DNA of 29,925 nucleotides from a virus (lineage: Duplodnaviria; Caudoviricetes), in the IMG/VR virus record IMGVR_UViG_3300017912_003285, positions 1 through 29,925 of that record; one strand, written 5' to 3'. The translations under genes were made by a program, and so were the position numbers. Positions 1 through 29,925 of the stretch are shown here, piece by piece. Every line of letters starts with the position of its first letter. The stretch's first letter is position 1. Below the pieces are notes generated by a model. It searched no databases. It saw nothing but the letters and a program-made list of their open reading frames with translations, and was not told the DNA's origin.

Positions 1-141
1 GTTAACAATTCTAGTAGTGGAATTGATTTTGTTGATAATGCAAAAGCAAGATTCGGAACCGGAAATGATTTAAATATATATCATGATTCATCAAACACAA
101 TAATTGAAAACGAAACAGGTAATTTATTCTTAATAAATAAA
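1..141. repeat. Terminal direct repeat, copy 1 (identical to 29785-29925); circular-assembly overlap
   Basis: gttaacaattctagtagtgg...ttaataaataaa occurs at both contig ends, 141 bp, and the tail-fibre reading frame continues across the join. Confidence 0.95.
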
Positions 142-3100
142 GCCGATAACATGAGTATGATTTTTCAAAATGACGACTCAACCGGTGGAGTTGAAACTTA
201 TTTCTTTTTGGATGGGGGAAACACAAGTTCAAATCCAATAACTATTTTTCCTGATAATTCAAGACTTGCTTTTGGTGGTTCTCAAGACCTAGAAATATTC
301 CACGATGGTTCAAACTCTCGTATAAACGAAACAGGAACAGGTAATTTAATAATTCAATCTACAAATTTTCAACTGTTAAAAGATGATGGTGGAGAATTTA
401 TAATGCAAGGTATTTCAGATGCAGAGGTAGCATTATATTTTGATGGAAGCAAAAAGTTGGAAACTACAAGCACAGGTGTTACTGTTACAGGTAATATTAC
501 TTTTGGTGATAGTCATTTTATTGGTGATGACTCATTTGATAATTTACAAATATTAGCATCATCTGGCGAAAATGTTGTTATACAAGCACCAACAGGAAAC
601 CAAATAGACTTAAAAACAGCAGGTGGTTCAACTTTAAGACTTGATAGTTCACAAAACGCAACATTTGCAGGGGATGTTAGTCTAGCAGATAGTAAAAAAG
701 TACAACTAGGTGATAGTGCAGACCTAGAAATATTTCATACATCAGGCAATAATTTTATTTCTGCACCTGTCGGTGGTAATTTAATATTACAGGCAAACAA
801 TGTTACTGCTAGGTCAGTGGCACAAGAAACTATGATTACAGCAGTTGCAAATGGTGCAGTAGAGCTTTATCACGATAATAGCAAAAAGTTTGAAACCACA
901 AGTGCAGGTGTAACGATTACAGGAACATCTGCAAGTAATAGTCTTTTAATTAATGGTGGTGCTGATGCAATAGCCAAAGTATTAGGCACAACAACTGGTG
1001 CAAGACTAGATTTGCAAACTAACTCACATCATAGGTTTTTACAGACAGTAGAATCAGATGGTAGATTTAGATTTTACGACCAAACAAATGGTGCTGAAAG
1101 ATTTACCATCACATCATCTGGTCTGCTTGGGCTAGGCACATCAAGTCCTAACTATGCTTTAGATATTAGTAATGCTAGTGCAAATATATTAAATTTACAC
1201 AGACCTAATTCATCAACAGCAGCAGCATCATTTTTAGATTTTAGTTTTAATACAGCAAATGGTACTGAAGCAGTTTATGCAAGAATTAGAGCAGATGTTG
1301 AAGTAAATACTGATTCAGCACAAGGAGGAGACTTGACATTTCATACTGCTAACTCAGGTACTGTTGGAGAAGTTTTGAGACTTACTCAAGAGGGAAACGC
1401 AACCTTTGCAGGTAATGTAAGTTTAGCAGATAGTGGTAGAGCAAGATTTGGTGCAGGTGGTGATTTTGCGATATATCATAATGGAACTGACACTTTTTTA
1501 GATAATTCAACAGGTGATTTAAAGATAAGGAATTTCTCAGATGACAAAGACATTATATTTCAGTCAGACGATGGCTCTGGTGGTGTTGAAAATTATATAC
1601 AAATCGATGGGAGTGAGGGTAGAACTTTATTTAATAAACCAATAAGAATAAATGATAGTGTTGAATTACAGGTTGGTAGTTCGGCTGACTTAAAAATATA
1701 CCACGATACAAGCCACTCATATATTGATGATACTGGTGTTGGTAATTTAAGATTAAGAGGCAATGCAGGTGTTCAAATAATGAAATCTGCAAGTTCTGAA
1801 ATTATGGGAGAATTTATTGCAGATGGTGCAGTAAATCTATATCACGACAATAGCAAAAAGTTTGCAACTACAAGTACAGGTGTAAGTGTAACAGGTAATA
1901 TTACTGTATCATCAGGCGTTGCTATTTTTAATGATGGCAATGGTATTAATTTTGGCAATAGTGATGCAAAAATTTATGGTTCAACTGCAAATGGTATTCA
2001 ATTTAATGCTGGTGGCTCTGAAGCAATGCGACTTAATCAGTCTGGTAATCTAGGCATAGGCACAACAAGTCCCCAATTTAATTTGCACGTAGATGCAAGT
2101 GGAAGTGGTGTTATAGCAGGTTTTTTTAACGATACTGATACAACATCGGAAGAAGCACTGTTACAGGTTGGTGGAACTTTGACAGATAATTATGGTGTAA
2201 TGTTTGGGGCAAAACCTGAAGCAGACACACCATCGGTACAAGACCACGCATTTATAGTAAAAACAAATGATAGCACAGGCACAGACCATACTGAAAGATT
2301 TAGGATTAGTTCAGATGGTAAAGTAGGAATAGGCACAACAAGTCCCTCTGCCCAATTTCACACTATTGAAACAGGCAGTTCTAATACAGCCATTTTTGAA
2401 AATAGCTCACAAACATTTTCTTATACTGCAATTAAAGTTAGTGAAGCTGTAAACAATAAATCTGCTTTAAGTTTTGTTGTTGGAGATGCTTTAGCATCTA
2501 CTGATATATTCGGTGAAGTTGCTGGTGTTGTTGTTAATGATGGTGGCACTTTAAAAGGGGATATAACTTTTAAAACAAATGTAGGGGACAATTTAACTGA
2601 AAAAATGCGAATCACATCAGCAGGAAACGTGGGTATAGGAACAACAAGTCCAGGTGGTAATCTTCACGTTGTTGGTGCATCTGGTGGTGCAGGACAAATA
2701 TACCTTTCTGATGCCGACAATGGCACAGGAACAGTCGATGCTCTGTTGATTAGTAAGTCAGGAACAAATGCATTTATATATAATCGTGATAGTGGCAATA
2801 TTAATTTCGGTACAAATGATGTATCTAGTATTTTAACTTTAGACAACTCACAAAACGCAACATTTGCAGGTAATATAACTCTTAATGGAAGCCATACAAT
2901 AACAAACGATTCTAACGGGCATCTTAACATAAATAGTGCAAGTGGTAAACAAATATTTATAGATGCACAAGGTCAATTGAGATTAGATAGTGGTGGTGCT
3001 CAAGCTCTTACATTATCAAGTTCACAAGATGCATCGTTCACAGGTAATGTAAGTTTAGCAGATAGTAAAATATTAAGAATCGGCTCAAGTAATGACCTTG

Positions 3101-3366
3101 ACCTCCTGCACGATGGAACAAATACACAAATAAGCAACAATACAGGAGATTTACAAATAATAAATAATGCAGATGACAAAGATATTAGGTTGCAAACAGA
3201 TAATGGTTCAGGATTAGTAACTGATTACATACTACTTGATGGTAGTGATGTATCAACAAAAATATTAACACAAAAGGTAATATTGTCGAATTTACCAACA
3301 TCTGACCCAAATAATGCAGGTCAGTTGTATAATGAAAGTGGTTTTTTAAGAGTTTCTGCCGGTTAA
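1..3366 (+). CDS. Long repeat-built tail fibre / receptor-binding protein, C-terminal part (true start 29335; about 1271 aa in total)
   Basis: Frame is open from base 1 into the 151..3366 ORF. Gly/Ser/Thr/Asn-rich with recurring GxxGIGTTSP, DLxIYHD, NATFAGxVSLADS and DDKDIxxQxDxGSG motifs. Ends in LPTSDPNNAGQLYNESGFLRVSAG, a type of C-terminus common in phage fibres. Confidence 0.85.
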   Translation, partial: VNNSSSGIDFVDNAKARFGTGNDLNIYHDSSNTIIENETGNLFLINKADNMSMIFQNDDSTGGVETYFFLDGGNTSSNPITIFPDNSRLAFGGSQDLEIFHDGSNSRINETGTGNLIIQSTNFQLLKDDGGEFIMQGISDAEVALYFDGSKKLETTSTGVTVTGNITFGDSHFIGDDSFDNLQILASSGENVVIQAPTGNQIDLKTAGGSTLRLDSSQNATFAGDVSLADSKKVQLGDSADLEIFHTSGNNFISAPVGGNLILQANNVTARSVAQETMITAVANGAVELYHDNSKKFETTSAGVTITGTSASNSLLINGGADAIAKVLGTTTGARLDLQTNSHHRFLQTVESDGRFRFYDQTNGAERFTITSSGLLGLGTSSPNYALDISNASANILNLHRPNSSTAAASFLDFSFNTANGTEAVYARIRADVEVNTDSAQGGDLTFHTANSGTVGEVLRLTQEGNATFAGNVSLADSGRARFGAGGDFAIYHNGTDTFLDNSTGDLKIRNFSDDKDIIFQSDDGSGGVENYIQIDGSEGRTLFNKPIRINDSVELQVGSSADLKIYHDTSHSYIDDTGVGNLRLRGNAGVQIMKSASSEIMGEFIADGAVNLYHDNSKKFATTSTGVSVTGNITVSSGVAIFNDGNGINFGNSDAKIYGSTANGIQFNAGGSEAMRLNQSGNLGIGTTSPQFNLHVDASGSGVIAGFFNDTDTTSEEALLQVGGTLTDNYGVMFGAKPEADTPSVQDHAFIVKTNDSTGTDHTERFRISSDGKVGIGTTSPSAQFHTIETGSSNTAIFENSSQTFSYTAIKVSEAVNNKSALSFVVGDALASTDIFGEVAGVVVNDGGTLKGDITFKTNVGDNLTEKMRITSAGNVGIGTTSPGGNLHVVGASGGAGQIYLSDADNGTGTVDALLISKSGTNAFIYNRDSGNINFGTNDVSSILTLDNSQNATFAGNITLNGSHTITNDSNGHLNINSASGKQIFIDAQGQLRLDSGGAQALTLSSSQDASFTGNVSLADSKILRIGSSNDLDLLHDGTNTQISNNTGDLQIINNADDKDIRLQTDNGSGLVTDYILLDGSDVSTKILTQKVILSNLPTSDPNNAGQLYNESGFLRVSAG

Positions 3367-3380
3367 TCATTATTTTATAT

Positions 3381-3394
3381 TTTGTAAATTTGTA
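3381..3394 (+). promoter_or_regulatory. Putative promoter, Bacteroidota -7 type (TAAATTTG)
   Basis: TTTGTAAATTTGTA lies ~20 nt upstream of ATG 3414 and matches TAnnTTTG and the motif recurring before other structural genes. Confidence 0.55.
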
Positions 3395-3413
3395 ATAATA
3401 AAATCTTAAAATT

Positions 3414-3725
3414 ATGGCTATAAAATACGATTGGCATATAAATGGCTTTGATGCTAAAATTTCACACGACAGCAAATCAAATGTAATTTATGCTGTTCAT
3501 TGGAAATATTGGGGAAAAGATGGCGACCACAGTTCTGACATTATCGGTTCGGAACATTTTGAATATAATGCAGATTCTTTTATCGAATATGATAAAATTA
3601 AAAAAGAAGATGTTATTGGTTGGCTTGAAGCAAAACTTGACGTTGCAAAAATGAAAGAGTCTATAAAGGCTGTCATTGACGACAAAAAAAACCCAAAGGA
3701 CATCATGTTAATACCTGAATGGTAA
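3414..3725 (+). CDS. Fibre-associated small protein (putative tail-fibre assembly/chaperone), paralog 1
   Basis: Directly follows the fibre gene. The pattern YxWxI...V.WKY.G.D...SFI.Y..I..E.VI.WL is typical of small proteins next to phage fibres. Confidence 0.6.
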   Translation: MAIKYDWHINGFDAKISHDSKSNVIYAVHWKYWGKDGDHSSDIIGSEHFEYNADSFIEYDKIKKEDVIGWLEAKLDVAKMKESIKAVIDDKKNPKDIMLIPEW

Positions 3726-3726
3726 A

Positions 3727-4023
3727 ATGAATATTGATTACAGTTGGGATATAGTAAAAGTGAATTATGTCCTTAAAGAAGGTAATCTGTATTATGTTAT
3801 TAAAAACATTGAATACAAATACACAGGTATAGATTCTGAAACAGGAAATTCTTTTGTTGTGCCTGGAAATGTAGATTTAAAAAAACCCAATCCCGACAGT
3901 TTTATTCAAAGAGAGGACATCACAAAAGAAAATTATATTCAATGGCTTTTAAATTGTGGTTTGTCAGAACACTATCTACAACAAATAATTTTTTTTGAAA
4001 TTATGCAGAAAAATAAAATATAA
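3727..4023 (+). CDS. Fibre-associated small protein, paralog 2
   Basis: Aligns by eye with 3414..3725 (YSWDI, KYTGID, DSFI, KE..I.WL). Confidence 0.6.
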   Translation: MNIDYSWDIVKVNYVLKEGNLYYVIKNIEYKYTGIDSETGNSFVVPGNVDLKKPNPDSFIQREDITKENYIQWLLNCGLSEHYLQQIIFFEIMQKNKI

Positions 4024-4049
4024 TTTTTAATTTTAGCAAAAATTTAATT

Positions 4050-4202
4050 ATGCAATTATCACAAGAACAAATCAATCAAATCGTTAGTTTGCTTAACGAA
4101 TTACCTATAAAACACACACCGATTGCCCAGGCTATAAGTAAAGTTATGCAAGAGGCACAAGACAAAGAATCAGAAAAATCAGCAGAGCCTAAGAAAAAAT
4201 AA
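4050..4202 (+). CDS. Small hypothetical protein, 50 aa (MQLSQEQINQIVSLLNELPIKHTPIAQAISKVMQEAQDKESEKSAEPKKK)
   Basis: Read by hand, not in the ORF track. Fills the gap between 4023 and 4248, has an A/T-rich leader and an amphipathic helical pattern. Confidence 0.7.
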   Translation: MQLSQEQINQIVSLLNELPIKHTPIAQAISKVMQEAQDKESEKSAEPKKK

Positions 4203-4214
4203 GTAAATATTTTA

Positions 4215-4228
4215 TTCGTATATTTACA
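4215..4228 (+). promoter_or_regulatory. Putative late promoter/operator motif TTCGTATATTTACA
   Basis: Variant of the TTTGTAWWTTTACA motif, ~20 nt upstream of the tail tube ATG. Confidence 0.5.
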
Positions 4229-4247
4229 GTAATAAATTTTTAATCGA

Positions 4248-4658
4248 ATGGCTACAACTGGAATTTTTAATGGAACAATTTTAGTGCTAAAATATAACAA
4301 TGGCATTATTGGTCACACAACATCATGTTCACTAAGTTTATCTGCTGACACACCAGAGGCAACATCAAAAGACTCATCAGGGTTTTCTGAGTTTATACCA
4401 GGTGTTATGTCAGGTGAAATAAGTTTTGAAGGTCTTATTAAATATGATGATTCAACAAGCATCATTACTTTGACTGATGCTTTCTTAGCAAGAAATACTG
4501 TGACTGCTGTTTTTGGAACAACTGTGTCTGGTGATGCTGTGTATTCTGCGAGTTGTATAATTTCATCTTTAGAGCACAGTGCTGAAATGGAATCACCTGC
4601 AACATTCTCAGGAACATTGACATTGACTGGCACAATCAGCAAATCAACTAATGCTTAA
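4248..4658 (+). CDS. Major tail (tube) protein
   Basis: SLSLSADTPEATSKDS.G..EFIPG..SGEIS.EG and FSGTLTLTG are typical of siphovirus tube proteins; located upstream of the chaperone and tape measure. Confidence 0.85.
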   Translation: MATTGIFNGTILVLKYNNGIIGHTTSCSLSLSADTPEATSKDSSGFSEFIPGVMSGEISFEGLIKYDDSTSIITLTDAFLARNTVTAVFGTTVSGDAVYSASCIISSLEHSAEMESPATFSGTLTLTGTISKSTNA

Positions 4659-4666
4659 AAACATTA

Positions 4667-5044
4667 ATGGCTAAAAACAAAAAAAGAGGCTATGTCACAA
4701 TAGACATAGGCGACAAAAAACGTACCCTACATTTTAGCATGAATTTCTGGGCTGAGTTCACAGACCAGTTAGGTGTCGGTATTGACCAGATTGGCGATTT
4801 GTTTCAGCAAGGTTTTACAATCAAACAATTAAGGTCTTTAATATATTCTGGACTGATTGCATACGATGCTGAAAACAACATTCCTGTTGATTACAATGAA
4901 TATAAAGTCGGTATGTGGTTGAGTGATTTATCGCCTGATGCAATCACTGAAGTAATAAATGCCATGACACAATCCAAAATTCTTGGTGTGGATTTAGACA
5001 ATGAATTAAGACAGCCAGAAAAAAAAAATCAGACAAAGACATAG
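4667..5044 (+). CDS. Tail assembly chaperone (lambda G analog)
   Basis: Lies between tube and tape measure; an A10 slippery run sits near the 3' end. Confidence 0.8.
   Translation: MAKNKKRGYVTIDIGDKKRTLHFSMNFWAEFTDQLGVGIDQIGDLFQQGFTIKQLRSLIYSGLIAYDAENNIPVDYNEYKVGMWLSDLSPDAITEVINAMTQSKILGVDLDNELRQPEKKNQTKT
5018..5029 (+). other. Putative -1 programmed ribosomal frameshift site (GAA AAA AAA AAT)
   Basis: The -1 frame is open from the A-run (..K SDKDIVITFDTL MDYF..) into ORF 5065..5385, the canonical G/GT arrangement. Confidence 0.75.
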
Positions 5045-5385
5045 TAATTACATTTGACACACTGATGGATTATTTCATTGGTCGTGTTGGTATTGTGCCT
5101 GATGTGTTTTGGCGAAATACATGGGCTGAAAATGCATTAATGTCTGAGGCTTATCAAACAAAAGAAAACAAGGAATGGGAACGCACTAGATTGCTCGTCA
5201 GTATGATACATAATGTGAATTGCACAAAAAGGTCACAGATGATAAAACCCAAAGATGTCATTGAATTGCCGATTGATAAAATCAAAAGAAAAAAATCATT
5301 AGAGCCAAAAGGTGACCTTGCAAAAGTAAAAGCATTGGAAGAAAAACTAAGCCGGGCAAAGTGGATGCCCATAAACAAACTTTAA
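5020..5385 (+). CDS. Tail assembly chaperone C-terminal extension (lambda T analog), probably expressed as a G-T fusion
   Basis: G..P..FW..T..E......AY......EW...R pattern; -1 frame relative to the upstream gene and open upstream of ATG 5065. Confidence 0.75.
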   Translation, partial: KKKSDKDIVITFDTLMDYFIGRVGIVPDVFWRNTWAENALMSEAYQTKENKEWERTRLLVSMIHNVNCTKRSQMIKPKDVIELPIDKIKRKKSLEPKGDLAKVKALEEKLSRAKWMPINKL

Positions 5386-5386
5386 T

Positions 5387-5404
5387 TTTGTAAATTTACA
5401 TAAA
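5387..5404 (+). promoter_or_regulatory. Putative late promoter/operator TTTGTAAATTTACATAAA
   Basis: Near-identical 18-mers at 18047 and 21236; contains the perfect palindrome TGTAAATTTACA. Confidence 0.65.
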
Positions 5405-5412
5405 TTAAAATC

Positions 5413-7434
5413 ATGCCTGAAAGTAAATTAAGAGTTGATATATTAGCAAACGTACAAGGCTTTGACAGGGCAATGATGAAAGCCCAAAGTCGTCTAAGTT
5501 CTTTCGGTAAAAGTGCAACTAAAATTGGCAAAACATTGTCAATGAATTTAACACTACCAATAACTCTGGCCGGAACTGTCGCTGTAAATCAGGCCATAAA
5601 GTTTGAAAAACTACAAACCACATTAAATGTATTAACCGGCTCTGCTGACGAAGGTGCAAAGGCTTTTGAGAGGCTTGTTAAATTTTCAGCAGAAACTCCA
5701 TTTCAACTGGCAGACTTAGTGAAAGTCAACAACACCCTCATGGGGTTTGGTATGAGTGCTGACAGTGCTTATGAAAACACAAAAAGATTGGGGGATATTG
5801 CAGGTATTGTTGGGGGTGATTTAAATGGTATTGCTGTTGCATTTGGTCAAGCATCTGCTGAAGGTACGTTGTTTACTAGAGACATTAGGCAATTTATCAA
5901 CAACAGTGTGCCTTTGCCTAAATTATTAGCCAAAGAACTTGGGGTTGCTGAGGGTTCAATCATGAAATTAGCAGAACAGGGAAAAATATCTTTTGAAATA
6001 CTTGAAAGGGCTTTAAAAAATGCCACAACAGGCAGTGGTGAGTTTGCTGGTGGCACAAAAATTTTGAGTCAAACATTAGGTGGTCTTTTATCAACTCTAA
6101 GAGACAGGGTAAACATGGCCTTGGCTGAGTTTGGTCAAGCGATAGCAGAGGCTTTTAATCTGTCAGAAAACATACCTAAAATCGCTAATTTTATACAAGA
6201 TTTAACAGATAAATTTAAAAAATTAGAACCATCAACTCAAAGAGTTTTGGTGGTTTTTACAGGCCTCACTGCTGTGTCTGGGCCATTGCTTATTGTCATT
6301 GGTAAATTAGCAATGGGTATATCTGGAGCAATAAGGGTTGCAAAATTAGCAAGAACTGCTTTTATTGCACTGACAACAGCCATGAAAGCCAATCCATTTA
6401 TTTTGGTAGCAACTGCAATCGCAGGTGTTGTCTTGGCACTTAAAAACTTAAAAAGTGCTAGTGCTGTAAGACTAGAGGAATTTCAGAAAAGCCTTGAAAA
6501 CATATCAACAGAGGATGCACAGAAAAAGTTGCAAGAACTTACAGACAAATTAAAAGAAAACAAAGTTGCTGAAGAAGAACTTGCAAAAGTAAAGTCTGGC
6601 AGAAAAAAAGGCACTATGGCCAGAGACCTAAAAGATGAAAATTTAGAAATACAAAATCAAATTGACGTTTTAAAAGAATTAATAAAAGCAAGAAAAGAGG
6701 AACAGTTATTAGATACAGAGCCAGAGCCAAAAGCAAGAGGCCCTGTTGCCGGTATTACCCCTGGTTCTATGCCTGGGTTTGCTACAATGGGTGGTGACTT
6801 AGCCCAATCATTGACAGTAAATCCTGACATTGCAAAGAGAAATTCAGAAACAATTTTATCATCTTTAAGAAAAAATACTTCAAATTTACGTTTGGCAGGT
6901 GACCAAACTAGAGAGGCTTTTGCTGATATTTCTGGGGCTGTTGGTAGTGGTTTGGCAAATATAGCATCCGGTATTGGTTCTGGCAGTATGGGTATTGGTC
7001 AAGTCGGTGGAATGTTATTAAGCACACTTGGTGACATTGCAATACATTTAGGAAAAACAGCAATTCAAATTGGTCTGGCTATGGAAGCAATAAAAATGTC
7101 TTTTAAAAATCCATTTACAGCAATCGCGGCTGGTATTGCACTTATTGCCATAGGTAGTTTTATAAAAAATGCAGGAAATATAGTTTCTGGTGGTTCTGCC
7201 CCTAAAGAGTTTGCTAAAGGTGGTGTTGTAACTGGGCCAACACTCGGAATGATTGGTGAAGGTATCGGAACAAATAGAGGCAATCCAGAAATTGTTGCAC
7301 CACTTGACAGATTGCAAAGCATGATTCAACCAAGAAGCCAAAAAGTAGAAGTTGGTGGTCAATTTTCCATAAATGGTCAAGATTTGGTTCTTGTTTTACA
7401 AAGAGCAAATTCAGACAGAACTCGATTAGTGTAA
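5413..7434 (+). CDS. Tail tape measure protein
   Basis: Ala/Gly/Leu-rich and helical; FSAETPF tape-measure motif; C-terminal FAKGGVVTGPTLGMIGE..PEIVAPL; position after the chaperones. Confidence 0.92.
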   Translation: MPESKLRVDILANVQGFDRAMMKAQSRLSSFGKSATKIGKTLSMNLTLPITLAGTVAVNQAIKFEKLQTTLNVLTGSADEGAKAFERLVKFSAETPFQLADLVKVNNTLMGFGMSADSAYENTKRLGDIAGIVGGDLNGIAVAFGQASAEGTLFTRDIRQFINNSVPLPKLLAKELGVAEGSIMKLAEQGKISFEILERALKNATTGSGEFAGGTKILSQTLGGLLSTLRDRVNMALAEFGQAIAEAFNLSENIPKIANFIQDLTDKFKKLEPSTQRVLVVFTGLTAVSGPLLIVIGKLAMGISGAIRVAKLARTAFIALTTAMKANPFILVATAIAGVVLALKNLKSASAVRLEEFQKSLENISTEDAQKKLQELTDKLKENKVAEEELAKVKSGRKKGTMARDLKDENLEIQNQIDVLKELIKARKEEQLLDTEPEPKARGPVAGITPGSMPGFATMGGDLAQSLTVNPDIAKRNSETILSSLRKNTSNLRLAGDQTREAFADISGAVGSGLANIASGIGSGSMGIGQVGGMLLSTLGDIAIHLGKTAIQIGLAMEAIKMSFKNPFTAIAAGIALIAIGSFIKNAGNIVSGGSAPKEFAKGGVVTGPTLGMIGEGIGTNRGNPEIVAPLDRLQSMIQPRSQKVEVGGQFSINGQDLVLVLQRANSDRTRLV

Positions 7435-7435
7435 A

Positions 7436-9736
7436 ATGAGTTATGGTGTAAAATATAGACTTAACTTCAGTGACGAGTCTGGAGTCCCAAAAAAATTAGA
7501 AATATTAAAAAAAAATTATTCAGGCTCGGTCATTTCAATGGTTGGCAGTGGTGAACCAGTAGTTATAAAATGGACTGCAAACGATGACCAATATTCACCG
7601 ATTATTGGTTCATCATGTGACATCACATTAATAGAAACACCAACAGTAAATTATGACGAGTTTTTTGATGGCGATGAAAGAGAGTATTTGGTAAAAGTTT
7701 TTTATCAGTATGCAAATGCTGGAACTGCAATTTGGAACACAACACAAATTAATTGGAATGATGCAGATTTTAATTGGAATGAGACAAGTGTTGTTGAACA
7801 GCCTTACTGGTCAGGATTTATTGTCAACGACAATTACCAACAAGTCGTCAAAACACAACCTTTTGAAATCAAACTAAAGGCATTTGATGGCCTTGGTCTT
7901 TTAGATGCTTACGACATGGCCTTGCCAACAACTGATGCTGTCAGCGATGCACAAAACATTTTCTATTATGTTTACACTATCTTGCAAAATACAGGTCTTT
8001 CATTTCCGATTTATTATTCTAATGATATTAGTTTTGCTGGTGCAAATTTCACGATTGTAAATAATGATTCAAATACAATCAATGCCAAATACATTGATTA
8101 TACAACAGACAGAGAAGTCTCCACACAAATTAGCTCAGGGGCAACTTCAGTGATTAACAATGTTGTAAAACCAACACTTAAAATAAGTGGGGCAAGTGAC
8201 ATCAGTAATGTGACACAAACAGAGTCAGGAACATTGCCATCATATAGAGCATTAGAGCATGTTTTCCCTGATGTTGAAAATTTATATAAGCCAGGCGAAT
8301 TGTTTAACAATGCAAAAAAACAATTAGAAAATATATTAAAATCAATAAATGCAAGAATATTCCAATCAAGAAATCGTTGGTATATCATATCAAATTCAAG
8401 TTATTCTGCTCAAGCAGAAAAAGATTCAATCGCAACAAGTGCATCTGGTGGCACAATACCAGCGAACATAAGAGCCACACAACAACAAGCCTTGGAGACT
8501 AGTGATGTTGAGCAAATACAATTCATAACTTTTTCAGAACAAGGTGTTTTTTCTGGTGTTGTGTTGACAAACATACTGTATTTAGTAGAGACAGATTTAC
8601 AAAACATTGGTAGTGATTTAGTAAAAATACAAGACAAACCAGTCAAAACAGTAAATCTAAAAATGAATACCGAAAATGAAAATAGAATAATTTTTTCACC
8701 AAATAACAGTTTTGAGTTTACGAATGGCTTTGGATACACTTTGACAAATGATGCATCAACAACAGTTACAATGGGCACAAATTCAATAGTAAAAACCGGT
8801 AATAAATCAGTAAAAGCATCAGCAACCTCATACAATCAGGCAAACAGTATCACAGGAACTTATTTTGAAAACTCAATCAATTTGCATCAAGCAGTCTCTA
8901 ACAATGTCATGCCCAATAAACTAAGATTTTCTCTTTATTTGGATGTGGCCGATGATTTTTCTATTGATGCTGACGACCCACAAAATCAATCCAATGTTTT
9001 TGGTACTGATTTAAAATTTATCATTAGTTATCAATTTAAATTTACAGTTGGTTCTCACACTTATTTTTATAGAGAATCAGACAACACTTATGTTAAAAAT
9101 GCCACAGTCAATAATCAACTTACTTTTTTTAAAGATGACATCAATAAATGGATTACACATGAAGTCAGCAATATACCAGTTGATGATGCCTCTGATAACA
9201 ACGATGCAAATACCAACACAACAATGATTTTACAAATGTCAAAATTATCAAGCAACATTGAAGATGGATTTAATGGGATTTATTTTGACGATGTGTATTT
9301 TGCTTTTGAACCATCAAGCCAAAACAATATTGTTTACAATCGTGAGGTGTCTGATTCCTTTACAGGCAAAATTAATTTTGATTTTGATTATACCGGACAC
9401 AATACAGCAAAGGCTTATTTTAGGCCAAGAGACAACAACCCAAGTACTTACAAGCAACTCAATGAAATAACTTCCCAACAAATTTTAAATGACAATCGTT
9501 CTAAAGTTACCAGTTTTGAAGGCACATTTAGGAACAGAAAAAGTGATGGCGACCCAGTTGGATTTGAAAGTAAAGTGTTTGTAACTTTTTCAACACAGGC
9601 ATCACAATTTGCACCAGTATCGGGTATAATTGACCAAATGACTTACAGTGTAAAATCAAATCGTTACAAATTAAAATTTAGGTTACCTAACCAAGACAAC
9701 GACAAAACCAACACCCTGACAATCAAAGAAGATTAA
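7436..9736 (+). CDS. Tail tip / baseplate hub-like structural protein with a possible carbohydrate-binding insertion
   Basis: Follows the tape measure and is beta-rich. W.GFI...L.A.DGLG.L motif; NNSFE...GNKS...IYFDDV is a CBM-like signature. Confidence 0.65.
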   Translation: MSYGVKYRLNFSDESGVPKKLEILKKNYSGSVISMVGSGEPVVIKWTANDDQYSPIIGSSCDITLIETPTVNYDEFFDGDEREYLVKVFYQYANAGTAIWNTTQINWNDADFNWNETSVVEQPYWSGFIVNDNYQQVVKTQPFEIKLKAFDGLGLLDAYDMALPTTDAVSDAQNIFYYVYTILQNTGLSFPIYYSNDISFAGANFTIVNNDSNTINAKYIDYTTDREVSTQISSGATSVINNVVKPTLKISGASDISNVTQTESGTLPSYRALEHVFPDVENLYKPGELFNNAKKQLENILKSINARIFQSRNRWYIISNSSYSAQAEKDSIATSASGGTIPANIRATQQQALETSDVEQIQFITFSEQGVFSGVVLTNILYLVETDLQNIGSDLVKIQDKPVKTVNLKMNTENENRIIFSPNNSFEFTNGFGYTLTNDASTTVTMGTNSIVKTGNKSVKASATSYNQANSITGTYFENSINLHQAVSNNVMPNKLRFSLYLDVADDFSIDADDPQNQSNVFGTDLKFIISYQFKFTVGSHTYFYRESDNTYVKNATVNNQLTFFKDDINKWITHEVSNIPVDDASDNNDANTNTTMILQMSKLSSNIEDGFNGIYFDDVYFAFEPSSQNNIVYNREVSDSFTGKINFDFDYTGHNTAKAYFRPRDNNPSTYKQLNEITSQQILNDNRSKVTSFEGTFRNRKSDGDPVGFESKVFVTFSTQASQFAPVSGIIDQMTYSVKSNRYKLKFRLPNQDNDKTNTLTIKED

Positions 9737-9755
9737 AATTTTTTTTTATAAAGTA

Positions 9756-9800
9756 TTTGTTTTTTAAAAAATAATTGTAATATTGTAAAAAATTATAATT
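9756..9800 (+). promoter_or_regulatory. Putative early promoter
   Basis: TTTG (9756), 18 nt, TAATATTG (9778), then TATAATT. Same layout as 16141 and 23243, with one mismatch to TAnnTTTG. Confidence 0.5.
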
Positions 9801-10013
9801 ATGCAAGAAGCGAATTACAGTGCCTTCAAAATATATTTTGGGCACGAAATGAAACGTCTTGGTCTGAATAGAGGTGACATTTGTAAATTACTAGAAATGT
9901 CAAGGCCAACACTAAATTCACGATTATTAGAACCCTCTACATTACAGGTGAAAGAAATAAAAACCTTAAAAGAAAAAGGTTTTATTTTGCCATTAGAACT
10001 ATTAGAAAATTAA
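9801..10013 (+). CDS. Helix-turn-helix DNA-binding protein (Cro/XRE-like)
   Basis: GLNRGDICKLLEMSRPTLNSRL fits an HTH; 70 aa; first gene of the early block. Confidence 0.75.
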   Translation: MQEANYSAFKIYFGHEMKRLGLNRGDICKLLEMSRPTLNSRLLEPSTLQVKEIKTLKEKGFILPLELLEN

Positions 10014-10017
10014 AATA

Positions 10018-10494
10018 ATGAAATTAGAAACTATAAACATCAAGGGCAAAGAATATGTCCCAGTCAATGAAAGACTAAAATATTTTAGAAAAAAATATCC
10101 TTTATTCTCATTAAATACAGAGGTTATTGAAAAGACTGAAAATTCGATATTAATTAAAGCAACAATATCGGATGAATCAGAAAGAATTGTATCATCCGGC
10201 ATCGCTGAAGAATTTAAAAACTCAACATTTATAAATAAAACATCGTATGTTGAGAATTGTGAAACATCTGCATGTGGTCGTGCTTTAGCAAATTTTGGTA
10301 TTGGTTTAGATACATCAATATCGTCTGCTGAAGAAGTTACAAATGCAATTAATAATCAATCAAAAACAATGTTGACTGATTATCAATTTAATGCAGTTTT
10401 GGAAGGCACAAAAACTCAAGCAAAGACAGTCTTAAAAAAATGGGATGCAACACCAGAACAGTTGCGAAAAATTAAAGATAAATTTAATATATAA
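10018..10494 (+). CDS. Putative single-strand annealing protein (Rad52/Sak-like)
   Basis: KGKEYVPVNERL and VENCETSACGRALANFGIG motifs; context with SSB-like gene and exonuclease. Confidence 0.65.
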   Translation: MKLETINIKGKEYVPVNERLKYFRKKYPLFSLNTEVIEKTENSILIKATISDESERIVSSGIAEEFKNSTFINKTSYVENCETSACGRALANFGIGLDTSISSAEEVTNAINNQSKTMLTDYQFNAVLEGTKTQAKTVLKKWDATPEQLRKIKDKFNI

Positions 10495-10496
10495 AA

Positions 10497-10769
10497 ATGA
10501 GTGAAATAAATACAAACAATCAAAAGATTTATGTCGGTAGTGGCAAAATCATCAATGGCCAATATGGTGCATTTAGAAATATTACTTTGAAATTGGATGA
10601 TTTAAAACCATACATTTACAAGTATAATGGTAAAAATTTAATTAACCTCACAGTTAATGATAAAAGAGAAACAGACCAGTTTGGAAAAAATGTTTCTGTA
10701 ACTATCAATGATTTTAAGCCAGACGAAAAAGTCACAAAAGTAAACGAAACTGACGACTTGCCCTTTTAA
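10497..10769 (+). CDS. SSB-like single-stranded DNA-binding protein
   Basis: Small and beta-rich, with an acidic C-terminal DDLPF tail; follows the SSAP. Confidence 0.65.
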   Translation: MSEINTNNQKIYVGSGKIINGQYGAFRNITLKLDDLKPYIYKYNGKNLINLTVNDKRETDQFGKNVSVTINDFKPDEKVTKVNETDDLPF

Positions 10770-10780
10770 ATTTAATACAT

Positions 10781-10811
10781 AAGGCACAGATAAACACTGT
10801 GCCTTTTTTTT
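10781..10811 (+). terminator. Intrinsic terminator
   Basis: AAGGCACAG-ataaaca-CTGTGCCTT followed by a T-run. Confidence 0.8.
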
Positions 10812-10814
10812 ATT

Positions 10815-11003
10815 ATGTCACTAAATATCAAAAGAACTACAAAACATATTTCATCTGCTCAACAAGACAGAGAAAGAGAATTGTATTATATGGTCAAATA
10901 TCTAAGAAAACAATTAAAGAAAAAGACAAAAGAACTTAAGGACAAGGAAATAATAATAAGATTATTAAAAGCAAAAAACAAAGTATTGGATGAAAAAATA
11001 TAG
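10815..11003 (+). CDS. Small basic coiled-coil hypothetical protein
   Basis: ORF overlaps the start of the next gene; heptad pattern. Confidence 0.6.
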   Translation: MSLNIKRTTKHISSAQQDRERELYYMVKYLRKQLKKKTKELKDKEIIIRLLKAKNKVLDEKI

Positions 11004-11769
11004 TATTACAATCTTAAATTCTTGTTATGACAGCAATGCAGATTATCATTCTAATGAATCAATATCAGCATCAGGGCTTAAAGAAATATCAAAAACCAGT
11101 CCATCTGCATATTTAAATAAACAATGGCAAGAAACAGAGGCCTTAGCAATAGGCACAGCGATTCACACAATAATATTAGAGCCAGAAAAGTTTGCTGATG
11201 AGATATACGTTATGCCAGACTTAAATTTAAGAACAAAAGCAGGAAAAGAAGAAAAACAGGAACACATAAAAAATGCTAAAAACAAAACCATCATTTCTGA
11301 AACCAATTATGAACTGGTGCAAAAAGCAAGGGATGCTTTTGCCAAAAACAAAAAAGCAGTGGATTTGTTAAAAGATGCTGAAATTGAAAAATCATTTTAT
11401 GGTCAAATCAATGGCATTAATGTAAGATGTCGGCCAGATATTTTTGCAAAAGATTTTATTTGTGATTTGAAAAGTTGTCGAAGTATATGGGCCAATGATT
11501 TTCGTCAAAATGCAAAAAACATGAGGTGGTTTTTACAGGCTGTCTTCTACGCTGATTTTTTGTCAATACCAGCAGAAAACTTCCGGTTTATCGGTATATC
11601 AAAAGACAAAAACCCAAAAGTTGAAATATTTGGCTTGACACAAAAACACATTGACTTAGGAAGATGGCAATGGCAAGAGGCATTCGATAGGTGGTCTTTT
11701 TATAAAGAAACCGGTGTATGTCCTGGCGAATATTGGAGCGATTTTAACAATGAAATAAAATTAATATGA
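10990..11769 (+). CDS. RecE/exonuclease VIII-like PD-(D/E)XK nuclease (DUF3799-like)
   Basis: YH....IS.S.LK, GTAIHTIILEP, RCRPD......DLKS and Q..FY motifs. Confidence 0.85.
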   Translation: MKKYSITILNSCYDSNADYHSNESISASGLKEISKTSPSAYLNKQWQETEALAIGTAIHTIILEPEKFADEIYVMPDLNLRTKAGKEEKQEHIKNAKNKTIISETNYELVQKARDAFAKNKKAVDLLKDAEIEKSFYGQINGINVRCRPDIFAKDFICDLKSCRSIWANDFRQNAKNMRWFLQAVFYADFLSIPAENFRFIGISKDKNPKVEIFGLTQKHIDLGRWQWQEAFDRWSFYKETGVCPGEYWSDFNNEIKLI

Positions 11770-12116
11770 CACAAAAAGAAAAAATAATTCGATTGTACTT
11801 GACAGGTAAATACAACAGCAAAACTAAAATTAGTACGTTTTTAAATATAAACAAACGATATGTCGATAGTGTAATAAAAGAATTTAACAAGACGACTACC
11901 ATTAACACAGATTATGGTATATGTCAATCTTTTTCATCGCATACAAAATTTTATTTGTTTAGTTCGTATGGAATCGAAAAAACCTTAATTTTGTTTGACA
12001 AGGGGTTTTATTCAGAGGCTGAATTATCTAATTCTGAAAAAAACTTTATTGAGCAAAACACAGGCTACAAGGTTTATGAAAGCAAAAAATCATTATTACA
12101 ATTATCTGGGGAATGA
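11766..12116 (+). CDS. Hypothetical protein with a possible N-terminal HTH
   Basis: IIRLYLTG...KTKISTFLNINKRYVDSVI resembles an HTH; ATGA overlap with the upstream gene. Confidence 0.5.
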   Translation: MTQKEKIIRLYLTGKYNSKTKISTFLNINKRYVDSVIKEFNKTTTINTDYGICQSFSSHTKFYLFSSYGIEKTLILFDKGFYSEAELSNSEKNFIEQNTGYKVYESKKSLLQLSGE

Positions 12117-12456
12117 AGATAAAATGCAAAATGAATTGATGAATTATATTGATTTGAAGTACCCGAATGCCATTGTCACCCACATACCGAATGAAGGCAA
12201 AAGAACACCTTTTGAACAGTATAAAATAAAAATGCTAGGTACTAAACCAGGTGTTCCAGATGTTATGATATTTACACCATCAGCCCAATACAATGGGTTT
12301 GCCTTGGAGTTGAAATCAGGTTACAATAAGCCAACAGAGAATCAAAAAAGATGGCTGAGTAAATTAAAAGATTGTGGTTGGTATGCTACATGGTCAAAAG
12401 ACTTAGATGATTGCAAAACCAAAATTGATAACTATTTTTCTGATGCACTTGAATAG
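12076..12456 (+). CDS. VRR-NUC domain endonuclease (putative Holliday-junction resolvase)
   Basis: HIPNEG.R, G.KPGVPD, ELK, and PTENQK.W motifs; ATG 12076 is preferred over the track's TTG 11995. Confidence 0.85.
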   Translation: MKAKNHYYNYLGNEDKMQNELMNYIDLKYPNAIVTHIPNEGKRTPFEQYKIKMLGTKPGVPDVMIFTPSAQYNGFALELKSGYNKPTENQKRWLSKLKDCGWYATWSKDLDDCKTKIDNYFSDALE

Positions 12457-12694
12457 AGATATTTATTGGAATGAAAAAACTCAAAGGGTTCGATGGACTT
12501 CAAATTCTAGTTTGGATATGGATTTCAAATATATTGGCCCTTCAACACAAACTGAATTAGAATTATTGGTAGAAAAACTTTTTGAAATCTATGAAGATGG
12601 TCATATTTCTTTTGAGACGTTTTTAAAACTGTATAATGATTTTAGAATTTTTTGTGACAACATAACTGTGTTATTGGATGACGAAAATTTATAA
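12443..12694 (+). CDS. Hypothetical protein
   Basis: Overlaps both neighbours; likely start ATG 12443 (MHLNRDIYW). Confidence 0.55.
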   Translation: MHLNRDIYWNEKTQRVRWTSNSSLDMDFKYIGPSTQTELELLVEKLFEIYEDGHISFETFLKLYNDFRIFCDNITVLLDDENL

Positions 12695-13568
12695 ACCACC
12701 AAGTTTTGATAGTCAGATTGTTGTGCCAAAAGAAATATTTGGTCACAACTTGTCTTTTTCTTCAGTCGGTTTTTATTGCTGGTTGTTTTCCCAAAAAGCC
12801 AATGTGCCAATTACTTTTGAAGTAATCAAAAAAACATTTAATGTGTCAAATCATATCATTAGAAAACAAATAAAAGAATTGGAACAAAATAAATTTTTAT
12901 CAAAAATACAGATTAGAAATGCCGGAAAATTTGGTGGATATAATTATTATATTGCCAATCCGACCATGTTAAAAAAACCGAACCCGGTAAATTTAACCCG
13001 GTCAAAATCCCTTAATAATATTATTAGTAATACTAATAATAATACTAATACTAGTAATATTAATAATAATATAAATAATAATAATAATAGTCGCAAATTT
13101 AAAAATGAAAATTTATTTTTAGAAATACACAAAAACCTTAATCATTTTATGGCACTGTTTCCAAAAAAATATTGGCCAACAAGTGAGCAAGAAAAAACTC
13201 AATGGATTGACTGTATTTATAAAGCCATAACGATTGACAAATACAAATTAAAAGAACTGTATATTATTATAAAAAAAATCAGGTCAGACAATTTCTGGTC
13301 AGCAAATTTTTTGACGATTTTAAAAATTAGAAAAAAAAATAAAGATGGCATAAAGTATATTGATTTTTTCAATGAGTTATGCAAATCAAAAAGGCCTGAT
13401 GCTTATTACAAGATTAAAAACTTGGAACGATATTTTGTTTATGATGACAACAACAAAAAGTGTTTGGGTGCTGTGGCAAACAACACAACTTTGATGTCTT
13501 ATAATTTAGAAAGAGTTTTGACAGAAAAAGAAATGAAAGAAATAATGGATTATGTCGAAATTAATTAG
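12678..13568 (+). CDS. Putative replication initiator (N-terminal winged HTH, Asn-rich linker)
   Basis: LSFSSVGFYCWL...IKELEQNKFL pattern, low-complexity linker and C-terminal FWS.N...I.K.R segment, like lambda O/DnaD-type phage initiators; lies upstream of the helicase. Confidence 0.65.
   Translation: MTKIYKPPSFDSQIVVPKEIFGHNLSFSSVGFYCWLFSQKANVPITFEVIKKTFNVSNHIIRKQIKELEQNKFLSKIQIRNAGKFGGYNYYIANPTMLKKPNPVNLTRSKSLNNIISNTNNNTNTSNINNNINNNNNSRKFKNENLFLEIHKNLNHFMALFPKKYWPTSEQEKTQWIDCIYKAITIDKYKLKELYIIIKKIRSDNFWSANFLTILKIRKKNKDGIKYIDFFNELCKSKRPDAYYKIKNLERYFVYDDNNKKCLGAVANNTTLMSYNLERVLTEKEMKEIMDYVEIN
12953..13090. repeat. Candidate replication origin: short GC-rich repeats followed by an ~80-bp AAT/ACT tract
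   Basis: AACCCGGT at 12981 and 12995, related AATCCG/AAACCG/AATCCC words, then (taa/tac)n from about 13012 to 13090. Confidence 0.5.
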
Positions 13569-13941
13569 GGACTCAAACAGGATTAAACAAACCATTGATT
13601 TCAGTGGTTTGCAAAATGGCAAAATGCATCCAAGTGACATTGATGCTGTCTTAGAATATAACAATCAGGCTATCATATTTATTGAATTAAAAAAAATAGG
13701 CAACGAAATACCGACAGGTCAGAGACTGTTGTTAGAAAGACTCACTGATTCATGGCATACACAACAGGCCATTACAATCAAAGTCGTGCATAATTTTATC
13801 AATTATGATGATATACCTATGCACTTATGCAGAGTTGAAAAGGTTTATCATAATAAAAAATGGATTGACCATAATGACAATCTTAGAGAATTTTTGAATA
13901 AATTAGGCAATAAATGGAAAATAGATAAACTTAAATTTTAA
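13552..13941 (+). CDS. PD-(D/E)XK-like nuclease-fold protein
   Basis: PSDID.......IFIELK........GQ pattern. Confidence 0.55.
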   Translation: MSKLIRDSNRIKQTIDFSGLQNGKMHPSDIDAVLEYNNQAIIFIELKKIGNEIPTGQRLLLERLTDSWHTQQAITIKVVHNFINYDDIPMHLCRVEKVYHNKKWIDHNDNLREFLNKLGNKWKIDKLKF

Positions 13942-13944
13942 ACA

Positions 13945-15609
13945 ATGAATTTTACTGAACTAAATATTGACCTGAAGGGCAAAACATCAGGCCAAATAAA
14001 AACCAAATGCCCAAAGTGTCACCACAAAAGAAAAAAGAAAAATGACCCAAGTTTAAGTGTTGATATCGACAAAGGATTGTATAATTGTCATCACTGTGGT
14101 TATAAAGGGTCAATAAAATTTAAAAACAAATCTGAATGGATATTGCCAAAAGAAAACAAAAACAAACTGTCAGACCCCATTATAAAGTGGTTCAAAAGCA
14201 GAAAAATAAATGCCACAACCTTGACTGCTTGGAAAATCACAGAGTCAATCACTTATTTTCCACAAATAGAACAAAGAAAAAAGTCAATCAATTTTAACTA
14301 TTATCGTGATAATAAACTAATCAATGTAAAATACAGGGACAGAGATAAAAATTTTAAACTATCAAAAGGGGCAGAACTAATTTTTTATGGGTTGGATTTT
14401 ATCAAATCATCTGATACTTGTTATATTGTTGAAGGTGAAATTGATGCATTGACACTGTATCAGTGTGGTTTTTTTAATGTTTGTTCTGTTCCAAATGGTG
14501 CGAGTAAAGGAAACACAAAACTCGATTACTTAGATAATTGCTATAAGTATTTTGAAAATAAAAAATCAATCATTATTTGCACAGACAATGACGATGCTGG
14601 TTTGGCACTTAGAAATGAACTAGCAAGGCGATTTGGTGCATATAAATGCAAATATGTCGATTTTAAGGACTGTAAGGATGCAAATGATGTATTGGTATCA
14701 AAAGACAAAGAAACGTTGTTAGAGCTCATTAAATCGCCTAAAAACTTCCCTTTGGATGGTATTGTGAACATTAATGATATTTGGGATGATGTTCTAAACT
14801 ACAACCAAAAGGGCATAAAAACTTATGATATTGGGTTTGAGTGTGGTGAATTATTCAATCTATCACTAGCACAATGGACTGTACTTACTGGCATACCGAA
14901 TCATGGCAAGTCAGATTTCTTAGACCAAATGATGTGTAATTTAGCAGAAAAGCACAATTTCAGATGTGCAATATTTGCACCGGAGTCTTTTCCATACGAG
15001 GGTCATATCAAACGTATTGCCAACAAACTCAATGGCAAAAACTGTGACAACGATATGCTTAATGCTACAAAAGATTTTATTTCTGAACATTTTTATTGGG
15101 TTAAAATAGATTTAAAAAACTTAACACTTGAATCAATCCTAAAAGAGTTTAGACAGTTGGTTTTTCAAAGAGGAATCAATATTTGTGTCATTGACCCTTG
15201 GAATATGTTAGACCACACCACTCAACGAGACTATGGATATATCGGGCACAAATTATCACTACTTACACAATTTGTGCAACAGACAAACACTCATCTTTTT
15301 TTAGTGGCACATCCAAAGAAAATAGAATCAGAGAATGGTCAGTTTCAAAAGGTGGATTTGTATAAAATATCTGGCTCTGCTGACTTTTTTAACAAAACAT
15401 TCAATGGTCTAGTTTGTGAGAGAGTTATTGGTGAGAAAACAGAATATGGCTCAGACCTTGTTAAAATACACATTCAAAAGGTCAAACGTAAAGAGAATGG
15501 GCAATTAGGAACATTTACATTAGCCCCGGACTTTAATTCTGGTGGTGTGTATAAAAATGTTGTGCAAACCAAAATAAGACCTGCTATTAAAAACAATATA
15601 CCTTTCTAA
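13945..15609 (+). CDS. Bifunctional primase-helicase (T7 gp4/Twinkle-like)
   Basis: Zn finger CPKC...CHHC; TOPRIM IVEGEIDAL and DND; Walker A GIPNHGKS; Walker B VIDP; LVAHP. Confidence 0.92.
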   Translation: MNFTELNIDLKGKTSGQIKTKCPKCHHKRKKKNDPSLSVDIDKGLYNCHHCGYKGSIKFKNKSEWILPKENKNKLSDPIIKWFKSRKINATTLTAWKITESITYFPQIEQRKKSINFNYYRDNKLINVKYRDRDKNFKLSKGAELIFYGLDFIKSSDTCYIVEGEIDALTLYQCGFFNVCSVPNGASKGNTKLDYLDNCYKYFENKKSIIICTDNDDAGLALRNELARRFGAYKCKYVDFKDCKDANDVLVSKDKETLLELIKSPKNFPLDGIVNINDIWDDVLNYNQKGIKTYDIGFECGELFNLSLAQWTVLTGIPNHGKSDFLDQMMCNLAEKHNFRCAIFAPESFPYEGHIKRIANKLNGKNCDNDMLNATKDFISEHFYWVKIDLKNLTLESILKEFRQLVFQRGINICVIDPWNMLDHTTQRDYGYIGHKLSLLTQFVQQTNTHLFLVAHPKKIESENGQFQKVDLYKISGSADFFNKTFNGLVCERVIGEKTEYGSDLVKIHIQKVKRKENGQLGTFTLAPDFNSGGVYKNVVQTKIRPAIKNNIPF

Positions 15610-15917
15610 TGAAACAATCAGAATATAAATTGATAAGAAAAAAGCTATTTGAAATGGCAGAAACGATTATGAACGAGAAACAGCCTGAATATACTAACAA
15701 TAACGTTGACATACTAAATAACTTCAAAACAACAGCAGAGGCTCTTAAAATAACCCCTATTGAAGTCTGGGCTGTGTTTTTCCATAAACATACTCAATCA
15801 ATCATGACTCATGCACAAAAAAGCAAAACAAAGATGTCAGAACCTATTGAGTCAAGATATGCTGATTTGATTAACTACATAACATTGGGTCTGGCCATTA
15901 TACAAGATGGGAAATAA
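15609..15917 (+). CDS. Small all-alpha protein resembling nucleotide-modification-associated (Nmad1/DUF1599-like) domains
   Basis: K..EY......NF ... K ... E.I.....DLINY pattern. Confidence 0.45.
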   Translation: MKQSEYKLIRKKLFEMAETIMNEKQPEYTNNNVDILNNFKTTAEALKITPIEVWAVFFHKHTQSIMTHAQKSKTKMSEPIESRYADLINYITLGLAIIQDGK

Positions 15918-16122
15918 ATATTTTGATGCACAGTCTTGGTGCTTAGAACAAGGAATTAAAATTTATATCGTGGCAATGCGAAACAGAAAAGAATGTTTTA
16001 TTGAAGTAAATGACAATGGTAAAATCACCAAATCACCTAAAACCTACAAAAATCAGTCGATAGCATCAGAAAAAATATGGGATTTGTATTTGCATTTATA
16101 TGAGGTAAATAAAAAAAATTAA
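15907..16122 (+). CDS. Hypothetical protein
   Basis: ORF overlaps the upstream gene and ends the replication block. Confidence 0.6.
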   Translation: MGNKYFDAQSWCLEQGIKIYIVAMRNRKECFIEVNDNGKITKSPKTYKNQSIASEKIWDLYLHLYEVNKKN

Positions 16123-16140
16123 AAAAAAACTTTAAAAAAG

Positions 16141-16195
16141 TTTGGTATATTAAAAAAATGTTTTATATTTGGTGTATAATTAAAAAACAAAAAAT
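16141..16195 (+). promoter_or_regulatory. Consensus Bacteroidota primary-sigma promoter with A-rich leader
   Basis: TTTG (16141), 19 nt, TATATTTG (16164); leader GTATAATTAAAAAACAAAAAAT-ATG. Confidence 0.75.
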
Positions 16196-16444
16196 ATGGA
16201 AACAAATTATTTATTAAAAAAAACATTCGCAGAATACTGTATAACTTACAACTGTAATGCGTTTAGTCCTTACAACACTGAAGAAATGGATGAGCTTAAA
16301 AAGTCTGTCAAAAAAGATGCTCAAAGGTATCTTAAGTTTTTGGGAATATATGTTGAGGGTCTTAATGCTGATATTCTTACAGACTACTTTTTTGCCACAG
16401 TAATGCAAAAGGGTATTGATAACGTTGCTAAAAGAGGTCACTAA
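16196..16444 (+). CDS. Moron-like hypothetical protein
   Basis: Has its own promoter and terminator; sits between the replication and packaging modules. Confidence 0.7.
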   Translation: METNYLLKKTFAEYCITYNCNAFSPYNTEEMDELKKSVKKDAQRYLKFLGIYVEGLNADILTDYFFATVMQKGIDNVAKRGH

Positions 16445-16467
16445 GACCATATATATTCTGAGATATT

Positions 16468-16498
16468 AACCCCCTCTAATTGTAGGGGGTTTTTTTTT
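16468..16498 (+). terminator. Intrinsic terminator
   Basis: AACCCCCT-ctaattgt-AGGGGGTT followed by a T-run. Confidence 0.8.
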
Positions 16499-16512
16499 GT
16501 TATTTTTGCAAC

Positions 16513-16866
16513 ATGACTAAACAAAATGTAACATATAAAAAAAGACAGATGATTACTGCAATGGAACAGAATCTATGCATTGTTTCTAGGGCATCAGATG
16601 TCGTAGGTATATCTCGCAAGACACATTATGACTGGATGAAAAAAGACAAGAGATACAAAGAGGCCATTGATGAATTACAAAACGTTACACTCGACCATGT
16701 GGAACTCAAACTGCATGAACTGATTGACGACTTAAATGTCCCTGCAATATTATTTTATATGAAAACAAAGGGCAAGGCTAGGGGCTATATAGAAAGGTCT
16801 GAATTGGCTGTTGAAGGTTCTGTTGAATCAAAACTTATTGAGTGGACTCCGGCAAACAAACAATAA
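16513..16866 (+). CDS. terS: Terminase small subunit
   Basis: N-terminal HTH (VSRASDVVGISRKTHYDW) and AILFYMKTKGKARGY motif; immediately upstream of TerL. Confidence 0.8.
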   Translation: MTKQNVTYKKRQMITAMEQNLCIVSRASDVVGISRKTHYDWMKKDKRYKEAIDELQNVTLDHVELKLHELIDDLNVPAILFYMKTKGKARGYIERSELAVEGSVESKLIEWTPANKQ

Positions 16867-18032
16867 AAGAATATTGCAACAGACAGTTTTACGAGGCCCT
16901 AGAATCCAAGGCAAGATTTAAAATATTTGTTGGTGGCTCAAGGTCAGGTAAAACAATCGGCCTGGTTCAATATATCTTGTATTTAATTACAACAACACCC
17001 ACACCACTGACAATATCTGTTGTAAGGGCCACACTTCCTAGCCTCAAAAGGTCTGTGCTCAGGGACTTCATACAAGTGAGTCAGAAACTTGGAATTTATG
17101 ACAGAGGTGTCTTTAATAAGACAGAAAACATATTTAAGTTCAACAAACATAAAGTGGAGTTCTTTTCATTAGATGATGCACAAAAAATCAAAGGTTCAAA
17201 ACGAGACATCTGCTATTTCTGTGAGATTGATGAGTGTGGATATGATGAGTTTAATCAAATCATAATGAGAACCACAGACCACATCTTATGTTGTTTTAAT
17301 CCATCAGAGCCGGTGCATTTTATATATGACATCATGGATGACAAAGATATGCCAGGTGGTGTTGATGTTTTCCATTCGACTTACAAGGATAATCATTTCT
17401 TAGAGCCATCAGTCGTTCAACAGATTGAATCAATGAAAGTTAGAAACCCTGACCTTTGGCGAGTATATGGTGAAGGCCAAAGAGCAATGATAAGCAATAA
17501 ACAAATATTTAACAACTGGCAATTTGTGTCAAGGGATGAGTTTCCAGAGTTTGACGATATGTATTTGGCCTGTGACTTTGGTTATACCATTGACCCTTGT
17601 TGCATTTTAGAATTTGCTAAAATCAAGGATAAAATATTTGTGCATGAATTGTTATACAAAACAGAAATGACCAATGGTGATATTGCAAAATTTATTAAAC
17701 AAAACAATTTGCAAGACAGAATTATATATTGTGATTCTGCTGAGCCTAAAAGTATTGAAGAACTAAGAAGATGGGGTCTGACTGCTAAACCTGCAATCAA
17801 AGGCCCTGGGTCAATATCTGCCGGTATATCGCTACTTAAAGAATACCAGGTAATCTTGTCAAAGGAATCAAAAAACGCAATCAACGAATATTATAGTTAT
17901 TCCTGGGATGAGTTAAAAGATGGCACACTGATAAACAAACCAAAGCCAAATCAGGCTGACCACTTTTGTGACAGCCTAAGATATGGTGTTTATTCTAGAT
18001 ATAAAAACAGAACAGAATTTTATGTCATATAA
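16842..18032 (+). CDS. terL: Terminase large subunit (PBSX/SPP1-like family)
   Basis: Walker A GGSRSGKT, Walker B CYFCE, FNP, nuclease motifs DFG and DH..DSLRY; GTG start uncertain. Confidence 0.93.
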   Translation: MDSGKQTIKEYCNRQFYEALESKARFKIFVGGSRSGKTIGLVQYILYLITTTPTPLTISVVRATLPSLKRSVLRDFIQVSQKLGIYDRGVFNKTENIFKFNKHKVEFFSLDDAQKIKGSKRDICYFCEIDECGYDEFNQIIMRTTDHILCCFNPSEPVHFIYDIMDDKDMPGGVDVFHSTYKDNHFLEPSVVQQIESMKVRNPDLWRVYGEGQRAMISNKQIFNNWQFVSRDEFPEFDDMYLACDFGYTIDPCCILEFAKIKDKIFVHELLYKTEMTNGDIAKFIKQNNLQDRIIYCDSAEPKSIEELRRWGLTAKPAIKGPGSISAGISLLKEYQVILSKESKNAINEYYSYSWDELKDGTLINKPKPNQADHFCDSLRYGVYSRYKNRTEFYVI

Positions 18033-18046
18033 TGACAAATGTTTAT

Positions 18047-18064
18047 TTTGTATTTTTACATAAA
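18047..18064 (+). promoter_or_regulatory. Putative late promoter/operator TTTGTATTTTTACATAAA
   Basis: Identical to 21236-21253; upstream of the portal gene. Confidence 0.65.
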
Positions 18065-18080
18065 ATAATATTAAAATTTA

Positions 18081-20390
18081 ATGGCGACTTTTTACGACAG
18101 GTTTAAAAATCTATTTACCAACAAAAACTTACAAAGAACAGCCGAGGCATACAACAGGGCTGTTTTTAATTACATAGGCAACAACATTGTTTTTGCGAAA
18201 GAGAATGACGACACTTACATAAATCATGGTTACAGACGTAATGCAACAGTATATTCAATCATAAACATTATTACCAAGGCTTGTACGACAATACCATTTA
18301 TGATATATGAAAAGAAATCTAACAACGATTTAAAAAGATATAAGTCAATAACATCATCCGGCCTTGACACCAATACGTTATTAAAGGCAGAGCAGTTAAG
18401 AAAGTCGGCATTGGTAGAATTATCTGACACAGATTTGCATCAATTATTAGAAAGACCAAACCCTGCTCAGTCATACAATTCATGGCTAACAGAAATCGTT
18501 GCATTTGGTAAACTCACAGGCAATAGATACATCTATGGTATCGGCCCTGAAACTGGTGGCAATTCTAAAAAATACAAAGAGTTATATGTATTGCCTTCAC
18601 AACTTATGGAAATCGTGTCAGGTGGCATTATGAATCCTGTAAAGGCTTACAGGCTTGATTACAAAGGCAGATATGATATTGATGCTGATAGCATATTGCA
18701 CATCAAAGATTACAACCCTTATTATGATGGCACAGGTTCTCACCTTTATGGCCAGTCCCCATTAAAAGCAGGACTCAGAACATTGACAACAAACAATGAG
18801 GCTGTGACTACTGGTGTCAAATATTTACAGAATCAAACAGCAAGAGGGGTGTTGTATGCAGACGAGGGCGACTTGACTGAAGTACAAGCCCAAGCACTTA
18901 AAGATAAATTTAGACGTTCACACCAAGGCTCTGCAAATGCAGGTGATGTTGTCATTACTCCAAAAAAATTATCATGGGTAAACTTTGGACTTGATGCCTC
19001 TGACCTTTCATTGATAGAACAATACAATGCCTCAATTAAAGACTTAGCAAACATATTTTCTGTTCCTGCAATACTTCTTAATAACACAGAGTCAAGCACA
19101 TACAACAATGTGAAAGAGGCCAAAAAGAGTTTGTATCAAAACTGTGTGATGCCTGAAATGATAAAAATAAGGGATGAGCTAAATAGATGGTTGGCCCCTA
19201 AATATGGTGACAAAATTTATATTGACTTTGATTTCAGTGTTATCCCAGAATTACAAGAGGAAATGGACAAGGTTGTGCAACAACTGTCTCAATCTTGGTG
19301 GCTTACTATGAATGAAAAAAGGTCGGCTATGAATTATGGTGTTGACGATGAGGATAAAAAGTTGAATGATTACTACATTCCTGCAAACTTGATTCCTTTG
19401 AATGCTGTTGATGATGCACCGGTTGAACCTGTTGACTCTGATGTTGACAAGTCAATCACTAAAATAAATTTAAAACGTAAAGTGCCTGGAATGACAGATG
19501 TATTCACAACAAGAGGTGAGGCTGAAGATAGGGCTGAAGAACTAGGGGGTCGTGGTTTTCATAGACACCAGTTTGATGGTGAAGATGTTTATATGCCCTT
19601 TGAATCGCATGAACAGTATGAAAGAGCCATTGAAAGACAGAAAGAATATCACAACATGGATGAGGATGACAAATATCATTATGGCGAACCACATGAGGAA
19701 GAAGATGACAAGCACTACCACGATGACGAAGAAAAAGCACCAAAGATTTCAGGCAGGGTGGAAACTGCTCTAAGACGTATGGTCAGTGAACACAATGAAG
19801 AACATGGAGACACAGCATCATCTAGAGCAACCTATGGAATGTTGGCAAGTTCTTTTCGTAGAGGTGTTGGTGCATATAGAACCAATCCATCGTCTGTAAG
19901 GCCAAACGTAAGGTCTGAAGAACAATGGGCCTTTGGTCGTGTATCGGGCCTGTTATATGCCCTTAGAAACAATAGATTTAGAAGAACACCTTATGACAGG
20001 GATTTGCTACCATCAGCACATCCATTATCAAGCAAAGAAAAATCTTACACAACAAAACAAATGTTTGATGACTACCCACAAAGTGCGACAAACAATGCAA
20101 GGCGAGTAAAAAACTGGATTGATAAATATGGCAGGGATGAGGTTGATGGAATGACAAAGGTTGGTCTTGCTAGAATGAATATGCTCATTGAACGTAGGCC
20201 TTTTTCATTAGACATGCTGAAAAGAACTTTTAGTTTCTTGTCAAGAACAAAAGGTGGTGGATACAATAAAATAAACCCTGACTACAAAGACACACCTTGG
20301 AAGGACAAAGGTTATGTTGCTTTTTTAGGATGGGGTGGTCAATCAATGCTCAGTTATGCAGAACGTAAACTTGACCAAATAGATGAATAA
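18081..20390 (+). CDS. HK97-family portal protein with ~300-aa multi-module C-terminal extension
   Basis: LLERPNP, TGNRY, ILHIK, LYGQSPL, IFSVP.ILL, TYNN and T.NE.R portal motifs within the first ~440 aa, followed by non-portal modules. Confidence 0.9.
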   Translation: MATFYDRFKNLFTNKNLQRTAEAYNRAVFNYIGNNIVFAKENDDTYINHGYRRNATVYSIINIITKACTTIPFMIYEKKSNNDLKRYKSITSSGLDTNTLLKAEQLRKSALVELSDTDLHQLLERPNPAQSYNSWLTEIVAFGKLTGNRYIYGIGPETGGNSKKYKELYVLPSQLMEIVSGGIMNPVKAYRLDYKGRYDIDADSILHIKDYNPYYDGTGSHLYGQSPLKAGLRTLTTNNEAVTTGVKYLQNQTARGVLYADEGDLTEVQAQALKDKFRRSHQGSANAGDVVITPKKLSWVNFGLDASDLSLIEQYNASIKDLANIFSVPAILLNNTESSTYNNVKEAKKSLYQNCVMPEMIKIRDELNRWLAPKYGDKIYIDFDFSVIPELQEEMDKVVQQLSQSWWLTMNEKRSAMNYGVDDEDKKLNDYYIPANLIPLNAVDDAPVEPVDSDVDKSITKINLKRKVPGMTDVFTTRGEAEDRAEELGGRGFHRHQFDGEDVYMPFESHEQYERAIERQKEYHNMDEDDKYHYGEPHEEEDDKHYHDDEEKAPKISGRVETALRRMVSEHNEEHGDTASSRATYGMLASSFRRGVGAYRTNPSSVRPNVRSEEQWAFGRVSGLLYALRNNRFRRTPYDRDLLPSAHPLSSKEKSYTTKQMFDDYPQSATNNARRVKNWIDKYGRDEVDGMTKVGLARMNMLIERRPFSLDMLKRTFSFLSRTKGGGYNKINPDYKDTPWKDKGYVAFLGWGGQSMLSYAERKLDQIDE

Positions 20391-21226
20391 TGCGAGTTTT
20401 AACAAAGCAATTCAAAGAAAACTGGAGAACATCTTATGATGACCGGTTAGAAAGGTCAGAAAGAACACACATAAGAATATTCAGAAAATACTACAAAGAG
20501 AATTATCAAAAGGCCATTGAAAAATATGACCAGGGAGTTATAAAACCCGATTTGATAATGACAACTAAAGGGCTGACTGATTTATACGTACAAATGTATC
20601 AAGACATCGGTATTAAACAAGCCAAATGGTATGCAAATAATTTTGACAAGTTTATAAAAAAAGGTGTTGACCCAAATCAATTTTTGGATTATTGGAATCA
20701 AGCCTTTGCCAAAAAAGGTCGTGAAATGGCAGGTGTCAGGGTTGTTAGTGTGATTGCAACAGCAAGAAGTGCATTCCAAGATATACTTAAAAAATTAATG
20801 CAAGACGAGGCATTTATGGCTGAGGGTGCAGTGGTTCAAGCAAGAATATTAAGAAATAAATTTAATCAAGTTGGGCAGTATCAAGCCGAAAGAATTGTAA
20901 GGACAGAATCGGCCTTGGCCTCAAACTATGCCACACAACAATCTGCATTGCAAATTTTCCCTGGTAGTCAAATGTCAAAAGAATGGATTGCTGGAAGTGA
21001 TGCTAGAGTTAGACCTGACCATGCTGAGGCAGATGGTCAAATAGTAAAGTTTGATGAAATGTTTTTAGTGGGTGGTGAAAAATTAGAATATCCTGGCGAC
21101 CCAAGAGGTTCTGCTAGTAATGTCATAAATTGTAGATGTTCCACAGCACCGATACCAGACGAAGATGCCATATCTAATGTTGAACTTGAAGAAATAGGTT
21201 TTGGCATGACAGGTGCAAGAACCTAA
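20390..21226 (+). CDS. Minor head protein, MuF/SPP1 gp7 family
   Basis: AERIVRTE, KEW....D.RVR..H...DGQ, YPGDP and NCRC motifs. Confidence 0.9.
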   Translation: MRVLTKQFKENWRTSYDDRLERSERTHIRIFRKYYKENYQKAIEKYDQGVIKPDLIMTTKGLTDLYVQMYQDIGIKQAKWYANNFDKFIKKGVDPNQFLDYWNQAFAKKGREMAGVRVVSVIATARSAFQDILKKLMQDEAFMAEGAVVQARILRNKFNQVGQYQAERIVRTESALASNYATQQSALQIFPGSQMSKEWIAGSDARVRPDHAEADGQIVKFDEMFLVGGEKLEYPGDPRGSASNVINCRCSTAPIPDEDAISNVELEEIGFGMTGART

Positions 21227-21235
21227 TAAAATTAA

Positions 21236-21253
21236 TTTGTATTTTTACATAAA
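21236..21253 (+). promoter_or_regulatory. Putative late promoter/operator TTTGTATTTTTACATAAA
   Basis: Identical to 18047-18064; upstream of the protease-capsid genes. Confidence 0.65.
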
Positions 21254-21261
21254 TTTTTGTT

Positions 21262-21942
21262 ATGAATAAAATATTATTTAAACAATCACCCATTGGCGAA
21301 ATAGTAGATGCTGACGAAAACAAGGGGATTGTCAAGGGTTATGCGAGTTATTTTGATAATATAGATGCTGACAAAGACATCATAAGACCTGGTGCTTATA
21401 AAAAAACCATTATGGAAAATGGGTCAAGAGTTAAGTATTTGTATCAGCATGACATGAATAAACCCATCGGTAAAATGAATGAATTGTATGAAGATGAAAA
21501 AGGCCTTATGTTTGTGGCTGAAGTTCCTAAAACACAATTAGGAAAAGATGTCATTGAACTTATGAAGGCCGGTGTCATAACAGAAAACTCAGTTGGCATT
21601 ATGCCAATCGTAAAAGAAGATAAGGGCAATTTCAGAGAAATTAGAGAGGTCAAACTTTATGAGGTTTCTGCTGTTACATTAGCCTCGAATGACGAAGCAA
21701 AAATATTAGATGTAAAGGGAACTAAATCACTTGATACTCTTTATTCTCGCTACGATAATCTTGTTAAGATTATTCGTAAAAACAATATTTCAGATGAACT
21801 GGCTTTTGCTATTGAATCTGAAATTCTTAAACTCAAATCATATTTCCAAGAACTCACAGAGTCGCCTCAAAACACTTTGCCGAAAAAAGAAAACAATGAC
21901 AGCGAGTTGTTAAAATATTTATATAACAATTTAAAAAAGTAA
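21262..21942 (+). CDS. Prohead maturation protease (HK97 type)
   Basis: GYASYF, LYQH....PIG, SVG and LYEVSAVTLASN motifs. Confidence 0.92.
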   Translation: MNKILFKQSPIGEIVDADENKGIVKGYASYFDNIDADKDIIRPGAYKKTIMENGSRVKYLYQHDMNKPIGKMNELYEDEKGLMFVAEVPKTQLGKDVIELMKAGVITENSVGIMPIVKEDKGNFREIREVKLYEVSAVTLASNDEAKILDVKGTKSLDTLYSRYDNLVKIIRKNNISDELAFAIESEILKLKSYFQELTESPQNTLPKKENNDSELLKYLYNNLKK

Positions 21943-21951
21943 TTTTTCAAA

Positions 21952-23154
21952 ATGGAAGATAACATAAAAAAAGAGTTGGATAACATTACAAATGAAATCG
22001 ACTCTAAAATCGAAAAATCGTCTTTGTCTGCTATCGAGACAATGAAAGCAGAGACAGATGCAGTTGTCAAGTCTAGTGAGGAAAACCTAGCTAGTAAGAT
22101 TACTGAAATCAATGACAGACTAGATAAGTCTGAAATTGAAGCAAAAAAGAGATTTGAGGCAAGTCAACCGATGAGTTTTAAATCTGCTTTAAAAGATGCC
22201 CTTAATGGGGGTGCAATCGAGAGTTTTGTAAAAGGTAACTCAAGGTCAGCAAGATTTGATATGAAAGCCGACATGACTGTTGGTGCTGACTTTACTGGTG
22301 ACGTTATTGCACCATTAAGAGTGCCTGGTGTCTATAATGACCCAAGCAGACCTCAACACTTCAGACAGTTCATCCCAGTAGGGTCAACACAATCTGATGT
22401 GATTAGATATGTAAAAGAGTCAGGATATACTGATGGTGCTGGTGCAAAAGCCGAAGGCAATGCACTTGGTCAAACTGATTTCGACCTACAAGCAGTTGAT
22501 GCAAACGTACAACTGATTGGAACTTATCTTAGAATTTCTAAGCAAATGGTTGAAGATTATGACCAATTATCATCTTATCTTAGTTCAAGAATCCCATCTA
22601 AGGTTTTAACTGCTGAAGATGACCAAATCGTTGGGGGTAATGGTGTATCACCAAACTTCCTAGGTTTGTTTAACTCTGGTACTGCATTTGATACATCAAC
22701 AAACAATCCATTGGCTGACTCAGTTGACAATGCTAATGAGTTTGACGTTTTAGTTGCATCAATGAACCAGTTAGCAATCAATGAATATTCTGCTGATAAT
22801 ATTGTTTTAAACCCATCAGATTTTCATAAGATTTTGTTATTGAAAGACACTCAAAATAATTATTTGAAAGACCAAGTATATCAAGGATTACAGCCTAACT
22901 TTATGGGAGTGCCTGTCATTCTAAATACTGAAATTCCAAGTGGTCAATTTTTAGTGGCAAACTTTGCACAATCTTGTCAATACTGGGTGAGAGATAATGT
23001 CAGCCTTGAATTCTTTGAGCAAGACAGTGACAACGTTCAAAAGAACTTTATTACTGTTAGAGCACAATTAAGAGGTGCATTAGCGACTTATCTACCAAAA
23101 GGTATTATTTATGGAACATTCTCGACTGCAAAAGCAGCACTTGAGACACCATAA
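21952..23154 (+). CDS. Major capsid protein, HK97 fold with N-terminal delta (scaffold) domain
   Basis: About 105-aa coiled-coil N-terminus ending FDMK/A; AEG, IS.Q...D, LNPSD...I...KD, and G.PV motifs; followed by a strong terminator. Confidence 0.93.
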   Translation: MEDNIKKELDNITNEIDSKIEKSSLSAIETMKAETDAVVKSSEENLASKITEINDRLDKSEIEAKKRFEASQPMSFKSALKDALNGGAIESFVKGNSRSARFDMKADMTVGADFTGDVIAPLRVPGVYNDPSRPQHFRQFIPVGSTQSDVIRYVKESGYTDGAGAKAEGNALGQTDFDLQAVDANVQLIGTYLRISKQMVEDYDQLSSYLSSRIPSKVLTAEDDQIVGGNGVSPNFLGLFNSGTAFDTSTNNPLADSVDNANEFDVLVASMNQLAINEYSADNIVLNPSDFHKILLLKDTQNNYLKDQVYQGLQPNFMGVPVILNTEIPSGQFLVANFAQSCQYWVRDNVSLEFFEQDSDNVQKNFITVRAQLRGALATYLPKGIIYGTFSTAKAALETP

Positions 23155-23176
23155 TAATATAATTTTATTGGAAATT

Positions 23177-23201
23177 AGAGGCCTTCGGGCCTCTTTTTTT
23201 T
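23177..23201 (+). terminator. Intrinsic terminator with cUUCGg tetraloop
   Basis: AGAGGCC-TTCG-GGCCTCT followed by a T-run, directly after the capsid gene. Confidence 0.9.
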
Positions 23202-23242
23202 ACCTGTAAAACAAAATAATTTAAAGTTTTTTTATAATTATA

Positions 23243-23296
23243 CTTGTTTATTGAAAATTTATTTATATATTAGCAGTATAATTAAAAACAAAACAA
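23243..23296 (+). promoter_or_regulatory. Putative early-type promoter and repeated leader
   Basis: CTTG (23243), 19 nt, TATATTAG (23266); leader GTATAATTAAAAACAAAACAA-ATG resembles 16174. Confidence 0.6.
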
Positions 23297-23518
23297 ATGG
23301 AAACAAAAAATAAATTTCAACAAAAAGAGCAAATTCAAAGACTCATTAGAATTATTAATGCCAGAATTACTGATATTAGAGTTTTAGATGGTAGTTGGAT
23401 TATGACAGACAAAGTCTTATCACTTGTATTTAAAGAACATCCACAATTAGAAAAAAAATGGGATATGTTACACTTGAGAAAAGACAAACTAAAAAGACTT
23501 TTATGGAAATTACCATAA
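23297..23518 (+). CDS. Accessory hypothetical protein, cassette gene 1
   Basis: Preceded by the 22-bp repeated leader. Confidence 0.7.
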   Translation: METKNKFQQKEQIQRLIRIINARITDIRVLDGSWIMTDKVLSLVFKEHPQLEKKWDMLHLRKDKLKRLLWKLP

Positions 23519-23522
23519 TTTA

Positions 23523-23544
23523 ATAATTAAAAACAAAACAAATG
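23523..23544 (+). repeat. 22-bp direct repeat ATAATTAAAAACAAAACAAATG (also 23278-23299; 15-bp partial copy at 23759-23773)
   Basis: Exact match read directly; each copy ends on a start codon. Confidence 0.85.
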
Positions 23545-23754
23545 AAAAAATTTACAAAAACACTTGAATGGTATGTCTTGATGTTAGGAAATCTAGATGA
23601 AGAGATAAATAAACGAAAAGTATTACTTCGCCATGCAAGGAGTACTAAAGACAAAGATTATATAAAAAAGTGCAAGAAATCATTGACAGATGCAAAACAA
23701 TATAAAAATCGTGGTCTTACATTACGAGATTTATTAAAGAAAGAAAAATGGTAA
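23542..23754 (+). CDS. Accessory basic hypothetical protein, cassette gene 2
   Basis: Preceded by the repeated leader; helical hairpin pattern. Confidence 0.7.
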   Translation: MKKFTKTLEWYVLMLGNLDEEINKRKVLLRHARSTKDKDYIKKCKKSLTDAKQYKNRGLTLRDLLKKEKW

Positions 23755-23770
23755 TTTTAAAACAAAACAA

Positions 23771-24034
23771 ATGAAAGTATTAGCAAAAATTTTAAAAATG
23801 TTTTTCTTTGGCAAGGGTCTCCAATATTGGATATGTGTGCCGGAGTTCTTTGACACAAAAAAAGAAAAGGATTATTTTATTAAAGAGACGAATTTGTTTC
23901 TAGAAGATAAAATACAAATCAAACACCCAGCATTAGATGATGATTGGGAAACCTTAAGCAGGGAAGAACAAGTTGACAGAATGTTATTTTGGAAACAGAA
24001 AATAAATAAAAAAAAGAACAAGTATAGTGCCTAA
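23771..24034 (+). CDS. Accessory hypothetical protein, cassette gene 3
   Basis: Preceded by the partial leader and followed by a terminator. Confidence 0.7.
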   Translation: MKVLAKILKMFFFGKGLQYWICVPEFFDTKKEKDYFIKETNLFLEDKIQIKHPALDDDWETLSREEQVDRMLFWKQKINKKKNKYSA

Positions 24035-24082
24035 CCTTTTCTTTTCATATTTTTAGTTAGTTGTTTTTAATTTAGGCACTAG

Positions 24083-24110
24083 ACTGGGGTGAAAGCCCCA
24101 GTTTTTTTTT
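24083..24110 (+). terminator. Intrinsic terminator (GAAA loop)
   Basis: ACTGGGGT-GAAA-GCCCCAGT followed by a T-run. Confidence 0.85.
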
Positions 24111-24138
24111 GCTTAACTTTATAAGACAACAACACCGA

Positions 24139-24513
24139 ATGAACAGAAATCAAAAAGGCTGTTTTGCTGAATATCATTTTTCAACAACTGCAATGCAAAA
24201 TGGTTTTAATGTTTCTGTCCCTTTACTTGACTCAAGCCCTTATGATTGTATATTAGAAAAAAAAGGTAAACTTTTTAAAATACAAGTTAAATATTTAGGC
24301 GAAAAAAGATACAAGCATGGTCGGTCTGTTCAAGTTACACTTAAAAGGGAAGGAAAAAAAAATTATGATTTGGAACTAGTTGATTTTTTTGCATTATGGC
24401 ATGAGGTTAGAAAAGGTTTTTACATCATTAAAAATTTAGGTCAAAAAAGTTTCAAAATAACTGACAATGGTATTTATGAAAATAATTTTAATAACTTTGT
24501 AGAATTAGTTTAA
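24139..24513 (+). CDS. Free-standing PD-(D/E)XK endonuclease, resembling the group I intron-associated homing type
   Basis: KG..AE, G..VS.P......YD, KIQVK, Y....VDFFA motifs; ATG 24139 is preferred as start. Confidence 0.75.
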   Translation: MNRNQKGCFAEYHFSTTAMQNGFNVSVPLLDSSPYDCILEKKGKLFKIQVKYLGEKRYKHGRSVQVTLKREGKKNYDLELVDFFALWHEVRKGFYIIKNLGQKSFKITDNGIYENNFNNFVELV

Positions 24514-24532
24514 TTTTTTTCATTGTTTTAAG

Positions 24533-24560
24533 AGCATCACTTATGTGGTGCTTTTTTTTT
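24533..24560 (+). terminator. Intrinsic terminator
   Basis: AGCATCAC-ttat-GTGGTGCT followed by a T-run. Confidence 0.8.
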
Positions 24561-24581
24561 AACTTTACTTAAAATTTTATT

Positions 24582-24770
24582 ATGAAAATCAAAACAAAAA
24601 ATAAATCTGTGATACTAGGCTCTGTTCAATATTGTGAGGACAGAGAATTTGTCGTTTCTGATAAAATAGGCAAAGAACTTGTAAAAGGTGGCTGGGCTAT
24701 TGAAATCAAAGAAAACAAAGAGGCAAAAGAAACTAAAGAATTAAAAACAGATTCTAAAGAAACCAAATGA
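24582..24770 (+). CDS. Small head-associated protein of the type usually found right after the capsid gene
   Basis: F.V....GKELVKGGWA motif plus a charged KE-rich tail; ATGA overlap with the adaptor gene. Confidence 0.6.
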   Translation: MKIKTKNKSVILGSVQYCEDREFVVSDKIGKELVKGGWAIEIKENKEAKETKELKTDSKETK

Positions 24771-25309
24771 GACAGATAAAAATAAATTCTGAGACTGGTT
24801 CTGAAATTGTGAGCCTAACAGAAATGAAAAATTACTTAAGGGTTGACCATGCTGTTGACAATACGTTGATTACAGACATGATTACTCAAGCAAGGCAAAT
24901 AATAGAAAATTACTTGTCAAGGGACATTGTTGCCAAAACCAGAACTTATTACCTAGATGAATCAGATGGTTTGATTGATATACCATTTGGCCCTGTTGCC
25001 TCAATACAATCTGTCACAGTTGATGGCACTTCAGCAACCCACACTGTTATTGGCCTTGATAATGAAATGATTGAATTGGAAGCATCGCCATCGTATGTAG
25101 TCTCTAATTTGTTTTCAGATGCTTACAAAAAAATAAAAATAAATTACACAACCTCAGGCTTAAGCGACAAAGCGATAAAACATGCAATCATGCAAATGGT
25201 CTCAACCTTTTACGATAACAGAGCAGATTTCAAAGATGGCATTGTAGTCAGAGAAATACCAATCACATCCAAAAAAATGGTTGACAGTTTTAAATCTATG
25301 TATGTGTAA
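24767..25309 (+). CDS. Head-tail adaptor (gp6/SPP1 gp15-like, long form)
   Basis: VSL.E.KNYLRVD...D..LI...I..AR...E.Y; PV.SI.SV; AI...V...YDNR. Confidence 0.88.
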   Translation: MRQIKINSETGSEIVSLTEMKNYLRVDHAVDNTLITDMITQARQIIENYLSRDIVAKTRTYYLDESDGLIDIPFGPVASIQSVTVDGTSATHTVIGLDNEMIELEASPSYVVSNLFSDAYKKIKINYTTSGLSDKAIKHAIMQMVSTFYDNRADFKDGIVVREIPITSKKMVDSFKSMYV

Positions 25310-25647
25310 TGGATGCTGGTAAACTCAATTCAAGGATTTTATTTTACAATGCAAATCAAGTTTCAGATGGTTTTGGGGGCTTTACAGTAGGTTTTACATC
25401 ATCAGGTAGTGTTTGGGGTCACTACAAGCAAATAGATGGCTCTATTGATGACGAAAATGGCCTTAGACAAAGGGCAATCACTGCTGAAATAATATGTCGA
25501 AAAAAAAGTGTGGAAAACATAAGTATTGAGGATGTTTTCAGAATTGATAGCAGTAGTGGCTCAAATTATAGAATCACAAATATTTATGACTCTGAATATA
25601 AATATTTTGTAAAAATAGAAGGTGTCCTGGTTGACCAAAGTATATAA
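25309..25647 (+). CDS. Head closure / stopper protein (SPP1 gp16-like)
   Basis: MDAGKLNSRI, SDGFGG, VW and Y.I..I motifs; position. Confidence 0.82.
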   Translation: MDAGKLNSRILFYNANQVSDGFGGFTVGFTSSGSVWGHYKQIDGSIDDENGLRQRAITAEIICRKKSVENISIEDVFRIDSSSGSNYRITNIYDSEYKYFVKIEGVLVDQSI

Positions 25648-26090
25648 TGAAAATTCAGGCTAAAATAAACAGTTCTGACTTAGGTTTATTACAGAGTAAA
25701 ATAAATTCATTAAAAAAATTAGCTAGTCAAGAACTTTCAAACGAGATAGGAAAAACAGCATTTGGAATTGAAAGAAGAGCTAAAAGAACTGTGCCTGTTG
25801 ATACTGGTGGTCTAAAGCAGTCAATCAAAACATTTCATTCTGGCAAAAAAGCATTCGTTGAGGCCGGTAAAAAATATGCACCATTTATTGAGTTTGGCAC
25901 TGGTTCCAAGGTTGATTTGACAGACATGCAAGAACTTGGCATACCAAAATCTTATGCTCTGCAATTTAAAGGCAAAGGTAAACGAAATGTAAACATCAGA
26001 CCACAACCTTTTTTGTTTCCATCAGCAAGAATAGAATTTTTAAATTTGTTAAAGAAACTAGAAAGTAAAATAAGTAAAATAATAAAATGA
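25647..26090 (+). CDS. Tail completion protein (HK97 gp10-like)
   Basis: AK..VPVDTG.L..SI, YAPFIEFGT and QPFLFPS motifs. Confidence 0.9.
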   Translation: MKIQAKINSSDLGLLQSKINSLKKLASQELSNEIGKTAFGIERRAKRTVPVDTGGLKQSIKTFHSGKKAFVEAGKKYAPFIEFGTGSKVDLTDMQELGIPKSYALQFKGKGKRNVNIRPQPFLFPSARIEFLNLLKKLESKISKIIK

Positions 26091-26524
26091 AAGACCCAGC
26101 TCGATTTATACGTCAAAAAATTATTACTGCTCTTTCAGGCAACATCACTTATGATGGTTCTGCTGTGCCGGTTTATGGAACAGTCCCGAGCACAACAGGT
26201 TTTCCATACATAAGAGTGTATGGTGTGAACACTGTTGAAGTTGACCAAAATAGGTCATCATTCACCACAGAGGTGACAACAAGAATAGAGGCTGTTAGTC
26301 GTTTTATCACAGATGATGGTGGCGAATTAACCACAAACTCATTAATTTCAGATTGCTTAAATTTGTTAAGAGTTAGGTCAGGCAATTACATAAACCTGTC
26401 TGGCGATGGTTTTAAGGTTTATACAAGTGTTATTGGTAATATTAATTATTTAAGGGAAGACACCAAAAATAACACTTATTATAGAGCAATATTGGAATTA
26501 GAAAACAGAGTGTTAGAATTGTAA
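26087..26524 (+). CDS. Tail terminator protein (SPP1 gp17/DUF3168-like)
   Basis: VY..VP....FPYI motif, size and position. Confidence 0.75.
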   Translation: MKDPARFIRQKIITALSGNITYDGSAVPVYGTVPSTTGFPYIRVYGVNTVEVDQNRSSFTTEVTTRIEAVSRFITDDGGELTTNSLISDCLNLLRVRSGNYINLSGDGFKVYTSVIGNINYLREDTKNNTYYRAILELENRVLEL

Positions 26525-26527
26525 ATT

Positions 26528-26836
26528 ATGTCAGAAATAAATTCAGAATCAAAATTAAAATTAAGCATCAAAGAAGTGATTGCTAGTGTGATTGGTTTGG
26601 CGAGTTTATTTGGCATTTATTTCACCTTGCAAGGTCAAGTTGACAACAACATGGAAGATATACAAAGTCTGCAAAATGATTCTGTAAACCCTGTTGAGTT
26701 TCAATATAAAGATGAACTTGTTAGGTCATCAATCCTTAGAATCGAAGATAAAACAAATTTTTTAGCAGATGATATTGAGTCAATCAAATCATCGGTTGAA
26801 AAAATTGAGCAACGTTTATATGAAATTAAAAGATAA
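26528..26836 (+). CDS. Single-TM membrane protein with C-terminal coiled coil (i-spanin-like topology)
   Basis: TM segment VIASVIGLASLFGIYFTL; heptads LADDIESIKSSVEKIEQRLYEI. Confidence 0.6.
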   Translation: MSEINSESKLKLSIKEVIASVIGLASLFGIYFTLQGQVDNNMEDIQSLQNDSVNPVEFQYKDELVRSSILRIEDKTNFLADDIESIKSSVEKIEQRLYEIKR

Positions 26837-27173
26837 AATATGTGTCCTGTTAACTGTCCTTTATGTATCTTTTGCGAGTAGTCAAAATTATAAAAACAAC
26901 GTTAGTGTCGTGGTTTTCAATGCTGACTTCATCGGGCAAAAAGTTGATGTCAAAGATTTCAAACAAGTTGACAAATATCTGTTTACATTTGAAAACTATA
27001 AACATAAAAAGCATTTTCAAAAAGAAAAAATAATTTATATGCCGACACTATTGCTTTTTAACAATGGTGAAGAACTTATAAGAATTGAAGCAGGTATTGA
27101 CCTAAAACTCCCTGACAACTACAAAAATAAAATCAAAAATAAATTAGAAGAACTTTTACAAAATAAATTTTAA
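26820..27173 (+). CDS. Secreted thioredoxin-fold protein lacking CxxC
   Basis: Signal peptide MKLKDKICVLLTVLYVSFASS/Q; VVVFNADF where thioredoxin has F.A.WCxxC; I.YMPTLLLFNNGEELIRI thioredoxin C-terminal motif. Start ATG 26820. Confidence 0.65.
   Translation: MKLKDKICVLLTVLYVSFASSQNYKNNVSVVVFNADFIGQKVDVKDFKQVDKYLFTFENYKHKKHFQKEKIIYMPTLLLFNNGEELIRIEAGIDLKLPDNYKNKIKNKLEELLQNKF
26840..26881 (+). CDS. Candidate overprinted Cys-rich micro-ORF MCPVNCPLCIFCE
   Basis: ATG 3 nt after the stop of 26528..26836, in that same frame, with an A-rich leader; nested in the signal-peptide codons of the next gene. Confidence 0.35.
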   Translation: MCPVNCPLCIFCE

Positions 27174-27174
27174 G

Positions 27175-28347
27175 ATGAAAAAACTATATATTATATTTTT
27201 ACTTTTTACAATATCACTGAATGGTCAAATTTTCAAAAAAGCCTATAATGAGATTTTTAAATATTCAACAGTCTTTGTGGCAGGTAGTGCTCAAAATTCA
27301 TACGAGCCAGAAAGAAGGCAATATTTTGTGAGAACGCCAGAGGGTGCTGGTTTGTACGACATCCCTGAAGTATATGATGCCACTGTGGTGCATCCATACA
27401 GGTATCGTTATGGTTTTGGTATAAGAAAAATTGGATTGTTTGATTTTGAAAAAAGAGACAAGAATTATTATGATGGCAATGAAAACCTTGTTGCATTGTC
27501 AGCACCAACATCAAGTGTGCCCGGCAATTTAGAGTATTTATTCTTTTGGCAAAAAGAAAGAGACAGAGGTGAACTTTTTACAAACACTAGATACTTTATT
27601 AGACACACAGGCAAATGGCATATTGTAAAACTAGAGCAAAGGTCAAATGAAAGAGTAAATTTCAAATACAATTCTGGGGAAGTTAGATTGAGAATACCGA
27701 TTGGAAAAAAACTAAGCATTTCTTATGGTGCCATATACAGAACACATACAAGAAGTTATGGATATAATCCTTTTGAAATATGGGTCAATGAACTAAACGA
27801 CAATGGCAATCCAGTTAATCCTTGGTATTCTCTTGCTTATGAATATGGTTGGGTTGATGAGTTGTTTCAATATACCAATCTTGCAACCGGTGAAACATCT
27901 TACGACTGGGTTTGGACTGACCCTGATGGAAACATTAGGGCAAGGACAGACTTAGAGTTTAGGGATGGGCCTTTCAAATCAATCATCGCAGAATATAACA
28001 ACCAAGAATGGGATAAAATACCAGAATTTGAAATGATTTCGCAAATTGTTGGTTTCGATTATTATTTACAAAACCAAAAATTCTGGGTGCATCTGTTTGG
28101 TTCTTATCTATTCTCACATAAATACATTGGTGGTTCTGATATTGAAAAAAGTTATTTGCATAGAAATAATTTTGGCAAAGGTGGATTAATGAAAGATGCT
28201 CAACCAGAGCAATGGCAAGATTATCAATTCGGTGCGACTATTGGATGGAAACTCAACAGATTTGGTATTTTCTTGGATGGTGAGTTTACAAGGTATTGGT
28301 CGTCTGAAATATTTAACACACAAATTGGTGTGAATTTTAGATTATGA
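27175..28347 (+). CDS. Predicted outer-membrane beta-barrel protein
   Basis: Signal peptide MKKLYIIFLLFTISLNG/Q; many alternating amphipathic, aromatic-rich strands; C-terminal beta-signal-like FNTQIGVNFRL. Confidence 0.65.
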   Translation: MKKLYIIFLLFTISLNGQIFKKAYNEIFKYSTVFVAGSAQNSYEPERRQYFVRTPEGAGLYDIPEVYDATVVHPYRYRYGFGIRKIGLFDFEKRDKNYYDGNENLVALSAPTSSVPGNLEYLFFWQKERDRGELFTNTRYFIRHTGKWHIVKLEQRSNERVNFKYNSGEVRLRIPIGKKLSISYGAIYRTHTRSYGYNPFEIWVNELNDNGNPVNPWYSLAYEYGWVDELFQYTNLATGETSYDWVWTDPDGNIRARTDLEFRDGPFKSIIAEYNNQEWDKIPEFEMISQIVGFDYYLQNQKFWVHLFGSYLFSHKYIGGSDIEKSYLHRNNFGKGGLMKDAQPEQWQDYQFGATIGWKLNRFGIFLDGEFTRYWSSEIFNTQIGVNFRL

Positions 28348-28775
28348 GAAAAATCGACAAACTCATCGTGCATTGTTCTGCAACTCCAGAGTTTAAATAT
28401 TTTGATGTTGATGACATAAGAGACTGGCATGTCAAAGGCAATAAATGGTCTGATTGTGGCTATCATTATGTAATCACCTTGGATGGTAAAATACAACAAG
28501 GAAGGCCGGTTGAAAAGCAAGGTGCTCATGTTGCCGGTATGAACAAACACAGCATCGGTATTTGTTATATTGGGGGCATGGATAAAAACATGGATTTGTG
28601 GCTAGACACTAGAACACCAGAACAAAAAGATGCATTGTTTAATTTGCTTATGGACTTAAAATTTCAGTATCCTGAATCAGTCGTGTATGGTCACAATGAT
28701 TTCACTGATAAAAAAGTTTGTCCTTGTTTTGATGCTTTTAAAGAATATCGTGAAATCTCAAATTATACTGAATAA
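28344..28775 (+). CDS. Endolysin, N-acetylmuramoyl-L-alanine amidase (T7 lysozyme-like)
   Basis: IVHCSAT, GYHY, GAH, SIGICY.GG and GH.D....K.CP.FD zinc-amidase motifs. Confidence 0.95.
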   Translation: MRKIDKLIVHCSATPEFKYFDVDDIRDWHVKGNKWSDCGYHYVITLDGKIQQGRPVEKQGAHVAGMNKHSIGICYIGGMDKNMDLWLDTRTPEQKDALFNLLMDLKFQYPESVVYGHNDFTDKKVCPCFDAFKEYREISNYTE

Positions 28776-28777
28776 CT

Positions 28778-29176
28778 ATGTTAAAATTATTAATGTCGCT
28801 TATTGGTAAAAAAGGGGATGGTCTTGGTGGATTTGCCACTGACATCAGAGAAGCAATCAAAGGAAAAGAAATTGACCCAAACAAAGCACTTGAACTTGTA
28901 AAGTTACAAAATGAAATCAATAAGGTTGAAGCACAACATCGGTCTGTTTTTGTAAGTGGATGGCGACCTTTTATTGGTTGGGTTTGTGGTGTGGCTTTGG
29001 CTTATAATTTTATAGTTCGTGATTTACTTACATGGTTTATGTCAAACTATTATTCAGAGTTAGGGGTTACGATGCCACCTGCTTTACAAATGGAACATTT
29101 GATGACAGTGCTTTTGGGTATGCTTGGCCTGGGTGGTCTTAGAACTTATGAAAAACTAAAAGATAAGTCTAAGTAG
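28778..29176 (+). CDS. Holin (3TM/GTA-holin-like family)
   Basis: SVFVSGWRPFIGWVCG and LLGMLGLGGLRTYEK motifs; adjacent to the endolysin. Confidence 0.82.
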   Translation: MLKLLMSLIGKKGDGLGGFATDIREAIKGKEIDPNKALELVKLQNEINKVEAQHRSVFVSGWRPFIGWVCGVALAYNFIVRDLLTWFMSNYYSELGVTMPPALQMEHLMTVLLGMLGLGGLRTYEKLKDKSK

Positions 29177-29298
29177 TGGCAAAAAAAAACATTTTTACAT
29201 TTTACAAAAAGCCAAGAAAAAAAAGGCCAGGTCGTCATTCTAAGAACCAATCACAATCACAAAGGAAAAAAAAATATAGAGGCCAGGGTAAAATTTAA
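29176..29298 (+). CDS. 40-aa highly basic peptide MAKKNIFTFYKKPRKKRPGRHSKNQSQSQRKKKYRGQGKI
   Basis: Read by hand. GTG start overlaps the holin stop (TAGTG); no acidic residues; KKYRGQG ending recalls small basic phage proteins. Confidence 0.7.
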   Translation: MAKKNIFTFYKKPRKKRPGRHSKNQSQSQRKKKYRGQGKI

Positions 29299-29300
29299 AA

Positions 29301-29314
29301 TGGTTAAATTTGTG
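29301..29314 (+). promoter_or_regulatory. Putative promoter -7 element TAAATTTG for the tail fibre gene
   Basis: Match at 29305-29312, ~22 nt upstream of ATG 29335. Confidence 0.5.
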
Positions 29315-29334
29315 ATAATAAATTTATTCACTAT

Positions 29335-29925
29335 ATGGCAACACTTACAGGACAAACTATTGCCTCGACTTATGATGGCTTATTAAAATTATCTGACAAC
29401 GATGGATTAACAGCATCGGTCAAAAACATACAAGATGGCCTAGGTATAAGTTCGCCAGTAAACATTTCAACTGCTGTATTATTTATAAAACCAACATCTG
29501 ACACTAGTTCAACACCAACATCGGGAAAAGAATTTGAGGTCGTTGGTAATGCTTTAATTACAGGCGACTTACAAGTTGACAATATCAATATTGATGGCAA
29601 CACAATATCTGCAACGAGTGGTGTTGTGACATTGGCTAATGGTGCGATTGCCACAACACAAAGTCAAAATGACAATTCAACAAAGATTGCAACAACTGCT
29701 TATGTTGACTCAGCAGTGGATGGTGTTGACACACTTGCCGAGATTCTTGCAATAGGAAACACAACAGGTTCAACTAAAATATCGGTTAACAATTCTAGTA
29801 GTGGAATTGATTTTGTTGATAATGCAAAAGCAAGATTCGGAACCGGAAATGATTTAAATATATATCATGATTCATCAAACACAATAATTGAAAACGAAAC
29901 AGGTAATTTATTCTTAATAAATAAA
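29335..29925 (+). CDS. Tail fibre N-terminal part (MATLTGQTIASTYDGLLKL...), continues at base 142
   Basis: Open to the contig end; contains DNINIDGNTIS and DNSTKIATTAYVD fibre motifs; 150 codons precede the terminal repeat, in frame with base 1. Confidence 0.88.
   Translation, partial: MATLTGQTIASTYDGLLKLSDNDGLTASVKNIQDGLGISSPVNISTAVLFIKPTSDTSSTPTSGKEFEVVGNALITGDLQVDNINIDGNTISATSGVVTLANGAIATTQSQNDNSTKIATTAYVDSAVDGVDTLAEILAIGNTTGSTKISVNNSSSGIDFVDNAKARFGTGNDLNIYHDSSNTIIENETGNLFLINK
29785..29925. repeat. Terminal direct repeat, copy 2
   Basis: Identical to 1-141. Confidence 0.95.

Follow-up and report, generated by a model that had tools for sequence, protein, structure and literature searches.

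The closest described systems are the two-component spanins (lambda Rz/Rz1 and the separated-gene types). Their i-spanins are type II proteins containing two helical stretches plus a linker, according to the available text of Kongari et al. 2018 (PMC6139136), which also reports that an identifiable spanin is missing in about 13% of the surveyed phages of Gram-negative hosts. Bacteroides and Croceibacter phages appear in its list of such phages, and the possibility of an outer-membrane protein acting as the o-spanin is raised there, in that same available text, without an example (PMC6139136). The disruptin phiKT gp28, found in a spanin-less lysis cassette, is a 56-aa peptide of charge +7 with a predicted amphipathic helix (bioRxiv 10.1101/515445). 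Phages also encode beta-barrels of the host outer membrane, such as lambda Lom and those of huge phages. The described examples are mostly 8- or 22-stranded and often close to host proteins, and the available text on the huge-phage barrels mentions neither thioredoxin nor spanin (10.64898/2026.10.24.761521).

The module described here, a trio conserved among hundreds of uncultured phages, shares with two-component spanins, as the available sources portray them, a type II inner-membrane protein of that helical plan, a lysis-cassette position, small overlapping genes and one component for each membrane. It differs in having a soluble thioredoxin-fold protein and a predicted 12-stranded barrel rather than an outer-membrane lipoprotein. 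Like Lom and the huge-phage barrels, its barrel is a phage-encoded, predicted host outer-membrane protein, but its family is tied to the coiled-coil and thioredoxin-fold proteins and to lysis genes. We found no description of such a module in the literature covered, which mostly excluded subscription papers; the supplementary barrel table of the huge-phage preprint might hold relatives.

Envelope anatomy of the trio

IMGVR_UViG_3300017912_003285 is a complete siphovirus genome of 29.9 kb (direct terminal repeats, 100%), and its full 29,925 nt constitute the window analysed here. The phage is marine and uncultured, with Flavobacteria as its likely hosts. The three ORFs named in a preliminary description were all recovered on the + strand: CC (102 aa; 26528-26836), TRX (type a, 117 aa; 26820-27173) and BAR (390 aa; 27175-28347). 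CC and TRX overlap by 17 nt, and the barrel stop (TGA) shares bases with the amidase start (ATG, 28344) as ATGA, as had been stated. The amidase and holin reported downstream are supported by domain matches, and lie on the same strand: an N-acetylmuramoyl-L-alanine amidase endolysin (Amidase_2; 28344-28775; PF01510, E 3.9e-16; phrog_822, E 4.2e-55) and a holin of the GTA_holin_3TM type (28778-29176; PF11351, E 1.3e-13; phrog_3427).

CC has a single hydrophobic, predicted transmembrane segment from residue 12, with only about 11 residues on the cytoplasmic side and 69 outside; across the aligned members the outer part spans 55-82 aa (median 64 aa). Lys/Arg are richer on the N side in 55/72 aligned members and on the C side in 3/72, consistent with a type II (N-in, C-out) inner-membrane protein. 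The outside region comprises two helical stretches separated by a linker, which contains Pro in 66/72 members, and hydrophobic residues occupy 10 of the 12 heptad a/d positions. E57 is invariant, and K15, K61, D62 and R66 are near-invariant. Transmembrane segment, charge bias and heptads thus agree with the earlier reading of CC as a single-pass coiled coil. CC matches the definition of an i-spanin, an inner-membrane protein of type II topology whose periplasmic helices form a coiled coil, with a short outer part; this inner-membrane component is about half as long as Rz. It has no match in Pfam and a weak one to PHROG 3999 (function unknown).

For TRX we adopted the ATG start that matches relatives, since the 134-aa form from 26769 in the ORF list exceeds their length. 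Signal-peptide cleavage is predicted before Q22, which is near-invariant, and Q also follows the signal in BAR (Q18); neither protein has a lipobox. The family profile hits thioredoxins of solved structure, 186 PDB sequences reaching E ≤ 0.001, and relatives pass PF00085. The cis-Pro loop is retained (P75-T76, P75 being invariant), whereas no CxxC occurs in the last 95 residues of any of the 96 aligned members, 37 of which have no Cys at all in that region. TRX therefore has the fold and cis-Pro loop of a redox-active thioredoxin without its CxxC active site; the fold and the missing cysteines agree with the first description.

The AlphaFold2 model of BAR (pLDDT 92.8, pTM 0.82) contains 12 long amphipathic strands, with hydrophobicity alternating in 12/12, in line with the amphipathic strands proposed from the sequence. 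Every top structural match (VIA) is an outer-membrane barrel; TamA barrel (Z 11.2), CdiB (10.8) and EstA (10.5) lead, none distinct above the others. The 12-stranded barrels as a group (autotransporter, KdgM/NanC, OmpLA, LpxR) share strand number, topology and fold (Z 9-11) with BAR, but identities are 3-14%, with rmsd 3.7-7 Å and no outstanding match. Foldseek against PDB gave barrel matches, all weak; BFVD gave one unnamed family member plus generic barrels, and Atlas searches only unnamed viral clusters. An OmpLA/LpxR-type hydrolase site (Ser-His-Asn or His-Ca) was considered: H191, H306 and H315 are conserved, no Ser is conserved above 80%, and the fold match (Z 8.9-9.1) is not better than for other barrels.

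The terminal beta-signal claimed for BAR is loose: G385 is invariant and N387 near-invariant in the last strand, and the final residue is mixed (L 49, F 37, K 26, R 18; n=140). As in outer-membrane barrels generally, the turns are short at one end and the loops long at the other. The exception is a conserved 32-aa segment (86-117) on the periplasmic, short-turn side; in addition, there is a conserved acidic domain of 93 aa (192-284) on the outer side. The lumen is polar and conserved (R84, E120, K152, R171, R189, H191, H306, E368 and several Gly face it), with basic and His residues lining the wall. The family comprises 844 homologs (352 representatives at 50%); BAR has no match in Pfam, PHROG, NCBIfam, PDB sequences or GenBank phages, and cellular relatives were confined to 6 phage-like contigs in metagenome bins. 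A BAR-TRX complex prediction returned a score of 0.00, which bears neither way on binding.

Distribution and genomic neighbourhood

We estimate that about 650 IMG/VR stretches carry the close pattern and about 1,800 the broad one, the locus searches having used narrower alignments than the two most diverse. No cultured phage matched the barrel, TRX or CC. The co-occurrence anticipated for the trio is borne out, CC and TRX lying ≤3 kb from the barrel in 39/39 close and 46/51 distant loci. An endolysin or holin lies within the same distance in 38/39 close and 38/51 distant loci (23/27 after dereplication at 70%), so that the expected synteny with the endolysin holds; in 13 of the 51 distant loci, a recognised lysis gene is lacking over that span of 3 kb. 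Around the module, the endolysin family (amidase, M15 peptidase and two others), the holin (at least two types), gene order and the upstream virion genes all vary.

Type a CC-TRX is accompanied by a barrel in all 45 CC-anchored loci. Ten of 55 CC-anchored loci, including two complete genomes, carry CC-TRX without a barrel, and in a tree these form one TRX paralog clade (type b). One such pair lies about 27 kb from the endolysin and holin (G011), and a duplicated CC-TRX pair was also found. The trio thus holds as a unit in the main clade, but its members are not inseparable.

Among the module's neighbours in relatives are a lipoprotein weakly matching Cor (phrog_1119, E 5.7e-4), a YfiM-like protein and exported Cys-rich proteins. 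In distant relatives only, the C-terminal tail of the exported proteins resembles what we take to be a type IX secretion signal; no type IX C-terminal sorting domain was matched in NCBIfam or Pfam, and PDB searches matched the C-terminal ends of 4kca and 7jvi weakly (E 0.1-0.36).

This company raises a rather unlikely alternative, in which the barrel, aided by CC-TRX, would cover or bind the phage receptor and so prevent superinfection and adsorption to debris, the genes adjoining the lysis cassette simply because they are expressed late. The known masking proteins are, to our knowledge, single outer-membrane proteins, whereas BAR is linked to one protein of the inner membrane and one of the periplasm in 51/51 distant and 39/39 close loci, and its linkage to lysis genes persists through many rearrangements. 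Masking would also leave a lipoprotein-free genome without any spanin. The large conserved acidic outer domain, the Cor-like, YfiM-like and type IX-like-tailed neighbours and the occasional distance of CC-TRX from lysis genes speak for this alternative, as do the many phage barrels reported, among which the available text cites lambda Lom as blocking LamB (10.64898/2026.10.24.761521).

A four-cysteine micro-gene within the module

The preliminary list of three genes was incomplete. A fourth ORF on the + strand (26840-26881) starts 3 nt past the CC stop and encodes, in an alternative frame over the TRX signal-peptide codons, a 13-aa peptide with the pattern C-x3-C-x2-C-x2-C. Among relatives it has 11-19 codons and either stands alone or overlaps any of four different genes, including their signal codons, with at most one copy near any one module. 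An origin of the four-Cys ORF as a side effect of Val/Ala-rich signal codons was tested and rejected. Such an ORF occurs at 44/193 TRX 5' ends, against 6.7 expected. In an IMG/VR scan with one pattern, 43/47 motif-only matches adjoin the trio. The micro-gene is absent from 17/52 close and 50/52 distant loci. It is a real, optional fourth member of the module, and its peptide is predicted to be a likely metal binder.

Such a peptide would suit a role in solute uptake or export, which we consider improbable. Here BAR would be a substrate-specific 12-stranded channel of the KdgM/NanC kind with periplasmic and inner-membrane helpers, for example for the metal bound by the peptide, to the benefit of the infected cell. 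The basic and His-lined lumen, the presence of NanC, KdgM and CymA among the fold matches, and the frequent flanking of 12-stranded huge-phage barrels by transport genes in the available account are consistent with it. However, neither transporters nor binding proteins nor TonB components occur among the frequent neighbours, the module lies where the late operon ends, no fold match is superior to the others, and the micro-gene is missing from many loci.

Outer-membrane disruption and the role of the trio

When all six frames of the complete genome were scanned for a lipobox under relaxed criteria, 6 ORFs emerged, each of them nested or antisense. The only one with an ATG start (27803-27955, nested in the barrel gene) was the one checked for conservation, the other 5 having TTG or GTG starts and 31-94 aa. 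As an embedded o-spanin this ORF was rejected: its hydrophobic core is broken in two relatives of 95-96% identity, and the frame is interrupted in the remaining 51 of 54 distinct sequences. In the window we found no credible o-spanin in the form of an outer-membrane lipoprotein with a lipobox, and no unimolecular spanin with an N-terminal lipoylation signal and C-terminal transmembrane segment, in agreement with the preliminary description. CC, TRX and BAR have no sequence match to spanin families, and none of the 78 frequent neighbour families carries a spanin annotation. The relatives' lipoprotein, which has no hydrophobic segment past residue 35 (20 distinct sequences), was rejected as an o-spanin partner of CC: it lies ≤3 kb away in just 9/39 close loci and 1/51 distant loci, and is missing from the two complete trio genomes.

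Another candidate for outer-membrane disruption is the highly basic 40-aa peptide encoded directly 3' of the holin (29176-29298, + strand; net +16, 20% hydrophobic, moderate hydrophobic moment of 0.52), with a relative ≤300 nt after the holin in 44 of 129 holin-bearing loci. It may be disruptin-like or DNA-binding. Small, basic and encoded in a lysis cassette without spanins, it recalls phiKT gp28, but its charge and low hydrophobicity set it apart, and the trio is unrelated to disruptins.

Three outcomes had been named as counting against a lysis machine, namely a soluble or virion fold for the 390-aa protein, failure of the genes to co-occur and ordinary spanins alongside them; none occurred in the main clade. 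That proposal is partly supported: its envelope anatomy, co-occurrence and lysis-gene link stood, but a lysis role for the trio is inferred from gene order only. We tentatively favour, as plausible if somewhat short of probable, a trans-envelope complex that would replace spanins in the final lysis step, with the barrel as its outer-membrane anchor. CC has the i-spanin plan set out in the available text of Kongari et al. 2018; the linkage to lysis genes persists while endolysin, holin, gene order and virion genes change; and neither complete trio genome (IMGVR_UViG_3300017912_003285 and G024) shows a credible lipoprotein gene.

In this spanin substitute, CC would play the i-spanin-like part, TRX would act in the periplasm as an adaptor, using its conserved cis-Pro loop to bind peptide segments, and the barrel would stand in for the lipoprotein o-spanin. 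After removal of the wall by the amidase, the link would draw the two membranes towards each other, and the outer one would fail. The core would be CC-TRX; the type b pair, having no barrel, would rely on a different outer-membrane partner, from host or phage.

Several observations argue against this model. The periplasm is about 20 nm wide; if helical, the outer part of CC would reach no further than about 10 nm, far less than that width even with the thioredoxin. Lumen and outer domain of BAR are conserved beyond the obvious needs of an anchor, which keeps receptor masking and transport alive as alternatives. The barrel-less loci, the G011 pair distant from lysis genes, the distant loci lacking a nearby lysis gene and the 40-aa peptide also weigh against it. 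Since other envelope genes share the neighbourhood, proximity to lysis genes may reflect mere late expression.

A short CC would be better suited to signalling than to spanning. T4 lysis inhibition (RI-T) offers a model for a relay that times lysis, in which the barrel would sense an outside cue and TRX would pass it to CC, which would restrain or trigger the holin, with the micro-peptide as a metal or redox input. Ligand sensing would fit the conserved lumen and outer domain, modular design the barrel-less and duplicated pairs, and the module is tightly linked to holin and endolysin; LambdaSo, in the available text, has an extra membrane factor working at the holin level (10.1101/2024.01.23.576932). 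We nevertheless regard such a relay as unlikely: the cytoplasmic part of CC is very small, the module accompanies more than one type of holin, and the missing spanin is left unexplained.

With greater doubt than for the spanin substitute itself, the module may represent a third architecture of outer-membrane disruption, widespread in phages of marine Bacteroidota, in which coil, redox-dead thioredoxin and barrel would be tuned by the four-Cys metal-binding peptide, which would reach the periplasm only once the holin opens the membrane. The micro-gene is a mobile gene missed by gene callers and found recurrently inside signal-peptide codons. Whatever its role, the trio is a trans-envelope set confined to phages, for which no counterpart has been described, and the module provides a concrete, abundant and clonable candidate for an outer-membrane protein acting as an o-spanin.

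The three-gene block and its predicted proteins

The record is whole, with direct terminal repeats and a completeness rating of 100%, and every gene called in the window lies on the + strand. The virus is a siphovirus, since terminase, portal, HK97-type capsid, neck, tail tube and tape-measure genes were found. A tail-fibre-like gene crosses the genome ends (29335-29925 and 1-3366), and the window begins and ends on repeated bases, in agreement with the terminal repeat. Positions 23297-24513, which separate the capsid gene from the head-tail connector genes, hold a PD-(D/E)XK nuclease and three small ORFs that match no family.

Bacteroidota are marked by their start-site pattern and by a Gln directly after the signal peptide. 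In the window, none of 40 gene starts has a Shine-Dalgarno-like 4-mer and 24 of 40 carry A at -3; Gln directly follows the signal peptide in 127/140 barrels and 91/96 thioredoxins of the families described below, and the best cultured matches of the primase are Flavobacterium phages, at 33%. From these three features we infer a Bacteroidota host; capsid and amidase matches gave nothing informative on host.

The preliminary description placed three genes directly before an amidase and holin, the third of them with its stop overlapping the endolysin start, and both points hold. On the + strand, the tail terminator is followed by genes for a coiled-coil protein (CC, 26528-26836), a thioredoxin-fold protein (TRX, 26820-27173) and a 390-aa predicted outer-membrane β-barrel protein (27175-28347), then by the amidase, whose start overlaps the barrel stop, and the holin.

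The CC protein has one membrane segment, an N side richer in basic residues (55 of 72 aligned members; opposite in 3), an outer part of 55-82 residues, a Pro linker in 66/72 and a good heptad pattern, as expected of the single-TM coiled coil proposed. Long variants of 208-224 aa (locus L090, 9092-9766; L136, 6852-7478) have an additional domain at the N terminus and, also facing the cytoplasm, a poly-Pro linker, which hints that CC could contact cytoplasmic partners. A profile of the TRX family finds 186 thioredoxin sequences of solved structure; Pro is invariant at the cis-Pro position and CxxC occurs in 0/96 members, which bears out a thioredoxin fold without catalytic cysteines.

The 390-aa protein has no match in Pfam, PHROG, NCBIfam, PDB sequences or GenBank phages, and has 844 environmental homologs; at 50% identity there are 352 representatives, fragments counted. 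AlphaFold2 models built from 120 close sequences (pLDDT 73.7) and 140 diverse sequences (pLDDT 92.8, pTM 0.82) both contain 12 long strands. Their top VIA-align matches are outer-membrane barrels, none standing clear, led by EstA for the former (Z 11.6, rmsd 4.0, 171 aligned) and the TamA barrel for the latter (Z 11.2, rmsd 3.7, 184 aligned); the outer-membrane barrel suggested earlier is thus supported by structure prediction and fold search. From strand order, both termini and the short turns share one side, which would be periplasmic. Loops 41-75, 192-284 and 320-348 lie opposite; the exception is segment 86-117, on the short-turn side, which may plug the lumen, given its 10 positions conserved at ≥80% and its confident folding in the 140-sequence model. 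Conservation concentrates on lumen-facing residues (T32, Y34, G82, R84, E120, K152, R171, G185, R189, H191, G293, Y297, W304, H306, G353, G357, E368, G385 and N387). A role of the module in transport would suit this lumen but not the gene neighbourhood, and we consider it very unlikely.

Co-occurrence across phage records

IMG/VR scans anchored on the barrel were taken as the best 80 of 524 (close) and best 80 of 556 (distant) confirmed stretches, and loci were counted where 3 kb was available on each side (39/80 close, 51/79 distant); these are best-scoring matches and not independent. Within 3 kb of the barrel, CC and TRX are present in 39/39 close and 46/51 distant loci, and the remaining 5 have both at another place in the stretch retrieved. 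The genes run either as CC-TRX-barrel or as barrel-CC-TRX, flanking virion genes differ, and the endolysin may be an amidase, an M15 peptidase or one of two other families.

The reverse scan, anchored on CC (best 80 of 550; 55/78 loci with enough flank), found TRX adjoining CC in 55/55 loci and a barrel in only 45/55. The barrel-less TRX proteins and the second TRX copies of two-pair genomes form one clade (support 1.0), which we call type b; the barrel is present in 45/45 loci with type a, the window's type, and in 0/10 with type b alone. As type b is one lineage, the missing barrel may reflect a single event. Type b occurs as a second, divergent CC-TRX pair beyond the barrel's other side (L003, 6450-8905; L049, L189 and others) and alone in barrel-less phages (L195-L198, L204, L207, L209, L218, L242). 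When 24 records were searched over their full length, the barrel was missing from two that are complete. Given these counts and barrel-less complete genomes, CC-TRX forms the core, and only in type a are all three genes obligate; the predicted co-occurrence of all three genes therefore stands for type a and falls for type b alone.

Synteny with the endolysin also stands in part. No more than 3 kb from the barrel, 38/39 close and 38/51 distant loci have an endolysin or holin (26/27 and 23/27 after dereplication at 70% identity), whereas in one of the complete barrel-less genomes, G011, a lipoprotein-CC-TRX cluster lies ~27 kb from endolysin and holin. GTDB yielded matches on only 6 contigs; they come from metagenome bins that bear four different labels, their neighbouring genes are phage-like, and we read them as phage contigs that were sorted into these bins.

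A four-cysteine micro-gene and other small genes

A 13-codon frame with four Cys (26840-26881, +) begins with an ATG three bases past the CC stop and overlaps the TRX signal-peptide codons. Val/Ala-rich codons can yield Cys in a shifted frame, and chance origin was therefore tested by resampling synonymous codons, with signal-peptide amino acids fixed, in 193 distinct TRX 5′ ends. Short ATG frames with at least four Cys were observed in 44 (expected 6.7) and with exactly three Cys in 0 (expected 10.0). As the 193 sequences are related, these figures do not amount to a p-value. An origin as a by-product of signal codons was rejected.

ORFs with at least four Cys number 106 on the module's own strand in the 1.13 Mb that lies no more than 1.5 kb from a module; the other strand of that vicinity has 14, and 2.14 Mb farther away has 15. 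One micro-gene lies near the module in 35/52 close and 30/46 CC-anchored loci (the others have none, and no locus has two), in only 2/52 distant loci and in 9/41 dereplicated loci. Some copies are free-standing, and others overlap signal codons of TRX, the barrel, a lipoprotein or a YfiM-like gene; judged by these placements, the family is mobile. One motif variant was searched by itself across all IMG/VR contigs, with a pattern derived from peptides near modules and so favouring relatives; it gave 47 matches, 43 of which have CC, TRX or the barrel no more than 4 kb away. All 47 had an in-frame ATG at a distance of ≤25 codons, though the pattern did not demand one, and 12/47 lacked a long overlapping frame. 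A is found at -3 in 57/73 micro-gene contexts. We take the predicted micro-gene to be real; its Cys spacings recall those of zinc knuckles and minimal iron-sulfur motifs. The peptide occurs in 68 loci, the distant group's exported Cys-rich proteins in 35, neither in 50 and both in none, an exclusion that follows lineage.

Directly after the holin, a 40-aa peptide (29176-29298, +) has a net charge of +16, and relatives follow the holin in 44/129 loci. This candidate disruptin-like or DNA-condensing peptide recalls disruptin gp28, as described in 10.1101/515445, although its charge is higher and its hydrophobicity lower. In about 12 loci the holin is followed by a membrane peptide of 40-43 aa (L004, 9956-10084; L009, 12707-12838) that starts with a stretch rich in His/Cys and possibly binds metal. 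Between endolysin and holin, 41 loci, with or without barrel, carry a 45-47-aa peptide without family match, in which hydrophobic residues alternate and the end is aromatic (L003, 9366-9509; L196, 11060-11197). In distant relatives, two exported-protein families (35 and 11 loci; L093, 9032-9706; L087, 9971-10480) have been inserted into the trio or behind it. One family starts with a Cys-rich part that is LDL-receptor-A-like, and both have C-terminal tails similar to type IX secretion signals.

Spanin search and function

Scanning all six frames of the circularised genome for a relaxed lipobox pattern gave 6 ORFs, each of them nested or antisense; the sole ATG-started one, which lies inside the barrel gene as an embedded o-spanin would, is not conserved in relatives. 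A comparable scan of G024, a second complete trio genome, gave 0, none of the 78 frequent neighbour families scanned (142 listed) has a spanin annotation, and in a spanin membership test the module fell short on the lipoprotein. A lipobox-bearing spanin is thus probably absent. A genuine lipoprotein lies within 3 kb of the module in 9/39 close and 1/51 distant loci; it has no C-terminal membrane segment and weakly matches the Cor exclusion family (E 5.7e-4). Found near the module in 29 loci (L022, 12940-13326; L218, 9623-10000), it has a conserved N-terminal half and a tail rich in Tyr/Asn/Pro, and its signal codons frequently host the micro-gene.

CC shares the i-spanin plan described by Kongari et al. 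for two-component spanins (PMC6139136), and the window genome has no credible o-spanin, a role that, in that account, an outer-membrane protein could take. For these reasons we tentatively favour a spanin substitute, in which TRX would bridge CC and barrel, as the leading possibility. Several features speak against this reading: CC is short, the barrel conserves its lumen and an outer domain, one clade has no barrel, and in G011 the CC-TRX pair is separated from the lysis genes. The outer domain and the further envelope genes nearby are points for receptor masking, which we regard as rather doubtful; a huge-phage preprint, whose text mentions neither thioredoxin nor spanin, describes numerous barrels encoded by phages and refers to the blocking of LamB by Lom (10.64898/2026.10.24.761521). 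A lysis-timing relay would suit a sensing-like barrel, and an accessory factor at holin level is described for LambdaSo (10.1101/2024.01.23.576932); we judge this reading unlikely.

No description of a CC-TRX-barrel module was found in the literature searched. The trans-envelope module is well supported, widespread and previously undescribed and, with the spanin substitute as its favoured, inferred function, it turns the question of spanin-less lysis into a testable one.
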